64,000 bases of DNA from an uncultured Candidatus Woesearchaeota archaeon. Its GTDB lineage: Archaea > Nanobdellota > Nanobdellia > Woesearchaeales > UBA525. A model generated the notes under the pieces. It had not been told where the DNA came from. It did not search any database and was given only the letters and a program-made list of their open reading frames with translations. This document shows positions 1 to 64,000 of the stretch, piece by piece. The first letter of the stretch is position 1. The number at the start of each line of letters is the position of its first letter. The stretch spans positions 2,821-66,820 of the forward strand of contig CAVRUV010000022.1 of assembly GCA_963724455.1 (NCBI GenBank). The letters are read 5' to 3'. A program made the translations under genes and the position numbers.

Positions 1-264
1 GGCATTGGCCATGCTGATAGTTCCTCTGTTGTTCTTGTTGCCTTTACGAAACTCGTCTTTTATGTTATAGCCAGGACCGCCGGTTCCATTGCCGCGAGGG
101 TCTCCGCCTTGTACCATGAAATCAGGAATTACTCTATGGAATGGTGTTCCATCGTAGAATCCTTTGCTTACTAGAGTCTCGAAGTTGCCTGCAGTAATTG
201 GTGTGTCGGCAAAGAGCTCGATTGTGATATCGCCTTTTGTTGTGTGTAAGAGTACGTTTGTCAT
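1..264 (-). CDS. Peptidyl-prolyl cis-trans isomerase, cyclophilin type (N-terminal 88 codons; C-terminus lies beyond the window edge)
   Basis: Not in the ORF track. Reverse-strand translation from ATG (264-262) reads [72 protein letters not shown]... The FHRVIPxFMxQGGDP block is the cyclophilin signature. Confidence 0.85.
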
Positions 265-390
265 GCTGTATAGAGTGGGTATTCATCTAAAAAGCTTGCG
301 GTAAGTCTATGAAGTATGTTGATATTGTGGTATATTGCCGTTGTAATATGTTGGTGTCCAGCATGAGCTGTGCAAAAGTTCTCTCGAAAA

Positions 391-401
391 ACCTTATAAA
401 C
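391..401 (+). promoter_or_regulatory. Putative archaeal BRE/TATA element (ACCTTATAAAC) about 25 nt upstream of the ATG at 423
   Basis: Matches a motif recurring in this window ((A/C)CTTTATAAAT) at similar distances upstream of several genes and of tRNA-Thr. Confidence 0.4.
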
Positions 402-422
402 TGCGAATAATAGTATTAACCC

Positions 423-1406
423 ATGTATGAATATATTTACGTAACTCTGCTAATGTTCGTAGGTCTTATTGCTCTAAGCAAGGGTTCAGACTGGCTTACT
501 GATAGTATTATTCCGCTAGCAAAAAAATTAGGAACATCTTATTCGGCAGTAGGCATCTTGCTTGTAAGTATCTTAGTTAGTCTGCCGGAAATACTTGTTG
601 CGCTTGTCGCAACTTGGTTGGGTCATCCAGTAATAGGACTTGGTGTTATATTTGGTAGTATCTTGTGCAATATTGGCATGATGGCCGGGCTTAATGGATT
701 CATCAAGCCATTGCATGTAGACCGTTCCATCATTGTACGCGATGGCGTGTTTAGTGTTGTTTTTGCAGTAGTAGTAATGGCGATATCATATGACGGAACA
801 ATTTCTCGTTTTGAAGGCGTTGCATTACTCTTATTGTTCATCCCCTATATTATCACAGTATGGGAAGATGAAAAACAAAAAAGCCAAGAGTCAAAAGAAA
901 AAGAGCTTGAAACAACAGTAATAGAACTCGACATGATTGGTTTGCAGTTTGGTAAAATGCGCGCAGGCATACTGACTTTTGTTCTCGGTGGAGCATTATT
1001 GCTTGTTGGTTCAGAATTATTCACCGAAAGCTTGACGAGAATCGCACAGTTCTCAGGAATATCTGATCTTGTCATCGGTCTTACTCTTGGTGCAATCGGT
1101 CCATCAATTCCTAACATAATTGCAGCATACAAAGCAGGACAGCGTGGCATGGATGGGGTAGTTATTAGTGAAACATTCGGAAGCAATATCTTTACACTCT
1201 TAGTAACACTAGGCATTCTCTCAATTGTAGCGCCTATTACTCTTGATCCGCAGTGGATTTCATTTGATATTCCTATCATGGTAGTAATGAGTTTTATGCT
1301 ATTGATATTCTTGATTACAAAACGACGCTTGAGCAAAATAGAAGGGGGTATACTTTTCTTCTCGTATATTGGAATATTAATCTTACAAGTATTGATGTAT
1401 AAATGA
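423..1406 (+). CDS. Na+/Ca2+ exchanger family (CaCA/YrbG-like) membrane protein
   Basis: Polytopic hydrophobic protein with two alpha-repeat-like motifs (VSLPEILVAL; GPSIPNIIAA...GSNIFTLLVTLG) separated by a charged loop, the typical CaCA layout. Confidence 0.8.
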   Translation: MYEYIYVTLLMFVGLIALSKGSDWLTDSIIPLAKKLGTSYSAVGILLVSILVSLPEILVALVATWLGHPVIGLGVIFGSILCNIGMMAGLNGFIKPLHVDRSIIVRDGVFSVVFAVVVMAISYDGTISRFEGVALLLLFIPYIITVWEDEKQKSQESKEKELETTVIELDMIGLQFGKMRAGILTFVLGGALLLVGSELFTESLTRIAQFSGISDLVIGLTLGAIGPSIPNIIAAYKAGQRGMDGVVISETFGSNIFTLLVTLGILSIVAPITLDPQWISFDIPIMVVMSFMLLIFLITKRRLSKIEGGILFFSYIGILILQVLMYK

Positions 1407-1449
1407 ATTATTCATGCCTGAATTCATTAGAACTTTATTGGCGCTAAAA

Positions 1450-1857
1450 TTACTTTTGCATTTTACATGCTTTTTTGTATGATTTTTTATCATTATATTT
1501 TATGAATTCTTTATGATGTTTTGGTTCAACATATCCTTTTTCTTGTTTGTGTTTAATTCCACACCAGAATTTTTCTGTTCGAGCAGCTATTGCACCTGAA
1601 TATTGCAATACTCCATTTGCATATTCGCAATACCAACAAAATATTTTATCGTACCATACTAAATGCGGTAATTTATACCGGTCCATTTTTACATAATCCT
1701 TTCTTTTTATGCACTCCAAGCCGTAGAGGGGAAAACAGGTTCTGTGGTACAGTTCTATGCATATGTCTAAGAGTACTATAGGAACTATCATGAACCAAAT
1801 AATAGGCGCAGCTATTGCGTGCCTAATGGCGCGTCCAGTATGCTTTTTGTACTCCAT
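1450..1857 (-). CDS. Hypothetical membrane protein with Cys/His-rich C-terminal part
   Basis: The ORF track gives 1450..1935 from a TTG. The first ATG (MEYKKHTGRAIRH...) is at 1857. One TM segment (PIIWFMIVPIVLLDICI) then CWYCEYANG...WCGIKH. No family recognised. Confidence 0.5.
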   Translation of the reverse strand: MEYKKHTGRAIRHAIAAPIIWFMIVPIVLLDICIELYHRTCFPLYGLECIKRKDYVKMDRYKLPHLVWYDKIFCWYCEYANGVLQYSGAIAARTEKFWCGIKHKQEKGYVEPKHHKEFIKYNDKKSYKKACKMQK

Positions 1858-1936
1858 ACTTTTAGATTTTTGGGTTTGTTTAAATATTTTTTTGTTAGAT
1901 GAAAGAAAGGTTAGTTGGAAATCTACTAAGAACAAT

Positions 1937-1951
1937 ACGCCGACACTCGGA
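1937..1951. repeat. Distal 15-nt copy (ACGCCGACACTCGGA) of the tRNA-Ser 3' end
   Basis: Exact 15-mer also at 2601-2615, 2687-2701 and 2772-2786; the last is the genuine tRNA-Ser acceptor/T-arm. With the 2601 copy it brackets the hydrolase gene 1960..2526. Confidence 0.7.
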
Positions 1952-1959
1952 AATTGGTG

Positions 1960-2526
1960 TTATTCATTTAAGATTGGTTTCAATTTTTCAAGAAGTAAAC
2001 TAAATTCTGTGTAACCTGCTTTTTTATTGAAATGTCCTGCATTTGGAACAAAATTCAGTGTCACATTTAGATTCTTTGCAAGTTCTTCGCCATTGCCAAG
2101 ATAAACATAGGGATCATTATCAGATTGAAATACTAAAAAATGTTTAGATTTTTTTGTTATAGAGTTCCAGTCAAAAGAAAATCCACTAAAACTATTATCT
2201 CTATCATAATTCAAAATAGGACGAACGCCAATAGGCGTGCCTACAAAAATAGCCGCTTTTACAAAATGTTCTAAATTTTCCAATATGCGAAGAGTAAATA
2301 CTCCGCCTAGACTATGGCCAATAAGTAAGGTATCTTTGTTTATGTGTTGTTCATACTCTTTTAGTACATCAAACCAATCTGTTACTTTTGCAGGAATTAT
2401 TGGTGGTGAAGGAAACTGTGGCACATAAACTTTATAGCCTAATTTTTCTAATTCCATTTTTAACCAAGGAAACCAGTTTTCTTCGGGATATCCCTCAGTT
2501 CCATGAAATATGAACGCGTTCTTCAT
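1960..2526 (-). CDS. Alpha/beta serine hydrolase, YdeN/RBBP9-like
   Basis: MKNAFIFHGTEGYPEENWFPWLK..., nucleophile elbow GHSLGG, C-terminal GHF. The start is more likely the ATG at 2526 than the track start at 2568. Confidence 0.7.
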   Translation of the reverse strand: MKNAFIFHGTEGYPEENWFPWLKMELEKLGYKVYVPQFPSPPIIPAKVTDWFDVLKEYEQHINKDTLLIGHSLGGVFTLRILENLEHFVKAAIFVGTPIGVRPILNYDRDNSFSGFSFDWNSITKKSKHFLVFQSDNDPYVYLGNGEELAKNLNVTLNFVPNAGHFNKKAGYTEFSLLLEKLKPILNE

Positions 2527-2600
2527 ATAAGTAAATATGACATCATATCTTAAAAATCTTCCGTTCAATCGCTAAATTTCAAATTTGAACTAAACATTAA

Positions 2601-2771
2601 ACGCCGACACTCGGATTTGTTGCGTCACTTAACGTTCCTAACAAATCCGAGGGGAGGTACAGAATAAAATCTATGATTTTATGATGACGCCGACACTCGG
2701 ATTTGTTGCGTCATTGCTATTCCTAACAACTCCGAGTGTCGACACAGAATACCATCTACGATGGTATGATG
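2601..2771 (-). repeat. Two tandem ~86-nt tRNA-Ser-derived units (A 2601-2686, B 2687-2771) immediately 3' of tRNA-Ser
   Basis: Each unit starts (plus strand) with ACGCCGACACTCGGATTTGTTGCGTCA, a 27-nt identity. Long hairpins: A 2610-2621/2640-2651 (12 bp); B 2691-2707/2725-2741 (17 bp, 1 mismatch). Small covarying hairpins: AAAATC-TAT-GATTTT (2666-2680) versus ACCATC-TAC-GATGGT (2751-2765). Confidence 0.75.
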
Positions 2772-2772
2772 A

Positions 2773-2887
2773 CGCCGACACTCGGATTTGAACCGAGAAT
2801 CCTTTCGGAGCAGTTACCTCGGGATGCCTCTTTTGAATGTCTCAGAGGTTTCGAGACTGCCGCAATACCGGGTTATGCGATGTCGGC
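2773..2887 (-). tRNA. tRNA-Ser(CGA) with a ~34-nt intron in the anticodon loop
   Basis: Acceptor GCCGACA/TGTCGGC, discriminator G. Anticodon stem GCAGT/ACTGC flanks CTCGAA + insert + A. Long variable arm TCCGAAAGGATT (class II). T-arm CTCGG-TTCAAAT-CCGAG. No encoded CCA. Confidence 0.8.
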
Positions 2888-2980
2888 AATTAAACCCTTT
2901 CAAAAAAAGATAAAAATGAGGACGACAACTTTTCATGAACCTGGTATTCATGTTTGTGTCGGTGCTGAAAAAAATAAGAG

Positions 2981-3055
2981 TGAGGGTGGGGTGATTTGAA
3001 CTCCCGACCTCAAGATTATGAGTCTTGCGCTCTAACCAGGCTGAGCTACACCCTC
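2981..3055 (-). tRNA. tRNA with CAU anticodon (elongator Met or Ile2)
   Basis: Acceptor GAGGGTG/CACCCTC, D-arm GCTC-AGCCTGGTTA-GAGC, anticodon arm CAAGA-CTCATAA-TCTTG, T-loop TTCAAAT. A G1:C72 pair argues against initiator. One A-A mismatch in the T stem in my fold. Confidence 0.8.
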
Positions 3056-3162
3056 TCAATTGCGTTCGCGGGTTACATTGTCCTCTTTGAGGTCAACGTA
3101 CACCCTCTTTGTTTGTATGACTATTGGGTTTTCTGGGGGTTTTTAAAGATAGCGACGAAAAC

Positions 3163-3576
3163 TCACTGTATGTTCTTGATGATTTGTTGACGAAGAATTT
3201 CTAGTTGCTCTTGACTCATAGGTGTATGTGATTCAAAGAATTTGTATGCGTCGTTTATTTTTCTAGGGATGAGATGGAAATGTGTGTGAAATACTGCTTG
3301 TCCGGCGGCAACTCCATTATTGTGTGTGAGATTAAACCCATCGGCTTTTATGGTGTATATTACTGCACTAGCAACTCTTTGCGTGAACTCAATAAATTCA
3401 TTGCCAAGATATTCTGGCATATCAAGAACTGATGTCGAATGTTTTTTTGGAATAATTAATGTGTGTCCAATAACAGATGGTTGTATGTCTAAAAAAGCGA
3501 TGAAATTAGTTGATTCAGCAATCTTATACGCGTGAATATCTCCGGATACAATTTTACAAAAAATGCAGTCAGTCAT
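3163..3576 (-). CDS. HIT-family (histidine triad) nucleotide hydrolase
   Basis: CIFCKI N-terminus and histidine triad HTHFHLIP near the C-terminus. Confidence 0.85.
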   Translation of the reverse strand: MTDCIFCKIVSGDIHAYKIAESTNFIAFLDIQPSVIGHTLIIPKKHSTSVLDMPEYLGNEFIEFTQRVASAVIYTIKADGFNLTHNNGVAAGQAVFHTHFHLIPRKINDAYKFFESHTPMSQEQLEILRQQIIKNIQ

Positions 3577-3617
3577 AATGTCGCTTCAATATTCATATTT
3601 TTTGATGGTGGGTTATA

Positions 3618-4418
3618 TTAATTATTGTTTCTGTTAAATTCATTCAGCCACGTTAGCATTGTATCTGCTAGTTCTTTTATCTTTGAAGGTTTTTTAGTGT
3701 ATTCTGCATATACATTAAAACAATGGTCTGCATCTTCAATTTTTACCAACTGTTTTGGGGATTTTGCTAAAGAAAACATCTCTTCTGAGCGTTCAAATGG
3801 CAACACATCATCATCTGAACCATGAATGAATATTATTGGGCAACTTAATTTTTTTATCGCATCTAATGTTGAATATATTTTCATATCATCCAAAAACTGT
3901 CGTCCTAAAGTATCAAGTTTTCCTTCTTTTGACCAATTAACTACCTCGGTCTTTCCGGTTTTTTCAAAGTCTTCGTGTTGTGTTGGAGAGAATTCTATTG
4001 TGATATCTTTTTTCAAATCTCCTTCCCCAGAAATAGAAATCACACCTGCTATTGCATGATGTTCTGCTGCGTATAATACTGCTATTGCCGCACCAAAACT
4101 ATGTCCTACTAAAATAATCTTATCAGGAGAATAAGTTTGCTGAATATATTGTACGATGCATTCCAAATCCTCTAATTCTCTTGTTATTGAAGAATCAAAG
4201 AATGAACCTCCACTATCTCCTTGTCCTCGAAAGTCAAATCGGCACACGAGATATTTTTTAGATAAGATATCTGAAAGTGGATCTGAAAACGGACCAAAAC
4301 CATTTCCGGTAAATCCATGGCATAAAATTAGCGCTATCTTACTGTTATTAGAATTCTGCACTCTAACTTTTAGTTTTGAGCCATCAATACTTGGAATTGT
4401 TGTATTATTCATCGTCAT
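3618..4418 (-). CDS. Alpha/beta hydrolase (BAAT/dienelactone-hydrolase-like)
   Basis: HGFTGNG, nucleophile elbow GHSFGA, later HGSDDDV and DADH. Track ORF 3618..4526 trimmed because its first 36 codons read through tRNA-Ala; the ATG at 4418 is used. Confidence 0.75.
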   Translation of the reverse strand: MTMNNTTIPSIDGSKLKVRVQNSNNSKIALILCHGFTGNGFGPFSDPLSDILSKKYLVCRFDFRGQGDSGGSFFDSSITRELEDLECIVQYIQQTYSPDKIILVGHSFGAAIAVLYAAEHHAIAGVISISGEGDLKKDITIEFSPTQHEDFEKTGKTEVVNWSKEGKLDTLGRQFLDDMKIYSTLDAIKKLSCPIIFIHGSDDDVLPFERSEEMFSLAKSPKQLVKIEDADHCFNVYAEYTKKPSKIKELADTMLTWLNEFNRNNN

Positions 4419-4473
4419 GGACGTGCCAGCTTCAACACTATCGTTTTTGAGCCGCACGTCATAATTATATCGA

Positions 4474-4547
4474 TGGACGTGCCGGGATTTGAACCCGGAG
4501 CCTCTGCCTTGCGAAGGCAGCGTCATACCGGATTAGACCACACGCCC
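4474..4547 (-). tRNA. tRNA-Ala(CGC)
   Basis: Acceptor GGGCGTG/CACGTCC with G3:U70, anticodon arm CTGCC-TTCGCAA-GGCAG, T-arm CCGGG-TTCAAAT-CCCGG, discriminator A. Confidence 0.85.
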
Positions 4548-4611
4548 GTATTTGTAAATATTGGTATATTTTAAGGCGCGAGAGTTGTTTTATAAAAGTT
4601 GTGTCGAAAAT

Positions 4612-5541
4612 TTAACCAGTTTGTTTGTAAATTTGTGGTCCAGTTGGTTGCTCTTCTTGTGCGAGCGGTTTTTTCTGCGCTTTTGTTAAATGCAAGGTTG
4701 CGAGTAGTGCTTCGCGCATTTTGGTCGCGTACTCATCAGTATGATTGATGGCACGTAGCACCACGTCATAACTGCTCGCAAGATTTTGTAATCGCGCTCT
4801 TTGTTGATTATTTTTTAGATATTCTGGTGCGTTATCTAGAAGCTTTTCTTCGAGATCGCCAATCATGAATTTTCCAAGCAAGGTTCCATCGTGTACGCCG
4901 GAGTATGTCGTCCATAATGGGACACCATGACGCATCGCAAGTGTTCCCATGCTACTGTGCCCGTTTTTTGGCGGTGGTGCTAGTACTAGCCAGGCATCGA
5001 CGCCACTTGCGAGTATGCTAGCATTGCTAGTGTCAAGTGGTACATATCTTATGTTTAGATATTTTGTAGCGGTTGCATAGTTTCGTAACATCTGAAGTCT
5101 CTTTTCTGCTTCAAAATCTATTGGTTGCACTGATCCTGCAATGATGATATGCATGCCACTAATTCCTTCTTTAAACTTGCCGAAGTGCACTTCATTTTTT
5201 TGAACTATGGTGTTTATGATGTAGCGTAGATGTTGTGCATATTCGCTATCAATTGGTCCTTGGCCAATGCCTATTGTAGGTAAGTCAGGATCGAGTTCAA
5301 AACCACTCGTTTCTTTTACGAGATCTACGAGATTTTGCCTTGCTTCGCGATGATATTTTTTAAGATCTTGTGCTGGTGTATGTAGAATTCGTCTAGGAGT
5401 GTTATGTGTTTTGCGGAATTCTTGTGCATTTAGTGTTAACGCAAGTTTAGAGCCTGGAATGATAGAAAAGTTTGTAAGATTCTCTTGTATATTACTATCC
5501 CTTATCTCTGTTGTTAGCGTAATTCCACCACTGTTAACCAC
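4612..5541 (-). CDS. Hypothetical protein (weak GT-B C-terminal-like motif only)
   Basis: Long clean ORF. Only a faint ...SSMGTLAMRHGVP... similarity to glycosyltransferase GT-B C-domains; not enough to name. Confidence 0.45.
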   Translation of the reverse strand: MVNSGGITLTTEIRDSNIQENLTNFSIIPGSKLALTLNAQEFRKTHNTPRRILHTPAQDLKKYHREARQNLVDLVKETSGFELDPDLPTIGIGQGPIDSEYAQHLRYIINTIVQKNEVHFGKFKEGISGMHIIIAGSVQPIDFEAEKRLQMLRNYATATKYLNIRYVPLDTSNASILASGVDAWLVLAPPPKNGHSSMGTLAMRHGVPLWTTYSGVHDGTLLGKFMIGDLEEKLLDNAPEYLKNNQQRARLQNLASSYDVVLRAINHTDEYATKMREALLATLHLTKAQKKPLAQEEQPTGPQIYKQTG

Positions 5542-5672
5542 TAAATTAATTCTAATATTATTTTTAAGGTTTATAAATATGACGAATTCGTTATTTTGAT
5601 AGTTTTGAACATTGTCTAAGAACTTTGTTGAGATAAATAATTGAAAAAATTAAAAAAAGAATAATAAAAGTC

Positions 5673-5903
5673 TTACTTTTTCTTAGACTTTGTTTCTGGG
5701 GTGCTGCAGCAATTTGCCTGCTTGCACATTGGGCATGCGCTAGAAGCAATTGCGCTAAGTCCTACTAAGATGAATGCTAATGTCCACCAATTTAATCCCC
5801 AATAGTTCCATACTTTCAGGTCTTGCAGTAAAAATGCTATGCCTATTATTAGGACAAGCAATCCCATTGATTTCGAACATTTATTACATAACATACATAT
5901 CAC
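5673..5903 (-). CDS. Small two-TM protein with N- and C-terminal Cys clusters
   Basis: The track ORF is hydrophobic with a CPMCKQANCC tail. My manual reading of the T-run near 5880 did not reconcile with the first 7 codons of the track translation, so the true start may be the internal Met (MGLLVL...). Confidence 0.4.
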   Translation of the reverse strand: MICMLCNKCSKSMGLLVLIIGIAFLLQDLKVWNYWGLNWWTLAFILVGLSAIASSACPMCKQANCCSTPETKSKKK

Positions 5904-6035
5904 CTATGTTGTTGATGCTCTTTCCTTCAATTTAGAATATATTAAGGTATGGAATTATAATTGTAAAGATGTGAACGCTATTGGTTCTATTGCTAAAAAA
6001 GCATCCTTATAAGTGAAAACATTTTTTCAAATATT

Positions 6036-6728
6036 ATGTCTGAATTTATAGCATCAAAAACTGAACTCCCAATTGACGCTAACTATGAAGTTATAGCAGA
6101 AACAGATGAATTTTTGCTAATTAACAAATCAGGGAATATTCCTGTTCATGAAGGCGGTAGGTACCAGGAAAACTCTCTTACAAAAGTTCTTGAAAAAAAG
6201 CACGCTAAAGTAACTCCTGTATATCGTTTAGATCGTGAAACATCAGGTTTAGTTTTATTTGCTAAGAAAAACGAATATGTAAAAAAGTTGTTTGATAATT
6301 GTGGGGATAAAGAATATGTAGCAATCGTGCAGGGCATTATTGATGCGCCGATTATAATAGATGCACCAATCGGCGAGTGCAAAGGAGAACATGTTACTTG
6401 GAAAAAATGTGTATCTGAAGATGGAAAAAATGCAATTACTCAAGTTTATCCTATAAAATCTTTTGAGGATAAGACTCTTATCAGACTAATTTTAAAAACT
6501 GGCAGGCAACATCAAATAAGAGTGCATTTATCGTCAATTGCACATCCAATACTTCATGATAAGATTTATGGCGAATCAGAAGAAAAATTTATCAAATACT
6601 TGAACGGTGAAGTTCTTCCAAGGCAATTGCTCCACATGAGAAAACTTCGAGTTTATGATAAATTCTATGAAGCAAAGATTCCTGATGACTTTGGATTAGA
6701 TGGGGATGAATATAACTTACGGAACTAA
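6036..6728 (+). CDS. Pseudouridine synthase, RluA family
   Basis: Catalytic motif YRLDRETSGLVLFAK and GRQHQIRVHL. Confidence 0.85.
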   Translation: MSEFIASKTELPIDANYEVIAETDEFLLINKSGNIPVHEGGRYQENSLTKVLEKKHAKVTPVYRLDRETSGLVLFAKKNEYVKKLFDNCGDKEYVAIVQGIIDAPIIIDAPIGECKGEHVTWKKCVSEDGKNAITQVYPIKSFEDKTLIRLILKTGRQHQIRVHLSSIAHPILHDKIYGESEEKFIKYLNGEVLPRQLLHMRKLRVYDKFYEAKIPDDFGLDGDEYNLRN

Positions 6729-6817
6729 AACTAATTATTGTTATTTTTTTTATTAGAAAATCACTGAACTGTGGCGGGGAACTAGATTACACTGACTATC
6801 TGTATTAAATGATTAAA

Positions 6818-6889
6818 TGGACGCTGCGGGAATCGAACACGCTGCCTCTTGATTGCCAACCAAGCGCTCTACCAATGAGCTAAGCGCCC
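6818..6889 (-). tRNA. tRNA-Ala(GGC)
   Basis: Acceptor GGGCGCT/AGCGTCC with G3:U70, D-arm GCTC-ATTGGTA-GAGC, anticodon loop TTGGCAA, T-loop TTCGATT. One U-C mismatch in the T stem in my fold. Confidence 0.75.
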
Positions 6890-6943
6890 CTAGTTCTAAG
6901 AACACAAGAGCATCTTTTAAAGCTTTACTTTGAATTATACTTC

Positions 6944-8668
6944 CTATTTTTTCTCGTACACTAATAGAACATACGGAATGAATAATGCGATGATTGCTAT
7001 GATGCTCACGAGCAGCATTATGATAAAACCTGTGTCATGTATTAATACATCATTTCCTGCTGGTGTAAATCCATCAATGCTTCCTGGTGCATAACGCCAT
7101 CGTAAATTGTGCATATAAAAATTATTAGTCATATATGCATCGCGAACAATTTCTGCAGGAAGTCCTGCTTGTACAACAAGAACTTCATACTTTTCTTCTG
7201 AATTGCTGCTACTGAATGTTCTTATCGGGGGTGATGAGATTTGTTTTCGAAGATATGTATCCATATCTTTCATTCCAGAATTTGTTTTTCCAGCGCCCCA
7301 ACCACAATCGCCATTAGCGCAGCTCACATAATAAATTTTTGTTACAGCAATATTTTTTGATTCATTGTATACTTGCAACATTTTAAAGAAATCATAATTC
7401 TCAACCATTGTTCTATCATTTCCGAGCCAAAGCGCAAAATTATTGTAAATGCTAGCGTCCATGATTACTAATGCATCTTGCGGCACTTCATTATGGATGT
7501 ATGTTCTTAGATCTGAACGCGCAGATGGTTGCAGATAATCATGGTATAACCCTAGTTGTATGCAAAGCAAAACTATTAGCGCAATGATTATTGTTGTATG
7601 CAATAATTCTTTTTCCATTGCTTGACGATATATTTTTACAATGGCATAGCCTGCAATTATCGACATTAGTACAATCGCGCTTACATAATGCTTTAGTGTG
7701 CCTGTTGAAAGTGCAATGACGAGAAATTGAATGCCGAATACTGCTATGATTAATTCAAAGTATTTCATTTTTCTTGCAAAGTATATTCCAACTAAGAATA
7801 ATGCAAGCAAGATAAAATCATAACGTAGTAATTGACTTAAAAAATTCCACGTGTAAGGAAGTAAGTGTGATAATTTGATTACTGGGCCAGCAAGTCCTTC
7901 ATATGCAGTGCCTGTGAGTCCGCCGTTTAGGAATTCGGTTACAAGAATATCATATATGCCGACATATTTATTCAAGAGATAATTGTATATGATGATTGGT
8001 ATTACCGGAATGATGCTTGCAAGAGCGACAAGTCCTAGTTTTAGAGTGGTGCTTTTTTTGAAATAAGTCAGTTTTTTACGATGTAAAATCAGGAATACGA
8101 TATACACTGGAATTATTAGTACTGCAGTTGTTTTTATTGCAACAGCTATGCTTGCAAGGAAAAATGCGCTTGTAAGATACCACATGCTCGCTTTTACATT
8201 CGCATATTTGAATGCAAGTACAAAACAGTACAGTGAGAATAATACGAAGAATGTCATTGCGAGATTCATCTCTGTTGTTTGTTGCAATGCGAAATTAGAT
8301 AGTGTGAATAATCCTGCTGCAACAAAACCAACTGTTTTATCGTAGAATTGTGCGCAGAATAAGAAGATGAGCATGACTATGCCGAGGCTTGCAAGTATTG
8401 GAAGTAATCGTAATGCAAAATCTGTTGTTCCAAATATGTTGTACGCAATATCGGTTATATAGAACCAAATGGGTGCTTGATCGACAGTGGATATAGATTG
8501 GTGCTTGATAATGTCGATTGCGCGTACTGAATACACTCCTTCATCAGCAGTCATTTGATAGTTAAGCGCAAACAATACTCTGAGGATGATGCAAATAGCA
8601 AGGATTATTCCTAATACTAACCAGTCTTTTTTTGTTAATTGCATATGCTCCCCAAATAAACTTAACAA
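6944..8668 (-). CDS. GT-C type membrane glycosyltransferase (ArnT/PMT, GT39/83-like)
   Basis: About 12 TM segments, an early-loop ADEGVYS motif and a C-terminal soluble domain. Sits in a glycosylation cluster with a Dpm1-like GT2. An alternative start is at 8644 (MQLTKKDW). Confidence 0.6.
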   Translation of the reverse strand: MLSLFGEHMQLTKKDWLVLGIILAICIILRVLFALNYQMTADEGVYSVRAIDIIKHQSISTVDQAPIWFYITDIAYNIFGTTDFALRLLPILASLGIVMLIFLFCAQFYDKTVGFVAAGLFTLSNFALQQTTEMNLAMTFFVLFSLYCFVLAFKYANVKASMWYLTSAFFLASIAVAIKTTAVLIIPVYIVFLILHRKKLTYFKKSTTLKLGLVALASIIPVIPIIIYNYLLNKYVGIYDILVTEFLNGGLTGTAYEGLAGPVIKLSHLLPYTWNFLSQLLRYDFILLALFLVGIYFARKMKYFELIIAVFGIQFLVIALSTGTLKHYVSAIVLMSIIAGYAIVKIYRQAMEKELLHTTIIIALIVLLCIQLGLYHDYLQPSARSDLRTYIHNEVPQDALVIMDASIYNNFALWLGNDRTMVENYDFFKMLQVYNESKNIAVTKIYYVSCANGDCGWGAGKTNSGMKDMDTYLRKQISSPPIRTFSSSNSEEKYEVLVVQAGLPAEIVRDAYMTNNFYMHNLRWRYAPGSIDGFTPAGNDVLIHDTGFIIMLLVSIIAIIALFIPYVLLVYEKK

Positions 8669-8752
8669 CTATTTCAATAATTAATTACTCAATAACTAAT
8701 TACTATATTATTCTTATATTTTTTTATTTTCTGTCTTTTTATTTTATATTAT

Positions 8753-9304
8753 CTATTTTGTAAGTACTCCAAACTGCGATGTTCCCAAAAACATTTTTTT
8801 GTACTTTATGATTTTCATTTTTACTTTATGCAAATCTACGATATGATCGTGCCCTTCAAAATCTTGATTCTCGAGCAATCGCATCTTTACTGCAATATTG
8901 CGAACCCAATCAGTTCCCGGTGCAGGAGTTGAACAAATAAATAAGCCTCCTTTTTTTAGCACGCGTTTGATTTCTGGCGTGCAAGGAGCATGTTCTATTA
9001 CTTCAAGCGAAATAACAACATCAAACGTATTAGTTTTGAATGTCATGTGCATCGCATCCATTATCTTATCTGGTTTTGGATATCCTTTCATCCAGGATGT
9101 TTTTGTTGGATCAACTTTATCGATGCCAATTATATTGTATCCTTTTGCTTTGATTTTATCAGTAATGTATCTATTGCCGCAGCCGACATCAAGAATTTTA
9201 ATTTTTTTCTTTGGAATTTTTTGTTTAAGAGCTTTGAGTTCTCTAAGAATAAGTTTGTATCTTCTATTTGCGACATATCTTGTAATGATGTGATACCATT
9301 TCAT
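8753..9304 (-). CDS. Class I SAM-dependent methyltransferase
   Basis: Motif I ILDVGCGNRY and motif post-II DVVISLEVIEH. Confidence 0.7.
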   Translation of the reverse strand: MKWYHIITRYVANRRYKLILRELKALKQKIPKKKIKILDVGCGNRYITDKIKAKGYNIIGIDKVDPTKTSWMKGYPKPDKIMDAMHMTFKTNTFDVVISLEVIEHAPCTPEIKRVLKKGGLFICSTPAPGTDWVRNIAVKMRLLENQDFEGHDHIVDLHKVKMKIIKYKKMFLGTSQFGVLTK

Positions 9305-9421
9305 CTATCGGCTTTTTGCGCTGTGCTATAAAAAACTTTGCGCCAATCATTGCGCTAACCATTGGATTTGTTCGAATGCGGAGTGCAAAAGTATAAATAA
9401 CTCATATTGCGCCCGTAAATT

Positions 9422-10132
9422 GTGAAAAAACCATCTCTTAGTATAATAATTCCTACTTATAACGAGAAGAAGAACATAACTATTCTCATCCCAAGAATAC
9501 AAAAGGTACTCAAGGAGTATACTTATGAGATTCTTGTAGTGGACGATTCTTCCCCAGATGGTACTGCAAAAGAAGTCCTTAGATTTCATAAAAAAGATGC
9601 TCGCATCAAACTAGTGCTTCGTAAAAAAAAGGAAGGATTCGGCGCAGCATTCAAACAAGGCTATGATACTGCAAAAAATGATATTATCATATCTACAGAT
9701 GCGGATTTATCTTTTGATCCTATCGACATGAAAAAATTCCTTAAAAAAATTGATGAAGGATATGATGTTGTTTTAGGTAGCAGGTATATTAGCGGCGGTA
9801 ATTATGAAAAACCGAACATGCGCATCTATACTAAAAGTCTTATGAGCAGATGGGGTAATCGAGTTTTGACATTAATATTCTTCATGAAGCTGCACGATAT
9901 TAGTGCGAATTTTCGTGCAATAAAACGAAGCGTTTGGCGCAATATTAAGACAACTGAAAGGAGCAATGCGCTTCTCGGAGAGATGGTGGTGAAAGCAAAT
10001 AAGCTGGGCTATAAAATAACTGAAGTGCCTGTTAAATTTCACGATCGTAAATTTGGGGATTCTAAAATAAGTCTTACTAAACACGCACCAATGTTCTTCT
10101 TAAGGACTTTGAAGTATAGATTTACTAAGTAA
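9422..10132 (+). CDS. GT2 glycosyltransferase, dolichyl-phosphate mannose/glucose synthase-like
   Basis: LSIIIPTYNEKKNI, VVDDSSPDGT, TDADLSFDP: Dpm1-like GT-A motifs. Confidence 0.8.
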   Translation: MKKPSLSIIIPTYNEKKNITILIPRIQKVLKEYTYEILVVDDSSPDGTAKEVLRFHKKDARIKLVLRKKKEGFGAAFKQGYDTAKNDIIISTDADLSFDPIDMKKFLKKIDEGYDVVLGSRYISGGNYEKPNMRIYTKSLMSRWGNRVLTLIFFMKLHDISANFRAIKRSVWRNIKTTERSNALLGEMVVKANKLGYKITEVPVKFHDRKFGDSKISLTKHAPMFFLRTLKYRFTK

Positions 10133-10241
10133 ATATAGGTTTACTAAGTAAATAGTATTTACTAAGTGAATAATCTGTGTTTCATCTCTAAATTATGAAC
10201 TAATTATGAACTGCTCCAAAGCTTTTATAAAACATTCTTGA

Positions 10242-11993
10242 TTGATGGGCTGTATGACTGACATTACAGACATTGCAACTCGCATTGAAGTGCATGCACT
10301 TGCGAATGCAGTAAAATTTGGCGGTAAAGCAAACCCTGGTAATGTGCTCCCTAAAATAATCGGCGAGTTTCCCGATGTGAAAAAAGACATTCAAGAAGTA
10401 AGAAAACAAATTGATACAATTGTTATTGAAGTGAACAAACTTACTCCTGAACTGCAACGTGCTCGTCTTGAAAAATTAGCGCCAGAATTGCTTGAAAAAA
10501 AAGAGAAAATAGAACGCATTGATAATCTTAAGGAACTAGAAGGAGTGGATGCAACTAAAGGCGTTGTTATGCGTTTTGCACCTTCGCCATCCGGACCAAT
10601 GCATATTGGTCATGCAATAACCGGCGGCCTTACGTCTTTATACGTGAAGAAATACGGTGGAAAATTCATTCTTCGCATCGAAGATACTAACAGTGATAAT
10701 ATTTATCCTCCTGCGTACGAGATGCTTCCTTCGGATGGAAAATGGATTTTTGGCAATGTAACAGATGTATGGATTCAGTCAGATAGAATGCCCATCTATT
10801 ACTCGTATGTTGAGAAATTATTTGACCATGATGCAGTTTATGTATGTACTTGTACACAAGAAGCATTCAAGGAACATGTTGAAGCAATGGATAATTGTCC
10901 TTGCAGAAATCTATCGAATGATGAGCAACGTAAACGTTGGAAAAAGATGTTTGATCGTGAGAATGGATTCCAAGAAGGCGATTGTGTAGTGCGATTTAAA
11001 GCAGATATGCAACATAAGAATCCAGCAATGCGTGATTTCCCGCTTGTCAGAATAAATGATAGCGAGCATCCGCGTCAAGGATTAAAATATCGCGTCTGGC
11101 CGCTTATGAACCTGTGCGTTTTTGTAGATGATGTCGAAGCAGGTATGACTCATATAATTCGCGCTAAAGACCATTATGATAATGCTAAACGCCAAGAGAT
11201 GATGTACGACGTGTTAGGAAAGCCTAAACCCTACACCTATTTTCTTGGACGCTATAACTTCGAAGGCCTTGAAATCTCCTGTTCAAAAACAAGAGCAAAA
11301 ATTGCCGAAGGAGCATTTACTGGATGGGACGACCCTCGTGTACCATTCCTTTGCGCATTAAAACGCAGAGGATACCAACATGAAGTATTCTTGAAGTACA
11401 CTGGACTTACTGGCATATCTCCTGTAGATAAGACTGTATCTGGCGAGGAGTTCTTCAAGACGATTAATGCATTCAATAAAGATATTATCGATCCTCGCGC
11501 AAAAAGATTCTTCTTTATTGCAGATAATGAGCGAGTAGAAATTGTTGGAGCGCCTTTGCAGACCCTGCATATCAGAATGCATCCTGAACATGACCTTGGT
11601 ACTCGCGAATTGCATACGAATAATCAATTCTTATTATCAAAAAATGATCTGACAGGCCTTGAAGATGGTAAGCTATATCGTTTGCTTGATTGTGTTAATT
11701 TCACAAGAGAACCTGGAGAGCATGGAATTTTTACATTCCACTCTAAGAGTCTAGAAGAATTCAAGTCTGCTAGCGGAAAAAAGATTATTCATTTCTTGCC
11801 AGCAGAAGGTAATGTGCATGCTGAAGTTATGATGCCGGATGCAACAGTTGCAAAGGGATTTGCCGAACCTGCTGTTGCAAGTTTGAAAGTAGATGATATC
11901 ATACAGTTTGAAAGATTTGGTTTTTGTAGGCTTGATGCAATCGAAAATGGTGCACACGGCAAGGTCTATAAGTTCTGGTATACTCATAAGTAA
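10242..11993 (+). CDS. gltX: Glutamyl-tRNA synthetase, archaeal type
   Basis: Class I core VVMRFAPSPSGPMHIGHA (HIGH) followed by LRIEDTN. N-terminal helical GatB/YqeY-like segment (HALANAVKFGGKANPGNVLPKI). Confidence 0.85.
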   Translation: MMGCMTDITDIATRIEVHALANAVKFGGKANPGNVLPKIIGEFPDVKKDIQEVRKQIDTIVIEVNKLTPELQRARLEKLAPELLEKKEKIERIDNLKELEGVDATKGVVMRFAPSPSGPMHIGHAITGGLTSLYVKKYGGKFILRIEDTNSDNIYPPAYEMLPSDGKWIFGNVTDVWIQSDRMPIYYSYVEKLFDHDAVYVCTCTQEAFKEHVEAMDNCPCRNLSNDEQRKRWKKMFDRENGFQEGDCVVRFKADMQHKNPAMRDFPLVRINDSEHPRQGLKYRVWPLMNLCVFVDDVEAGMTHIIRAKDHYDNAKRQEMMYDVLGKPKPYTYFLGRYNFEGLEISCSKTRAKIAEGAFTGWDDPRVPFLCALKRRGYQHEVFLKYTGLTGISPVDKTVSGEEFFKTINAFNKDIIDPRAKRFFFIADNERVEIVGAPLQTLHIRMHPEHDLGTRELHTNNQFLLSKNDLTGLEDGKLYRLLDCVNFTREPGEHGIFTFHSKSLEEFKSASGKKIIHFLPAEGNVHAEVMMPDATVAKGFAEPAVASLKVDDIIQFERFGFCRLDAIENGAHGKVYKFWYTHK

Positions 11994-12163
11994 ATATGAA
12001 TAGATATGCGTAGATGTAGATATAATTATACTTAGATTTTTGTTTCTTAATTCTGTCCTTAATTTTGTCTTATAATATGGTTTTGGGGCGTTTTAGCCAG
12101 TTTTATGACAACTTTTAAATAGGGGAAAAGCCGGTATGAGTTAAAACCATATGAGGTGGTTTC

Positions 12164-12328
12164 ATGTCACTAATCGTAAAAGCAAAAATCAAAGAACTAG
12201 TAGGAGAGTATAATGTAGCAGGCGATTTCGCAGATGCACTAAATGTAAAAGCAGAAGCACTAGTAAAGGACGCAGTAAAGCGCGCAGAAGGCAACGGTAG
12301 AAAGACCGTCATGGCAAAAGACTTGTAA
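12164..12328 (+). CDS. Small histone-fold-like protein (DUF1931 type), 54 aa; missing from the ORF track
   Basis: ATG at 12164 preceded by GAGGTGG (12153-12159). Translation MSLIVKAKIKELVGEYNVAGDFADALNVKAEALVKDAVKRAEGNGRKTVMAKDL matches the ...V..DF.DALN......L..A..RA..NGRKTV... pattern of DUF1931 proteins. The 12115..12312 minus ORF is its antisense shadow. Confidence 0.7.
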   Translation: MSLIVKAKIKELVGEYNVAGDFADALNVKAEALVKDAVKRAEGNGRKTVMAKDL

Positions 12329-12393
12329 GTCTATATTTTTTGTTTTCTTTTTTTTTATTAATTAATAATTTATGTTTCTATTAGAAAATTATT

Positions 12394-12546
12394 GGAATAC
12401 CTTGGAGTAAATCCTAGATTTTTGAGCGATTTATGCAGCTCAAAAATCCTAAACTCTCTGAGGGACGCGAAGGATTCAAAGAATCCTTGCGCAAGAATTC
12501 AAGTAACTATGTTGAATTCTTTGCGAAGAGAAATTCTCCGTATTCC
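12394..12546 (-). repeat. Structured intergenic element, long form (copy E4, 153 nt)
   Basis: On the minus strand: GGAATAC-GGAG...TCCCTCAGAGAGTTTAG, hairpin GATTTTTGAGC/GCTCAAAAATC with loop TGCATAAATC, then TCTAGGATTTA-CTCC-AAG-GTATTCC. Two extra perfect hairpins are inserted 5' of the TCCCTC box. Confidence 0.75.
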
Positions 12547-12596
12547 TGTTGTAAGATGTAGTTCTGCGTTCTAGTAGCAAGAATAATTTTGTTATC

Positions 12597-12815
12597 TTAT
12601 TTCTCTTCCAAAAATCTGATTGCAAGAATCTGCTTTTTAAGCTCTTCAAGCCTGGAATAAGTAATATCATCTTCGTATGCGCGAATCTCATCTTGTTCAA
12701 TACGATGTATCATCTTATGTTTTTTTACAGCAACAGCGTCCAGATTGCGATGCATTTTAGCATACATGCTAAGCTTTGCAAACATAACATTTCTAACATT
12801 AGATTTCATAAACAT
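12597..12815 (-). CDS. Hypothetical small protein
   Basis: 72-aa ORF co-directional with and just downstream of 12845..13459; no recognisable motif. Confidence 0.35.
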   Translation of the reverse strand: MFMKSNVRNVMFAKLSMYAKMHRNLDAVAVKKHKMIHRIEQDEIRAYEDDITYSRLEELKKQILAIRFLEEK

Positions 12816-12844
12816 TGCCTGCTAAATTCGTACTAATAATTAAT

Positions 12845-13459
12845 CTAATATTGTCGCCTTGGTGGTGGAGGAGGAACATCCATGTCAGGAATACCACCAA
12901 GATTCTGCATTCTAGGCGGTGGAGGAATATTTCCGCCACCAGGCCTTGGAAGTGGATCGGCCATTATTGGCTGGTATGCAGGTGCATGATCCATTTCAAA
13001 TGGATTTTTTGAACCAATAGCAGTTGCTTGCGCTTCAGCTTGCATCATCATTGGTTGAGCTGATGCAGTGGGAGCTTGTACTGCTTGAGCAGCAACTGTC
13101 GCCTTTGGAGGTACGAATTGATCGAATGTTGGAATTGGATGATCGAGTTTTTTTTCTAACTCCTTTACTAGTTCAGCAACAGCAACAATGCCTTTAGCCA
13201 ATCTCTCTTGCTGTTCGAGCATCTTAACAAGCTGCTCTTGCATAGCAGTATCATTGAACGATTTTACCATCTCGTCATTAGCGCCTTCGAAGACATTATT
13301 GAGCTTTGTAACGCTCACGCTCAATTTATTGAGTGCATCAAGTAGAGAAATAGATGCTTGTGTATCGCCTAGTGGATTACGCTTTAGTTTATCCACTTCT
13401 TTTCTTAGATAGTCAAGCTCTTCACGAGGCATGAGCTCGTATTCATCAGTTGGTTGCAA
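12845..13459 (-). CDS. Hypothetical coiled-coil protein with Pro-rich C-terminus
   Basis: Heptad-like N-terminal half, A/Q-rich linker, PPPPRMQNLGGIPDMDVPPPPPRR tail. No family recognised. Confidence 0.5.
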   Translation of the reverse strand: MQPTDEYELMPREELDYLRKEVDKLKRNPLGDTQASISLLDALNKLSVSVTKLNNVFEGANDEMVKSFNDTAMQEQLVKMLEQQERLAKGIVAVAELVKELEKKLDHPIPTFDQFVPPKATVAAQAVQAPTASAQPMMMQAEAQATAIGSKNPFEMDHAPAYQPIMADPLPRPGGGNIPPPPRMQNLGGIPDMDVPPPPPRRQY

Positions 13460-13631
13460 ATGTCCTCACCCCTAATATTTAGGAAACAATAAAAAAACTT
13501 GTGCCGAGAAGTATATAAGTATTTCGTGTCTTGAATTTCTGATAGTGTTTTTAGTTGATTAGTGTTTTTTCGTAATTTTTTTGTTTTAAAAAATTGTAAC
13601 ATTTATAAACTCCTAAATTTTTAATATAAAT

Positions 13632-16600
13632 GTGGTAGGTGTGAACTCTAAGAAATATATCTTATCAAGCTTACTAGTTGCAAGTATAATTGTCATTATA
13701 ATTCTTAAATCATCATATGTCGAAGGAAGGCAAATTATCGATGGTGAGCCTACTTGTCCGCCTAGTACTTGCTCTACAGAAGGCAGTATGTGCACTGGTG
13801 CTAATGCAGGTAAAACTTGTACGTTTATAGATAACGGTATTTGTTCAAGATTATATTGTGCATGTACACCAAGTTGCACAGGAAAAACTTGTGGAAGCAA
13901 TGGTTGTGGAGGAACTTGTGGTAGTTGTGATGATACTTACCAAACTTGCAGTGCTGGAAACTGCATCATTGCTCCAGATTATTGTCCTAGAACAAAAAGC
14001 CCAGTAAGTACAGTGCCGCAATTGTATATGTCTTTTGTTGCTTCTTCTGATATTTCTGCTACAAGAACTGTGAACTTAACAACTTCTTCTACTTTATGTC
14101 CTATTGGTACAGGGTCACTTCAACAATGCAGTACTTGGGATAGTAATAATGTTACTTGTCTTGCTAATGGTTGTTCATACTCTTATGCATATAATTTTTG
14201 TGCACCTAAAACTACTTATGATGCAACTTGTGCTGGCATATTAGATCCGACGACATGTAATAGTGCAAGCAGTCCTAGTAGTGGCCATTGTCAATGGTTT
14301 GATGGGGGAGTAGATCCGAGTTATTGTGAAGTAAAACAGCCTGATTGTTATAGTCCGGTGGATGCAGGGACTTGTGATGCTATAGCGGGTTGTAAGTGGA
14401 ATTTGGGAGAATGTAGTGAGTATGCTCCGTATCCGAATGAAGGAATGTGCATTAGGTATGATAATTCATTTTGTGATGTAAATTATTGTGATTACACCTC
14501 GCCAGTTCAATGTAATGCGGCATATAATCATGGTGCGTGTGAGATGAAAACCTCTCCAGCTTCATGCTTTGGAACACCAACTTTTCAAGTTGCAACCGGC
14601 TCTGTTACTATAGGATCTTCTTCATTAAAAGTATATGAAAGAACTGATTGGGTAGTGCCTTGGTGGTCTTATGAATCTTGTTCTTTCTGGCGTTGTACTA
14701 CAAAAGAAAGTAATACTCCTCATTATTTTATTGGTACTTGCACAGTTGGAAATGCTTGCAATTGGGCTGATGGGTGTAGAATTAAACAATGTGATGTTTA
14801 TTCAAAAGATGAAGTTAGGGTGACTCCTAGTTTGTCTGGTCCATGGAGCAATCCTGGTGGATGGACTGCGACAAAAGTTCATATTTCCGGACCTGATGAA
14901 TCTTTAGCAGATATGTGTTGGGGTGCAGGATTTACTAGTTTATACATTCCTGCAGCGCCATGTTGTGCCGCAAGTACATTTGGATGTAATGTCTGCGGCG
15001 GTTGTGGTGCAAATGTATGTAGTGATACAAGCGCAAATTGTAATGTTGGTGCAGTCTCTGGCGGGGTAAATAATTGTCCTGTTGCAGCAGTTTGTCAAGG
15101 TGCATGTACTCCTGAGTCAGATCCTGGTTTGTGTTCTAGATTGGGAAAAAATTGTGGCAGTTTAACTGCTCCTGATAATTGTAATAATTCTAGGACTGTA
15201 AATTGTGGTCCTACTACTGATAATAATGCTTGCACGCAAACTGATACTTGTACTAATAACGTTGTTGTTGGTAGTAATCCTGTTATATGTACTGCATCTG
15301 ATCAGTGTCACAGTATAGGTGTTTGTGATACTTCTTCTGGTGTATGTTCTAATCCTACTAAGGCTAATGGTGCTGTTTGCAATGATGCTAATGCTTGTAC
15401 TAGTGGAGATTCTTGCCAAACTGGTGTTTGTGTCGGAACGCCTTTGTCGGTAATTGGTGCTGCTTGTAACGATGGCAATGCCTGTACTACTAATGATGTT
15501 TATACTAATGCTTGTGGCGCTTGTGCTGGAAATGCAATAACTTGTACTGCTTTAGATCAGTGTCATGTTGCAGGAGTTTGTAATTCTGGTACTGGAATTT
15601 GTACTAATCTAAATAAGGCTAATGGTGCATCTTGTAGTGATAGTAATGCTTGCACTACTGGTGATGTTTGTTTTAGCGGTTCTTGTAATCCAGGTTCTCC
15701 TTTAAATTGTAATGATGCTAATTCTTGTACTACTGATTCTTGTAATGCTATGATTGGATGTGTTAATGCTAATAATCCGGTTAATGGTGCTTGGGGTGCG
15801 CCAGTTACATGGAATCCTTGGGTTGATGTTGGTTCTTGTGGTACTTATCAGCCTAGTTTGCAGCGTCAGGATAGATCGGGATTGTTGACTTGTAATGGTG
15901 CTTCTTGTGGCGGTATTTGTCCTGGTAGTTCTGCTACTTCTGATATTCAGTATATTGCTTGTTGTGTTCCTGTAAATGGTACTTATGACAATCCTATTAC
16001 TTGGGGTCCTTGGGTGAATACTGGTGTTTGCGGTGCTTATGTTTCTGGTAAACAGAATCAAACTCGTACTGGTACTAAAACTTGTAGTGGTACTTGTGGC
16101 GGTACTTGCCCTGGTAGTCCTACTGTTACAGAAGTTCAGTCGATTTATCCTTACTCTGGTTCATGTTCAGCTTGTGTGTGCAGCGGTGTTGCAGGTACAT
16201 TCAATACTTGCACTAATGTTTGTGATGGTAGAACTTGTTCAGCTCCGCCTAATTATGGTACTGCTTGCAATAGTGCTCCTAATAATTGCGGCACTAAAAA
16301 TGCTGGTTCTTACTTATGCGATGGAGTATCATGTTCTGCTGCTGCTCCTGCTGATGTTCCTCTAGTTTGCGCTGCAGCAGTAGATGTTGCATGCAATGCT
16401 CCTATCACCAAAGTGTCTGGTTGTGCTAGCGCCACTTGTTCTGGAAAAGGTACTAAGTGCGCTGTTGGTCTTGTTTGTGATAGCACTCTTGGCTGTATTG
16501 CTGCTTGTGGTGATGGTGCTTGTTCTGCTGGCGAGAATAGCGGTTCTTGTCCTACTGATTGTCCTATTTCTTGTGGCGATGGTTTGTGTAATGGTGTTGA

Positions 16601-17174
16601 AAATTGCTTGAATTGCGCTAGTGATTGCGGTACTTGCTCTTTTGGATGGACTGGTCGTTTGTTGAACGGTAGCAATCCTACTCAGAAAGTGACTACTGAA
16701 GGTTATGTTTACATTAATGGTAAGTCTTATGTTGTAAGCAATGGCGACATTGCTGTAGCTGGTGTTCCTGGCGGTACGTGGAGTGTTTCTGCTGGAGCAA
16801 CTGGTTTTGGAATGAATACTACTAGCATTGTGTTTAGCGGAAGCAGTAATACAGTTGCTGATATTGTTTTACCTGTTGAGTCTTGCAGTAGTTTGTGCGT
16901 TCTTGGTAACCGTTGTGATTATTCTTGTCCTGGTTGCGGCAGTGTAGACGCTGATGTGCAGGTTGCTTGTCGCGATAAAGAGGCGGGTATTATTCGTTCT
17001 GTAGACAATACTCGCGATATATTGTGCTGTGTTGGTAATGCGGTATCAAAGAGTACTTATCGTACAGAATTCGAGTTGTACAGTACCTATGGTCGTATTG
17101 CAAAAACCGAACGAACAGTATCTTATGGTGGCGTAGATTATCGCGCAGAAATATTCACTTGGGATAAAAAATAA
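13632..17174 (+). CDS. Giant secreted/anchored cysteine-rich surface protein (1180 aa)
   Basis: GTG start, N-terminal TM/signal (ILSSLLVASIIVIIIL), Cys throughout. Has tandem C.D.NACT.GD.C..G.C units, two W..W...G.CG...Q.R.G..C.G.CGG.CPG units and CGDG.C..GEN...CP.DC motifs. Confidence 0.8.
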   Translation: MVGVNSKKYILSSLLVASIIVIIILKSSYVEGRQIIDGEPTCPPSTCSTEGSMCTGANAGKTCTFIDNGICSRLYCACTPSCTGKTCGSNGCGGTCGSCDDTYQTCSAGNCIIAPDYCPRTKSPVSTVPQLYMSFVASSDISATRTVNLTTSSTLCPIGTGSLQQCSTWDSNNVTCLANGCSYSYAYNFCAPKTTYDATCAGILDPTTCNSASSPSSGHCQWFDGGVDPSYCEVKQPDCYSPVDAGTCDAIAGCKWNLGECSEYAPYPNEGMCIRYDNSFCDVNYCDYTSPVQCNAAYNHGACEMKTSPASCFGTPTFQVATGSVTIGSSSLKVYERTDWVVPWWSYESCSFWRCTTKESNTPHYFIGTCTVGNACNWADGCRIKQCDVYSKDEVRVTPSLSGPWSNPGGWTATKVHISGPDESLADMCWGAGFTSLYIPAAPCCAASTFGCNVCGGCGANVCSDTSANCNVGAVSGGVNNCPVAAVCQGACTPESDPGLCSRLGKNCGSLTAPDNCNNSRTVNCGPTTDNNACTQTDTCTNNVVVGSNPVICTASDQCHSIGVCDTSSGVCSNPTKANGAVCNDANACTSGDSCQTGVCVGTPLSVIGAACNDGNACTTNDVYTNACGACAGNAITCTALDQCHVAGVCNSGTGICTNLNKANGASCSDSNACTTGDVCFSGSCNPGSPLNCNDANSCTTDSCNAMIGCVNANNPVNGAWGAPVTWNPWVDVGSCGTYQPSLQRQDRSGLLTCNGASCGGICPGSSATSDIQYIACCVPVNGTYDNPITWGPWVNTGVCGAYVSGKQNQTRTGTKTCSGTCGGTCPGSPTVTEVQSIYPYSGSCSACVCSGVAGTFNTCTNVCDGRTCSAPPNYGTACNSAPNNCGTKNAGSYLCDGVSCSAAAPADVPLVCAAAVDVACNAPITKVSGCASATCSGKGTKCAVGLVCDSTLGCIAACGDGACSAGENSGSCPTDCPISCGDGLCNGVENCLNCASDCGTCSFGWTGRLLNGSNPTQKVTTEGYVYINGKSYVVSNGDIAVAGVPGGTWSVSAGATGFGMNTTSIVFSGSSNTVADIVLPVESCSSLCVLGNRCDYSCPGCGSVDADVQVACRDKEAGIIRSVDNTRDILCCVGNAVSKSTYRTEFELYSTYGRIAKTERTVSYGGVDYRAEIFTWDKK

Positions 17175-17523
17175 ACAGTTGTAGCCTTTGTTCTATTATT
17201 GTTATATTATTTGTGTTAGTCTAGTATTGTTTAGTTATTTGTATTAATTTTAGTTATTATTGGTGTAGTTTTCGTATTTTTTAGTTCTGATTATTAGTTC
17301 TTATAGAAATCTTTTTTCTTATTAAGAATTTTTTTATAGAGAGTTTTCTTTTTTGATAAGAATTGATTATTAAAACTTATTAACTCCTAATTACTTCTTA
17401 TACAAGAAAATCCTGAACTACTAAATCCTAAACTAATTTCTAGATGCAGTTTATTGCTTTATTCTATTATTTTGTTCATTGTTTTAGTCTAGTATTTATT
17501 AGTTATTCACTAAATTATTTCGT

Positions 17524-19128
17524 CTATTGCATCTCATGTTGTTGTGAAGGCATTGGTTGCTTTCCGCCAGCAATTACATCGTCAATTCGTAGAATCATGA
17601 TAGCAACTTCGGATGCTGAAGCAATTGCTTGCGTCTTTATCTTTAGCGGCTCAAGCACTCCTGCTTCCCAAGCATCAAATGTTTTTCCAGTGAACACATT
17701 GATTCCTTCCCACATTAATCCTTTATCGTGAGCTGCTTTTAGTTCTGTTAAAGCATCAATTGGGTCAAGTCCTGCATTTTCAGCTAGCGTTCTAGGAATT
17801 ACTTCTAGCGCATCAGCAAAAGCACGAACAGCAAGTTGTTCTCTGCCTGATAGCTGGTTTGCATAAGTGTGCAAGTGTTTAGCAAGCTCTACTTCAATAG
17901 ATCCGGCTCCTGCAACAATCTTTCCATTCTGCAATGCTGCAGAGATATCTCCTACTGCGTCTTCGAGTGCTCGCTTGATTTCTGCAACAATATGTTCTGT
18001 ACTGCCGCGAACTAGTATGGTCACTGTTTTTGCATGCGGGCATTCTCTTACAAAAGTCATTTTTTCTTCGCCGATTTTTGCTTCATCAACAAGTCCGGCT
18101 AGGCCCAAGTCTTTAGCTGAAAGGTCTTCAATACTGCTAACGATTCTAGCACCAGTTGCTTTGCTGATTTTCTCAATATCGCTTTTCTTTACGCGCCTGC
18201 ATGCAAAGATATTCGCCTTTGTCAAGAAATGCGCTGCAAGGTCATCAATTCCTTTTTGGCAGAACACTACTGTTGCGCCGGATTGTATGACTCGCTCAGT
18301 CATCTTTCGCAGCATCTGCTCTTCCATATCAAGGAATGCCTGCATATGTTTTGGGTCACTAATGTTTATTTTAGCATCCATCTCAGTATTCTTAATTTCT
18401 ATTGGACAATCAAGAAGTGCGATTTTTGCGTTGGTAATTGCGCTAGGCATTGAAGAGCTTACTTTTTCACGATCAAGCATGATGCCGTGGATTAGTTCGG
18501 TCTCTTCAACTCTACCGCCAGATTTCTTCTCAACAGTGATGTGATCACGGTGCAGTTTTCCTTTATCTGCAACGATTTCAACTGCTGTTACAATGAGTTT
18601 TGCAAGATGATCCTTATCTGCTTCAGCGCCTTTTCCTGTCATTGCAGTTGTTGCAAGTTTATGAAGCATATCTGTATCTTTTAGTTGGATTGGCTTAGCA
18701 ACACTAGCAAGTACTGCTTGAGCTTGCTCAGCTGCAAGGCGGTATCCTCTTGCAATAATGGTTGGATGAATATCTCGATCCAGTAATGTTTCTGCATTTT
18801 TTAGAAGTTCTCCAGCTAGAACTACGGCTGTTGTTGTTCCATCGCCAACTTCATATTCTTGGGTTTTTGCGATCTCAACAATCATCTTTGCACTAGGATG
18901 CTCGATTTGCATCTCTTTTAGAATTGTGACACCATCATTTGTTATGGTAATATCTCCCATCGCATCAACAATCATTTTATCCATTCCTTTTGGGCCGAGT
19001 GTTGTACGTACTGTTTCAGCAACAAGCTTAGCTGCTGCGATGTTCATGCGCTGCGCTTCACGACCTACAGTTCGTTTTGTATCTTGTGGAAGAATGAAGA
19101 TTGGTTGAATATTGTTATTATTATTCAT
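17524..19128 (-). CDS. ths: Thermosome subunit (group II chaperonin)
   Basis: [41 protein letters not shown]-like C-terminal region; full length. Confidence 0.95.
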
Positions 19129-19395
19129 ATGAGCTACCCCTTAACAATCATATTCGAGCTCTTGTTTAAATAGATTTTGTGTGATTGGTGCGTATATGTG
19201 TTTAGTCTGTATGTATGTTTAGTAGGTATATTTATTTAAGAACTTATAAGAAACTTAGATAAGAAACTTAGAAAAAAGAATTTATACTTTAAGAAAAAAT
19301 CATTAAAAAAGATTATTAAAAAAATAATCGCAGTTAAACGATTACAGTTCTGACTGCAGTTTTAGCGTTTAGTGCATTGTTTTATTGTGCAATGT

Positions 19396-19869
19396 TTAAT
19401 TGCTTGAGTCTGGGTAGTATCCGTCAGATGTTTTTCTAGCGGGTGTTTTTCCAGTTACGACTCGCTCATAAAATACCTTGCCGTCGTAGCCGTGTTTTTG
19501 TTCTCCTGGCTGTGTAAAAAGAGCATGTATTTCTTCAATATCTATGTCTCTTTGTGTAAGGTCTCTACTTTTCTGAGCGTTTCTTTCTAATTTTACAGCA
19601 GTGGTTTCGATGCGTTCTATTGTTCTTTCGAGTCCATCAAATAGTAATGATGTTATTAGTCTATATGTCATTCTTGGTCGTTCTACATGTCTAGATACTG
19701 ATTTTCGTGATATTGGTAGTCCATTTGCGTATATTACTCCTATTGCTCTAACTTCTTCTAGTGTAGTGTGATGGTCGGAGTATAATCTTGAGATTGCTGG
19801 TACTTGTAGTAGTTTAGCAAAATCATCAGTTAGCTGTTTTGGATTGTATGTTGCTGGTGTTGGGTCCAT
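19396..19869 (-). CDS. Hypothetical protein, possible winged-helix DNA-binding domain
   Basis: Segment LEEVRAIGVIYANGLPISRKSVSRHVERP looks like an HTH; otherwise unrecognised. Confidence 0.4.
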   Translation of the reverse strand: MDPTPATYNPKQLTDDFAKLLQVPAISRLYSDHHTTLEEVRAIGVIYANGLPISRKSVSRHVERPRMTYRLITSLLFDGLERTIERIETTAVKLERNAQKSRDLTQRDIDIEEIHALFTQPGEQKHGYDGKVFYERVVTGKTPARKTSDGYYPDSSN

Positions 19870-20191
19870 ATTTGTTCCTCAAAATATTTTTTTTATTAGC
19901 TTAGGAGTATTTGTTGCATATTTAATATTAGTACTTTGTTATCACTGTTAAGAAGTCTTATTTCACATAATTATTGTTTGCTAAATCTATTATTTTTCTA
20001 TCGTTTTCTATTTTTTCAGGGTATTTGTTTAGTTATTTTTTATGGTTTTTGTTTGTTTTACTTAGTTATCTGTTTTACTTAGTTATCTTTCTTACTTATT
20101 ATTTTATTACTTATTTATTGAGGGCGGTTTGTATTCAACCAAAATTTGTTTGTAGGTAGCTTTATATTTGTCTTATTATGGTCATGATATC

Positions 20192-20746
20192 ATGGTCATA
20201 ATTACATTTGGCGGAACTCCCGGCAGTGGAAAAGGAACAGTTGGCAAATTGTTGGCACAAAGACTTCAATTGCCATATTTTAGCATAGGAGATATCAAAA
20301 GAGAATATGCTAAAGAGCACAAGTTAAATTTAGCCGAGCTTAATGAGAAAAATAAGAATGATCCTGATTTTGATAATACAATTGATGCCTATCAAAGTAA
20401 CTTGCCGAAAAAATATGATTCTTTGATTGTTGACGGTAAGATGTCATTTTATTTTTTCCCAACAAGTTTTAAAATTTTTTTAAGAGTTGATGTTGCTGAA
20501 GCTGCAAGAAGGCTTATTGATGCAAAAAGAGATTCTGAAAAAGTTACTAGTATTGAAGAAGGTATAAAACTTATTAATTCTCGTATGGAGATGGATGATA
20601 CTCGTTATATGAAATTTTATGGAGTTCATTCATATGATGAAAACAATTATGATATCACTATCGATACGACTAATCTAACTCCTGAGCAAGTATTGGATAT
20701 TATCATAGAATATCTTGGCGAACAAGGAGTAAAGGTTGCTGAATAG
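20192..20746 (+). CDS. P-loop nucleotide kinase, archaeal cytidylate-kinase-like
   Basis: MVIITFGGTPGSGKGTVGKLLAQRLQLPYFSIGDI (Walker A, NMP-kinase layout). The track start at 20168 is TTG; the ATG at 20192 is preferred. Confidence 0.6.
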   Translation: MVIITFGGTPGSGKGTVGKLLAQRLQLPYFSIGDIKREYAKEHKLNLAELNEKNKNDPDFDNTIDAYQSNLPKKYDSLIVDGKMSFYFFPTSFKIFLRVDVAEAARRLIDAKRDSEKVTSIEEGIKLINSRMEMDDTRYMKFYGVHSYDENNYDITIDTTNLTPEQVLDIIIEYLGEQGVKVAE

Positions 20747-20767
20747 GATTATTGATTATTTACTTTT

Positions 20768-20860
20768 TGCCGCGAAGGTTTGCTCTTCGTCCCTCTGAGA
20801 ATTTAGGAAAAGTCGCTTGCATGAATCAGCGACTTTTCTGGGATTTACTTCAAGGCGGCA
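20768..20860 (+). repeat. Structured intergenic element, short form (copy E1, 93 nt)
   Basis: TGCCGC-GAAG...TCCCTCTGAGAATTTAG, hairpin GAAAAGTCGCT/AGCGACTTTTC (11 bp) with loop TGCATGAATC, then TCTGGGATTTA-CTTC-AAG-GCGGCA. Confidence 0.8.
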
Positions 20861-20987
20861 TGACTCTTTTAGTTTACATATGGGTTTATCTCTTATTTTC
20901 GAGGAAAAATATATAAATGACCCTCTGTCTCTTTTTATTGTTCTCCAGCGGTTTTTTGAATGCGGCTAGGAGGAGGACGGTTAAGAT

Positions 20988-21710
20988 ATGATTCAAAGCG
21001 GCGATTTCATAAAAATCCATTATACTGGAAAGCTCCAGGATGGAGTTGTTTTCGACACTACGGATGCAGCAGTTGCAGCGCGCGTAGGTTTTGAAGGGAA
21101 AAATTACAAGCCAGTTATCATCTGCGTTGGCCAGCATATGCTAGTCAAAGGCCTTGATGCTGCACTAATCGGCAAGACTGTAGGCAAATTTTCAATCCAT
21201 TTGACTGCTGAAAACGCATTTGGAAACAAAGATCCTCGTCTTGTTCGTATCATTCCAGATGCACAATTGCACAAGCAACAAATCAAGCCAACACCGGGAC
21301 TACGTCTAAATGTCGACGGAAAGTATGGTGTTGTACGAAGTGTCAGCTCCGGCAGAACAGTAGTTGATTTCAATCATCCTTTAGCAAGCCAAGATGTCAT
21401 TTATGATATTGAGGTCCTTGCAATAGTTGAAGAAATCGGTGTACAGGTCGGATCATTACTCGACGCAGCAAAAATTTCATACAAGGGAATTAAAGTAAAT
21501 GGCGACAATGTAACTGTTATGTTTGCACAAATGTTGCCTAAGCAACTGCTTGATGCACTCACAGACAGATTCATCACACTTACCGAGTGTAAAACTGTAA
21601 GTTTTGAATCAGGTGAAAGGCCAATTGCAAAGCCTGAATCAACGCCTGCAGCAAAACCCTTGGCAAAATCAGAAGGAAGAACGGCTACAAAATCTACAAA
21701 AACTGTATAA
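20988..21710 (+). CDS. FKBP-type peptidyl-prolyl isomerase, long archaeal type
   Basis: N-terminus GDFIKIHYTGKLQDGVVFDTT, IF-insert-like middle region, C-terminal domain with a low-complexity tail. Confidence 0.8.
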   Translation: MIQSGDFIKIHYTGKLQDGVVFDTTDAAVAARVGFEGKNYKPVIICVGQHMLVKGLDAALIGKTVGKFSIHLTAENAFGNKDPRLVRIIPDAQLHKQQIKPTPGLRLNVDGKYGVVRSVSSGRTVVDFNHPLASQDVIYDIEVLAIVEEIGVQVGSLLDAAKISYKGIKVNGDNVTVMFAQMLPKQLLDALTDRFITLTECKTVSFESGERPIAKPESTPAAKPLAKSEGRTATKSTKTV

Positions 21711-21772
21711 ATACGGCGTAGGTTTTTAAACTCAGAGTTCAGATAAACCTTGTTACAACAAGGGGTGTATTC

Positions 21773-22879
21773 GTGGATAAACTCATCAAAAGCGCAAAAG
21801 ACCAAACACGCGAGCCGCGTAAAGCAAACGCGATGGACGCAGAGCTAGAAGCATTGCTGTCTCAGCAGAAGGCAAAGATTCGAGTTGTTGGCTGTGGCGG
21901 CGGCGGAAATAATACTATTAATCGCATTAGTGAAGTGGGTATTGAAGGAGCTGAAACTGTTGCAATTAACACAGATGCACAAGATTTACTCTACACAACT
22001 GCTGATAGAAAAATCCTCATTGGAAAAGAATTGACAAAGGGCCTTGGGGCTGGTGCAATTCCAAAAATTGGCGAAGATAGTGCACGTGAAAGTGAGAATG
22101 AAATCAAAGAAGCACTAAAAGGTGCAGATCTTGTCTTTATCACCTGCGGTCTTGGTGGCGGAACAGGAACCGGTAGCGCACCAGTTGTTGCTGAAATTGC
22201 AAAAAAGATGGGTGCACTAACAGTTGGTGTTGTAACTCTGCCATTTAGTATGGAAGGTTCGCGTAGATATGAAAATGCGCTTTCAGGACTTGAAAGAATG
22301 GAAAAAAATGTTGATACTCTTATCGTCATCCCAAATGATAAATTACTAGAAGTAGCTCCTGACTTGCCACTTCATACTGCATTCAAAGTAGCAGATGAAA
22401 TTTTGACAAATAGCGTCAAAGGAATTTCAGAGCTTGTAACAAAAGCAGGTCTTGTAAATTTGGACTTTGCTGATATCAGAACAGTGATGGGCAACGGCGG
22501 CGTTGCACTTATTGGCGTCGGCGAAGCTGATGGCGAGAATCGCGCAGTTGAAGCCGTACAAAAAGCAATCAGCAATCCGTTGCTCGATGTAGATATCAGC
22601 GGCGCTGGTGGAGCACTCATCAATGTTGCAGGCGGACCAGATATGACTCTAGAAGAAGCGCGTAAGGTCGTCGAATCCATCAGTGTCAAGTTAGACGAAG
22701 ACGCACGAATTATTTGGGGTGCTCAGATTAGCGAAGATCTGACTGGAACAATAAGAACAATGCTCATTGTTACTGGTGTGAAATCAAAACAGATTATCGG
22801 GCGCGCAAAACAAGATGTTGGAGAATCCGATGAAACGAGAAAAATTGAAGATGAATTAGGTATAGATTTCATAAATTAG
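21773..22879 (+). CDS. ftsZ: Cell division protein FtsZ
   Basis: [13 protein letters not shown], tubulin signature [29 protein letters not shown] start in the track; the ATG at 21834 is possible. Confidence 0.95.
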
Positions 22880-22927
22880 CTATTGAAATAATTATTAAAA
22901 TATTATTAAAATCACTCGAGGTTTATT

Positions 22928-23134
22928 ATGTACGAACAATCCGAAGAACCAAGAACGTTACGCGCAAAATTCAGAAGCTTTACAATTCAATGCATTCGCG
23001 TCTTGAAAATCACTAAAAAACCAGATCGTGAAGAGTACAAGATGCTCGTAAAAGTAAGCGGTCTTGGCATTGCAGTAATTGGGATGATAGGATTCCTGTT
23101 GCATGTAATCAAGGTATTGATATTACCATTTTGA
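22928..23134 (+). CDS. secE: Preprotein translocase subunit SecE (Sec61-gamma)
   Basis: 68 aa: FTIQCIRVLKITKKPDREEY then a single TM; GAGGT upstream; conserved position before nusG. Confidence 0.85.
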   Translation: MYEQSEEPRTLRAKFRSFTIQCIRVLKITKKPDREEYKMLVKVSGLGIAVIGMIGFLLHVIKVLILPF

Positions 23135-23219
23135 GTAATTAAAAATAAAATATACAAATAATTTTCCAAAACAAAAAAATAATAATGCTATAAAACAATA
23201 ATGCTACAAGAGGATATTT

Positions 23220-23714
23220 ATGACTGAGAACGAAACAACCACCCCAACAGATGCGCCTGCTGAAATACCGACGCACATCTTTGCTTTGCGAACAACTGCA
23301 AATCGAGAAGAGCAAGTACTTGCATTCGTTGCAAGCAATGCAGCAAGGAAAAAGATTCCTATCAAATCAGTGATTGCTCCTCACGGAATGCGCGGCTACA
23401 TATTCGTAGAAGCTGATGATATGGCTGCTGCTGAACAAGCAGCATTTGGTATTCCTTATGCAAAGGGCATTTTGCCTTCAGAGATTCAATATAAGGAAAT
23501 CGAGCACATGCTTGAACGCGTAAAGAAGGAAGTCAACATTCAAAAGAACGATATTGTCGAGATTATCTCCGGACCATTCAAGCGCGAGAACGCAAAGGTC
23601 AGCAGAATCGACAAGACAAAAGAAGAAGTTGTCGTTGAGCTTTTGGAAGCTGCAGTTCCAATTCCAATTACTCTCAAACTTGATGCAGTTAAAGTCATCA
23701 GACGTGAAGAGTAG
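23220..23714 (+). CDS. spt5: Transcription elongation factor Spt5 (NusG)
   Basis: NGN domain (IFALRTTANREEQV...GYIFVEA) and KOW motif (NDIVEIISGPFKRENAKVSRID). Confidence 0.9.
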   Translation: MTENETTTPTDAPAEIPTHIFALRTTANREEQVLAFVASNAARKKIPIKSVIAPHGMRGYIFVEADDMAAAEQAAFGIPYAKGILPSEIQYKEIEHMLERVKKEVNIQKNDIVEIISGPFKRENAKVSRIDKTKEEVVVELLEAAVPIPITLKLDAVKVIRREE

Positions 23715-23939
23715 GATTTACTGTTAAGCGGAATTAACTTTTTTATTTTATTTTTTTTATTTTTTATTATTTCTGATATGTTGAATGTTCTGTTGCGTTG
23801 AATGTTCTAATGTGTTAAATGAAATGATGTGTTGAATGAAGTGATTCTTAATTGATTTTTTTATAAAGACGCTTGGGCTTTAAGATTTAAGTTATTTGTA
23901 AACGGTATTTTTATTAAGCTGTAATGAAATTATTGTCCT

Positions 23940-24335
23940 ATGGATGCCTATCTTGCAATAAAATTTCATGATGATTGCAAAAACAGAGAGTTGATTGAAC
24001 AGATATCTAAATCACTCCAGGATTCTGGTTTAAAACCTATTGTCGTGATTCGTGATTATGAAAAATGGGGAACAATAAAGTTTGCGCCAGAAGAATTAAT
24101 GGAATTGGCGTTTAGATTAATAGATGAATCAAAATTGTTAGTAATAGAATTCTCAGAAAAAGGCGTTGGCTTGGCTATAGAGGCAGGTTATGCTTATGCG
24201 AAAAACAAGCCGATTATAGTTATTGCAAAGAAAGGTTCAGATATATCAACCACTCTTCAAGGAATTGCAAAAGAAGTATTTTTCTATACTGATCCTGAAG
24301 AATTGACAGAACATTTCAGGAATTTAAAACTTTAA
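23940..24335 (+). CDS. Nucleoside 2-deoxyribosyltransferase-like (Rossmann-like) protein
   Basis: IDESKLLVIEFSEKGVGLAIEAGYAYAKNKPIIVI resembles the ...D.vva.l...sG...ElGyA.a.gKPv... core of PF05014-type proteins. Motif-level only. Confidence 0.5.
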   Translation: MDAYLAIKFHDDCKNRELIEQISKSLQDSGLKPIVVIRDYEKWGTIKFAPEELMELAFRLIDESKLLVIEFSEKGVGLAIEAGYAYAKNKPIIVIAKKGSDISTTLQGIAKEVFFYTDPEELTEHFRNLKL

Positions 24336-24399
24336 AATTTTGAAAATTTAAAATGAATTATCTAAGCCAGTTTTTGTTAAGCGCAATATTGGGTTGTGT

Positions 24400-24738
24400 T
24401 TAGTTTTTATATGATCCGACGATTGTTTCGAGAACTTTTCTTAATTTTGGTCTGTGTACACAAATATCAAAATCAAAGTCTGCATATGCTATTGTAGGAT
24501 CTTCTCCTAGTAGAATTCTATTTTCAACTTCTGCAAATGTGTTGATATTGTCTGCTTTGAATTTATGGCCGTTTAATATCTTAATTTCTGTTGGGTCTTT
24601 GATTTTTGTTATGAGTTCTAGAAGTGATTCATCACATTCTTGTTTTAGCCTACTGAGTTCTGGTGTTGGAATCCCGTTTAATATTTTACTTACTGCTGAA
24701 AAATATTCAAAATATGGATTAAAATAATCTTTTTCCAT
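24400..24738 (-). CDS. Hypothetical protein
   Basis: 112-aa ORF, opposite strand, inserted between spt5 and rpl11; no motif recognised. Confidence 0.45.
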   Translation of the reverse strand: MEKDYFNPYFEYFSAVSKILNGIPTPELSRLKQECDESLLELITKIKDPTEIKILNGHKFKADNINTFAEVENRILLGEDPTIAYADFDFDICVHRPKLRKVLETIVGSYKN

Positions 24739-24812
24739 TTAAATTAGTGATTTTGGAGCAATCTATAAGTTTTGTGTTTGAGAGAGTTCTCATTCTCTAT
24801 CCCAGACAGTAA

Positions 24813-24825
24813 GCTTTAAAAATAA
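24813..24825 (+). promoter_or_regulatory. Putative BRE/TATA (GCTTTAAAAATAA) about 25 nt upstream of the rpl11 ATG
   Basis: Position and composition fit an archaeal TATA; implies a very short leader. Confidence 0.45.
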
Positions 24826-24844
24826 ACCACTATTCTTTAGGCTT

Positions 24845-25603
24845 ATGGCAACGGAAACTATTGAAGCACTCATTGAGGGCGGAAAAGCAAGCGCAGCACC
24901 ACCACTTGGTCCTGCACTAGGCCCTACCGGTCTTAACATCCAACAAGTCATCGGCGATATTAACACAAAGACTGCAGCATTCAAGGGAATGCAAGTCCCA
25001 ATCAAGATTATCTTCGATCGTTCAGCAAAAACTTACGAAATCACTATCGGCACTCCTCCAGCAAGCGCACTTATTAAGAAAGAAGCAGGCTTGGAATCTG
25101 GTAGTGGTAAGCCACACGTCGACCACGTTGCAGATTTGAGAATCGAGCAGATTATCAAAGTAAGCAAGATGAAGGAGAGCGTTATGCACGGCAAGACTAT
25201 GAAGGATCGTGTTAAAGAGATTATTGGCACATGCAACAGCATGGGCGTTATGGTTGAAGGAAAGCACGCACGCGATACACTTCGCGATGTTGAAGCTGGT
25301 AAATTCGACGAGAAAATTAATTCTGGTAAAACTGAACTAACTGCAGCAGAACTTAAAGTACTCGATGAGGAAAGAAAGAAAATGCAGGCAGAGCTTACTA
25401 AAAAGCAGGCTGATATGGAAGCACGCTCACGTGCAATTATTGACGCTGGAAAGGCAAACACCAAGACTGAGAACCAAATCAGAAACGAACTCTTGGGCGC
25501 TGGCATTCCAGAAGATTATGTCGATAAAGTCATGCCAAAAAGCAAGACTGCACCAGCAGGCGGAAAAGCAGCAGCTGCTCCTGCACCAGCAAAGAAGAAG
25601 TAA
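24845..25603 (+). CDS. rpl11: Ribosomal protein L11 (uL11) with a ~90-aa C-terminal extension
   Basis: GGKASAAPPLGPALGPTGLNIQQV...GTPPAS...; the canonical part ends near residue 160. It is followed by a charged coiled-coil-like segment and an A/K/P tail (KTAPAGGKAAAAPAPAKKK). Confidence 0.9.
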   Translation: MATETIEALIEGGKASAAPPLGPALGPTGLNIQQVIGDINTKTAAFKGMQVPIKIIFDRSAKTYEITIGTPPASALIKKEAGLESGSGKPHVDHVADLRIEQIIKVSKMKESVMHGKTMKDRVKEIIGTCNSMGVMVEGKHARDTLRDVEAGKFDEKINSGKTELTAAELKVLDEERKKMQAELTKKQADMEARSRAIIDAGKANTKTENQIRNELLGAGIPEDYVDKVMPKSKTAPAGGKAAAAPAPAKKK

Positions 25604-25800
25604 ATTCTCTTTGTTTATCCTTTCTTTTCATTCTTATTTTTTATTCTATTCTCAGTTTCTATTTCTTAAAAATTATTATTTCAATAAAATTTATTAATCA
25701 ATTGAACTTTCTTACCTTATGGCAGTAGTTACAGTAGTTCCTAATCTCGTAAGAAGACGAGAGTATTGTTTTAGTTTTTTCAGATGCTGATTTAGATCAT

Positions 25801-26247
25801 TTGTATTCGAGACAACCAGTTGTAGGTCGTGTTTTTGATAAAGAGACAATTCTTCCATTTCCAGCATTCTTCTTAGCTCCGGAATTGCCTGTTACTTCTC
25901 CCGAGAATGCTGATATATCAATGCTTTCAAATTATCTTAATGCATTTATGAGGCCAGGTATGTCTTTAAAAGATCCATTCGGAGATGTGAGTGGCGGATT
26001 TGATAGGAATCTTGCAACTATTGCAGATTCTGTGTCTGTTGAACAAAATGCTTTTTCTCTGTCGTTTAGACCAAAAAGTGGGTTTGGTGTTATTCCGGTT
26101 TATTTTTTACCGCTTGATATTGCTAGATTTGCAAGACCAGAACTTGAAGAAGTATTGTTACAAAATGAGTTTCCAGTTTATAAATTTGCAAAGTCTTGTG
26201 GACTAGATGATGACTGCAAGGGATTAGTCAGATTTCAAAAGTGTTGA
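25801..26247 (+). CDS. Hypothetical protein (paralog of 26371..26790)
   Basis: TTG start in the track, so the start is uncertain. SFRPKSGFGVIPVYFLPLDIARFARPELEEVLLQNEF aligns with SFSPLPFGIVPFTMYLPRSLSEEKLVNHLSENYF in the next gene. Confidence 0.45.
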   Translation: MYSRQPVVGRVFDKETILPFPAFFLAPELPVTSPENADISMLSNYLNAFMRPGMSLKDPFGDVSGGFDRNLATIADSVSVEQNAFSLSFRPKSGFGVIPVYFLPLDIARFARPELEEVLLQNEFPVYKFAKSCGLDDDCKGLVRFQKC

Positions 26248-26370
26248 TTTTGAAGTATTTGATTTAGAATTATTGAATCTAGTATTATTGAGTATTCTTG
26301 CTATGCGATAGATGGTTATGTTATAATCATAAATGTAAAGATTTTTTAATATATTAAGAATTCTAATCAT

Positions 26371-26790
26371 ATGCAAGTTCAACCAATGTGTTTAGAAGAA
26401 AGAATGAAAACATCACAAGCACTTAATTTTTCATCAAGATTTTATACACTTCCAGGATATGTAGTTTCATTCTCGCATAAAGATATTGTTGATTTTAAAG
26501 AGGGAAAATCATTTGAATTAGAAGTTCATGGTTTGGAAATTAACAATCAACCAGTTAGGATATTAATTTTGGGAGGACCTCCAGGGGTTCTAGAATCAAG
26601 TTTTTCACCATTGCCATTTGGTATCGTGCCATTTACTATGTATCTTCCAAGATCTTTATCTGAAGAAAAACTTGTTAATCATTTATCTGAAAATTATTTT
26701 GGAATCAAAAGACCGCACGAGGTCAATGTATATGCAGCATTTATTAAAATGGAACTAGAAAAAACACCTGAGATTAAGACTTACAAATAA
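26371..26790 (+). CDS. Hypothetical protein (paralog of 25801..26247)
   Basis: See the shared C-terminal block above; no known family recognised. Confidence 0.5.
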   Translation: MQVQPMCLEERMKTSQALNFSSRFYTLPGYVVSFSHKDIVDFKEGKSFELEVHGLEINNQPVRILILGGPPGVLESSFSPLPFGIVPFTMYLPRSLSEEKLVNHLSENYFGIKRPHEVNVYAAFIKMELEKTPEIKTYK

Positions 26791-26906
26791 TGTTTAAGAA
26801 TAATAATACTGTTTAATAATAATACTTAAGAATATGTTTAAAAACTAATAATTATGTTGTGTAATCAATCTTGTAATCAATCTTGTATGGTCTTATCCGA
26901 CCATAA

Positions 26907-26917
26907 GCTTTAAAAAG
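26907..26917 (+). promoter_or_regulatory. Putative BRE/TATA (GCTTTAAAAAG) upstream of the S19e-L39e-L31e operon
   Basis: Same motif as before rpl11, but here about 110 nt before the ATG, implying an ~85-nt leader ending in AAGGAGGG. Confidence 0.4.
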
Positions 26918-27025
26918 GCTCCTCGAATTCTTTGATATAAGGACCTGCGAAAAGCAGCCCAGAGCAATCTGGAAGCATTCTCATGTAAAACATGATGTGC
27001 TGATCCGCCCAAGGAGGGAAACCCA

Positions 27026-27556
27026 ATGTTATTTGACGTAAACCCACGCGCATTCAATCGAGAGCTTGCACGTGAACTAAAAGAAAAAAAGCTCGTAACG
27101 CCGCCTGACTGGGCGCCGTTTGCAAAGACAGGTTCTCATCGTGAACGTGTACCTCAGGAAAAAGACTGGTGGTATCACAGATCAGCAAGTATCATGCGCA
27201 TGATTGCAGTACGTGGTCCAATTGGAACCAACAAGCTTGCAGTCAAGTACGGTGGAAGAAAGAACCGCGGTGTAGCACCTGATCAGTTCAGAGAAGCAGG
27301 TACTGGTGTTATCAGAAAGTGTATGCAACAGCTTGAGAAGAGCAAGTTAATCAAGCAAGTGACAATTCAGAATCACAAGGGTCGTGTTCTTACAAAGGAA
27401 GGTACGCTTCTTATGAAGGGCGTAGCAACAAGAGTAAGTAAAGAACCGCAATTGCACAAGTTCAAGGAACGCGTGATGAAGGAAAGAGAAAAGCCAGCAT
27501 CAGCAGCACCAGGACAAGCAAGACCCCCTAGGGCTCCAAAAGAGGTCGCACAATGA
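27026..27556 (+). CDS. rps19e: Ribosomal protein S19e (eS19) with Pro/Ala-rich tail
   Basis: PDWAPFAKTGSHRERVPQEKDWWYHRSASIMRMI...GGRKNRGVAPDQF. C-terminal ...KPASAAPGQARPPRAPKEVAQ. Confidence 0.9.
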   Translation: MLFDVNPRAFNRELARELKEKKLVTPPDWAPFAKTGSHRERVPQEKDWWYHRSASIMRMIAVRGPIGTNKLAVKYGGRKNRGVAPDQFREAGTGVIRKCMQQLEKSKLIKQVTIQNHKGRVLTKEGTLLMKGVATRVSKEPQLHKFKERVMKEREKPASAAPGQARPPRAPKEVAQ

Positions 27557-27726
27557 CTAGAGCAATCCACCCTAGCAAGAAGAAGAGGCTAGCTAAGCTT
27601 GGAACCCAAACTAAGTGGGCTCCATTTTGGACTGTTCCAAAAAAGTACGGCGTTGGAAAGAAAATACATCCATCGCGTCACACTGCCGTTAAGCGTAATT
27701 GGCGCCGTATGCGCACAAAGATCTAA
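27553..27726 (+). CDS. rpl39e: Ribosomal protein L39e (eL39), 57 aa; missing from the ORF track
   Basis: ATG overlaps the S19e stop (ATGA). Translation MTRAIHPSKKKRLAKLGTQTKWAPFWTVPKKYGVGKKIHPSRHTAVKRNWRRMRTKI has the KK.RLAK...P.W...RRNWRR pattern; conserved position before L31e. Confidence 0.85.
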   Translation: MTRAIHPSKKKRLAKLGTQTKWAPFWTVPKKYGVGKKIHPSRHTAVKRNWRRMRTKI

Positions 27727-27735
27727 GGTGAAACT

Positions 27736-28197
27736 ATGGTTATCGAACGCACATATGTAATTCCATTACGCGCAGGCTACAGAAATACTCCAAAGCACTG
27801 CAGAACAAATAAAGCAGTCAAAGTCTTGCGCATATTCCTCGCTAAACACATGAAGGTTAAGGAAGAAGATGTAAGATTAGGACAGCACATTAATTTGCTT
27901 TTGTGGGCTCACGGTATCAAGAACCCTCCAGCGCGCGTTACTGTCAAAGTCGTAAAAGGCGATGATGGCATTGTAAAAGCAGAGCTTGAGAGTAAAGAGT
28001 TTACTGAGACAGTAAAGCCATCTCCAAAGTCTGAGCAGCCGCAAGGTCTCAAGGAGAAATTGCAAGCAGCAGTCGGCGGTAAGAAAGCTGACAAGACTGA
28101 TGAGAAGCAAGGGGCTTCAGTAGATGCAAAGCCTAAGCCTGCAGCAAAAAAGAAGGCAGCTCCAAAGCAAGAAGCAGAAGCTCCAGCTGAAGAGTAA
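27736..28197 (+). CDS. rpl31e: Ribosomal protein L31e (eL31) with a ~65-aa K/A/E/P-rich tail
   Basis: ERTYVIPLR...RTNKAVKVLRIFLAKHMKV...VRLGQHINLLLWAHGIKNPPARVTVKV, then a low-complexity tail ending KPKPAAKKKAAPKQEAEAPAEE. Confidence 0.9.
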   Translation: MVIERTYVIPLRAGYRNTPKHCRTNKAVKVLRIFLAKHMKVKEEDVRLGQHINLLLWAHGIKNPPARVTVKVVKGDDGIVKAELESKEFTETVKPSPKSEQPQGLKEKLQAAVGGKKADKTDEKQGASVDAKPKPAAKKKAAPKQEAEAPAEE

Positions 28198-28345
28198 ATT
28201 TCATTTTTTTCTTTTTTTATTCTTTATTATTCTCTATGTTATTGTTAATTCTCTACTATTTTTTATATTATTTTTAGTTCTGCATATTTGATGTAGTTTT
28301 AGGTATTAGTTTCATTAGTTTACTTGTTGAATAGTATTCGTATCT

Positions 28346-28498
28346 GGAACGCCTTGGAGTGGGTCCTGACAACGAGTCGCTGTGAGCTGATTCGAGTCAT
28401 ACGAGAATCCGAAGGAACGAAGTGACGAGATGCGAGCAGGCAAGGACGAGTTGTCAATAGATTCTGCGAGGGACTAAGCAGTATGTTCTGCGCGTTCC
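28346..28498 (-). repeat. Structured intergenic element, long divergent form (copy E5, 153 nt)
   Basis: Minus strand: GGAACGC-GCAG...TCCCTCGCAGAATCTA...GAATCAGC...CTCC-AAG-GCGTTCC. Same closing helix, AAG bulge and TCCCTC box; the apical domain is expanded, closed by TGACAAC/GTTGTCA. Confidence 0.65.
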
Positions 28499-28589
28499 TA
28501 GTAGTTAGTTGTAATTTAGCAAATCACTGTCGATTCATTACATATGATTATTAAGTTGGTTCAAGACACTCTATTGCGAGTGAATCAAT

Positions 28590-29285
28590 ATGGGTGAATC
28601 GATGGATCTTTTCGGCAAAGCATTAACCTCATACTATAAGGGTTCGAAAGAAAAATTCTATTTTGTAGATAAGCAAGGAGTATTGTTCGAGCACCCGCTT
28701 GATTTCTATTTCAGGTCATACTCAAAATTCTCTCGCATAGAAAAGAAGATTATCAATTTGTCCTACGGAGAGATTCTAGATATTGGTTGCGGTACAGGAA
28801 ATATTACACAGTATGTTGCAGGAAAAGGAAATGTTACAGGCATTGATATATCTGCTAATACTATTGCGCTTGCAAAAATGCTTGCAAAAAAATCAGTCGG
28901 ACCAAAAATAAAGGCTAATGCACTTCATTATGCAGTTGCAGATATATTCTCTTATTCTCCATTGAAAAAATTTGATACCATTCTCTTAATGGAGAATAAT
29001 CTCGGGATGGGACAATCAATGCAAGGCGTGCAGAAACTGCTAAGATTATTATCTGGATTTTTGAAAGACGATGGACAGATTTTAACAAATGCGAGAATTA
29101 TCAATACAGAATATTATGAAGCGAGTTTAGCATCTGTGTACGGCAAAGAGCATGGTCCATTTTTTGGCTGGATGAGTTTTAATGAAGCATTTTTCAAAAA
29201 ATTATGCGATGGCGAAAGCTTACGCTCGAATGTTCTTATGAGAACTAAAAATACTTGCTTGTTTAGAATAACAAAAAAATCATAA
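28590..29285 (+). CDS. Class I SAM-dependent methyltransferase
   Basis: Motif I ILDIGCGTGNIT. Confidence 0.7.
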   Translation: MGESMDLFGKALTSYYKGSKEKFYFVDKQGVLFEHPLDFYFRSYSKFSRIEKKIINLSYGEILDIGCGTGNITQYVAGKGNVTGIDISANTIALAKMLAKKSVGPKIKANALHYAVADIFSYSPLKKFDTILLMENNLGMGQSMQGVQKLLRLLSGFLKDDGQILTNARIINTEYYEASLASVYGKEHGPFFGWMSFNEAFFKKLCDGESLRSNVLMRTKNTCLFRITKKS

Positions 29286-29324
29286 AAATAAATAGAGTTA
29301 ATTTAGTGCGATAACTATTTGTCG

Positions 29325-30299
29325 TTACATTCTGTTAGGCATAAAACCGACTCTTTCTAAGACGCGTTTTGTGCTAACTGCTCTATTCAATGTATAAATG
29401 TGTATATCATTTACGCCGTTTGCATAGAGTTCTTCCATTTGTTCTACCATCCAGTCTTCGCCTGCAATTGCACCGCGCTTTTCTAAATCTTTACAAAGCT
29501 TATCGGGTATGGACACATTCATCTTTGCAGGAACGCTGCTCTCTCCACCAGTTTGTCTTGGATGATCGAGGATTTTTAATCCCGGAATGATTGGGATAGT
29601 TACACCATAATCACGAGCCATGGCAATGAATTGCAATATCATTTTTGTGTCAAAGCACATCTGAGTGATTGCAAAGTTTGCACCAGCATCTTGCTTCATC
29701 TTTAGATACTGTATTCCGCATTCAATATTCGGCGCAGCATAATGCCTTTCAGGATATGCCGCAACACCTATGCACAAATCAATCGGTTGAACATCCTCTT
29801 TTGGAGGGTTGAGATATATTTTTCTTCGCATTGCAGCTATTTGTTCAACCATGCCTAGCGAATATTTATGTCCTTGCGGATTTGGTTTGAACATATCTCC
29901 ATAATTTGGGTCTCCTCTGATTAAGAAAATATTTTCTATGCCGACAAAAGGCAGTTGTATGACTGCGCCTTCTGTTTCTAATTGCGTAAAATCCCCGCAG
30001 ATAAAATGCGGCATGACTTCAACATTCAAGTGGTTATATCTTCCCATAAGATGAGCTGCGATAAGATCAGGATTTGCTCTTATCTTTCTAGGATGTAATT
30101 CTTCAATGCCTAATGCATTTCTTGTTCGCTCCATGATCTCTTGGTGATAGGTGACTGAAAGAAATAGAGGTCCATATTTTTTTACTAATTCATCAATTGC
30201 TTCAGAATCTTTTTTTGCATTTGCCCATCTTTGCGGAGGCAGGATTTCTAGAGAGAATCCTCGCTTGTTTGCAGCGATTATGTCGGGGATTCTTACCAT
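29325..30299 (-). CDS. metF: Methylenetetrahydrofolate reductase (MetF/MTHFR family)
   Basis: FSLEILPPQ N-terminal motif, TIM-barrel-sized protein, LFLSVTYH..., conserved acidic/aromatic blocks typical of MetF. Confidence 0.7.
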   Translation of the reverse strand: MVRIPDIIAANKRGFSLEILPPQRWANAKKDSEAIDELVKKYGPLFLSVTYHQEIMERTRNALGIEELHPRKIRANPDLIAAHLMGRYNHLNVEVMPHFICGDFTQLETEGAVIQLPFVGIENIFLIRGDPNYGDMFKPNPQGHKYSLGMVEQIAAMRRKIYLNPPKEDVQPIDLCIGVAAYPERHYAAPNIECGIQYLKMKQDAGANFAITQMCFDTKMILQFIAMARDYGVTIPIIPGLKILDHPRQTGGESSVPAKMNVSIPDKLCKDLEKRGAIAGEDWMVEQMEELYANGVNDIHIYTLNRAVSTKRVLERVGFMPNRM

Positions 30300-30496
30300 C
30301 TATAGAGAGTCTTGATTGCATTTTTAAAGCTTCTTGGAGCGCTTTTAAACTGATTGTGTAGTGTTTTGTGTTGTTGTTTTTGTGTTGTTGTGATATTGTT
30401 GTTTTGTTGTTTTATGAACGTATTTTGCATAATTATTATATACATTAGAACTTAAGCATAGTAGATAGTAACTACAAATACAGCGAGGGGGAAAAC

Positions 30497-30835
30497 ATGA
30501 ATGAATCTGTAGACTTAGGCGGAAACATCACCCTTTCAGGGTTTTCTAGTCGTGATTTCACGGACCTGATTGTGGTAAAAAAGATTGTAGGACAATGTGC
30601 TAGGAAGCTTACTGATAGCGTTCCTGGTTTTACAAAATTGGAAGTGCATTTAAAAGAAGTCCATCCGCATAGTGATGGTAAGGGCGGTAAGTCAGAGCTC
30701 GTAGCAAAGGTGCATGTTGAGGGCAAGGAGTATGCAGCAGAAGTAGTGGATCATAATTTGTTTGTTGCTCTTGATAGTGTGCTTAAGCGCGTTTATGAAC
30801 AGGCGCATAAAGAGATGGAAAAACACGGCAAGTAA
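30497..30835 (+). CDS. HPF/RaiA-like (ribosome-associated S30AE fold) protein
   Basis: Pattern I.LSG..DFTDL....IVGQCARKL......KLEVHLKEVH...ELVAKVHVEGKEYAAEVVDHNLFVALDSVLKRVYEQAHKEMEK mirrors the beta-alpha-beta-beta-beta-alpha layout and the ...dmy.Aid.l..kLerql.k motif of hibernation factors. Confidence 0.5.
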   Translation: MNESVDLGGNITLSGFSSRDFTDLIVVKKIVGQCARKLTDSVPGFTKLEVHLKEVHPHSDGKGGKSELVAKVHVEGKEYAAEVVDHNLFVALDSVLKRVYEQAHKEMEKHGK

Positions 30836-31003
30836 ATTCCAAGTTTCCTTTTTTCAATTATTCTTACAGAGGTTTTGTAGAGAGTATGATTTAGTTTTTA
30901 GAAAATAGTTTAAAATAGTTTGTTATGTCTAGAAAAGTAGTTTAGGATTTACTAATAGTTCTAGTTTAAGTTTTAATTAATATTAATTTTCTATTAATTT
31001 TTT

Positions 31004-31097
31004 TGCCACGGAGAATTACTGCTCGGTCCCTCGCAGAATTTAGAATTTTATGCCTGCATGAATCGGCATAAAATTTAGGTTTTGCTCCAAGGTGGCA
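31004..31097 (+). repeat. Structured intergenic element, short form (copy E2, 94 nt)
   Basis: TGCCAC-GGAG...TCCCTCGCAGAATTTAG, hairpin AATTTTATGCC/GGCATAAAATT (11 bp) with loop TGCATGAATC, then TTAGGTTTTG-CTCC-AAG-GTGGCA. Confidence 0.8.
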
Positions 31098-31182
31098 TTA
31101 CTAATTGTTATTGTTACAAATCATATTAAGAAACTCTAAATAAAAGAAATTAAAAAAATGTAAAAAAAGAAAACAAAAAGAC

Positions 31183-31752
31183 TCAGTGTCTTCTGCCCTT
31201 TGCTTTAAGAGATGGTCTGATCTTTTCAGCTCCTTGTCCCTTTGCACGTAGACCGCGGCCTTTTCTTCCTGCAGAGGTGATGCCTCTGAAAGCTCTGCCT
31301 GTTTGTGCTGCAATGCCGATATACTTTTTATCAGCTAGGACTGCTGGGTGCTTTCTATCTACCATGATGATTTCAAACCATAAATAGTAACCATCTTGAG
31401 CTGCTTGGTAGCTTCCTAGTACTTCACAGTTGAGGTACTTTCTGCTAGCTGCTTCTTCACAGATATGCTGGTAGTTCTTGTGCAAATTCTTTGTCTGGTG
31501 GAATCTGCTAGGACGTCTACCGCCTTTGATATCTGGTCTGATGTGTTTACCACGTCTTGTACGGATTCTGATGACAAAGACACCTTGCTTTGCCTTGAAA
31601 CCAAGTGCTCTAGCACGGTCGATTCTTGTTGGATGCTCTAAACGAAGAATTGCTGGCTCGCGACGAACTTCTATTAAGCGTTCGCGTTGTACCTTTTTGA
31701 CTTCTTCAGATGGAGCTCTGAAAGCTTGTTTAACGTATTTTAGATATCCCAT
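31183..31752 (-). CDS. rpl15e: Ribosomal protein L15e (eL15)
   Basis: MGYLKYVKQAFRAP...RLEHPTRIDRARALGFKAKQGVFVIRIRTRRG... Confidence 0.9.
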   Translation of the reverse strand: MGYLKYVKQAFRAPSEEVKKVQRERLIEVRREPAILRLEHPTRIDRARALGFKAKQGVFVIRIRTRRGKHIRPDIKGGRRPSRFHQTKNLHKNYQHICEEAASRKYLNCEVLGSYQAAQDGYYLWFEIIMVDRKHPAVLADKKYIGIAAQTGRAFRGITSAGRKGRGLRAKGQGAEKIRPSLKAKGRRH

Positions 31753-31931
31753 TGTATTGCCTCCGTTATTTTCTACCAGCAGTTACATTTTTCATGTGCT
31801 GTCTACTGGTTGTGCTTCAGCGAAGCTAATCGCCACATTGCACAAAGGTGAAGAATCAAGGTCCATTTATAAAGATATATGTTAATATTAGTTTATGCTG
31901 CGTCGGAGAACTCTCAAGTTTCCCGACCAAA

Positions 31932-31943
31932 CCTTTATAAATA
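31932..31943 (+). promoter_or_regulatory. Putative BRE/TATA (CCTTTATAAATA) about 35 nt upstream of the ATG at 31975
   Basis: Best match to the recurring promoter motif of this window. Confidence 0.5.
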
Positions 31944-31974
31944 AAGATTTGTACTTTCTCTCTTGTGAGCATTT

Positions 31975-33894
31975 ATGGTAAAAAAGAACACTTCTATTAA
32001 GAGTTCCAAAGAGAGTTTCAAAGAGAGTTCCAAAGATGATGCGACTTCTAAAAGCATGATTTCTAAAGATGCAACTTCTAAAGATGCAGCAATTGAACAG
32101 CCACAAGGAATAGAATCTTCTATAGAGGATGTTGCGCCACAGATATCATCAGATATGCAAAAACGTATGGAGCAGATGAAACAAACGCTCGACACTTTTA
32201 AGGAGAAGCTTCTTGCTAAATTCGAAGGGTATGTTTTAGGAATTGCTCTAGCGCCTCCTGATCAAGAAGGCGATAGAAAAGACAAGATGAATGTTATAAT
32301 TCTTGTTGACGATCGTGATAGTACGAAGATGGGAAAAGATGAGTTACACGAAAAACTAACAAAATCAATGGATGCTGTTGCAAAAGATGTTGATGTGTTA
32401 ATTGCAATTGATGTTCTTCTTATTTCTGAATTATGGCAATCATGTTATGATAGCAAATATGATTTGCTTCAAGTGCTAGCAATAGCTGCACCAATCTATG
32501 ATACCGGAATGCTAGCAGCAATCAAGATTAGCGAGATTCACAAGAGCATGGTTCTGAAAAAATTCGAGAAGTATATTGCTTGTTATGTTCTTGGCGGCAG
32601 CATAGTGCGCGGCACTGCAAATGCAAATTCCGATATCGACGTGTACATTGTTATTGATGATACTGATGTAAAAAAGATGACTAGAACCGAGTTAAAAGAT
32701 AAGCTTCGCGGTATCATAAATGATATGGCTTTGCAAGCAGGACAAATGACTGGCATTCAAAACAAACTAAGCCTGCAAGTCTATATTCTGACTGATTTTT
32801 GGGAGAGCATCAAGGAAGCAAACCCTGTTATTTTCACATTCTTAAGAGATGGTATTCCATTCTACGACCGCGGTGTATTTATGCCATGGAAGCAATTGCT
32901 CAAGATGGGAAAAATCCGTCCAAGTAGCGAAGCAATTGAGCTGTATCGTTCTACTGGAGATCAAATGCTAGATCGCGTACGTTTCAAACTGCGAGATATT
33001 GCAATTGAAGATATGTGGTATGCAATCCTTACACCAAGTCAGGCTGCGATAATGTTATACGGAATGCCTCCGCCAGCGCCAAGAGAAACTCCTGATGTCA
33101 TGCGTGAGATATTCGTTAAAAAAGAAAAGCTATTTGGCGAAGAGCACGTTAAATTCTTAGAGTATGTCATCAAGATGCACAAGGATGTTGAGTACGGTAC
33201 TCGAAAGAGCGTGAGTGGTAATGAAGTTCAAGAGATGCTTGAAAAAGCAGAAAAATACTTGAAGGCATTGTCAAAGCTTTATCAGCAAATTGAAGAGCGA
33301 AGAGAACTTGAAAATATCGTTCACATCTATGAGAGCGTTGTTACAGTTATTCGTGACGTTTTGACGCTTGAAGGTATTGAGCGCGCAAGCGATGATGAAT
33401 CTGTTAAGTTGTTTGAACGTGAAATAGTTCATAAGGGCATTATCCCAGAACGATATCTACGTATTTTCAAGGAAATTTACAAGGCTAAAAAAGATTATGA
33501 CGCGGGTAAGCTTTCGCATGGTGATATTGCTGAGCTTCATAAAAATGCAAGTGAATTGCTCAAGTTCACTGTTGAGCATATACAGCGCAAGCGCGGTCGT
33601 GAATTGGAAAGAGCAAAAGTACGCGTAAAATATGGCGATAAATTCGGCGAAGTTATTTTGCTTGATACTGTTGCATTTGTTACCATGGATATCGACGCGT
33701 CAGAAAAAGAGATACTTCAAGGCACTCTTACTGAATCAGGGCATATTGTGAATCTTAGCGTAAGTTCTTTAGATGCTTTAGAGCACTCTTTAGCAAGCGC
33801 GAAGATGCCGCAAAGAGTATTCTTACATGAACGTCTTTTTGAAGATGTAAAGAAGATATTCGGCAATAATGTCGAAATTATGATGGGATTATGA
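31975..33894 (+). CDS. Large nucleotidyltransferase-domain protein (Pol-beta/MNT superfamily)
   Basis: GGSIVRGTANANSDIDVYIVIDD (GS...D.D NTase motif), preceded by a degenerate copy (MNVIILVDDRD). Low-complexity S/K-rich N-terminus and helical C-terminal half. Confidence 0.6.
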   Translation: MVKKNTSIKSSKESFKESSKDDATSKSMISKDATSKDAAIEQPQGIESSIEDVAPQISSDMQKRMEQMKQTLDTFKEKLLAKFEGYVLGIALAPPDQEGDRKDKMNVIILVDDRDSTKMGKDELHEKLTKSMDAVAKDVDVLIAIDVLLISELWQSCYDSKYDLLQVLAIAAPIYDTGMLAAIKISEIHKSMVLKKFEKYIACYVLGGSIVRGTANANSDIDVYIVIDDTDVKKMTRTELKDKLRGIINDMALQAGQMTGIQNKLSLQVYILTDFWESIKEANPVIFTFLRDGIPFYDRGVFMPWKQLLKMGKIRPSSEAIELYRSTGDQMLDRVRFKLRDIAIEDMWYAILTPSQAAIMLYGMPPPAPRETPDVMREIFVKKEKLFGEEHVKFLEYVIKMHKDVEYGTRKSVSGNEVQEMLEKAEKYLKALSKLYQQIEERRELENIVHIYESVVTVIRDVLTLEGIERASDDESVKLFEREIVHKGIIPERYLRIFKEIYKAKKDYDAGKLSHGDIAELHKNASELLKFTVEHIQRKRGRELERAKVRVKYGDKFGEVILLDTVAFVTMDIDASEKEILQGTLTESGHIVNLSVSSLDALEHSLASAKMPQRVFLHERLFEDVKKIFGNNVEIMMGL

Positions 33895-34041
33895 AGGGAG
33901 TATGGCTGTGGGTAGAAATTATGTGCGCTCATATGCCTGATCTGCTCACTGATTAGTTTTTAATTCTCATTTTTTCACTAATTTTTTTGTTTTTTCTCAT
34001 AATATTGTTCCATCATCTTTAAGAATGGAGCCCGCATTCCT

Positions 34042-34542
34042 TTGTTGGTGAGTTTGGTGAATGCCGACTTAAAAGTACTTGATGTAATGACCTTGAAGCC
34101 AGTTGTTGCCCCGGCAGATATGACGATACGGGATGTTGCAGCATTAATGGAAAAATTCAATGTTGGTTCTGTTGTCATTAAAGAAGGCCGTGATGTGGTT
34201 GGCATTGTTACAGAACCTGATTTCATTCGTCGTGTGATTCTCGAAGGTATGGATTTTACTAGAGAGCCTATAAGTTCTATTATGACTCGCGATCTTATCG
34301 TTGTTTCGCCAGGCACTGATGTTATGGAAGCATTGATGCTTATGAAAGATACTGATGTACGTCATTTGCCAGTTCTTGATGATGGTAAAATGGTGGGGTT
34401 TGTCACGGTAAAGGATATCTTGCGTGTACAGCCGCATCTATTCGATGATTGGGCGGATTCTATTAGGTTGCGTGAAGAGCATAGAAAGCCAATCGGTGGC
34501 GGTGCAATGATTGATGAAAAATATCTAGATGAAGAGTCTTAG
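34042..34542 (+). CDS. CBS-domain pair protein
   Basis: Two CBS repeats (VMTLKPVVAPADMTIRDVAALM...GIVTEPDFIRRV; IMTRDLIVVSPGTDVMEALMLM...GFVTVKDILR). TTG start in the track. Confidence 0.85.
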   Translation: MLVSLVNADLKVLDVMTLKPVVAPADMTIRDVAALMEKFNVGSVVIKEGRDVVGIVTEPDFIRRVILEGMDFTREPISSIMTRDLIVVSPGTDVMEALMLMKDTDVRHLPVLDDGKMVGFVTVKDILRVQPHLFDDWADSIRLREEHRKPIGGGAMIDEKYLDEES

Positions 34543-34695
34543 TTAAGAGCATTTTTTAAAGAATTTTAGTTTTGTATTGAAGTTATTTGATATTATCTTG
34601 ATTTTGCATAGGCGTTGTTTGCTATTGGCTTAATCATATTTTGTTATTTAGTGTTATTAATTTTATATATTTTTTAAATGATTTTTTATTGATTG

Positions 34696-34925
34696 CTGCA
34701 ATTCGTCCAGCGCATACCTTGACAGTCATGTTGAGGTTAGCTGAGACGAATTGCAGATGAATAACTCGGCTTTGAAGGCCGATACCTCGGCTTTTAAGCC
34801 GAGGTTATTCATTTTTTTATTTTTGCGGCGCGCATCAGATACGTCATGGTTTTGTTTTGCTTCTCGACCGTATTTTTTGTGCTGCAAAAAAGCACCTCGA
34901 AGCTCAGGATTATCGCTTGGCCGCA
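34696..34925. repeat. Cluster of three adjacent palindromic/stem-loop modules in a 470-nt intergenic gap
   Basis: (a) CTGCAATTCGTC 34696-34707 pairs with GACGAATTGCAG 34746-34757. (b) ATGAATAA...CCTCGGC-TTTTAA-GCCGAGG-TTATTCAT is followed by T-runs. (c) TGCGGC 34824-34829 pairs with GCCGCA 34920-34925, with inner GCTTC/GAAGC and T7G/CA7 pairings. Confidence 0.55.
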
Positions 34926-35012
34926 ACTATTCGTTTTTATTGTTTTAAGTTATTTTAATTGTGGGTTTATATTATTTTTATTCTGTTTTTATGTTATTTT
35001 TATTAAACTGTT

Positions 35013-35615
35013 TTATAGAAACATCGTCGGTATTGCATATTGCAGCAACCATAATATTGTCCCCGAAACTAATGGTATAAGAAGATTATCATCTACTCGA
35101 TGGTCAGCAATGCGTAGGTCTCCAGCTTCAATTATCATTGCGCATGTTGCTGCAATGATTGCTGCAATCAATGGGACATATACCCATGCAGCAAGCGTTC
35201 CTGCAATTGCACCAAAAATAGTTCCTTCAGTATAGGTTTTTTTTGAAACCAAACTTCCATTGAAGTTTTTTGATACAAGATGAGCAATAGCGTCACCGAA
35301 TGCAAGAATCATGATGCTTGCTGACGCGATATTGATGGGAAATAATAATAACACTATGAAGCATCCGATGAAATAAAAGAATATTTCTAGACCAGGAATC
35401 TTTGCATCTGCTCTATTTATGCTAAGGATGTTTGTTAATAGCTCTCGTTCAGCTTTAAGATTGTAGAGTATTGCTGCTGCGAGTAACAAAATTGTGATTC
35501 CGAATATTTGTAGGTCAAGGATTCGCGCGTTGAATCCTAGAACAATGATTACTCCGACAAGAATATGAACTGTTTTTCTAATGAATTCCAGTTGTGTCTC
35601 TGATTTTTGTCGCAT
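35013..35615 (-). CDS. Polyprenol (dolichol) kinase-like / CTP-transferase family membrane protein
   Basis: Six to seven TM segments, RKTVHILVG near the N-terminus, FGDAIAHLV...KKTYTEGTIFG...DDNL: the dolichol/phytol kinase pattern. Confidence 0.6.
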   Translation of the reverse strand: MRQKSETQLEFIRKTVHILVGVIIVLGFNARILDLQIFGITILLLAAAILYNLKAERELLTNILSINRADAKIPGLEIFFYFIGCFIVLLLFPINIASASIMILAFGDAIAHLVSKNFNGSLVSKKTYTEGTIFGAIAGTLAAWVYVPLIAAIIAATCAMIIEAGDLRIADHRVDDNLLIPLVSGTILWLLQYAIPTMFL

Positions 35616-35787
35616 GAGTTTCTACCTGATTTTTACCTACTTATGTGGCTTATAAGGATTGCGTTCATCAAATGAGCTATTTAACGAGTTATCATCTGCT
35701 ATTGATGTATTTTTACTATTGATGTGTTATTATGGTTGTTTTTTGGTGCAGACAATGGCACTTATCAGCTAGTAATCGGATAGTAAT

Positions 35788-35798
35788 CTTTATAAATA
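35788..35798 (+). promoter_or_regulatory. Putative TATA (CTTTATAAATA) about 25 nt upstream of the rpoL ATG
   Basis: Recurring motif; the spacing implies a near-leaderless transcript. Confidence 0.5.
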
Positions 35799-35818
35799 CC
35801 TTGCTGTTCTCATGAACT

Positions 35819-36085
35819 ATGGAGCTCATCATTCTAGAGCAGAAAAAGCATCGTATCGTATTCGAGCTAAAAGGCGCAGATCACACCTTTTGTAATGCTT
35901 TGAAGCAAGAATTGTGGAACGACGAAGCAGTCAAGGTTGCAGCATATAATATCGCTCACCACCTTGTTGGACACCCAAAATTCATCGTAGAATCTACTGG
36001 CGACGTTAAAGAAGCGCTTCTTGGTGCAAGTAGCAGATTACAAAAGCGCAACAAGGACTTCGGCACAGCTTTTGACAAGTTGTAA
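35819..36085 (+). CDS. rpoL: DNA-directed RNA polymerase subunit L (Rpo11)
   Basis: IVFELKGADHTFCNALKQEL...VKVAAYNIAHHLVGHPKFIVES. Confidence 0.85.
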   Translation: MELIILEQKKHRIVFELKGADHTFCNALKQELWNDEAVKVAAYNIAHHLVGHPKFIVESTGDVKEALLGASSRLQKRNKDFGTAFDKL

Positions 36086-36161
36086 GTTTTCTAGAATTTT
36101 AGTTATTAATTCTATTTATGTTGTTTATTCAGTTTATTTTTTAATTTAATTATTATATTTA

Positions 36162-36542
36162 TTAATTCTCTTTTGATATTATTTGATAATTTTGTTCTGG
36201 GTGAAGAAGTTTTTCTCCTCCATATTTGATGAGTCCTTGCAAACTTGAACCACAATGATTACAAAATCTAGCGCTTGTTGGTTCGCTTATACAACAAGGC
36301 TTTTTTGAATTCAGATTTAAGTTATTCAAGCCATATGTGGTAGCATTTTGTTCAAACCAATTATCTCCTGTGTTAGGATAGATTATGATGAATGGCTTTT
36401 TGTGTTCAGAGTCTATTTCAGAATTGTGTCCTTCGCATGACATGTGTGTTTTGTAATTGTGTTTCCAGAGTTGTCGTATGAGTGGAACGATTCCTTCATC
36501 TATTTTTAATTTCTGCATCGTCTCGCGCATATTCTTTTTCAT
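36162..36542 (-). CDS. Hypothetical protein with C-terminal zinc-ribbon-like motif
   Basis: H/C residues (SCEGH ... CCISEPTSARFCNHCGSS); no family recognised. Confidence 0.45.
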   Translation of the reverse strand: MKKNMRETMQKLKIDEGIVPLIRQLWKHNYKTHMSCEGHNSEIDSEHKKPFIIIYPNTGDNWFEQNATTYGLNNLNLNSKKPCCISEPTSARFCNHCGSSLQGLIKYGGEKLLHPEQNYQIISKEN

Positions 36543-36783
36543 TCTAGTATTGGTGCGTTTTAATTTATAAAACTTACTATTTTTATTACTATAAAGTAGT
36601 TATTTATTCACAATTTATTTACAATTGTTGTTGTTTGACCATATCTGGCCATATTCTTTTTATAGGGACTGTTCTATGATTGCTTGGCTTGTATGCAGTT
36701 AGTACATTAATTGATATTATTGATGTGTTGATTAATATGATTGATGTTGTAGTAACAAGCACTAAATAGGTACTGGGTGAAGT

Positions 36784-37782
36784 ATGAAGGATATCAAGTT
36801 AGGTTATACTTTTGACGATGTATTGTTAGTTCCGAAGCATTCTGATGTAAAAACCAGATCGGATATTGATACTTCTTGTAGTTTAGGAAAAGGCATTTTG
36901 CTAAAGATTCCTTTTGTACCATCTAATATGAAATCAATCATGGAAACAGATATGGCAAAAGCCGTTGCTAGTCAAGGCGGGCTCTCTATACTGCACCGTT
37001 TTATGAGTGTTGATGAACAAGTTGCGATGTTTAATGAAGTCAAAACTTTTGGTCATGTCGGTGCAGCAATCGGTGTTAAGCAAGAAGATTATGATAGACT
37101 TTCTAAACTTATTGAAGCCGGTTGCAGAGTAATTTGCATTGATGTCGCACACGGAGATTCAGTGTTGTGCATGGATATGATATCTTATGTGCATAAAAAA
37201 TACCCAGAAGTTCTTATTATCGCAGGTAATGTTGCAAGTGCTGAGGGAGCGCTTAACCTTGCAAAAGTTGGTGCTGATGTCATCAAAGTAGGAATAGGTC
37301 CTGGAAGTCTATGTACGACCAGAATCGAGACTGGTAATGGTGTTCCACAGCTTACCGCGTTAATGGATGTATTTGAAGCAAGGAAGACTTCTCAAAAACA
37401 TTTCAAGATTATTGCAGATGGTGGTATAAAAAACTCTGGCGACATAGTTAAAGCGTTATGTTTTAGCGATGCTGTGATGTTCGGAAATCTTCTTGCAGGA
37501 ACTGATGAAGCGCCTGGGAAGATATTCTCTATGCAAGGAAAGTCTTTTAAGGAATATGTGGGCAGTTCAACGCACAAAGCAAGTCACGTAGAAGGTGTTA
37601 CTGCTATGGTTCCATACAAAGGACCAGTTGATCGCATCCTTACAAGATTAATGGAAGGTGTAAGATCTGGTTGCAGCTATCAAGGTGTACAATCAGTACA
37701 AGATCTGCAAAAGGATCCGCAGTTTGTAAAAATCAGCCACGCTGGTCTAACAGAGAGCCATCCACACGATGTAATGTGGTAG
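36784..37782 (+). CDS. IMP dehydrogenase/GMP reductase family enzyme (no CBS insert)
   Basis: [28 protein letters not shown] (catalytic Cys loop), [15 protein letters not shown]. The 332-aa length fits GuaC-like or short IMPDH-related proteins. Confidence 0.8.
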
Positions 37783-37913
37783 AAATAAATTTAAGATTTT
37801 TTTAATTTTTTTCTTGTTTGTTTTTTTGTGTATATTTTTTTAAACAAACTACTCTTATTTATAGAGAAAAACTAAAACAAAAATAATTAAATAAAAAAAG
37901 AAAAAATAAATAG

Positions 37914-38264
37914 TTACTTCTTTGTAACTTTATCCTCTTTTAAGATCCATTTTGCAATTAGGAATACTACAAATGCAATGATTGCAAAGTCTAGTACTGC
38001 TCCTACAAAATCTCCTAATTTCAAGACGATTGGTCCTAATGGGAGTGTGGCTTCTCTCCAGTTTCCGCCGGGAATAAATGGCGTTACAAGTGGCATGATT
38101 ATATCTGCAACAAGAGCTGATACTAGTTTTCCAACTGCTGCACCAATGATTACTGCAATTGCTAAACCGATAATTCCATACTCTTTTAGAAAGCTAATAA
38201 AGCCTCCTGCAATTTTATCTGAACCGCCCTTCAGACTTCCTCTCATATTGTTAAGTTTCTTCAT
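37914..38264 (-). CDS. mscL: Large-conductance mechanosensitive channel MscL
   Basis: FLKEYGIIGLAIAVIIGAAVGKLVSALVADIIMPLV and a second TM. Confidence 0.85.
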   Translation of the reverse strand: MKKLNNMRGSLKGGSDKIAGGFISFLKEYGIIGLAIAVIIGAAVGKLVSALVADIIMPLVTPFIPGGNWREATLPLGPIVLKLGDFVGAVLDFAIIAFVVFLIAKWILKEDKVTKK

Positions 38265-38378
38265 AAATTACCTCCCCACCTTTAATTATTCCAATTAGTT
38301 TTTGGGTTTAATAAAGTTTCGAAGGAAGAATGGCTGTTATTTATTTCCAGATATGTTTATAATTGCCTGAATAACACA

Positions 38379-38987
38379 TTGATTATGGTTGATTATAAGA
38401 AAACAACAATTGAATCATATAATCAAAATGCTAAGGAATTATCTGAAAAATTTAAGGAATTAACTGACTTGAAAGAAAGATATGAGTTTCCTAGATTCAT
38501 AAGTTTATTGAAAGGAAAGAAAATCTTGGATTTAGGCTGTGGTTCCGGAGATCATTCTTTATATTTTAAAGAAAAAGGATTGGATGTTATCTCTATTGAT
38601 TTATCTGAAGAAATGGTTAACTTATGTAATAAAAAAGAGATTAATGCTCATCTTATGGATATTGAGCACTTGCAATTTGAGAATGATTCTTTTGATGGGG
38701 TCTGGGCAGTAACATCACTGCTTCATATTCCTAAATCAAAATTAGACGACGTTATTAGAAGATTAAATCTCATCCTTAAGGATGCAGGAATTCTTTATGT
38801 GTGCGTCAAGGAAGGGGTTGGAGAAGGATTAATTGAAGACAAGACTGGACTTACAAAGAGATTTTTCGCGTTTTGGCAAGAAGAAGAGATGAAGCTCATA
38901 TTTGAAAAGCATTTTACTTTAATAGAGATTAGTAAATTTAAATTAGGAAATACTGTATTTTTAAAAGCGTTTTTTATGAAAAAATAA
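38379..38987 (+). CDS. Class I SAM-dependent methyltransferase
   Basis: Motif I ILDLGCGSGDHS and FDGVWAVTSLLHI. Confidence 0.75.
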   Translation: MIMVDYKKTTIESYNQNAKELSEKFKELTDLKERYEFPRFISLLKGKKILDLGCGSGDHSLYFKEKGLDVISIDLSEEMVNLCNKKEINAHLMDIEHLQFENDSFDGVWAVTSLLHIPKSKLDDVIRRLNLILKDAGILYVCVKEGVGEGLIEDKTGLTKRFFAFWQEEEMKLIFEKHFTLIEISKFKLGNTVFLKAFFMKK

Positions 38988-39008
38988 AAAAAGAAAATTA
39001 ATAAGAAA

Positions 39009-39470
39009 TTACTTCTTGTCTTTTTTGCACATTGCGCTATCTAGCGAGCATTTTCCGCTACCGCTAAACATCAATGAAATAGTTCCTGCAAGTACTAAGA
39101 TTGCGGCTTCAGCTGCAAAAAATCCTGCAGATGCACCAGTAAATACAAAAAAGTGCCTGTATATTGCAACAAGCATTGTTATTGCAATTAGAACTGTTAC
39201 GTATCTTGTACCAAATCCTAAGACTAGTGCAAGACCGCCAAGAGTTTCAGTTAATATTACAATCCATGCAAATACTATTGCTAATGGGAATCCTGCTAGC
39301 ATACTGCCTGCAAATCCTGCTGGCGTAAAGACTAATAGTTTTGTTAATCCCATTGTGATAAGAACTCCGCCTATTAAAAGACGTAATGACAATGGTGCAT
39401 AATCTTTTTTACTCTCTAACCATGAGTTAAATTTACATTCCATGATAATTCCTCCCAACGATGTTGGCAA
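39009..39470 (-). CDS. DoxX-family membrane protein
   Basis: Four TM segments; LRLLIGGVLITMGLTKL is a typical DoxX start. Confidence 0.65.
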   Translation of the reverse strand: MPTSLGGIIMECKFNSWLESKKDYAPLSLRLLIGGVLITMGLTKLLVFTPAGFAGSMLAGFPLAIVFAWIVILTETLGGLALVLGFGTRYVTVLIAITMLVAIYRHFFVFTGASAGFFAAEAAILVLAGTISLMFSGSGKCSLDSAMCKKDKK

Positions 39471-39569
39471 TTATTATAGATACTACGATTCGTGATTTTG
39501 TTTAAAAGGGTTTTCCAGAGTTCTTCCTAAATTGAAAACCTTCTTAAAGTACTAGTTCTATGAATAAAC

Positions 39570-39869
39570 GTGGCAAAACCATCGATTCAAAAACCTGGTA
39601 TGCGCAAGGTCTGTAAAGCTTGCGGAGAATCAGAGACAAAATTGCTCGGTAGCGTATCTGTATGCTCTTCTTGCTCAGGCACTGAGTTTGTTGAGCTCTC
39701 ATTTGTAGAACAATCCAGGTATAAGCGAGAGATTGTCGATTTAAAGAGACTGAAGAAATTCTCATTTTATCACTGCGATGAACTGCATGCAGCATTATTC
39801 ATACTAATTTCAGTATTTGTCTTGCTTTTATGGATGTATATCATACACAGCAAATGGGGATTGTGGTAG
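39570..39869 (+). CDS. Hypothetical zinc-ribbon protein with C-terminal TM
   Basis: CKACGES...CSSCSG then a hydrophobic tail. Confidence 0.4.
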   Translation: MAKPSIQKPGMRKVCKACGESETKLLGSVSVCSSCSGTEFVELSFVEQSRYKREIVDLKRLKKFSFYHCDELHAALFILISVFVLLLWMYIIHSKWGLW

Positions 39870-40018
39870 ATTCTATTATTAGGATTTAGATTAATTATTT
39901 ACTAATAGGTTATCTGAATATTGAACTATTTGTCGAGTATTTTTTTTAAAGATAAACTAAGTTTAATTAATGCCTATAATGAATTTATATATTAGAAATT
40001 TAAAATAAAAAAATAAGT

Positions 40019-40333
40019 TTATACTGTTCTAAGCCATGCAAGGTGATCTCGAATGGTCTTTGCATAGTGTTTTTGATCCTTGAGATTGATAGGATAATTC
40101 AAGTCTCTAGATAGTAGGGGATTCTTGAATACATCTAAAATCCATGTTGCAAAGTCATTCTTCTTTCCTTGTTCGCTCACGTGGTGCGCGAATTGTTCTG
40201 TCGTCAAGCTTTCTACACAATTTGCAAGATCTGCAAGATTATCAATTCTATCTCCGCGAATAACCCAGAATACTTTGTCGTCTGTGGTTTTTGTGAATGT
40301 TGTGTGCTTGAGCGCTTGAAAATCAACTGTCAT
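40019..40333 (-). CDS. Hypothetical protein (DUF5752-like pattern)
   Basis: F.VIRGDRIDNLADLANCVESLTTEQFAHHVSEQGKKNDFATWILDVF resembles a conserved archaeal/bacterial domain of unknown function. Recollection only. Confidence 0.45.
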   Translation of the reverse strand: MTVDFQALKHTTFTKTTDDKVFWVIRGDRIDNLADLANCVESLTTEQFAHHVSEQGKKNDFATWILDVFKNPLLSRDLNYPINLKDQKHYAKTIRDHLAWLRTV

Positions 40334-40429
40334 ATGAATACACCCCTAATTATATGATATTCACTATGCTGTGACTATTTAAGCATTTGTTCCCTTTTAA
40401 GAGTGGTTATTATCTATCCTCATCGAGTC

Positions 40430-40849
40430 TTATTTCTTCATATTGTACGTTTTCAATTGACTTTCTAATTTTTGAACACTACTTTCTAGTTGTTCTACTT
40501 GTCCTTGAGATGCATATTGTGTTGTGTATGCTGTGCGTGTTAAATGTAATTTATTATCGATATTTTTGTATGTGTCTGTTGTTGTCAAATACATTCCAAG
40601 TCCAGTTGCAGCTACTGCTGTTAGAATTACGTGCTTTCTTGCAACATCAAGCGCTCCATTTACAGTGCTTTTTCCAACATGATACATGCTATATGCTACG
40701 ATGAATGGTGCACTTAGCAGTCCTATTGTGAATAATGCATGTTTGTTTATTTTATGTATACTATTACACCCTTCTAAAATTTTTTCCAATGCAGGTGTTT
40801 GTTCATCTGCAGTTATTTTTTCTGTTTGTTTTATTTCTTCAGTTGTCAT
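40430..40849 (-). CDS. Membrane coiled-coil protein (paralogous N-terminal module with 40861..41784)
   Basis: SAPFIVAYSMYHVGKSTVNGALDVARKHVILTAVAATGLGMYL aligns with ALPFVALEGALYYGGNFAKRHKITTAAVILAGGVYL in the upstream gene. C-terminal heptads. Confidence 0.5.
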   Translation of the reverse strand: MTTEEIKQTEKITADEQTPALEKILEGCNSIHKINKHALFTIGLLSAPFIVAYSMYHVGKSTVNGALDVARKHVILTAVAATGLGMYLTTTDTYKNIDNKLHLTRTAYTTQYASQGQVEQLESSVQKLESQLKTYNMKK

Positions 40850-40860
40850 AGTATTACCTC

Positions 40861-41784
40861 TTATTTTGGGATATGAGCAATTGATCCTACTGGTATTCTT
40901 CTGTCATCTTCGAAATAGTTCTCAAATTGCATGCTTTGCTTTTGAATAATGCGCCATGTTTGGTTATCTGCATTGCTGTAGTATGCTTTTGCAACTGCAC
41001 TCAGTGTTTCTCCTGGTTGTATTATGTGATGTGCATAACAACCATCGTTTTCGTCTATTGTGTGTGGTTCAACAGTGGATGGTATGGGGGAATTATGTTG
41101 TGCCACTCTGTATGATTGTCTAGCAGGCAGTCTAGGTGTTTGTTGTTTTAGTGTTCCTGAAGAGTATACTACTCGCGTATGACTTCCTTCATACGTTGCC
41201 GGTCCCGAAGGTGCTGTAGATTGTGTTGGAACTGATTGTGCAGGAGCTTGTATGTATATTGGTTTTTCAACAGTTCTTATTTGTATTTGCGGAGGCTGAT
41301 TTTTTAGTCTTTCATTTTCTGTCTTGTATTGACTTTTTTCTTTTTCAGCGTCATTTAATTTTTTATTTGTAACTGCTAACTCTTCAGAGGTTTGTTGCGC
41401 TCTTATGTTTGTTTCATTTACTTTTGTTTCAATTGAAGTTTTATCTTGTCTGATGGTATTGTATGCTTGAGCTAGTTTTTGTTCTCGTTCTTTTGTTGTT
41501 TCAAGTTCTTTTCGTATTGTTTCTTTTTCTGTTCTTGCTTTGTCTTCAATGTAATCAGTAATTGTTGATTTGACATATTGTCTAGTTTTTACGCAACTGT
41601 TTGTATTAAAGAGGTATACTCCCCCTGCAAGAATTACTGCTGCTGTCGTAATTTTGTGGCGTTTGGCGAAATTACCGCCGTAATATAATGCTCCTTCTAG
41701 TGCTACGAATGGCAGGGCTATTGCTGCGCCAATGCATCCTAATTTTTTTACAGTTTCTTCAGTTCCCATATTGCACCTCGTCAC
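40861..41784 (-). CDS. Membrane-anchored coiled-coil protein with C-terminal LysM domain
   Basis: Two N-terminal TM segments, long E/K/Q coiled coil, Q/P/T-rich linker, then HHIIQPGETLSAVAKAYY...IPVGSIAHIP (LysM pattern). Confidence 0.6.
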   Translation of the reverse strand: MTRCNMGTEETVKKLGCIGAAIALPFVALEGALYYGGNFAKRHKITTAAVILAGGVYLFNTNSCVKTRQYVKSTITDYIEDKARTEKETIRKELETTKEREQKLAQAYNTIRQDKTSIETKVNETNIRAQQTSEELAVTNKKLNDAEKEKSQYKTENERLKNQPPQIQIRTVEKPIYIQAPAQSVPTQSTAPSGPATYEGSHTRVVYSSGTLKQQTPRLPARQSYRVAQHNSPIPSTVEPHTIDENDGCYAHHIIQPGETLSAVAKAYYSNADNQTWRIIQKQSMQFENYFEDDRRIPVGSIAHIPK

Positions 41785-41824
41785 GTTAGTGTTATGCGTA
41801 ATTTGATATGTTTTTGATATTTTT

Positions 41825-42145
41825 TTATTTTTGCGGAGTCATAAGAGATTCAAAACTTTTTGTTATGTCTTCATGATCTTTTTTCATCTCCGGTGTGAAG
41901 AATTGATGTTGGAGATATTCTCTATCTTCAAGTATGTACTTCGGAAGTGTTTCGAGCACCCTCGCAGGTAGTCCAGAGACCTTCGTGTGTAGCATCTTAT
42001 ACACCGCAGGGACTGCTGCAATCCAATATGGAGGATTTTTTTCATTCTGTTTCATGATATGATATGTATCAACAATATCTTCTATCACTCCACGAAACGG
42101 ATCTTTTTCATCCTGTTGTGTATTGGTTGCAGCCATGTTTTTCAT
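41825..42145 (-). CDS. Hypothetical soluble protein
   Basis: 106-aa ORF in the same minus-strand gene string; no motif. Confidence 0.45.
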   Translation of the reverse strand: MKNMAATNTQQDEKDPFRGVIEDIVDTYHIMKQNEKNPPYWIAAVPAVYKMLHTKVSGLPARVLETLPKYILEDREYLQHQFFTPEMKKDHEDITKSFESLMTPQK

Positions 42146-42178
42146 CTCGTATTAACTTACAATATTATTTTTTTAGTC

Positions 42179-43006
42179 TCATTTCTTCTTATTGAATTTT
42201 TCTTGGATGGTGTCTGCACCATATGTAGCAAGTCCAGCGCCAAGTGCTGCTCCGAGAAGCATAGCTCCTTCATTGTATAGCATTGCTGCTCTTTTTGCAT
42301 CGTCTCCTTTCACGTTAAATCCTTTGATGATGTGAGCGATTTTTGGGCCAATCATATATCCTGCTGCCCCGCATGCAAGACCATATCTTTGACGTAGCTT
42401 TTCATCCTCGGTTTTTCCATTGCCTAGAACTGAATAACCAAGCCATCCGATGCTAATTGTAGTTAAGAGTGGCCCTACTTTCTTAGTCTTTTCATCGTAT
42501 ACAGACTTGTTCATCGCATCGTATATTTGTGACTCAAGAGATTTTCCACTGATAGGGTCGATTCCTTTTTCAATTTCTTTTTTTGCAGGATTAAGTAATT
42601 CTGGTTCTTTTGGCTTGAAATGATTCCCAATGTATTTTCCTGCAACTGCGCCCATAATTGCTCCTCCTAGTATGATTGCAGGTTTACTTTGTAATATGTC
42701 TGAAAGTTCTTTAGTTTGAAGATCATCTTTAAGATCCTTGAATTGCTGGTGTATTGAAGGACCAAGAATATATCCTGCCCCTAGCATTGTAAGCCCTGAT
42801 GCAATTCTGATTCTTTCATCCTCCGTGTTGTGCGGAATGTAGTGTAGAAGATGGTGTGCTGCCATTGCATCAAATGACATTTTTAGTAGGCTTTTTTCGT
42901 TGAGTTCTTGTCCGAGTATATCCATGTGTATCACCGCCGAAGGCTTGTAATACCTAGTAGTGTGTTTGCATATGCTAGAAATGTATTGATGTTTTATCCG
43001 GAACAT
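42179..43006 (-). CDS. Hypothetical protein with an internally duplicated glycine-zipper module
   Basis: Repeats RIRIASGLTMLGAGYILGPSIHQQFKDLKDD...ILGGAIMGAVAGKYIGNHF and KLRQRYGLACGAAGYMIGPKIAHIIKGFNVKGDD...MLLGAALGAGLATYGADTI. The start is more likely MDILGQ at 42925. Confidence 0.5.
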   Translation of the reverse strand: MFRIKHQYISSICKHTTRYYKPSAVIHMDILGQELNEKSLLKMSFDAMAAHHLLHYIPHNTEDERIRIASGLTMLGAGYILGPSIHQQFKDLKDDLQTKELSDILQSKPAIILGGAIMGAVAGKYIGNHFKPKEPELLNPAKKEIEKGIDPISGKSLESQIYDAMNKSVYDEKTKKVGPLLTTISIGWLGYSVLGNGKTEDEKLRQRYGLACGAAGYMIGPKIAHIIKGFNVKGDDAKRAAMLYNEGAMLLGAALGAGLATYGADTIQEKFNKKK

Positions 43007-43173
43007 ATTCGGATGCGTCGTATGAATTTACAGAATATCGTATCTTTTACGAAAGTATAATATCTAAATGTGACTTTATAATAGGATTATTGTGTTCAAA
43101 AATTTATAACTAAGAATTTTTTGCCGAGCTATAAGCTTGTCTTATGTTGAAATAATTGTTCTATGTTGGTGTT

Positions 43174-43563
43174 CTAAAATAATACAAAATATAATAGTAA
43201 TATATTTACTAAATAGGTGAATGTGCATACGATGCAAAGGTTGCGTAATTTGAAGTATAATGCGTAAGCTAAATATGCTGAGCTTAAAACTGCTGCTATG
43301 CTAATTAGTAGAAGAAAATTTGTAAATGCTGTGAATGTTACAACGATAAAGATTATGTAGAATGCAATCCCTAATACTGCATTAGAAATGCCTAACATTC
43401 TTCCATATTTGCTATTGAACGCAACTTTGCACGACGCGCGATCATTTATTTCGCAGACTGGGCGATATTCAGAATTTCTTTTAAGTTTATACTCGACGAA
43501 TATTGCGTATGCTGCTAGTAGTATTCCAATTGATGCAACGATACGTAGAGCGATTATGTTCAT
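43174..43563 (-). CDS. Vitamin K epoxide reductase (VKOR) family protein
   Basis: Four TM segments, loop cysteines (CEINDRASC) and CIVC (CxxC) at the start of the last TM. Confidence 0.65.
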   Translation of the reverse strand: MNIIALRIVASIGILLAAYAIFVEYKLKRNSEYRPVCEINDRASCKVAFNSKYGRMLGISNAVLGIAFYIIFIVVTFTAFTNFLLLISIAAVLSSAYLAYALYFKLRNLCIVCTFTYLVNILLLYFVLF

Positions 43564-43674
43564 TCTGTCATATCCTTTAATTCTTTTATATACGTATTCC
43601 AGAATGTTTCCATAGTTGTTATCTTGTTAATATTATTTTTTTTATAGAAAATCTTTTACATTTATCATTTCTAG

Positions 43675-44214
43675 TCATCTATCTTTAATTGAGATTGGTA
43701 CTATTTTCTCTATTGGTTCTTTGTATACTGTGTGGCTATATGTTAGGTATTTGTGCTCTTTTATGTGCAGGAATATCTGTTCTGTTATACGCAAGTCTTG
43801 TGCAAGATATTCTTTCAGCTCATCAATTTTTCCATCCTTGAAGAGTTGCGGAGCATCAATTCCTTTTCCCAGTTTTGAAATTCCTAGATTTCTTTCTGCA
43901 AGATCATTCAAACTAATTCGTCGATCCGTTTTCTTTTCTAGAATTCTAAATGTATCGAATGTTTTTGACGTATACTTTTTTATGATGTCAGTAGCAGTGT
44001 ATTGCTGGAGAACAATATAATCAAATGCTAGGATGTTGTGCCCGACTATTAGTTCTGCAGAGTCAAGCAATGTAAAAAATTCTGTTATGTTCTCTTCTAT
44101 GAAGAATTGGATTGTTCCGTCGATGATTGCCCCTGCCAGGCTCACTTGTAGTGCTTTTATATTATTTTTATCAGCTATTGGCTCTTTTGTCTCAATATCG
44201 ATTATTACTATCAT
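43675..44214 (-). CDS. DEDD-family 3'-5' exonuclease
   Basis: IVIIDIETK (ExoI), IVGHNILAFDYIVL (ExoII), YLAQDLRIT (ExoIII-like). Confidence 0.7.
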   Translation of the reverse strand: MIVIIDIETKEPIADKNNIKALQVSLAGAIIDGTIQFFIEENITEFFTLLDSAELIVGHNILAFDYIVLQQYTATDIIKKYTSKTFDTFRILEKKTDRRISLNDLAERNLGISKLGKGIDAPQLFKDGKIDELKEYLAQDLRITEQIFLHIKEHKYLTYSHTVYKEPIEKIVPISIKDR

Positions 44215-44288
44215 TCTAACTCCGTAATGAACTGATTGTATTATTCAATTTCGTTCAACTTTTTTAGTTATATTTTTTACAAAATCTT

Positions 44289-44999
44289 TCACATATTTTT
44301 CTCGCCCTTATCCTTTCGCAAACCGTATGGCGGTAAGAACTGTTTTGTTGACCCTGGTGTATAACGCTCTATATTATTTACTCTACGTAAGAATTCATCT
44401 GCATTGCGCAGCTTTTTTTCTTGATGTCTTGTGAATAGTCTTTTATGGGGTATTCTCACGAGCTCTTTTGGGATTTCCCAAACACTTTCTTTAGCACTTA
44501 CCCAGTTGATATTGTCGAATTTTGCAAGATTAAGCGGGCCGGCATAACTACGTAACGTTTTTTCTCCAGCATAATTTAGGTATTCGTGAAAGTAAGACAT
44601 TACTAACTCTCGTACGGTGATATATACAGGATCGCGATATCCGTTGCAATAATGATTACTTTTTGCAATAGCGCCCCATCTGCCATTCATTTTGAACACT
44701 GCAAGCACATGATCATCATCTTTTGTGTTTGCAGTAAGATCGACTAGAAGAGCTTTATGTCCTTGTATGCGCAGAACCATTGCTGCAAACATAGCTGCTT
44801 CAATGCAGTGTGCAGTTCCTGTTCGTAGAACTGTTAGCGGAGACCTGCATTCATCGCCGTTAGGCTCAAAGTTTGCTGGGATACTATCAAGATAGTCTTG
44901 AATTTTCTGCGGGGTATTTAGCGTTTTTAAGAATGTCATTTCTTGACTGCTAAATCCTTGAAATTGATTATTCCAACCATGACTCTTTATTTGCTTCAT
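44289..44999 (-). CDS. Transglutaminase-like cysteine protease-fold protein
   Basis: GTAHCIEAAMFAAMVL (Cys), DDDHVLAV (His), later Asp/Asn; the typical C-H-D arrangement. Confidence 0.6.
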   Translation of the reverse strand: MKQIKSHGWNNQFQGFSSQEMTFLKTLNTPQKIQDYLDSIPANFEPNGDECRSPLTVLRTGTAHCIEAAMFAAMVLRIQGHKALLVDLTANTKDDDHVLAVFKMNGRWGAIAKSNHYCNGYRDPVYITVRELVMSYFHEYLNYAGEKTLRSYAGPLNLAKFDNINWVSAKESVWEIPKELVRIPHKRLFTRHQEKKLRNADEFLRRVNNIERYTPGSTKQFLPPYGLRKDKGEKNM

Positions 45000-45126
45000 T
45001 ATATTTTTATAGCAGTTCAGTGCTATATAACTTTAACGACAAATTTGAGTATATGCTCTTAAGAATTAAAAGAACTAAAAAATATAAAAAAAGAATTACT
45101 TGATTTTTTTAGTGTATTATTTTGTC

Positions 45127-45624
45127 TTATTCGCTTTTTGCTACTTTAAACAATGCTTTGAATGCGACGACAAATGCACCAGCACCTGTGAAGATGATGA
45201 TTCCGTGCATTAATGTTCTTAAAAACTCAAAGCTTTCTGGTAGCACTGCGCGTACACTGCTTGTGCTCACAATGAATGCAAGGCTTGCAACAAGGAATAA
45301 GAGTACTTCTTCGTCAGTGATATTCAAGAGACCGACGACCAATCCAAAGACTGCCAGTACTGTGATTGTATAATATTCAAGTCCTGTTGGTCTAAATATT
45401 GCTGCTGCTAGAGCGATTGCAAGTCCGAGAACATACGCCCAAGCTCCAAGAAATAGTTTGTGACCATGTTTTGGAGTGACTTCCGTTACAGTTGGTGCTT
45501 CTACTATGCTTAGTTCTGGTATGCTCATTGGTGCACTAGTAGGTGTTGCCACTGGTTGAGTGGTTGTATTAGTGATTTTTTTCGCAGTTTTTGGTTTTGC
45601 GCGCTTTACTGTTTTTTTAGCCAT
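45127..45624 (-). CDS. Hypothetical membrane protein
   Basis: Basic, T/P-rich N-terminus followed by four TM segments. Confidence 0.5.
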   Translation of the reverse strand: MAKKTVKRAKPKTAKKITNTTTQPVATPTSAPMSIPELSIVEAPTVTEVTPKHGHKLFLGAWAYVLGLAIALAAAIFRPTGLEYYTITVLAVFGLVVGLLNITDEEVLLFLVASLAFIVSTSSVRAVLPESFEFLRTLMHGIIIFTGAGAFVVAFKALFKVAKSE

Positions 45625-45850
45625 GAAAATGCCTCCTTAGGAGTATTATTGTTTTATTTTCTGTTTTGGCATCTTTACTTATTTAAGGTTGCGTTCTCAC
45701 TCAAAAAGAGAGAAAATATTATTGTCGAATTTATTATTGTCTAATTAAACTCTTGTTTTATAGAATTTTGTTTAGGTTTAATTATTTTTTTTAAGTCATT
45801 ACTGTTCTTTCAGTTATCATTATCACTATTATTCATTATTATTACTATTA

Positions 45851-46486
45851 TCAGTTCCTTGTTATTCGTAAACAACTGACCTCTATACGCATGATCTTTC
45901 TTGTCTGGTGAGCATATGTCTGTTTTATCGGGAACTCATAGTTCCATTTAGAAGTTACTTTTGCTTCATTTCTTTGTATCCAACCCTCAATATAAGAGAT
46001 TGTACTGGTTTTATGCATGCTATATACAATTGGTGAAAGTTCAAGTGCTTTTGTTAAGAATGCTAAATCCGCATGATCGTCTCGTGTGCCGAATGGAGGA
46101 TTCATGATGATAATATCCACTGGTTCTTCAGGTGTTGGTACTTGCGAGATTTCAGAACAATCAATGTCATATGTATCGGGTAATATTTCCGGAAAATCAT
46201 CTAGGTTCTTTTGCAGTGTTGCGATTGCTTTGTCGTCGATTTCAACAAAAGTCACGTGTCTTGCGCCCAAAAGAAGTGCGCCTATTCCTAAAATGCCTGT
46301 GCCGCAGCCTAAATCTGCAACATGTTTTCCTTCTAATTCATTCTGCATGAAGATGTGCCATAATATTTCGGCTGCAATTTCGCTATCAGTCGTGTATTGT
46401 TCTAGCTGCACATTTGGATTTTCAAATACTTTTAATTTTGAGAGTACTATTGCAAGTTCTTTTTTGCTGTATACAATTGGTTCCAT
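45851..46486 (-). CDS. N6-adenine/RNA methyltransferase, METTL5-like (NPPF motif)
   Basis: VADLGCGTGILGIGALLLGA (motif I) and IIMNPPFG (motif IV). Confidence 0.75.
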   Translation of the reverse strand: MEPIVYSKKELAIVLSKLKVFENPNVQLEQYTTDSEIAAEILWHIFMQNELEGKHVADLGCGTGILGIGALLLGARHVTFVEIDDKAIATLQKNLDDFPEILPDTYDIDCSEISQVPTPEEPVDIIIMNPPFGTRDDHADLAFLTKALELSPIVYSMHKTSTISYIEGWIQRNEAKVTSKWNYEFPIKQTYAHQTRKIMRIEVSCLRITRN

Positions 46487-46616
46487 ATTGTTTTCTCGCC
46501 ATATATGTGTTTAACAGTGTTAGTGTTTCTGTATATTTTAGTATTATTTTGTTTATATTAGTCAATTTTTCTTTATTGTTTGATTCATATTTACTATATG
46601 ATTTGTTATTCATTAT

Positions 46617-47327
46617 TTATTCTAGTTTGAAATATATTCTCTTTCTATCTTTTCCTTTATTTTCTGTTCCTTCAAAGACGATCTTTCCTATTTCTTGTGT
46701 ATTATTCACATGCGTGCCGCCACAGGGGCAGTGGTCGCACCCAGGCACTTCTACCATGTGCACATCAGTGATTGTATCAGGAAATCCCATTGCAAGCTTG
46801 ATTAATTCAGGTTGTTTTAGTAATTCTTCTCTTGTGGTGGCGTATTTATGAACATCGATATTTTGAGAAATTACAGAGTTTGCCTCATCGATGTATTTTT
46901 TAATTTTTTCTTGATCAATACCTTCGAGGTTAAGGTCTATTCTTGTTTTATCCGCTCCTATTTGGTTGCCAGTTATTTGTGTATGCTCTTTTTTTTCTAT
47001 TATTGCGCATAAGATGTGTGTTGCTGTGTGCATGCGCATAAGCTGTATTCTTCGATTCTTATCGATTATACAATGCACTTGGTCGCCATCATGAAGGCCG
47101 TGCCTATCAATTGTGTGTACTGTGAAATTACCGTTTTTTTTAACATCAATTACTTTGTACTCTTCGTCATTTTTGATTATCTTTCCAGTGTCTGTTGGTT
47201 GTCCGCCTGAAGTTGCGTAAAAGTACGTGCGGTCGAGCTCGATCGTGCCATCTTCATTGACATGGCTTACTTTTGCATCGAACTCGTAAGTATAGGGGTT
47301 CAATGTGGATAAAGGAATTCCTACCAT
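46617..47327 (-). CDS. alaX: Alanyl-tRNA editing protein AlaX
   Basis: MRMHTATHIL (HxxxH) and CPCGGTHV (CxxxH) zinc motifs of the AlaRS editing domain. Confidence 0.85.
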   Translation of the reverse strand: MVGIPLSTLNPYTYEFDAKVSHVNEDGTIELDRTYFYATSGGQPTDTGKIIKNDEEYKVIDVKKNGNFTVHTIDRHGLHDGDQVHCIIDKNRRIQLMRMHTATHILCAIIEKKEHTQITGNQIGADKTRIDLNLEGIDQEKIKKYIDEANSVISQNIDVHKYATTREELLKQPELIKLAMGFPDTITDVHMVEVPGCDHCPCGGTHVNNTQEIGKIVFEGTENKGKDRKRIYFKLE

Positions 47328-47457
47328 GAGAAGTTGTTTTTAGCAGGTGTTTTTATTAGTTGCTATAATTCGTTTATAGAATGTGTTGTTTATAGGCGGC
47401 AATACTTATAGAATGTACTCGCTAGCTTGCAATTATGGTCCATACTTGGTCCATACT

Positions 47458-48471
47458 CTATGCTGCTTTTTCTAGTGCTAAAATAAAGTCTTTTGCACTC
47501 GGGGCATCTCCTCTTTCATAGATGAGAACTTCACGCATGATATCGCGCAGTGGCGTAGGAATGGTTGATAATCGTTTATCTGGGAAGAGCTGTTCTTGGC
47601 TCATTGCTTGCCTTCGCAGTTCATGAGGGTTTATTGCAGCAACATCTCGAAGAGGTGCATTATTATAGATATGATCAAGCAGTAAAGCAAAGGATTCCAG
47701 GTCGCTTACTTGACGGTATGGGGCATCTATTAGTTGTTCTCTACTCGCGTATGCTACGCTGCCAAGTTGTGAGAATGGACTATCAAATAATGCGTCCTCT
47801 GTTGCCATAAGGTCATAATCACATACTCTTGTGGTTATGTTTTGATGTGAATTTGTTGGATCGCTTACTAAGATATTATTTGGATTGATGTCTACGTAGC
47901 ATAATCCTTTTTCATGGATCTTATGAAGCATGTTTGCATAAGTCAATAATGCTAATTGTTTTTGTTTACTGGAGAGTTTGTTTTGATGCAAAGCAGTACC
48001 TAAGGTTATTCCTTCAAAGTAATCCATCAAATACCACGATCCGTGTTCAGGAATGACTTCTAGCTGGGTAAATGGGTCTCTGCTGACTATTTGCTTATTA
48101 TTGAATATGTTCTGTTTAATGTATGCTAGCATCTGTTCTTGTGTTATGCCTTGTTTTTGGGGCATTGTTGTTCTGAATACTTTTAGAGCGTATTTCTTGC
48201 CAGCAGGATTAGTGACTAAGAAAATATTGGCGAAATTTCCACTGCCTATTTTGGTTGTTGTTATTGTTAAATCCTCTAAAGAGATTCTTGCAAATTGTGT
48301 TGGTTGTTTAGAAAATGTAGAAGTATGTTCTAAATATGATTCATCTTGCGAGCCACTTTGCATTATAACTGAACTTTTTTCAAAGTGTTGCTGTGTTCTT
48401 TGTCCTATTCTTGAAATTGTGTCTAGTGGCTCTGTGCCAGATAATTCATCAAACATTCTCTCCGGGTGCAC
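47458..48471 (-). CDS. Hanks-type Ser/Thr protein kinase-like protein
   Basis: GSGNFANIF...YALKVF (G-loop and Lys), YVDINPNNILV (catalytic loop), CDYD (DFG-like), AYASREQ (APE-like). Confidence 0.6.
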   Translation of the reverse strand: MHPERMFDELSGTEPLDTISRIGQRTQQHFEKSSVIMQSGSQDESYLEHTSTFSKQPTQFARISLEDLTITTTKIGSGNFANIFLVTNPAGKKYALKVFRTTMPQKQGITQEQMLAYIKQNIFNNKQIVSRDPFTQLEVIPEHGSWYLMDYFEGITLGTALHQNKLSSKQKQLALLTYANMLHKIHEKGLCYVDINPNNILVSDPTNSHQNITTRVCDYDLMATEDALFDSPFSQLGSVAYASREQLIDAPYRQVSDLESFALLLDHIYNNAPLRDVAAINPHELRRQAMSQEQLFPDKRLSTIPTPLRDIMREVLIYERGDAPSAKDFILALEKAA

Positions 48472-48562
48472 AATTTACATTTAAATTTAACGGTAATTTA
48501 GCCCTAGAATCATTAAAATAAGTAAAAAAATGATATAAAATGAGAATAAAGAAGATTGGTGC

Positions 48563-49045
48563 TTAAAAATCGTCATCATCGTCTGGATCAACAACTTCTT
48601 TTTTTGCAGCTTTTCCTTTTGCAGGCTTTCCTTCCATTCTTGCAACAAAGTCTGCTGGTGTTCCGAGTTTTTTTACTACACCAAGCTTTTCTTTACAGCC
48701 ATTGCATTGGAAGACTATTGCTTTTTTACCATACCAAGTCTTTCTAGCAAACGGTGCAGTCACTTCATCTTTATGCTTGCAGAATGGGCACTCATATACT
48801 ATCATTGCATTGAGCTTTGCTTCATGTTCAGCTTTAGGTTCTGTATATCTGCAGCCAGGACAAATGTATTCGGTTGCTCTTACCTTGATTTTTCCTTTCT
48901 CTACTGGCTTTCCCATGAGTGCTTTTTTGCATTTTGGGCATTGCAATTTATTCACCCAAGTTATAACCGGACCTTTGTCCATGTAGAGTTTTCTTCTGCT
49001 AAAATAGATTATTTCATCCATGCTATCGGGAATTTCGTATGCCAT
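48563..49045 (-). CDS. Hypothetical double zinc-ribbon protein with acidic tail
   Basis: CPKC...CPGC and CPFC...CNGC pairs; ends DPDDDDDF. Confidence 0.5.
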   Translation of the reverse strand: MAYEIPDSMDEIIYFSRRKLYMDKGPVITWVNKLQCPKCKKALMGKPVEKGKIKVRATEYICPGCRYTEPKAEHEAKLNAMIVYECPFCKHKDEVTAPFARKTWYGKKAIVFQCNGCKEKLGVVKKLGTPADFVARMEGKPAKGKAAKKEVVDPDDDDDF

Positions 49046-49269
49046 GTTTTCACCTGTGAGACTTTTAAATATAGTTTTATGTATTATTTTATTATGTATA
49101 TTTGTATAATTGTGTTGTATGTATTATTGTCCATTTGTGCATGATATTTAATGATTACGGCAAAGCTTTATTTGCTTTAAAATAAAAGGTGGGGAAGATA
49201 AAGTAAGATAGCTGAATGCAGATATGAGAAAATAACGAACTGTGTGAGTTACAGGTAACTCACAGGCGG

Positions 49270-49908
49270 GTGTTTATGGGGTCGATGATTCAATATTTTG
49301 AACTTCGTAGTAGAAAAATTGCGTATATTCTTGATATACCTCGCAAATTTAGTACAGGCATTCTTTTTATTCCAGGCGTTAGCGGTGGTGCAACTAGCAA
49401 TAAATTCAAATGGATTGCCGATATGTGCCTTGCGAATAATATGTGCTGCTTACGAGCGGATTTATGGGACGAGAACACTATTGGAGAAGAATCCATTGAC
49501 CAATTGCTAGAAGATGAAGAATTGCTAGTAGATATTTTGCAATCCGTTGGTTGCAAACGCGTTTTTATTGTATGCAAGAGTTTTGGATCAGTTCTTGGAT
49601 TGTTATTGAAAGCAGATGCGTATGTGGCGCTTTCTCCTGCATTAAGTCTTGGAAATTCCTCTCATCAAATGAAATTAAAGGAGTTTGCATCAGCTTTAGA
49701 TATTGGCATTACTCCTATAATTGGTAAAAAACCATTGCTTATCTTGCAAGGCAGTGATGATGAAAACGTGAGCGTTGCACATGCAGTGCATGTTGCTGAA
49801 AACCTGCCGGAAGCAAGCCTTCTTATCATCGAAGGAGCAGGGCACTCGTTCAAAGGCTATGAGGATATTGTAGAACAAGAAATATTCTCGTTTTTACGTT
49901 CTGTCTGA
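49270..49908 (+). CDS. Alpha/beta hydrolase
   Basis: Nucleophile-elbow-like CKSFGS, later QGSDDENV and GAGHSF. GTG start. Confidence 0.55.
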   Translation: MFMGSMIQYFELRSRKIAYILDIPRKFSTGILFIPGVSGGATSNKFKWIADMCLANNMCCLRADLWDENTIGEESIDQLLEDEELLVDILQSVGCKRVFIVCKSFGSVLGLLLKADAYVALSPALSLGNSSHQMKLKEFASALDIGITPIIGKKPLLILQGSDDENVSVAHAVHVAENLPEASLLIIEGAGHSFKGYEDIVEQEIFSFLRSV

Positions 49909-49926
49909 AGAGTTTGAGACCCTAAA

Positions 49927-49938
49927 CCTTTATAAATT
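49927..49938 (+). promoter_or_regulatory. Putative BRE/TATA (CCTTTATAAATT) upstream of tRNA-Thr
   Basis: TATA centre about 30 nt before the mature tRNA 5' end. Confidence 0.55.
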
Positions 49939-49964
49939 CAAGGCGGTTTTCATGGATATACGCC

Positions 49965-50036
49965 GCCTCCTTGGCTCAGTGGTAGAGCGCACCCTTGGTA
50001 AGGGTGAGGTCTCGAGTTCAATTCTCGAAGGGGGCA
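49965..50036 (+). tRNA. tRNA-Thr(GGU)
   Basis: Acceptor GCCTCCT/AGGGGGC (one G-U), D-arm GCTC-AGTGGTA-GAGC, anticodon arm CACCC-TTGGTAA-GGGTG, T-arm TCGAG-TTCAATT-CTCGA. Confidence 0.85.
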
Positions 50037-50039
50037 TAT

Positions 50040-50774
50040 TTAGATTTCTATTGTGGCTATTATTGCTGTATGATCAGATACTACTTTTTTTGAATAAGTG
50101 ACTTTTTTGAAATTGTATTGTTTCGGAATTAGTATGTAGTCTAATGTTACATTTCCTCTTTTGTATGAGATATATCTTTTGAAATCATAGGAGTTCTTAT
50201 GATTTTTATTTATGATCTCGTTAATATCTTTAGGAAGATCTTCTTTTGCAGGTATTTGTATATTGAAGTCTCCTGCTAGAATTACTGGTTGTTTGTTTAT
50301 TAGTGTTGCAGTTTCTTGAAGGTGCAATCTTGACCAATCGTCTCTATTTGAGAAGTGAATATTCCAAATTGGTATTTTTTTATTACCTATTTTAATTGTT
50401 AGTTGTTGTATTACTCTTTTATGCCTATCCTCGTGTTGTTGTACAAGATATTTTATGTTTTGTTTGGTTATAGGATGTTTGCTTAAGCATAATAGTCCTT
50501 CGTACACTTCTTCAGTAAGTGGTATTTTATGCTCGCTAAGTAATTTTTTTACAGGAAAGTATTTTGCGTAGGAATATTTTGTTTTTGTCTTTAGAAGTTT
50601 GCCTTGATCTTGACCTTTCTTATTATAACGCCTATCATCTCGTACTTCTTGCATGACGATTATATCAGGTTTTTCTTTAGAAATTATTTCTAGTATATTG
50701 CTTAATCGCAATTCCCAATTTCCATTATAGCCCCATAGATTTAAGGTCATTATTTTTAGTTGCATATTGTTCAC
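50040..50774 (-). CDS. Endonuclease/exonuclease/phosphatase (EEP) family protein
   Basis: LKIMTLNLWG...KPDIIVMQEV...GDFN...SDH. Confidence 0.75.
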   Translation of the reverse strand: MNNMQLKIMTLNLWGYNGNWELRLSNILEIISKEKPDIIVMQEVRDDRRYNKKGQDQGKLLKTKTKYSYAKYFPVKKLLSEHKIPLTEEVYEGLLCLSKHPITKQNIKYLVQQHEDRHKRVIQQLTIKIGNKKIPIWNIHFSNRDDWSRLHLQETATLINKQPVILAGDFNIQIPAKEDLPKDINEIINKNHKNSYDFKRYISYKRGNVTLDYILIPKQYNFKKVTYSKKVVSDHTAIIATIEI

Positions 50775-51227
50775 TCATGGGCTTTCATGTCTAACTGTTG
50801 TCCAGAATTCTTGTTCGGTGAGAACGCCTCTTGTTAATGCGCGAATAGCGGGGCATGTTGCTGTTTGTTTATTCATAGCTTCGCCATCAAGAGTTGTAAT
50901 AATAGTTACTGTGTCGCAATGGTGTCCTGCGGAAATTCCATAAATCATTGCCCAATCGTAAATCAGTGCATCATCAAATCTATCAACTGCTGATTCTGCT
51001 TTGTATTGGATGATATATCCGTGTCGTGTAGCGTCGATGTAATCTATTTTTACGCCTTCAACAGTTAGCATCTTTGCTATGTCTTGTGCTTCAGCAGGTG
51101 TTGATACTTCGTATGGCGCTGTTGCATACCAATACCATATTCCAATTAATATTAGCACTAATACTACTGTTGATATAATTATGATCTTGCTTTTGTGCTT
51201 GTGTTTATGTTCGCTCATGTTTTTCAC
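50775..51227 (-). CDS. Hypothetical membrane-anchored protein
   Basis: HKHKHK N-terminus, a single TM, then a ~100-aa extracytoplasmic domain. Confidence 0.5.
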   Translation of the reverse strand: MKNMSEHKHKHKSKIIIISTVVLVLILIGIWYWYATAPYEVSTPAEAQDIAKMLTVEGVKIDYIDATRHGYIIQYKAESAVDRFDDALIYDWAMIYGISAGHHCDTVTIITTLDGEAMNKQTATCPAIRALTRGVLTEQEFWTTVRHESP

Positions 51228-51309
51228 GTGATTTTGTTTGTTAAGTTTTCCCAGCTTTGTAATTTGTCTTGTTTGATGCTTGAGTTCATGATTTAATTCT
51301 TTTAGTTTT

Positions 51310-51401
51310 TGTCGCAGAGGTTTTCTGCTCCCTCATCGCAGGTTTTACGAAAACCATCCTGCATGAATCGGATGGTTTTCTGGTGTTACTCTAAGGCGAC
51401 A
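51310..51401 (+). repeat. Structured intergenic element, short form (copy E3, 92 nt)
   Basis: TGTCGC-AGAG...CTCCCTCATCGCAGGTTTTAC, hairpin GAAAACCATCC/GGATGGTTTTC (11 bp) with loop TGCATGAATC, then TGGTGTTA-CTCT-AAG-GCGACA. Lies between two minus-strand genes. Confidence 0.8.
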
Positions 51402-51416
51402 CTTTTTACTTCTAAA

Positions 51417-53087
51417 CTAATATCCGCTGATACCATCAGTATCGCAGTTTGCAGGGTCATCAAAGCAGTTGCCCATCTTAACTGATCGTTCTGCTTTTTC
51501 TGTTCCTACTTTTATTACAACTCCGAATGTCTCTTTAGTGACTGTACTTGCAGTATCTCCAAAGACTGGAATGTATGATGTTGCTTTTTCTAAGCCTTTA
51601 CCTAGCAATACTCCGCCCTTTAGTACGCGTGCTCTGCCAGGATCGATAGCTCCCGATGTTACTTTTTCGTTAATTTTGTTAATCTTATCAGTTGTTTCTT
51701 TTACTGCGGTATAAGTCTCTTTTGCCTTATCGTAGTAGCCTTTTGCTTTTTCAATTGTATTACCAATTTTTTCAAGCTTCTCATTTACCTTTTCCATCTT
51801 CTCATTTACTTTTTCATAAGCTTCTTGTGCTTTCTCAAGTTTATCTTTGACTGATGGAGGTGCGTTTTTATCAATCCAACCAGTTCCCATTTTTTTAAGT
51901 TTTTCTTTAGCTGCTTCAGTTGCAGCTTCGGTTGCTGAATCGATCTTATCACCGACAGCCTTTGCTGCTTTATCATAAGTATTCTTCTTTAGTGTATTTG
52001 CTATATCATCAAGACGACCATTTTCTTCATGCTTGCTTTTGATATCTTCAAGTAATTTCTTTTGATCTTCTTTATTCATATCTTGTCTTTTTTGTTTTTC
52101 TTTTATGAATTCTTTTGTGATGGCATCGCGCATGTCTTTATCTTCAACGCCATCTAGAGTAGATGATAATCTGGATTTTTTCTCTTCATCAGCAGTTGGA
52201 TTCTTTGTCTTATCAACGCCAGTAAAGACCTCTTTTACCTTATTTGCTGCAGCTTGTGCTTTGTCAGCTGCTGATTGTAATTTATCACCTGCAGCTGCTG
52301 CAGTCTCATCAATAGTCTTTGTTGTGCCAGAAACTTTATCGATTAATTTTTCCCACCAAGGTCTAGTATCTTCTTTTTTATCTTTAGTATCTTTATCAGT
52401 TGGAACTACAGGAATGTCTTTGGTATCTTTAGTTGTAGGAGTTGTTTCTTTTGTAGTTGTCGGCTTTGTGGTAGTTGGTTCTTTTGTAGTTGGCTCTTTA
52501 GTAGTTGGAACTATAGGTTCTTTAGTTGTAGGTTCTTTGGTTGTTGGAGTGGTTGGTTTTGCAGTATCTTTTGTTGTTGGAGTTGTAGGTTCAACTGCTG
52601 CTTTCATGCAACTTCCGCCACCAAGCCCGCCAGCAACCCAACTAAATCCAGTTCCACAATCAGCGGGCTTTCCCTCGCTTGATCTTCCTCTAGCAACTCC
52701 TGTTCTGCAATCAGTTTGTGCTGAGCCACTAAGTCCGTCGCAATCATTTGCACTTCCGCCTTTTGCGCCCACATTCTGGTAGCATTCATCTTGAGTATAA
52801 CTATTCATTCCACCAACGATTTTATCGCAAGGTTTTGGATCGTTTGTCTTATCAGCTACTTGCAAATAGCATTTATCTTTTGGAGGATTTTGTCCAACAA
52901 AACCAGTTCCTGGAATCTTATCGCAACCATCAGTTTCTCCTAATACTTCAGAGAGTTTTTGATAACAGTGATCGGTTCCTCTATTAGTTATTAGATTGCC
53001 TCCTTCGCAAATTGAGCAGCCCGATAGGCATCCTGTCATAAGAAAACTGACTGATATGAGAAAAATAATGAATTTAATGCTTACCAT
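51417..53087 (-). CDS. Secreted/lipoprotein-like surface protein: Cys-rich head, TKEPTT-repeat linker, long coiled-coil tail
   Basis: Signal with LMTGC, repeated D.CY(Q/L) Cys motifs, (P)TTKEPTTKEP repeats and a K/E/A-rich helical C-terminal half. Confidence 0.65.
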   Translation of the reverse strand: MVSIKFIIFLISVSFLMTGCLSGCSICEGGNLITNRGTDHCYQKLSEVLGETDGCDKIPGTGFVGQNPPKDKCYLQVADKTNDPKPCDKIVGGMNSYTQDECYQNVGAKGGSANDCDGLSGSAQTDCRTGVARGRSSEGKPADCGTGFSWVAGGLGGGSCMKAAVEPTTPTTKDTAKPTTPTTKEPTTKEPIVPTTKEPTTKEPTTTKPTTTKETTPTTKDTKDIPVVPTDKDTKDKKEDTRPWWEKLIDKVSGTTKTIDETAAAAGDKLQSAADKAQAAANKVKEVFTGVDKTKNPTADEEKKSRLSSTLDGVEDKDMRDAITKEFIKEKQKRQDMNKEDQKKLLEDIKSKHEENGRLDDIANTLKKNTYDKAAKAVGDKIDSATEAATEAAKEKLKKMGTGWIDKNAPPSVKDKLEKAQEAYEKVNEKMEKVNEKLEKIGNTIEKAKGYYDKAKETYTAVKETTDKINKINEKVTSGAIDPGRARVLKGGVLLGKGLEKATSYIPVFGDTASTVTKETFGVVIKVGTEKAERSVKMGNCFDDPANCDTDGISGY

Positions 53088-53289
53088 TTATTATGTCCCC
53101 ATCACCTATTATGATATCTTGGAGATATGTTATTAATAAACGTTTTGATAAAAATGTGAAAAACTAATTAAAATAAGTTTGATAAGAATAAATGTACTAA
53201 AACTAAAAATGGTTAAAATAAAATATGTTAAAAAACATAAAAAAATATAACCTAATAAAAAATAAAAGAAGTTAAAAAATTAAAAAATT

Positions 53290-54546
53290 TTATTTCTTGT
53301 TCTTTTCGCTTTTCTCTTTTGCAGCAGTTCCTTTTACACGTTTTACTAATCGTATAACGATGATTGCTACTACGATGAGCCATAAGAACCAATAGTCCAA
53401 AAAGACTGCTCGCAAGATGCTTTTATGTTCAATAGTGAGTGATATCTTTGTAGTATCTTGCAATTTTTTGCCTTGTGCATCCTCATAATCGACCAATAGG
53501 TCTAATCCATAAGTTCCCGCGGTGCCATCTTTATCTATTGTTGTTGTGAATTCAATCGGTTTTGATTCTCCGGTTGCTAATGTCTCAACATATCGTACAC
53601 TGCCATCGGTTGAGAATGGGTATTGTGGCAGCATCTTTATGCGCATTTTGCGCGCAGTATCTGTGCCGGTGTTTGTGATCTTGAATCTGATTGTGCGCAT
53701 ATTTTCTGCTGCAAATAATGAGTCGCTACCAGCATCAATTGTTGTGAACTGTGCTTTCTTTGTTACATGTAATACTAGGGGAATTGTGCGCTTTTGAGCA
53801 TTCAGGTTCTCATCTAAGTATGTTGCAGTAAGCACAAGGTCGTAATCTTTTGCAGCAGCATCTTTTGGTACTTCCAAATTGAATTGTGCATTTTTGCTCT
53901 CTTTAGCGTTGAGTGTTCCAAGACTCGTGGAGGTACTTGCCCATTTTATCTCTATTGGTGAAGGTGCAGAAAGCGTAAGTGTTGTTGTTTGCGCAGCATA
54001 TGATCCAGTATTTTCAACTTGTAATGTTATGCTTGCGCTATTGCCTGCATATACATCAACTGGATTAGAACTGATGATGCGCGCAGTAAGTTCCGGGCTT
54101 CCACTAATTTGTAAATTAATGATGTTAGTATTTGAAAATTGTGTCAATAGTGTAGTTTGATAATTATTTGTGATAGTAATTGGATATGTTCCTCCGTTTG
54201 CATTGGAGTCTATGTGCATTGGTATGCGCACAATCTTTTCTTGACCATCGCACATTTGCTCAACTGGCACTGTGCTTACTCCTTTTAGTGTGAATGGAGC
54301 ATTTGCTTGCACATTTGTTGTGATGCCCATTGCACATGGGGCTGGTTGAACATTTTGTAGGTGCAACACCAGTGTGAAGTCTTTTCCTACTTGAGCTTGT
54401 CCTTCTAGTATTTCAAATTTTGAGATTATGAGGTTTGGGCTATCAACTGCGTGGGCAGTAGGTATTGCGGCAAGCAGAATAAATAGGATTGTACTTATGA
54501 TTGCTGCTATGTGCATGATGTTTGTGTTGTTTTGTTGGGATGTCAT
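53290..54546 (-). CDS. Secreted beta-rich protein with C-terminal TM anchor (COG1361/CARDB-like S-layer-domain type)
   Basis: Signal peptide, three repeated ~100-aa beta-sandwich-like segments (…ITLQVENTGSYAA…, …RFKITNTGTDTA…) and a terminal TM plus basic tail. Commonly found next to ABC-2 transporters. Confidence 0.5.
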   Translation of the reverse strand: MTSQQNNTNIMHIAAIISTILFILLAAIPTAHAVDSPNLIISKFEILEGQAQVGKDFTLVLHLQNVQPAPCAMGITTNVQANAPFTLKGVSTVPVEQMCDGQEKIVRIPMHIDSNANGGTYPITITNNYQTTLLTQFSNTNIINLQISGSPELTARIISSNPVDVYAGNSASITLQVENTGSYAAQTTTLTLSAPSPIEIKWASTSTSLGTLNAKESKNAQFNLEVPKDAAAKDYDLVLTATYLDENLNAQKRTIPLVLHVTKKAQFTTIDAGSDSLFAAENMRTIRFKITNTGTDTARKMRIKMLPQYPFSTDGSVRYVETLATGESKPIEFTTTIDKDGTAGTYGLDLLVDYEDAQGKKLQDTTKISLTIEHKSILRAVFLDYWFLWLIVVAIIVIRLVKRVKGTAAKEKSEKNKK

Positions 54547-54666
54547 GTGCGTTCCTCCAGGAGTGTATGTTTTTTAATTTTGTAATATTTTACGATTTAT
54601 TTTTTATTATTACTTTTTTTAATTACTTTTTATTATTACTTGTGTCTTTTTTCTTTACTTGTATTA

Positions 54667-56286
54667 TTACTCTATATCACGTTTGAATACTTTGAATAGT
54701 ATTAGTATTAATATTGCTAAAAATAGTAAAAGTATTGATACCGGGAACAAAATTTCTGTAATTGAGAATCCTTTAACCATTACACCACGCAGTGCATCTC
54801 CTGCGTATGTTGCGGGAATAAATGCTGCAATGCCTTGCAAGTATGATGGCATGGATTGTATTGGGAAGAACGCTCCTGCAAGGAACATCGTCGGCATACT
54901 AACAACCATTGCAAGTGCCATATATTGCGGTTCAGTTTTTACCATGCTAGATAGTATCATACCAACTGCAGTTGAGATGCAGATATAGATTATGAGGATG
55001 AGTCCGATGAGTGCAAGGCTACCTTCAATCTTTATATTGAATAAAAGTATTGCAACTGCAATAAGGAATGCGGCTCTACATAATTCAAATAATACATAGA
55101 AGATTAGTGTTCCTGATAGAATTGTTGTGTTTGAGGTTGGTGTCAAGAATACTCTGGTAAGAGATCCTTCACGCTTTTCACCTACAACTGATCTGCCCAT
55201 ATTCATTACTGCACCTTGGAAGATTGTGAGCGCAATAAGGCTAGGAATAAGGAAGTCGATTGCTTGACGACCAGTTCCGTATGCAGGTTTTTCTTCATAG
55301 GTAAGAGGTTTTAGTAAAACATCTGAACGTTTTTTTGTAAATGTATGAACTGTGTTGAGTGCATGAATAACTTTTTGTTCGTATGTTTGTTTACGTGCAT
55401 GTGCTAGTGTGCTTCCAGTTGTTGCAAGTTGTGTTGCAGCAGCAAGTTCTTTTGCGTTTGCATCAATATTTTTCTTAGCACTATCTAATGATGCAATTTG
55501 TGCATGCATGCCATCTGCACTTGCTGGTTCGCGTACATAAGTATTATCTGTAGATATTGTCTCATTATCTTTTATGATACTAGGAGTGGTTATACTAGGT
55601 GATGGAAGATTTGATGCTATTGCTTTGATGTTCTGCGCAATAATTCCTCGTGCATAAATATCATTAGTTTGTGCTGCGAGCAAGTGTTGTTTGATTATGT
55701 CATATTGAGAATTATCGCTTGTAATGTATGCATCAAGATCATTTGCAGCATCATCGACTGTGCGTTGATCGGCGGTTAATTGTTGCATTGCAAGATTGTG
55801 CGCAAAATTGTTGATGATTGTATTTAATGCTTGTTTTGATGTTGCCGCTATGGCAGAGTCAGATTCATCTACAATAACTACAATTCCTCGTTGTACTCCT
55901 GCATCGATATCATTTTGTAAGTTAGGCGGAATTTCTATTATGACTCGCACATCTCCTAAATCCAGGAGTCTTCGAGCTTCACCTTCTGTACTTACAACTC
56001 TTGTTATTGAGAATACTTGATTTGATTGTATTGCTTGTTGCAAATCTTGTGATATTTGAGAATTGTCTTGTACTACAATAGCAGTAGAGATGTGTTTTGG
56101 AGTATTACCCGAACTAGATCCTAAAACAAGCATCATGACTATTGGGAATATTAATAATGGAATAAGACGTACTTTATCACGAGTGAGTACGATGAAATTT
56201 TTACGAATGATTGCTTTAACTTTTTTAAGATCGAAGAGTTTTTCATGATATTCAGTATCGTTTGTTGTTTGTTTTTTCGATGCCAT
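54667..56286 (-). CDS. ABC-2 type transporter permease with a large extracytoplasmic loop
   Basis: N-terminal TM, a ~300-aa loop, then five C-terminal TM segments with ABC-2 membrane-domain character. Confidence 0.7.
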   Translation of the reverse strand: MASKKQTTNDTEYHEKLFDLKKVKAIIRKNFIVLTRDKVRLIPLLIFPIVMMLVLGSSSGNTPKHISTAIVVQDNSQISQDLQQAIQSNQVFSITRVVSTEGEARRLLDLGDVRVIIEIPPNLQNDIDAGVQRGIVVIVDESDSAIAATSKQALNTIINNFAHNLAMQQLTADQRTVDDAANDLDAYITSDNSQYDIIKQHLLAAQTNDIYARGIIAQNIKAIASNLPSPSITTPSIIKDNETISTDNTYVREPASADGMHAQIASLDSAKKNIDANAKELAAATQLATTGSTLAHARKQTYEQKVIHALNTVHTFTKKRSDVLLKPLTYEEKPAYGTGRQAIDFLIPSLIALTIFQGAVMNMGRSVVGEKREGSLTRVFLTPTSNTTILSGTLIFYVLFELCRAAFLIAVAILLFNIKIEGSLALIGLILIIYICISTAVGMILSSMVKTEPQYMALAMVVSMPTMFLAGAFFPIQSMPSYLQGIAAFIPATYAGDALRGVMVKGFSITEILFPVSILLLFLAILILILFKVFKRDIE

Positions 56287-56328
56287 AGTAATTATTTTTC
56301 TGTTTGTATTAGTTTGTAGTGTGTTTTT

Positions 56329-57375
56329 TTAATCTCGTAAATCTTTTTTTGTAAGTTGAATGAATACTTCTTCGAGTGACGGTTCGCGTAAACGTATTTC
56401 TTCAATTTCAATTCTACGCTTGTGGAAGAAATCGCTGATGCGATAAAACATTTTTTCTTTGTGCTGTGTTATGATGAGTATTTTACGTTCGTGATCATGA
56501 TGTTCTACTCTAGTAACTCCAGGTATCTTTCGTATATCTGCAAGAAGTTCTTTACTTGGTGAATCTATCATTACTTCAAAAGTATGGCCGTCGCTAATCA
56601 TGTGTTTTAGCTCATCGCTTGTTCCGTCTGCGATAATTTTTCCTTTGTCCATGATGACTATTCTATCGCAGATTTTTTCTGCTTCTTCCATATCGTGTGT
56701 TGTGTAGATTATAGTCATACCTTCAGAATTTAATTTTTGAGTAATTTCACGCATAGCGATTCTACTTTGTGGATCAAGGCCTGTTGTTGGTTCATCCATG
56801 AAAAGAATTTTAGGATTTGAAATGATGCTTGTAGCAAGCGATAATCGTTGTTTCATTCCGCCGGAAAATACTCCTGCAATTCTATCTTTGTGCTCATAGA
56901 GTGAGACATGTTTTAGAAGATATTCGGAGCGCTCTTTAATCTCTTTATCACTCATGCCGTATAGTTGTCCGATATACTCAAGGTTTTCTTGTGCAGTAAG
57001 TTCTGGAAATAGCGCAAATGTTTGTGGAACAACGCCGATTGCGCTTCTGATTTTTACTCCTTCTTTTACAAGATCATGATTAGAAACAATTGCAGTTCCA
57101 GAAGTTGGTTTGATAAGCGTTGTGAGCATGCTAATGGTTGTAGTTTTTCCTGCGCCATTAGGGCCTAGAAAACCGAAAATTTCGCCTTCTCGAATGACTA
57201 GATTCATATTATCGACTGCAGTGAACTTGCCAAAACGTTTAGAGAGATTTTTTATTTCGATAATATTACGTTTGCTTGTCGTTTTATCCACATCACACCA
57301 CTTATCAGGGTGCCCTTTAGGGTTATATAAACTTACTGCAATATGAGCTTCTTTGTTAAAAAATAATTTATACAA
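56329..57375 (-). CDS. ABC transporter ATP-binding protein
   Basis: Walker A GPNGAGKTTT, signature FSGGMKQRL, Walker B LFMDEPTTGLD, H-loop TTHDM. Confidence 0.9.
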   Translation of the reverse strand: MYKLFFNKEAHIAVSLYNPKGHPDKWCDVDKTTSKRNIIEIKNLSKRFGKFTAVDNMNLVIREGEIFGFLGPNGAGKTTTISMLTTLIKPTSGTAIVSNHDLVKEGVKIRSAIGVVPQTFALFPELTAQENLEYIGQLYGMSDKEIKERSEYLLKHVSLYEHKDRIAGVFSGGMKQRLSLATSIISNPKILFMDEPTTGLDPQSRIAMREITQKLNSEGMTIIYTTHDMEEAEKICDRIVIMDKGKIIADGTSDELKHMISDGHTFEVMIDSPSKELLADIRKIPGVTRVEHHDHERKILIITQHKEKMFYRISDFFHKRRIEIEEIRLREPSLEEVFIQLTKKDLRD

Positions 57376-57479
57376 AAATGTGTGAAAATGACAAACTAAA
57401 AAATAAAACTAATAAAAAATTAAACTATAGAAAAATAAAAAATTGAAGATAAAAAAAGAAGTTAAAATAAAAAAGAAGT

Positions 57480-59624
57480 TTATTTGATAATCGGTGTCGT
57501 TAGACGAATGTTCTGGTTAATTGCGAGCGTTGTAGTTATTGTTCCGCCGCATACGCATTTTCCCCCGTTTGCATTCATTTTTGCTTGACAATTATCAAAC
57601 GTGTCGCTGCAATATACTTGCGCACCTGTTGCATCCGTACATACATTACGTAGCTCAGTACATGTTGGTGGCGGGTTTACCCATCCGCATTCACACTTGC
57701 TGAATTGTTTCAGGCATGCATCGAGTGTATTATCGCAGCGTATCTTCGTAACTGCAATTGCAGTATCTGAGTAACATGTTTGCGATTTTTCAGTACAGCT
57801 TGGTGGTTGTGCGCAAGCACGTTCAGTACATATGACTCTTCCGTTCTCGCTACATGAGCACTTATTGCATCCGTCGTTTGCTGCAAACGAATCACCGACA
57901 TTATATTTGTGGTCGTTATATACACATGTTACATCGCAGCTATTGCTACCACAGTATGCTTTTCCGTCCCTACATACGCAGGTGTTGCAACCATCTGTTG
58001 CTTTGAATTGTTCACCTTGCTTGTAGGTTTGGTCATTATAGCTGCAATCTCCTTGCGGTATTGGCACGCCACACGAACAAGTTTGTTTGTACTTCTCATT
58101 GCAGTATGCAAATGTGCCCGGGCATATTTTTTCATTGCCCGCTTCATCTAAGCAAGCATTGCGCGTCTCTTTACAGTCTGCTGTTTGTGCGCAAGTATTT
58201 TTTGTACAAGTTACTCCGTCACCAGTGCATTTACATCGATTGCAGTTATCTCCTGCTGAGAATGATTCACCGAGCTTATAGGTCTGATCTTTGTAGACGC
58301 AGGTTTTTGTATCGGGTGGAACTCCGCCGCAAGTACAACGCTGATATTTTGCAACGCATTCTTCATAGGTGCCTTCGCACTTTACAGATTGCTGTGCAAT
58401 TACTGCAACTGCTGTTTGTATTTGCGGTGTTGGTGGATAACACATGTTGCGTGTTTCTTCGCACGTTTTAGGTGGAGGAATTCCGCAAACACATTTTCCG
58501 CCCGCTTCTTGATAGCGTTTGGCGCAATCTTCATACTTGCCTTCACATTTTATAGTTTCTGTTGTTAAAGATGCAGCTGCAATTGATGCAGTTGCAGGTT
58601 TTTGCAAGTAACATAGATGTACTGTTTGTTGACAGGAACTATCTTGAGGTGGAATGCCGCAAGTGCATGAATTTCTATATTTATCATTACAGGATGCAAG
58701 TGTTCCTTCACAAACTACTGGTTTTTGTGTTGCAGGGTCTAAGCATTGGTTGCTTTTTTCTTCACATAGATTCTTGAAGCAACCGATTACTTTACAGCTC
58801 TCTCCGAATTTTGCAACGCATCTAGGTAGTGGTGCTGGGCAGACAAAACTTCCCCCTTGAGGATATTGGCATAATACTGTGTTGCATGGATTGCAACTGT
58901 TGTCATCTGATCCGCCGGAATTTGTTTGTCCTGCAGGATTGTTGTTGCCATTATCATTATTGCCGCCTTGGTTGTTAGAACCTGATGTGCGAACGCATCT
59001 GCAGTTTTCTTTTCCGAATTTTTCAAGACATGCTTTCTCGTCGGCTTTTGAACAGACTGTTTCTTTGCCATCTTTTTTGCAAGTCAAAGATTCTCTTTCA
59101 TTGCAACTGATAGTAGTATCATTTGTACTGTTATTTGTATTTTCATTTGTTGGAGTAGTTGGGGTATCGGTAGTTGATGTTCCATTAAATGGTACATCTT
59201 GTGGTTTGCCGCATCTGCATTGTCCGTATTTTGCAACGCAATCAGTAAAGCTACCTTCACATAAAATCTTTCCTTCAGCGCCAAAGCAAGTATTCACTTT
59301 TTCTTCGCAAGTATTTGCTGCATCTTTTATGTCGTTATTGTTGCCGGTGATTGCCCACCATATTCTTTTGAAAAATCCTGGTGGATTTGTTGGTGGTGTA
59401 TTTGAGCCATCGCCATTTTTTGGAGTACAATAACTATCTTGACAAGTACTGCCTGCACAACAAGTGTCTATTGGTGCACCTGCAGCATCTTTGCTGAGTT
59501 CGCATGCTTTCCAATCTGGTGTACATGATGTTGTTGCTGCGTGAGTAGTTGTGCTCATTACAGCCAGTAGTGTTAGTAAAATAAAACAGAATAGTATATT
59601 GTGTATTCTAAGATGTTTATCCAT
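57480..59624 (-). CDS. Secreted cysteine-rich modular protein (714 aa) with VWC-like modules
   Basis: Signal peptide (ILLTLLAVMSTTTHA). About eight copies of a C.E.(R/S)N.C...C.G(T/K).(E/A).C..K(Y/F)...C.CG.PP module. Three tandem C.Y.D..Y..G(E/D).F.A.D.CN.C.C...G...C....C modules. Confidence 0.8.
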   Translation of the reverse strand: MDKHLRIHNILFCFILLTLLAVMSTTTHAATTSCTPDWKACELSKDAAGAPIDTCCAGSTCQDSYCTPKNGDGSNTPPTNPPGFFKRIWWAITGNNNDIKDAANTCEEKVNTCFGAEGKILCEGSFTDCVAKYGQCRCGKPQDVPFNGTSTTDTPTTPTNENTNNSTNDTTISCNERESLTCKKDGKETVCSKADEKACLEKFGKENCRCVRTSGSNNQGGNNDNGNNNPAGQTNSGGSDDNSCNPCNTVLCQYPQGGSFVCPAPLPRCVAKFGESCKVIGCFKNLCEEKSNQCLDPATQKPVVCEGTLASCNDKYRNSCTCGIPPQDSSCQQTVHLCYLQKPATASIAAASLTTETIKCEGKYEDCAKRYQEAGGKCVCGIPPPKTCEETRNMCYPPTPQIQTAVAVIAQQSVKCEGTYEECVAKYQRCTCGGVPPDTKTCVYKDQTYKLGESFSAGDNCNRCKCTGDGVTCTKNTCAQTADCKETRNACLDEAGNEKICPGTFAYCNEKYKQTCSCGVPIPQGDCSYNDQTYKQGEQFKATDGCNTCVCRDGKAYCGSNSCDVTCVYNDHKYNVGDSFAANDGCNKCSCSENGRVICTERACAQPPSCTEKSQTCYSDTAIAVTKIRCDNTLDACLKQFSKCECGWVNPPPTCTELRNVCTDATGAQVYCSDTFDNCQAKMNANGGKCVCGGTITTTLAINQNIRLTTPIIK

Positions 59625-59837
59625 GAAATGCCCCCAATTACTATGGGTCTAGTTGTTGTCATTTATTAGTCTTTCTAGTCGAAATAACCAATATGGAGTC
59701 ATATCTTTAGAGGTCTATCTTTTGTGATAAGTAATTTATTCTCAATGATTAATTGTTGAATAAAAGTTTTTGAAAAAATCTGTTAGAAAAAAGATAAAAA
59801 TTTGAAAATAAAAAAATGAATAAACAAGAAAGTAGAC

Positions 59838-60275
59838 TTACTTTCTTGCTTTTTCGATCTTACCGCGTCTTAATGCGTTGATGCTCTGATCGTTTACCTT
59901 GATTGCTTGCCAACGAATACCTGGGATATCGCCTTTTGCTCTTCCCATTTTACCGCCGATGCACTCAACGAGAACTTCATCGTGCTCGTCTACGAGCTTT
60001 GTTGCTCCATCGCCTGGTAAGAAGACTGTAATCTGCTTGCCGTTCTTGATAAGCTGTACACGCGCACACTTTCTAAGACCGGAGTTTGGCTGCTTTGCTT
60101 CACGTTGTACTTTTTCGAGAACGATTGCACGTGCTTGGCTTGCTCCCTCGAGTGGATCACTCTTGATCTTAAGGCCGAGGGTCTTTTTAGCGTACCATTT
60201 GTACATTTTTTTACTCGTTGCTCTACGGGATTGTAATTTTTTAGCTGCATTGATGCCTGATGCTTTTTTCGACAT
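59838..60275 (-). CDS. rps12: Ribosomal protein S12 (uS12)
   Basis: [53 protein letters not shown]... Confidence 0.95.
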
Positions 60276-60367
60276 AGAGTATTCACCTGAATATAGTAGA
60301 GCAACCGCGAGGTCTTTTTAAAGGTTTCTGTAGGTATGAGTGGTATTCTCCTCTATTTATTGTAATC

Positions 60368-61357
60368 TTACCAATCTGCAGTAAAAGAGGTCTCGTCTTT
60401 TGGGGGCGATGTAGGCGGTGTCGGACTGCTCTCAAAGAGTTTACCTAGCTTTCCTGGAGTTCCCATTACCCAATTAAGAGAATTGCCTACAACGTGTACT
60501 GGTCCTTCGATATGCACTTCTAATGGCGCTGTTGCCACAGTACTTCCACATTTTGCGCTCATTACTCCTGTAATATCAAGGCCGAATGGGATGTTACCTG
60601 GTACGAGCATTGTGTAGTTGAGTGTGTATGGATATTCTGGCCCAAAAGATCCTAATTTGTAATGGCTGCCAAGAATTGGTGCATCTAAATCAAGACTTAT
60701 ATTTACAGAGTCATTGAATCCTGGACTAGCAGTGATAACAATTACATAAGGAATATTCTCTCCTTTAGGAACTGTTATTGTTTGCGGCGTTACACTAATT
60801 GCGCAAAGCGCACTACTTGAACCTAAAGATATGTTTGTATTGTTGCTATCTGCTGCATTATCTGCAGTGAATGTTCCTGTAATTTTTTCATATGTGAATT
60901 GCACATCTTCGTATAATGGAGCGCTCTTATTTTCTTTGTACTCTTTTATATCTACAATATTTGCGTTATCGAGAGTTATTGTATAGATTCCTTTTTTTCC
61001 AGTTTTAATTGGGAAGAAAATTATTACTTTTGTTAATCGCTCATTTGTTGTTATTGCACTGAGTATTTTTGGCGTATTCTTATCGACTTCTTTTGTAATT
61101 GAAAGTGGTGAGTGTTTTATTTTTCCAGTTGATAATCCGGATGATGCGTCCGTTGGAGAAGATATCTGTTGCATGAATTCATCAATCGGAATTGGTGCTG
61201 CGTTATTAGCAATCACTCCCTGTTTAACTGCAGTCATTGTCAATATTGGTTCTTTTAGTGTGTTGCTATCTAGTGATCCTGTATCGGTTTTTGTACATGC
61301 AGTTATACTTATGATAAGAATAAAAAAGAAAAATAAGAAAATTGGAGTTCGGCTCAT
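60368..61357 (-). CDS. Lipoprotein-like Hcp-family domain fused to a C-terminal beta-rich domain
   Basis: Leader MSRTPIFLFFFFILIISITAC. Hcp-like core SSGLSTGKIKHSPLSITKEVDKNTPKILSAITTNERLTKVIIFF, YTITLDNANIVDI, EDVQFTYEKITGTF. A ~150-aa extra domain follows. Confidence 0.7.
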   Translation of the reverse strand: MSRTPIFLFFFFILIISITACTKTDTGSLDSNTLKEPILTMTAVKQGVIANNAAPIPIDEFMQQISSPTDASSGLSTGKIKHSPLSITKEVDKNTPKILSAITTNERLTKVIIFFPIKTGKKGIYTITLDNANIVDIKEYKENKSAPLYEDVQFTYEKITGTFTADNAADSNNTNISLGSSSALCAISVTPQTITVPKGENIPYVIVITASPGFNDSVNISLDLDAPILGSHYKLGSFGPEYPYTLNYTMLVPGNIPFGLDITGVMSAKCGSTVATAPLEVHIEGPVHVVGNSLNWVMGTPGKLGKLFESSPTPPTSPPKDETSFTADW

Positions 61358-61387
61358 GAAGTGATCCTCGATTGAGACTCTCTCTTC

Positions 61388-61936
61388 TTATGCTACCGTT
61401 TCCCAATCATCACTTGCTGTTGTTGCACCAGGTAAGTAATCCCATTGGATTTTTTGGTAAGTAAAACTCACAGTATCGGTTGGTGTTGTGCTTGGTGCAC
61501 CATTTACAGAAGGAAATTCTGTCTTAATATTAGATATGTGTGCGTTAGTTAACGTGACTTTGAAATAATTCTCTTCAGTACCAGTTCCTCCTGATGAAGG
61601 TCTTGTGAATATTAATGTAACAGTAGGCAGATTTTCATTAGTAACAAGAGCTTGGTATAGTTGCGGTGTTGAAACATCGACGGATTTTGTAATGGATAAT
61701 GCTTTATGCTGGCGTTTTCCAGTGGCTAGACCTGAAGCTGCATCTCTTGGAGAATTTATTTCGTGTGAGTATCCATATGCTACAATCTCGCCAGGATGAG
61801 CTTTTGCTGTTGAGCCGCCTTTGAGCTTGCCTTGCTTTTGAGCATTAATTGAGACAAAGATCTCTGCGCTAACTAAGCTCGAGACCATGATTGCGATGAG
61901 AATGAAACTGAATATTTTTAATCCGCTTGTGTTCAT
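61388..61936 (-). CDS. Secreted Hcp-family (T6SS tube protein-like) protein
   Basis: Leader MNTSGLKIFSFILIAIMVSSLVSA. Core GEIVAYGYSHEINSP, ASGLATGKRQHKALSITKSVDVSTPQLYQALVTNENLPTVTLIFTR, NYFKVTLTNAHISNI, DTVSFTYQKIQWDY tracks Hcp1-family blocks. Confidence 0.75.
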   Translation of the reverse strand: MNTSGLKIFSFILIAIMVSSLVSAEIFVSINAQKQGKLKGGSTAKAHPGEIVAYGYSHEINSPRDAASGLATGKRQHKALSITKSVDVSTPQLYQALVTNENLPTVTLIFTRPSSGGTGTEENYFKVTLTNAHISNIKTEFPSVNGAPSTTPTDTVSFTYQKIQWDYLPGATTASDDWETVA

Positions 61937-62060
61937 AAAAATCCACCCTTGACGATTTTATATGTTATCTATAAAAAAGTATTCCTTAATGATTATGAAA
62001 AAAAATAGTATAATAAAAATAATAAAAATAGAATGAAAAGAAAGGATTATGCTCAAGATT

Positions 62061-64000
62061 TTATTTCTTGAACTTGCGTACCAAGTACCATCCAAGTCCT
62101 ATCACAATTAATGCTATGAGTATCCATAACATCATTAGTGATGAACTTCCGCCACCAGTTACTGCACCAGTAAGGTCGTTACCTGCTGGTTTATCACCGG
62201 TTGTGTTTTGTGGAGGAGTTGTTGTTCCGCCATTGCCTTCAACATTGTTGCCGCCATCACCGCTAATAGTTGTATCTACAGGTGGTTTTTCATTGTTTGG
62301 TGGTGGGGTGGTTGGAGGTGGTATGTTTGATTTTACACAGAAAGTGCCTTCACGAACATATCCTTCAGCGCAAGTTCCAGCAGTTAATCCGCCGCCAGCT
62401 CCTGCTCCTGATCTACCACCGCAACTCTTTGTGCATACGCCGCCGCAATCAACACCTTGTTCATTTTGGTTCTTAACTCCATCAGAGCAAGTTTGTTGTG
62501 GGTTATTGTTGCATTGGTTGTCGTAGAAGTAACCGCCGCATACTCCGCCGCAGTCAATTCCGGTTTCATTCAAGCTTGTGTCTTTTTGTCCGTTGTAGCA
62601 TGTTGCAGTATCGCTATCTACTCCATAAACATAGACTGTATCAATTGTGCTTGCAACAATATTGTATAGTGTTCCTCTACTATTGTTGGTTACTTTTTGT
62701 AATTCTATGTCTAGGAAATCACTACCTCTATTTGCTACCCAAATAGGTGTACCATCTGCTTTGAATGCATGCACGCCATCATTTCTTGTTCCAATGATGA
62801 AGTCGTTATGTGCATCGCCATCAACATCACCAACTGCAAGAAGGTTAATTTCGCGGGCGTAATTGTTGCCAGTGTTGTAGTTATATGGTATAGATTCAGG
62901 GTTCTGTCCAATATATGGCTTCATAAGAACAATATTACCGTTCTTATCGAGCACATAGATTGTGTCGTGATTCACACCATCAGTAACTGCAACTATCTTA
63001 CCAGCACCTAGGTCTCCTAGTGCTATATCTACTGGGATTTCGTAGTTAGTTTGTGTAAACCATACTGGATTCAGGTAGTTACCATCGCTGTTGTGTGCAA
63101 ATTTGTACATGACAAGGCCATATCCGTTTTGTTTTATGCCTGCTACAATTTCTGCTTTTCCGTCGCCATCAACATCACCGACTTTTACACTCTGACCATA
63201 TACTTCTTCATATGTGATTTCAGAGTAGTCTACTCCTGAAAATACACGTAGTGGTTCTCTATTTGTGTCAATTGATACAATATCAAGCGTTCCATCGCCA
63301 TTGATATCTCCAATTGCTACATTGCTTGAACCATAAACTTCAAAGTTGTGTAGCTCGTCAAGATATGGTATCTTGTCGCTGTTTTCTTTAACTTTAAACA
63401 CATATAATCCGTTAGTAGTTCCTACGATTATTTCATTAAAGCCATCTTTATCTAGATCGGCTAATTTGATTGCTGTAACTGGACCATTCAAATCACAGCT
63501 ACCGCCACTATTAACAATGTAATTCCCATTCTTATCAAAAACTGTAATGCCTGTGCATTCACCATCATCGTTTGCAATGACCACTTCATTGCCCGGGTAG
63601 TAATAATCTGTACTACTGTTTCCATCATAGACATTTCCGATAGCTGTTCGTTGGCCGTAACCGGGTGTATCCCAGTAATTCCATAGTTGGCTTCCGCTAC
63701 TTCCATCAAATGCTATTGTGGATTCAGAGTCATCGTTATATGCATCGTACGATGTTTGTACCACTACATCATCAAGATTTCCTTCACCAGTTAGTTTTCC
63801 TACGAAAACATCTGCAATAGAGAATACTCTTTCACTCCATAGTTCATATGGTGCTCTACTAAATGTTGCTAGAGTCATATCTGCACCGTAATTGTCTTGG
63901 TTATCTATTTCTGTGCAGAATGTGCTTTGATGATTTGTACATAGAAGTTCTGGGAAGCTCCATGGTGTTCCTATTGGAGTCTCTAGTGTTCCAAATCCTG
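62061..64000 (-). CDS. FG-GAP/VCBS-repeat (integrin-alpha-like beta-propeller) surface protein, C-terminal TM anchor; N-terminus beyond the window
   Basis: Repeats ADLDKDGFNEIIVG, GDINGDGTLDIV, GDVDGDGKAEIV, GDVDGDAHNDFIIG; G(I/V)DCGGVC Cys motifs; P/T/G linker; TM plus RKFKK. The reading frame stays open from 63878 to 64000, so the track start is an internal Met. Confidence 0.8.
   Translation of the reverse strand, partial: GFGTLETPIGTPWSFPELLCTNHQSTFCTEIDNQDNYGADMTLATFSRAPYELWSERVFSIADVFVGKLTGEGNLDDVVVQTSYDAYNDDSESTIAFDGSSGSQLWNYWDTPGYGQRTAIGNVYDGNSSTDYYYPGNEVVIANDDGECTGITVFDKNGNYIVNSGGSCDLNGPVTAIKLADLDKDGFNEIIVGTTNGLYVFKVKENSDKIPYLDELHNFEVYGSSNVAIGDINGDGTLDIVSIDTNREPLRVFSGVDYSEITYEEVYGQSVKVGDVDGDGKAEIVAGIKQNGYGLVMYKFAHNSDGNYLNPVWFTQTNYEIPVDIALGDLGAGKIVAVTDGVNHDTIYVLDKNGNIVLMKPYIGQNPESIPYNYNTGNNYAREINLLAVGDVDGDAHNDFIIGTRNDGVHAFKADGTPIWVANRGSDFLDIELQKVTNNSRGTLYNIVASTIDTVYVYGVDSDTATCYNGQKDTSLNETGIDCGGVCGGYFYDNQCNNNPQQTCSDGVKNQNEQGVDCGGVCTKSCGGRSGAGAGGGLTAGTCAEGYVREGTFCVKSNIPPPTTPPPNNEKPPVDTTISGDGGNNVEGNGGTTTPPQNTTGDKPAGNDLTGAVTGGGSSSLMMLWILIALIVIGLGWYLVRKFKK

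Follow-up and report, generated by a model that had tools for sequence, protein, structure and literature searches.

The window, i.e. the whole stretch of 64 kb of DNA that was analysed, carries five copies of a structured intergenic element (Table 1). Among the neighbouring genes L15e, L31e, cytidylate kinase and FKBP are recognised by Pfam, which is an archaeal context, and ARAGORN together with RF00005 finds five tRNAs, none of which overlaps an element. The element had been pointed out in a sequence-only reading of this DNA, and all five copies with their helices and loops could be re-read from the sequence as they had been described there. Its gene contexts are supported by Pfam for cytidylate kinase, L31e and L15e, whereas the supposed surface-protein neighbours were not confirmed. 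The proposal that one architecture is common to all five copies holds for copies 1–4, copy 4 being a canonical copy with an insertion of 58 nt; copy 5 has no more than the frame and the P2 hairpin in common with them.

Table 1. Positions of the five copies in the window, of the parts of copy 1 and of type B modules in related loci
Feature	Position	Probable RNA strand	Description
Copy 1	20768..20860	-	canonical type A, 93 nt; covariance model 101 bits
Copy 1, outer helix P1	20768..20773 pairs with 20855-20860		6 bp, TGCCGC/GCGGCA
Copy 1, helix P1b	20774..20777 pairs with 20848-20851		4 bp, GAAG/CTTC
Copy 1, bulge	20852..20854		3 nt, AAG on '+', CUU on '-'; between P1b and P1
Copy 1, hairpin P2	20783..20799		stem 20783-20786 / 20796-20799
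Copy 1, P2 loop	20787-20795		9 nt, invariant; TCGTCCCTC on '+', GAGGGACGA on '-'
Copy 1, hairpin P3	20807..20838		11-bp stem 20807-20817 / 20828-20838
Copy 1, P3 loop	20818-20827		10 nt, invariant
Copy 2	31004..31097	-	type A, 94 nt; L15e stop codon 86 nt away
Copy 3	51310..51401	-	type A, 92 nt; shuffle z-score -4.9 on '-'
Copy 4	12394..12546	+	type A plus insertion, 153 nt
Copy 4, insertion	12466..12523		58 nt, two hairpins, inside P2 loop; direct repeat CTTCGC on flanks
Copy 5	28346..28498	+	variant, 153 nt; frame and P2/L2 kept
Type B module, L012	5242-5354
Type B module, L014	13671-13779
Type B module, L029	7346-7457

The apical loop TGCATGAATC occurs exactly at positions 20818, 31055 and 51360 and with one mismatch at 12428-12437 of the minus strand, which agrees with the earlier statement that it is identical in three copies and differs by one base in a fourth. 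A covariance model (R1) was built from four copies of the window and two further copies, both located in Candidatus Woesearchaeota MAGs, that came from a pattern scan of 185,579 species genomes. It gives 58-101 bits for the four canonical window copies and no further copy in the window beyond these. Copy 4 aligns in full with the other copies once its insertion is taken out. Copy 5, which obtains 10.7 bits, has in place of P3 a long hairpin whose 2x2 internal loops are purine-rich (“type B”-like). BLAST of each copy against the window returns the conserved boxes only.

Covariation was analysed in 13 canonical type-A copies from genomes of 34-68% GC. Standard pairs fill 92.4% of the cells in comparison with 37-41% if the partners are slid by 1-3 columns, and both sides have changed in 21 of the 27 pairs. 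The description of stems that diverge from copy to copy and still remain complementary is borne out. None of 500 shuffles reached the observed covariation score, and RNAalifold predicts P1, P1b, P2 and P3 unprompted. The element is real and strongly structured. Its modelled fold is a Y-shaped three-way junction composed of P1, a 3-nt bulge, P1b and the two arms P2 and P3.

The outer helix P1 has a core of 6 bp (up to 16+7 bp in L010) and covaries in five of its six pairs in the type-A alignment. It is not random in sequence: it follows YGYYRC/GYRRCR, which corrects the description of helices that differ completely between copies. P1b comprises exactly 4 bp in 19 of the 23 copies that are now known and 3 bp with one mismatch in the other four; all its cells in the type-A alignment are paired (100%), with both-sided change in three of the four pairs. 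The bulge, which is AAG in 22 copies and AAT in the remaining one, shows the highest conservation within the family. A box TCCCTC..AGA had been described as conserved and single-stranded. Conserved it is, as a loop, but it hides the covarying 4-bp helix P2, which appears in the forms CTGC/GCAG, CTCT/AGAG, CTTC/GAAG and GCTC/GAGC (pair counts GC:6 CG:4 UA:1 and CG:8 UA:2) and closes the loop TCGTCCCTC. P3 always has 11 bp in type A, with both-sided change in ten of the eleven pairs, and carries the 10-nt loop that is invariant except at one position. Both loops (L2 and L3) and the bulge are invariant or nearly so throughout the type-A copies. The near absence of G-U pairs noticed before is also real, with one such pair in 325 cells on the strand reported by the sequence-only reading (hereafter the reported strand) and three in 325 on the opposite strand, against about 7% in tRNAs from the same loci (p=1e-9). 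Pairing of the bulge with the P2 loop in a pseudoknot (CCUU/GAGG) found no support, the bulge being conserved also in copies that do not have this loop. Only L010 would allow a small ORF to run through the element; in copy 1 a stop interrupts the reading frame.

Outside the window, four additional canonical copies were obtained when R1 was applied after a pattern scan of metagenomes, and these copies from other contigs, which were not part of the model-building set, match at E=1e-18 to 1e-30. Syntenic loci were then taken around L15e homologues of 62-93% identity and scanned with R1 and with a frame-specific scan. The element is present in L011, L012 (four copies), L014 (two), L015, L029 (three) and L030, and neither scan found it in the sampled regions L028, L031, L032 and L033. 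In total, 23 distinct copies are known, namely four canonical ones and one variant in the window and 18 in other Woesearchaeota contigs. The carrier loci span 34-68% GC and contain 17 copies in 166 kb, i.e. about one per 10 kb. A viral or proviral origin was rejected, as two pattern scans of the IMG/VR viral contigs gave 12 matches, all by chance, of which the covariance model confirmed none.

The frame, consisting of the outer helix, the 3-nt bulge and the 4-bp helix (...C-GGNG ... CNCC-AAG-G...), is the only part that is universal in all 23 copies; both arms are modular. In L011 another hairpin is found in place of P2. In type B, represented by copy 5, L012d, L014a and L029b, a longer hairpin with conserved internal loops occupies the position of P3, and L029b contains a cUUCGg tetraloop. 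The whole interior differs in L012c, which lies at the same L15e-proximal site as copy 2.

The whole window contains only tRNAs when searched with Rfam 15 at the gathering threshold. In E-value mode, applied to copy 1, to six type-A loci and to L012, L014 and L029 with all types, nothing was obtained on the elements at E<=1. This is the Rfam search that the first description had suggested, and no family matches any copy. A description of the element or of its loop sequences was not found in the literature either. As far as these searches can tell the element is undescribed, which is in line with the first impression that it belongs to no described RNA family.

Every copy is intergenic and lies 2-150 nt from a stop codon. 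With respect to the neighbouring genes the orientation is random (6 vs 7 in tandem regions), so a role as riboswitch or leader is unlikely; riboswitches and ribosomal-protein leaders were discarded on this ground and because the neighbours are unrelated, as had already been argued from the window. In five loci the element occupies 7 of 109 tandem, 4 of 25 convergent and none of 22 divergent regions, none of the differences reaching significance. That divergent regions hold no copy (0/23) was striking at first, but with 22 divergent regions among 156 only about 1.5 copies are expected there. The stems were also considered as antisense guides to nearby sequence, and BLAST against the window gave nothing above chance.

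Comparison of orthologous sites, also suggested earlier, has revealed both persistence and change. The L15e-proximal site is filled in the window, in L011 and in L012. Its intergenic flanks are saturated with change and the stems are nonetheless paired, and for this reason each copy appears to be under purifying selection. Decayed relics of the element were not found in the window or in the related loci scanned. The kinase-FKBP site, in contrast, is empty in L012 and L014, and the BofA-L21e site is filled in L015 and L029 in opposite orientations. Copy 5 is located at the edge of an insertion with methyltransferase and MTHFR genes that is missing from the relatives. Significant flanking direct repeats accompany two of the 23 copies, L005 (15 nt) and L010 (9 nt, outside a 7-bp inverted repeat), and were not found at the other 21. 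Thirteen of the 23 copies start with TG and end with CA.

The strand that is transcribed, if any, is probably the opposite of the reported one, i.e. minus for copies 1–3 and plus for copies 4 and 5; we prefer it because fold energy, tandem G.A pairs, A-rich junctions and TATA-like runs agree. In 12 of 13 copies the opposite strand gives the consensus structure the lower energy (mean 3.2 kcal/mol, Wilcoxon p=0.0007), and in 17 of 23 it also has the lower minimum free energy, with copy 5 as the most extreme case (-50.1 kcal/mol on the plus strand vs -34.3 on the minus strand). Shuffle z-scores are better on the opposite strand in all five window copies (-3.6 vs -2.8 in copy 1). At the base of P3 in GC-rich copies the recurrent U.C/C.U mismatches become tandem G.A/A.G pairs on the opposite strand. 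The three C.A mismatches turn into G.U pairs there, and the unpaired junctions and loops are rich in A and purines. Promoter-like signals were defined as runs of at least 6 nt of A/T only, centred at -34..-19 from the first paired base of the strand, in loci of 40-61% GC. Such TATA-like runs, e.g. TTTATAAA, TTTTTAAATTTA and ATATATT, precede 7 of 14 copies on the opposite strand and none of 14 on the reported strand (Fisher p=0.006). Those of L012a and L012b are at sites where no promoter of another gene is expected. Several others are the own promoter of a neighbouring gene (L014b, L015a), which would have to fire bidirectionally, and half of the GC-rich copies have no TATA-like run. An oligo-T terminator is not present 3' of the element on either strand.

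Taken together, the element probably represents a family of small-RNA genes of Woesearchaeota-type DPANN archaea with about one copy per 10 kb. The explanation that we tentatively put first, with a chance not far below even, is that these RNAs are transcribed independently from the opposite strand, with helices that serve as spacers and with invariant loops and a bulge that dock a factor acting in trans. Each copy would then be the gene of a non-coding RNA of about 85-155 nt that folds into P1 (6-16 bp), a CUU bulge, the 4-bp P1b, A-rich junction strands, an 11-bp P3 arm capped by the invariant decaloop GAUUCAUGCA and a 4-bp P2 arm capped by GAGGGACGA. The helices, acting as spacers only, could drift in sequence with compensation, whereas the two loops, and the bulge together with the G-C pairs beside it, would be held in fixed geometry for docking. 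The partner would most likely be a dedicated protein, giving an abundant RNP; arms could be swapped or expanded as modules, and new gene copies would arise and move like those of other archaeal small RNAs. The random orientation is as in tRNA and small-RNA genes. On the other side, near absence of G.U pairs is unusual under purely RNA-level selection, about 100 paralogues per Mb without a visible copy-specific single-stranded “guide” are hard to explain, and the flanking repeats of two copies as well as the shifts in position and orientation suit mobile DNA equally. A bolder version, which we regard as decidedly speculative, would add to the RNP RNAs of archaea a third abundant class, comparable in scale to the C/D guides, with some 100 genes per Mb and a dedicated protein. 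Target specificity would be provided by copy-specific parts (the variable 7-9-nt strand 5' of P3 or helices that are unwound or processed), or the RNA would be catalytic.

Both hypotheses of the sequence-only reading have to be weighed here: a multicopy structured RNA is now better supported, and a DNA-level or mobile element has been weakened but is still favoured by the depletion of G.U pairs and by the direct repeats that flank two copies. In its DNA form the element would be a hairpin or cruciform, recognised by structure and moved or recombined non-autonomously like REP, MITE or attC elements; an HUH, DDE or tyrosine enzyme would read the loops and the bulge on folded single-stranded DNA, and the stems would need complementarity only. 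Watson-Crick-only stems (G.U, or here G.T, being nearly absent), random orientation with respect to transcription, the exclusively extragenic position close to stop codons and the variable presence and orientation at the kinase-FKBP and BofA-L21e sites all suit such an element, as do the direct repeats around L005 and L010, the TG...CA ends and the nested insertion with a short direct repeat in copy 4. We nevertheless consider it not very probable. Unlike REP or MITE families the copies of one genome have no stem sequence in common, orthologous sites keep their pairing intact under apparent purifying selection and decayed relics are not seen. The three-way junction, tandem G.A, cUUCGg, A-rich junctions and asymmetric energy are RNA-like. 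Among 40 ORFs of the window no transposase, integrase, HUH, RT or EndA domain was found, and L032, the sole related locus in which a Y1_Tnp gene occurs, lacks the element; the co-occurrence with HUH/Y1 enzymes considered earlier was not seen in these loci. IMG/VR viral contigs contain no copy, and significant flanking repeats are restricted to 2 of 23. An unlikely option is a cis-acting 3'-end element (terminator, insulator or stabiliser against 3'-exonucleases) that forms a hairpin in any transcript crossing it, including both transcripts of convergent pairs. It would account for the distance of 2-150 nt to a stop codon, for the more frequent filling of convergent regions, for Watson-Crick-only stems that fold on both strands and for the T-runs that adjoin some AT-rich copies. 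But loops and bulge are strand-asymmetric and conserved whatever the orientation of the flanking genes, and one factor could not read both polarities. Moreover, neither the convergent enrichment nor the divergent absence is significant, and most gene ends do without the element. A use of hairpins in archaeal termination is not known.

Two further readings assume an RNA that is cleaved. On the reported strand the frame can be seen as a relaxed bulge-helix-bulge motif (BHL), in which EndA would cut the AAG bulge and the opposite strand 4 bp away, releasing an interior of about 75 nt that RtcB would circularise. The required topology, in which the outer helix is followed by a 3-nt bulge on the 3' side, then by exactly 4 bp and by unpaired bases opposite on the 5' side, occurs on this strand in 19 of 23 copies, and the intron-containing tRNA-Ser of the window (2773-2887, minus strand) has the same relaxed form with the bulge GUA, the 4 bp CUCG/CGAG and a 3x4 internal loop. 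The length that P1 can attain (16+7 bp in L010) recalls a processing stem, and several copies begin 2-22 nt past a stop codon of the same strand without a promoter. This reading is ranked low because on the favoured strand the bulge is on the wrong side, and we hold it to be quite unlikely. The strict hBHBh' form is not present, since neither the second bulge nor the candidate inner helix of 2 bp (63.6% of cells paired) is conserved and internal loops take their place in several copies. EndA has no need for the sequence conservation seen in AAG and the pairs next to it (the tRNA intron has GUA and AAA), and seven copies in tandem context would be antisense to both neighbours. As for catalysis, a new class of small self-cleaving ribozymes could be suggested by the three-way junction, the conserved nucleotides of junction and loops and the many dispersed copies, a distribution reminiscent of hammerhead and twister with variable stems and about 25 invariant unpaired nucleotides. 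It is highly improbable: the ribozyme models of Rfam 15 give no match at E<=1-10, the core motifs of hammerhead are absent, and the arms with the invariant loops can be replaced while the frame is retained.

The genomes of DPANN archaea are small and contain little non-coding DNA, and the carriers devote roughly 1% of their sequence to this element and keep every copy folded. If the element acts as RNA, few unassigned RNA families in any lineage of archaea would be as abundant, and a hitherto unrecognised RNP or pathway of processing would be implied for organisms not yet available in pure culture. As a DNA-level element it would be the first repeat of archaea whose recognition depends on structure and not on sequence. 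In any case the family offers a testable handle, comprising a covariance model, a defined set of invariant nucleotides and the prediction of a strand, and it illustrates that the RNA annotation of DPANN genomes is incomplete.

Compared with known systems at the DNA level, integron attC sites have in common with the element a conserved structure with variable sequence, a hairpin with extrahelical bases and conserved outer boxes, a terminal structure that varies (57-141 nt) and a location downstream of ORFs. They were rejected since the frame reads YGYYRC-GGNG...CNCC-AAG-GYRRCR and not RYYYAAC...GTTRRRY and no integrase domain was found among the 40 ORFs of the window. In contrast with attC, the copies do not form arrays of the same orientation next to an integrase but lie among ribosomal-protein and core genes, and their apical loops are invariant. 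REP/BIME elements and MITEs are likewise extragenic palindromes near the 3' ends of genes in both orientations, with near-pure Watson-Crick stems, some repeats that look like target duplications and presence/absence variation among relatives. Their copies are, however, near-identical within a genome, whereas the element shares only loops, bulge and frame and branches into a three-way junction, and no RAYT or transposase was found linked to it among the ORFs of the window. REP and IS200-IS605 PATE sequences were dismissed because the five window copies and the four of L012 have no stem sequence in common. For MITEs P1 could act as terminal inverted repeat, but the flanking repeats are confined to 2 of 23 copies and unequal in length (15 and 9 nt).

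At the RNA level the element on its reported strand is similar to the tRNA-Ser intron of the window with its relaxed BHB. It differs from BHB/BHL substrates of EndA in that the right handedness is found only on the disfavoured strand, conservation extends to the sequence of the bulge but not to the second bulge or the inner helix, and the location is intergenic and not within tRNA or rRNA. A 9-mer of the frame, CCAAGGCAG, also occurs in E. coli 4.5S RNA; this match to 4.5S/SRP RNA was treated as coincidence, the pairing register being different. With tRNA genes the family shares multiple copies dispersed on both strands, similar size, invariant loops and copy-specific compensated stems, but it has no cloverleaf, T-loop or anticodon-like variable loop. 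Permuted and intron-containing tRNAs were covered as well, and ARAGORN and RF00005 are negative at the elements, which offer no room for four arms.

The archaeal C/D and H/ACA guide families were examined with particular attention to their motifs. C (RUGAUGA) and D (CUGA) boxes are absent from both strands of the alignment, and no model of the snoRNA clan matches the elements. A K-turn or K-loop was sought on both strands, in the frame, in the apical loop and in the internal loops of type B, and G.A/A.G pairs never stand beside a 3-nt bulge there; the tandem G.A of the GC-rich copies also has no such bulge adjoining. For H/ACA RNAs, a shared ANA box is absent from the 3' flanks on either strand, and the P3 loop (UGCAUGAAUC / GAUUCAUGCA) does not contain the NNN-GA...GA arrangement. 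The element differs from both families in the lack of C/D boxes, K-turn, K-loop and ACA box, in its three-way junction and in variable parts that are paired together and not exposed as guides. Shared features are the dispersal over the genome of dozens of genes for small RNAs, short invariant motifs within an RNA that varies elsewhere, and genes in either orientation near or abutting the ends of protein genes at positions that vary between relatives. Mobile and dispersed C/D sRNA genes are described in Nanoarchaeum (PMC3491384), and these genes can be considered as the nearest behavioural analogue of the element.

Two of the 23 copies of the Y-shaped intergenic element, those on the contigs L005 and L010, are flanked by direct repeats that look like target-site duplications, and such repeats are absent from every other copy. 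The 10.6-kb contig L032 encodes a Y1_Tnp protein, and no copy of the element was found on it. Copy 4 carries a nested insertion bordered by the direct repeat CTTCGC, and the arms of its hairpins read AAGAATTC / AAGGATTC; this insertion looks like a palindrome expansion or a template-switch event. In the relatives L012, L014 and L028 the L31e gene directly adjoins the conserved 112-aa gene, and in the window copy 5 and two further genes lie between them.

Features of the window and of other contigs (window coordinates unless another contig is named)
Feature	Position	Strand	Remarks
tRNA-Ser(CGA)	2773-2887	-	36-nt intron after position 37; Rfam match
Nested insertion, 58 nt	12466-12523		two similar hairpins; inside P2 (short-arm) loop of copy 4
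C/D-box-like stretch, weak	20631-20690	+	AUGAUGA ... CUGA; within 3' part of cytidylate-kinase ORF
Copy 5 with methyltransferase and MTHFR genes	28199-30496		between L31e and conserved 112-aa gene
Methyltransferase gene	28590-29285
MTHFR gene	29325-30299
38-nt block	30940-30977		GTTTAGGATTTACTAATAGTTCTAGTTTAAGTTTTAAT; ~27 nt from copy 2
T6SS_HCP (Hcp) domain protein	60368-61357	-	E=4e-18
T6SS_HCP (Hcp) domain protein	61388-61936	-	E=1e-33
Y1_Tnp (IS200/IS605 TnpA) protein	L032 2562-3005	-	related Woesearchaeota contig; L15e 71% identical
L005 copy	L005 2280-2410		15-nt direct repeat AAACTTCAACGACGA on both flanks
L010 copy	L010 560-730		9-nt direct repeat AGCTTCCCA outside 7-bp inverted repeat AGGTTAG/CTAACCT

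The block beside copy 2 is 100% identical between the window and the relative L011 in otherwise saturated intergenic DNA, this comparison stopping at the block where the L011 contig ends; a search of Rfam gave no match for it. The C/D-box-like stretch is probably due to chance since its Rfam snoRNA-clan matches reach only E=1.6-6.5. Both Hcp-domain proteins, which are unusual for an archaeal genome, are encoded side by side and adjoin large FG-GAP and VWC-like proteins.

Within the frame of the element the 4-bp helix P1b is GGCG/CGCC in all four L012 copies as well as in L029 and L030, and GGAG/CUCC in AT-rich genomes. Its third base pair is thus genome-specific (L012, L014 and L029 copies versus window copies), which suggests concerted change, either by co-evolution with a binding factor or by GC pressure. 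The tRNA-Ser(CGA) gene, detected by Rfam and missed by ARAGORN, has a relaxed splicing motif composed of a 3' bulge GUA, four base pairs CUCG/CGAG, a 3x4 internal loop AAA/CAUC and then CCUCU/AGAGG. This relaxed form implies that the splicing endonuclease EndA of the window organism has broad specificity.

Follow-up and report, generated by a model that had tools for sequence, protein, structure and literature searches.

The window analyzed here is a stretch of 64,000 nucleotides of DNA from an uncultured Candidatus Woesearchaeota archaeon. Its minus strand carries two adjacent genes (termed here hcpA and hcpB), the features of which are collected in Table 1. The narrow spacer between them resembles that of two related loci, L007 and L009, at which the corresponding genes overlap by 4 bp or are separated by a 10-bp gap, respectively; hcpA and hcpB are probably co-transcribed. 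Ahead of hcpA, a GGGTGG Shine-Dalgarno-like element located 6 nt 5' of the ATG is the putative ribosome-binding site, and the box TTTTTATA farther upstream is the candidate promoter.

Table 1. Features of the hcpA-hcpB locus; positions are counted from the first nucleotide of the window.
Feature	Position	Strand	Description
Upstream control region of the pair	61937..62000	-	AT-rich; TTTTTATA box about 45 nt upstream
hcpA	61388..61936	-	182-aa Hcp/TssD-family protein with a predicted N-terminal Sec-type signal peptide
HcpA signal-peptide region (predicted)	61867..61936	-	residues 1 to about 23/24; n-region MNTSGLK, h-region IFSFILIAIMVSSLV, c-region SA
Intergenic spacer	61358..61387	-	30 bp; GAGGATCAC, Shine-Dalgarno-like, 3 nt before the hcpB ATG
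hcpB	60368..61357	-	329 aa: lipobox leader, tether, Hcp domain, linker, Ig-like β-sandwich, tail
HcpB lipoprotein-type leader (predicted)	61295..61357	-	MSRTPIFLFFFFILIISITA, then C; lipobox I-T-A-C
HcpB Ig-like β-sandwich (modeled)	60506..60805	-	residues ~185-284; family motif Y-x-L-G-x-x-x-P-x-Y-P
HcpB C-terminal tail	60371..60505	-	GPVHVVGNSLNWVMGTPGKLGKLF, Pro-rich segment, terminal SFTADW

Both proteins are true members of the Hcp/TssD family, as a preliminary description of this DNA had proposed: the open reading frames and the family blocks that it quoted are present on the minus strand, and both proteins score above the cut-offs of PF05638 (23.5 bits) and of TIGR03344, the TssD model (58.9 bits). 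HcpA reaches 116 bits (E = 1.4e-33) and 134 bits against these two profiles, respectively, and HcpB 66 bits (E = 4e-18) and 78.6 bits. In a phmmer search of the PDB, residues 31-180 of HcpA match the solved Hcps 3HE1, 5MXN, 5URW and 6A2V (E~4e-22); moreover, HcpA shares 46% identity with the Hcp of L015, which sits between TssBC and TssE within a complete type VI secretion system (T6SS) locus. The AF2 model of HcpB (mean pLDDT 77; 85-98 within the Hcp domain) yields, when compared by Foldseek with solved structures, 26 best matches that are all Hcp chains or Hcp1 fusions, and superimposes on stand-alone solved Hcps with TMt of 0.65-0.76 and E-values down to 4e-11.

Each protein begins with a predicted leader, called by rule from sequence reading and hydrophobicity. 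In HcpA, MNTSGLK is followed by a 15-residue hydrophobic core and then by VSA|E, just ahead of the canonical Hcp N-terminus; this arrangement conforms to the type I Sec rule (a positive n-region, an h-region of 7-15 residues and small residues at -3 and -1), and cleavage at VSA|EIF, after residue 24, would leave ~158 aa of mature protein, in essence a canonical Hcp. In HcpB, MSR and a hydrophobic core lead up to the lipobox ITA|C at Cys21, which fits the pattern [LVI][ASTVI][GAS]C at the end of the h-region. The definition of the lipobox, as well as the prevalence of lipobox proteins and of the candidate lipidation enzyme AliA in DPANN archaea, are given in PMC12462473. A second protein of the window (51417..53087) likewise has a lipobox (LMTG|C).

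The possibility that these leaders arise from mis-called starts was rejected, because they are kept in P0138 and at L007, L009 and L016, because 49 of the 129 nearest homologues have an equivalent leader, with an AxA-type site abutting the canonical ALNAYL N-terminus, and because Shine-Dalgarno-like motifs precede both ATGs. P0138, which at 51% identity is the only close HcpB homologue found (word-indexed homology searches with either HcpB or the fusion alignment as query returned 2-3 proteins), keeps the lipobox as LVG|CTKT, with L at -3; the internal Met41 of HcpB is Ile in this protein, so that a downstream start is not conserved. As read from the sequences, the leaders are real and conserved, and the earlier assignment of a Sec-type leader to HcpA and of a lipobox-like one to HcpB stands, both being directly legible and retained among homologues that include the L007 and L009 pairs. 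Predicted export of the two proteins is thus well supported.

Beyond Cys21, HcpB consists of a ~17-residue tether, the Hcp domain (residues ~38-165), a linker, the Ig-like domain, a Pro-rich tail of low model confidence and a terminal SFTADW strand. What had been described as a C-terminal β-rich domain of ~150 aa takes the form, in the AF2 model, of an Ig-like sandwich of eight β-strands (pLDDT ~80-86). Foldseek relates this domain to generic Ig/MG/CBM/RhoGDI-type sandwiches only (E~3e-4), and a search of the Pfam and NCBIfam profiles gave no match to it. Among its sequence relatives (89 at E<=1e-3) are further fusions to Hcp, secreted proteins in which it stands alone, and giant proteins built of repeats; as many as 22 copies lie in tandem within giant surface proteins, and some TM-anchored proteins carry the domain as their ectodomain. 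As modeled, the C-terminal domain of HcpB is a generic Ig-like β-sandwich and not a toxin. Within the tail, GPVHVVGNSLNWVMGTPGKLGKLF is conserved across the fusion family (alignment A1), residues 287-320 are modeled with pLDDT <50, a strand is predicted at 324-328, and W329 aligns with the DDW at the canonical Hcp C-terminus.

The source contig is archaeal and belongs to the Woesearchaeota (DPANN). The archaeal origin asserted by the preliminary description is borne out by a thermosome gene, the ribosomal proteins S19e, L15e and L31e, an intron-containing tRNA, and a ribosomal protein S12 that falls, at an identity of at least 90%, into a cluster with Ca. Woesearchaeota. Bacterial contamination and a chimeric contig were both rejected, given that archaeal markers flank the pair on both sides, that an independent Logan assembly (L001), which shares 3,723 bp with the window, is 100% identical to it over this overlap, and that the GC, GC3 and codon usage of the hcp genes match those of the genome carrying them.

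L001 reaches ~8 kb past the edge of the window and adds an FG-GAP/HYR surface protein, small ORFs, an AAA-like protein and a coiled-coil giant; the portion of the genome inspected is ~72 kb. No T6SS, contractile injection system (CIS) or phage-tail family was detected by Pfam in 20 poorly characterized neighbors (16 in the window and 4 upstream), nor was any T6SS or CIS family found among the precomputed Pfam families of L001, so that the earlier remark that no T6SS genes are in view holds. A T6SS locus just outside of the window was rejected for the ~8 kb that L001 covers. The preliminary description had also placed the pair among adhesion-type neighbors, and this needs correcting on two points: the upstream neighbor is really a 1,628-aa signal-peptide/FG-GAP/HYR/TM-anchored protein, which runs off the window edge, and the immediate downstream neighbor, 92 bp away, is S12 rather than an adhesin. 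Adhesin-type proteins are numerous in the window around the pair; the adhesin neighborhood that had been stressed is not kept at L007 and L009.

A pattern-limited genome scan found two further Woesearchaeota species, and the same module--that is, a short leader-bearing Hcp followed by a long one with a leader, an Hcp domain and an Ig-like domain--is complete at L007 (48% GC) and L009 (63% GC); a fourth locus, L010, is cut by the end of its contig. All three are labeled Woesearchaeota, and in them the pair sits amid unrelated housekeeping genes. The short partner at L007 represents another Hcp subtype, sharing 24% identity with HcpA, so that the pairing may have had several origins. In addition, L016, which is archaeal by its aIF2-gamma (654 bits), encodes a signal peptide, an Hcp domain, the same Ig-like domain and a PGF-CTERM-like tail, SGFEIVVTVIALLVSVKVRRK. 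This tail scores 17.5 bits, just below the PGF-CTERM cut-off of 18.8 bits, and another fusion, P0154, scores 21.9 bits; HcpB's own tail has no PGF-CTERM match and is insufficiently hydrophobic. The presence of independent predicted anchors on orthologous architectures (a lipobox in Woesearchaeota and a PGF-CTERM or PGF-CTERM-like signal in another archaeal lineage) strongly argues for display at the cell surface.

Besides Ig-like and PGF-CTERM segments, the parts to which Hcp domains are fused include collagen triple-helix stalks (P0054, P0058) and a dockerin-like tail (the partner at L002), for which Pfam gave no confirmation. Since the collagen stalks imply trimers in some relatives, a hexamer is not guaranteed for the class as a whole. 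In a weakly resolved neighbor-joining tree of 129 Hcps, leader-bearing forms occur in several clades, mostly basal to leaderless ones. Leader-bearing Hcps are widespread, bacteria included, where many forms have Sec and even Tat leaders; the phenomenon is thus no archaeal peculiarity. A Nitrosopumilus Hcp (P0010) is uninformative as to a leader, its ORF running off the end of a contig.

As a class, the leader-bearing Hcps are not linked to T6SS loci, a conclusion that is well supported: T6SS core genes occur in the flanks of 0 of 12 leader-Hcp loci versus 55 of 72 leaderless loci (Fisher test, p=4.6e-7 for all loci and 3e-6 for loci of at least 5 kb), and none are present in the flanks examined at L007, L009 and L016. 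Among leaderless Hcps, L014 is an orphan distant from T6SS clusters. The two groups also differ in their patterns of conservation. The β2-β3 loop of leader-Hcps has a conservation of 0.80-1.0, nearly equal to that of leaderless ones, whereas the mature N-terminus is far less conserved; indeed, both the N-terminus and the loop at 141-153 are hypervariable in leader-Hcps. In tail tubes, the mature N-terminus contributes to inter-ring contacts along with the β2-β3 loop. The latter is the main such contact, and polymerization of an Hcp tube normally requires a tail-tip/baseplate complex (PMC8718954). No polymerization nucleator for an Hcp tube is evident at the locus of the pair.

The interpretation favored here, which is judged somewhat more probable than all others together, is that hcpA-hcpB is a conserved two-gene module of Woesearchaeota in which Hcp has been repurposed as a Sec-exported surface protein without a contractile machine. 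The processing, lipidation, ring formation and co-assembly that we infer for HcpB and HcpA would proceed as follows. Both precursors would cross the single archaeal membrane unfolded, via Sec. HcpA would be cleaved after VSA, giving a mature form near-identical in outline to canonical Hcp; HcpB would be cleaved at the lipobox and lipid-anchored via Cys21, and any unprocessed HcpB would stay held by its leader. Once outside of the cell, the domains would fold and, as other Hcps do, probably assemble into hexameric rings; at 46% identity to a T6SS-embedded Hcp, hexameric quaternary structure may well be retained. In the engineered fusions 4KSR, 6AP1 and 7O42, Hcp1 occupies the C-terminal end of the chain, which indicates that N-terminal attachments are compatible with a ring; such attachments may all leave one ring face. 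HcpB rings would sit on the membrane, with six ~17-residue N-terminal linkers leaving one face of the ring and with the Ig-like domains pointing outward, as in siphophage tubes of the lambda gpV type, and HcpA rings would join or stack on them to form a short, sheath-less surface stack or pillar. The biological role of the pair is a matter of speculation; most likely it would be a structural or binding platform on the episymbiotic cell, acting in adhesion or holding partner proteins within the ring lumen. The earlier proposal that extracellular Hcp rings or tubes act as a conduit, a scaffold or a carrier, and do so where cells meet, is likewise speculative.

A bolder version of this interpretation, considered improbable, is that Woesearchaeota and some other archaea build an external sheath-less Hcp tube or ring stack from a lipid-anchored, Ig-decorated HcpB base and free, polymerizing HcpA, that this structure is a domesticated descendant of a T6SS or phage tube serving as a conduit or docking pillar to the host, and that Sec- and Tat-exported Hcps constitute an unrecognized class of T6SS-independent extracytoplasmic rings in both bacteria and archaea.

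Several other explanations need to be weighed against the repurposed surface module. One of these, rather unlikely though deserving of more weight than the rest, is that the exported Hcp domains form no rings and are instead monomeric or otherwise oligomerized β-barrel binding modules of surface proteins, amounting to a further adhesin or ligand-binding domain, with the Ig-like domain as a spacer. The joining of Hcp domains to collagen, dockerin-like, Ig and PGF-CTERM devices is how modular surface domains behave, and both the hypervariable regions of leader-Hcps and the adhesin-type proteins surrounding the pair in the window point in the same direction; yet HcpA's identity to the Hcp of a complete T6SS locus extends over its whole length, the nearly invariant β2-β3 inter-ring loop has no obvious role in a monomer, and interaction is suggested by the conservation of a plain Hcp next to an anchored one. 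At the other extreme, HcpA and HcpB might form a long, sheath-less, membrane-anchored tube, that is, a siphophage-tail-like conduit to the host for metabolites or macromolecules. The lineage that carries the pair is widely regarded as episymbiotic, which would suit such a conduit, as would the retention of the tube-protein fold and of the inter-ring loop, and the presence of one anchored and one free subunit fits a base plus a polymerizing unit. The Ig-decorated architecture, too, matches non-contractile phage tubes such as that of lambda gpV (PMC8718954). A long tube is nevertheless quite doubtful: a tip complex is normally needed for Hcp polymerization (PMC8718954), and no tape-measure, tip, terminator or nucleator gene lies nearby in the window, in L001 or at L007; the N-terminal contact region is variable in leader-Hcps; and the class has members in free-living diderm bacteria too, in which an exported protein would get no farther than the periplasm.

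The remaining explanations retain Hcp's customary associations, and each is far less probable. That the genes are ordinary parts of a T6SS or CIS located elsewhere in the genome, their hydrophobic N-termini being artefactual or irrelevant, is very unlikely despite the ~72 kb to which inspection extended, the existence of leaderless hcp genes that stand alone at a distance from T6SS clusters (as at L014) and the occurrence of eCIS loci in some archaea. The leaders are kept across very divergent genomes and in dozens of homologues, with predicted cleavage exactly at the canonical N-terminus; the contrast in T6SS linkage between leader-bearing and leaderless loci runs counter to it as well; and an external Ig-like domain with lipid or PGF-CTERM anchors would be a misfit for loading inside of a sheath. 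Moreover, a T6SS depends on TssJLM, a complex of the diderm envelope, archaea are not known to have a T6SS, and eCIS tube proteins belong to other families. Slighter still is the chance that the pair is the remnant of an integrated virus or tailocin and encodes the tail tube of an archaeal virus resembling siphoviruses. The fold is common with phage major tail proteins (MTPs), Ig decoration is typical of siphophage tubes, and there is a weak match (E 4e-6 to 6e-15) to phrog_27303, a PHROG without assigned function; but the four archaeal loci lack capsid, portal, terminase, tape-measure and integrase genes and have neighbors such as S12, SMC, RNase HII and aIF2-gamma, no relatives were found among 2.9 million viral contigs within the sensitivity of the pattern, the proteins side by sequence with the T6SS Hcps specifically (TIGR03344) and not with MTPs, and the gene composition is native. 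To our knowledge, phage tail tube proteins also lack signal peptides and membrane anchors. No more credible is the notion of HcpB as an evolved, Hcp-ET-like toxin carrier with a C-terminal effector that, with HcpA as helper, kills or manipulates neighboring cells: C-terminally extended toxin Hcps are known in bacteria (PMC3482391) and HcpA and HcpB are both predicted to be exported, yet the extension is a generic Ig-like sandwich that also occurs in long arrays and TM-anchored ectodomains, it has no catalytic motifs, there is no adjacent immunity gene in the window or at L007 or L009, and the predicted anchoring by lipid and PGF-CTERM implies retention on the producing cell.

Hcp serves as a signature protein of the T6SS: finding it is routinely taken as a sign of T6SS activity, and the absence of a leader is made part of its definition. 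A considerable number of true Hcp homologues nevertheless carry Sec, lipoprotein or Tat leaders and show no statistical link to T6SS loci, and in DPANN archaea such proteins have apparently been fixed as a conserved two-gene surface module. This suggests that the tube protein has a second life apart from the contractile machine, and that the annotation 'type VI secretion system tube protein Hcp [Ca. Woesearchaeota]' misleads as to function. In a tiny archaeon of symbiotic type, Hcp has apparently been put to new use as a structure of the cell surface, and the pair recurs in related archaea. Hence it is a concrete candidate for one of the largely obscure surface structures of ultra-small archaea, such as may act in host attachment or exchange, and it would be a clear example of how a component of a bacterial or phage machine takes on a new use once it has crossed between domains. 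A literature search found no account of signal-peptide Hcps or of archaeal Hcps, and nothing joining DPANN, Hcp and type VI secretion, absence there being no proof of novelty.

Among known systems, the T6SS Hcp/TssD proteins (such as P. aeruginosa Hcp3, 3HE1, and V. cholerae Hcp, 5MXN) share the family and fold of HcpA and HcpB, and the β2-β3 motif SPRDAxSGLxTGKRQH and the C-terminal DDW are kept. Canonical Hcp, however, is leaderless and cytoplasmic and polymerizes inside the TssBC sheath on VgrG and the baseplate until contraction expels it, whereas HcpA and HcpB have predicted Sec-type leaders, HcpB has in addition a lipobox and an external Ig-like domain, and their host is a monoderm archaeon, with no T6SS genes beside the pair across four genomes. 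An external Ig-like domain would be expected to clash with a close-fitting sheath. The siphophage tube proteins (lambda gpV, T5 pb6 and YSD1_22) resemble HcpB in that a tube fold is followed by a C-terminal Ig-like sandwich; on λ gpV, T5 pb6 and YSD1 these domains belong to non-contractile, siphovirus-type tubes and project outside (PMC8718954). Foldseek aligns HcpB with lambda gpV (7T4F, 8IYD, 8IYK) over 278-297 columns at a TM of 0.22-0.29 and a high rmsd, the domain orientation being different. Unlike phage MTPs, HcpA and HcpB have a sequence affinity to T6SS Hcp, the Ig-like domain of HcpB is not Big_1 or Big_2, and the pair has predicted signal peptides and membrane anchors and no viral gene context. 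Hcp-ET and Hcp1-toxin fusions, the latter noted in bacteria (PMC3482391), likewise combine Hcp with a C-terminal extension. Theirs, however, are T6SS-delivered toxins with immunity genes, whereas that of HcpB is a non-enzymatic Ig-like domain on a protein predicted to be Sec-exported and anchored. Finally, the lipobox and PGF-CTERM are standard archaeal means of lipid-tethering surface proteins, and we know of no protein of either kind reported with an Hcp domain. HcpB and P0138 share the lipobox with the surface proteins associated with AliA/AliB, lipidation in Woesearchaeota being predicted, and the fusions P0154 and L016 end, as do the PGF-CTERM (archaeosortase ArtA) proteins, in a putative PGF-CTERM or PGF-CTERM-like signal.

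HcpA and HcpB are members of the Hcp family. Against PF05638 (Pfam cut-off 23.5) and TIGR03344, 'T6SS tube protein TssD' (cut-off 58.9), HcpA scores 116 and 134 bits and HcpB 66 and 78.6 bits, respectively. Solved Hcps--those of P. aeruginosa (Hcp3, 3HE1), M. xanthus (5URW) and C. jejuni (6A2V), and the V. cholerae Hcp of the sheath-tube complex (5MXN)--match HcpA across nearly its entire mature length, all with E~4e-22. The AlphaFold2 model of HcpB has a mean pLDDT of 77, with 85-98 in the Hcp domain blocks; its top 26 Foldseek matches are Hcp chains or Hcp1 fusions, stand-alone Hcps giving target-normalised TM-scores of 0.65-0.76. The tandem Hcp-like ORFs of the preliminary description are thus borne out: both lie where it had placed them, on the minus strand, every motif that it quoted is present, and profile and structure searches alike recover the Hcp fold. 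No further copies of Hcp turned up when all ORFs were scanned with an HMM.

Features of the Hcp pair, its surroundings and compared loci (window positions unless a contig is named)
Feature	Position	Strand	Remarks
tRNA, 115 nt	2773..2887	-	Rfam match 39.9 bits; missed by ARAGORN
Cys-rich secreted protein, 1,128 aa	13788..17174	+	repeated modules
Second lipobox protein	51417..53087	-	LMTG, cut, C; near ABC-2 transporter
CARDB/NEW3-domain surface protein	53290..54546	-	near ABC-2 transporter
ABC-2 transporter	54667..57207		past S12
Cys-rich secreted protein, 714 aa	57480..59624	-	past S12; repeated modules
HcpB, 329 aa	60368..61357	-	Hcp domain and C-terminal Ig-like half; N-terminus MSR-TPIFLFFFFILIIS-ITA, cut, C (lipobox, Cys21)
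HcpB residues 320-329	60368..60400	-	C-terminal S[FY]TA[DN]W
Uncharacterised domain family	60371..60805	-	motif YxLGxxxPPYPxT
HcpA, 182 aa	61388..61936	-	Hcp/TssD family; N-terminus, read from sequence, MNTSGLK-IFSFILIAIMVSSLV-SA, cut, EIFVSINAQKQGKLKG
HcpA residues 141-153	~61478..61516	-	loop
FG-GAP/HYR surface protein, 1,628 aa	62061..64000, on to L001:4990-9876	-	upstream neighbour of pair
Bacterial leader-Hcp, 263 aa	L002:9166-9957		tandem pair
Bacterial leader-Hcp P0009, 184 aa	L002:10001-10555		tandem pair
P0010, Hcp attributed to a Nitrosopumilus sp. MAG	L008:2-484		ORF cut by contig end

Both proteins carry predicted export signals, as had been proposed. In the Sec-type leader of HcpA a positive n-region precedes a hydrophobic core of 15 residues, with V-x-A at -3/-1, and the extreme N-terminus of leaderless Hcps, (M)ALNAYLKLKGQKQGEIKG, aligns with the residues after its predicted cut. 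The leader of HcpB ends in a textbook lipobox, from whose cysteine a tether of ~17 residues (TKTDTGSLDSNTLKEPI) leads to the first Hcp strand. These calls rest on classical rules and comparative conservation: leaders are kept in homologues, and P0138, the only close relative of HcpB (51% identity), retains both the lipobox and its following residues (LVG, cut, CTKT) and has Ile in place of Met41, the only plausible internal start of HcpB. A 2025 survey (PMC12462473) predicts that DPANN archaea commonly have lipobox lipoproteins and that they also possess AliA, a candidate lipidation enzyme. Shine-Dalgarno-like elements (GGGTGG and GAGGATCAC) lie upstream of both ATGs and an AT-rich TTTTTATA box upstream of hcpA; because only 30 bp separate the genes, they probably form a single operon.

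The contig is archaeal. The window encodes a thermosome, FtsZ, ribosomal proteins L11, S19e, L31e, L15e and S12 and what is most likely an intron-containing archaeal tRNA; its S12 shares a cluster of at least 90% identity with Candidatus Woesearchaeota; and the composition of the hcp genes is host-typical (GC 0.38 and 0.40 against a gene mean of 0.383±0.041; GC3 0.26 and 0.28 against 0.296±0.057; codon usage ranking 15th and 17th among 63 genes). An independent Logan assembly (L001), identical to the window over the shared 3,723 bp, reaches ~8 kb past the window edge. Because that edge cuts the gene upstream of the pair, the 605-aa ORF visible in the window is only the C-terminal third of a 1,628-aa protein, which has HYR and FG-GAP repeats and Cys-rich modules between a signal peptide and a C-terminal TM anchor; the next genes upstream are small ORFs, an AAA-like protein and a giant coiled-coil protein. 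Pfam, run on 20 neighbours that are poorly characterised (16 inside the window and 4 upstream), and the precomputed families of L001 gave no family of sheath, spike, baseplate, ClpV or phage tail, in line with the earlier remark that no T6SS genes are in view. The 714- and 1,128-aa Cys-rich proteins have sub- or barely-threshold matches to repeats of eukaryote type (VWC, pacifastin, Dictyostelium), an unusual finding in an archaeon.

The pair recurs elsewhere in Woesearchaeota. P0163, labelled by NCBI 'T6SS tube protein Hcp [Candidatus Woesearchaeota archaeon]', lies on a 72.7-kb contig of 48% GC (L007) directly behind an Hcp of 184 aa whose Sec leader is clear (MKLLAIFLLACMLVMPAYG, cut, AAYLKIGDIKGE), the genes overlapping by 4 bp, among genes for a Na+/H+ exchanger, a PIN/MazE pair, dihydroorotate dehydrogenase, SepF and TFIIE-alpha. 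A scan that took one genome from each GTDB species added two more Woesearchaeota genomes: in L009 (63% GC) a 177-aa leader-bearing Hcp is followed after 10 bp by P0139, a 278-aa leader-Hcp-Ig fusion, between RNase HII/NUDIX and SMC; L010 has the same SMC synteny, its locus being cut by the contig end. HcpA is 43% and 24% identical to the short partners, and HcpB 34% and 24% to the long ones. That gene order, tight coupling and leaders are retained despite such divergence, amid wholly different flanking genes, points to a functional unit that is self-contained and has long been under selection. The preliminary description had also stressed adhesion-type neighbours; the 51-64 kb stretch is indeed rich in surface proteins owing to the genes beyond S12, but S12 itself lies directly downstream of the pair, and the wholly different flanks in L007 and L009 show this setting to be incidental. 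With the lipobox, CARDB/NEW3 and ABC-2 genes, the pair makes up a 13-kb stretch dominated by envelope proteins.

Residues ~185-284 of HcpB form an eight-stranded β-sandwich in the AlphaFold2 model (pLDDT ~80-86) that has no Pfam or NCBIfam match and for which Foldseek finds nothing but generic sandwiches of the Ig-like, macroglobulin, CBM and RhoGDI kinds (E~3e-4). An exhaustive HMMER search with the C-terminal half recovered 89 relatives at E<=1e-3 in four groups: other Hcp fusions (P0138, P0139, P0141, P0154, P0163); small stand-alone secreted proteins with an amphipathic-helix end, ...NNLF (P0146, P0149); proteins with a TM segment, a Pro/Thr linker and the domain (P0150, P0162, P0171, P0201); and giant proteins with up to 22 domain copies. 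P0140 and P0144 are also listed as members of the family. These relatives and the structure searches mark the domain as an uncharacterised cell-surface Ig-like domain rather than a toxin. Lambda gpV, a tube domain with a C-terminal Ig-like domain, matches the whole HcpB model over 278-297 columns (Foldseek). Among major tail proteins, C-terminal Ig-like domains sit on siphovirus-type non-contractile tubes (λ gpV, T5 pb6, YSD1) and point to the tube exterior (review, PMC8718954); an outward Ig domain would be difficult to square with a close-fitting TssBC sheath. The Hcp domains proper of HcpB and P0138 have no DDW-type motif; both proteins end in S[FY]TA[DN]W, which MAFFT pairs with the canonical C-terminal DDW and of which HcpB residues 324-328 are modelled as a β-strand. 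The Ig domain may be an insertion ahead of the last Hcp element.

Unlike these two, P0154 and a 341-aa fusion on a metagenome contig (L016) retain DSW ahead of the Ig domain. L016 carries an archaeal aIF2-gamma (TIGR03680, 654 bits; cut-off 514), and its fusion consists of a signal peptide (…LILVPGVVSA, cut, ILPAYMELVGENQG), a complete Hcp domain (TIGR03344, 150 bits), an HcpB-type Ig-like domain and the tail SGFEIVVTVIALLVSVKVRRK. PGF-CTERM is the archaeosortase signal by which surface proteins of archaea are anchored to lipid at their C-terminus; against it the tail reaches 17.5 bits, just below the cut-off of 18.8, which the related P0154 passes with 21.9 bits. We regard the presence of two unrelated membrane tethers on one and the same Hcp-Ig architecture as the strongest single argument for these Hcp domains acting outside the cell.

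Exported Hcps appear to be a broad class. Among 129 proteins (the 120 best cluster representatives for HcpA plus archaeal proteins), 49 carry a hydrophobic, Sec-type leader whose AxA-type end directly adjoins the canonical N-terminus, and four more (P0095, P0101, P0105, P0113) have twin-arginine (Tat) motifs. P0054 and P0058 place a signal peptide, a coiled coil and collagen triple-helix segments (PF01391, 30.5 bits in P0058) before the Hcp domain, a C1q-like 'stalk and head' layout that would imply trimeric presentation. The bacterial tandem pair on L002 is analogous to hcpA-hcpB; C-terminal D-x-N-D-D repeats in its longer member look dockerin-like, without Pfam confirmation. P0010, 53% identical to HcpA, is surrounded by archaeal-looking housekeeping genes. 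No T6SS genes occur at five bacterial leader-Hcp loci with flanks of up to 10 kb, those examined all being orphans within that distance per side (loci cited for the class: L002, L005, L011-L013, L020, L022, L066; proteins P0002-P0120). By contrast, the leaderless homologue P0103 belongs to a complete T6SS cluster, with TssBC on one side of it and TssE on the other. This cluster's eleven T6SS proteins were used to probe the flanks of 80 further metagenomic Hcp loci sorted by N-terminus, ClpV-only matches being discarded as non-specific. With loci fetched via patterns from the fusion alignment, rule-based leader calls and two divergent Woesearchaeota proteins assigned by hand, T6SS core genes flank 0/12 leader-bearing versus 55/72 leaderless loci (Fisher p 4.6e-7) or, for loci of at least 5 kb, 0/10 versus 41/52 (p 3.3e-6).

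The most probable working of the pair is as follows. HcpA and HcpB would be exported through Sec and processed, HcpB becoming lipid-anchored at Cys21, and would fold outside the cell into hexameric rings, as the 46% identity of HcpA to an Hcp embedded in a T6SS locus suggests. HcpB rings would lie flat on the membrane: N-terminal attachments are compatible with a ring, since the engineered hexameric fusions 4KSR, 6AP1 and 7O42 carry Hcp1 as the C-terminal portion of their chains, and those of HcpB would all exit one ring face. HcpA rings would stack on or associate with them. The β2-β3 loop, the principal inter-ring contact of tail tubes (PMC8718954), is nearly as invariant in leader-bearing as in leaderless Hcps (top-residue frequency 0.80-1.0), which favours retention of stacking ability. 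Against long tubes, however, count the tip complex that Hcp polymerisation normally requires (PMC8718954), the lack of a nucleator gene nearby and a mature N-terminus far less conserved in leader-bearing Hcps. We therefore modestly favour a short ring or ring-stack that would serve on the cell surface as a platform for adhesion or for holding partner proteins. The analysis establishes the family, the fold, the leaders, the archaeal host, the conserved pairing, the missing T6SS linkage and the surface anchors of relatives. The preliminary proposal of extracellular rings or tubes is thus borne out in part; export, assembly and function are what we infer. By our own strand-order mapping, the loop at HcpA residues 141-153 is β5.2-β6.1, described as facing the lumen of the V. 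cholerae tube (PMC8718954). Leaderless Hcps conserve this loop fairly well (MLNNKENMKHPEY), but it is hypervariable in leader-bearing ones, which could reflect altered lumen function or sampling bias.

No paper describing signal-peptide or archaeal Hcps was found in the full-text literature, whose coverage is large but incomplete, so that absence is not proof. An exported Hcp pair is of interest both to T6SS and phage-tail evolution and to DPANN cell-surface biology. From a T6SS tube component it differs in two defining features, having no genomic association with the machine and not being leaderless and cytoplasmic; in its predicted working it resembles a T6SS part less than it does a siphophage tube protein decorated with Ig domains or a lipid-anchored surface protein of archaea.
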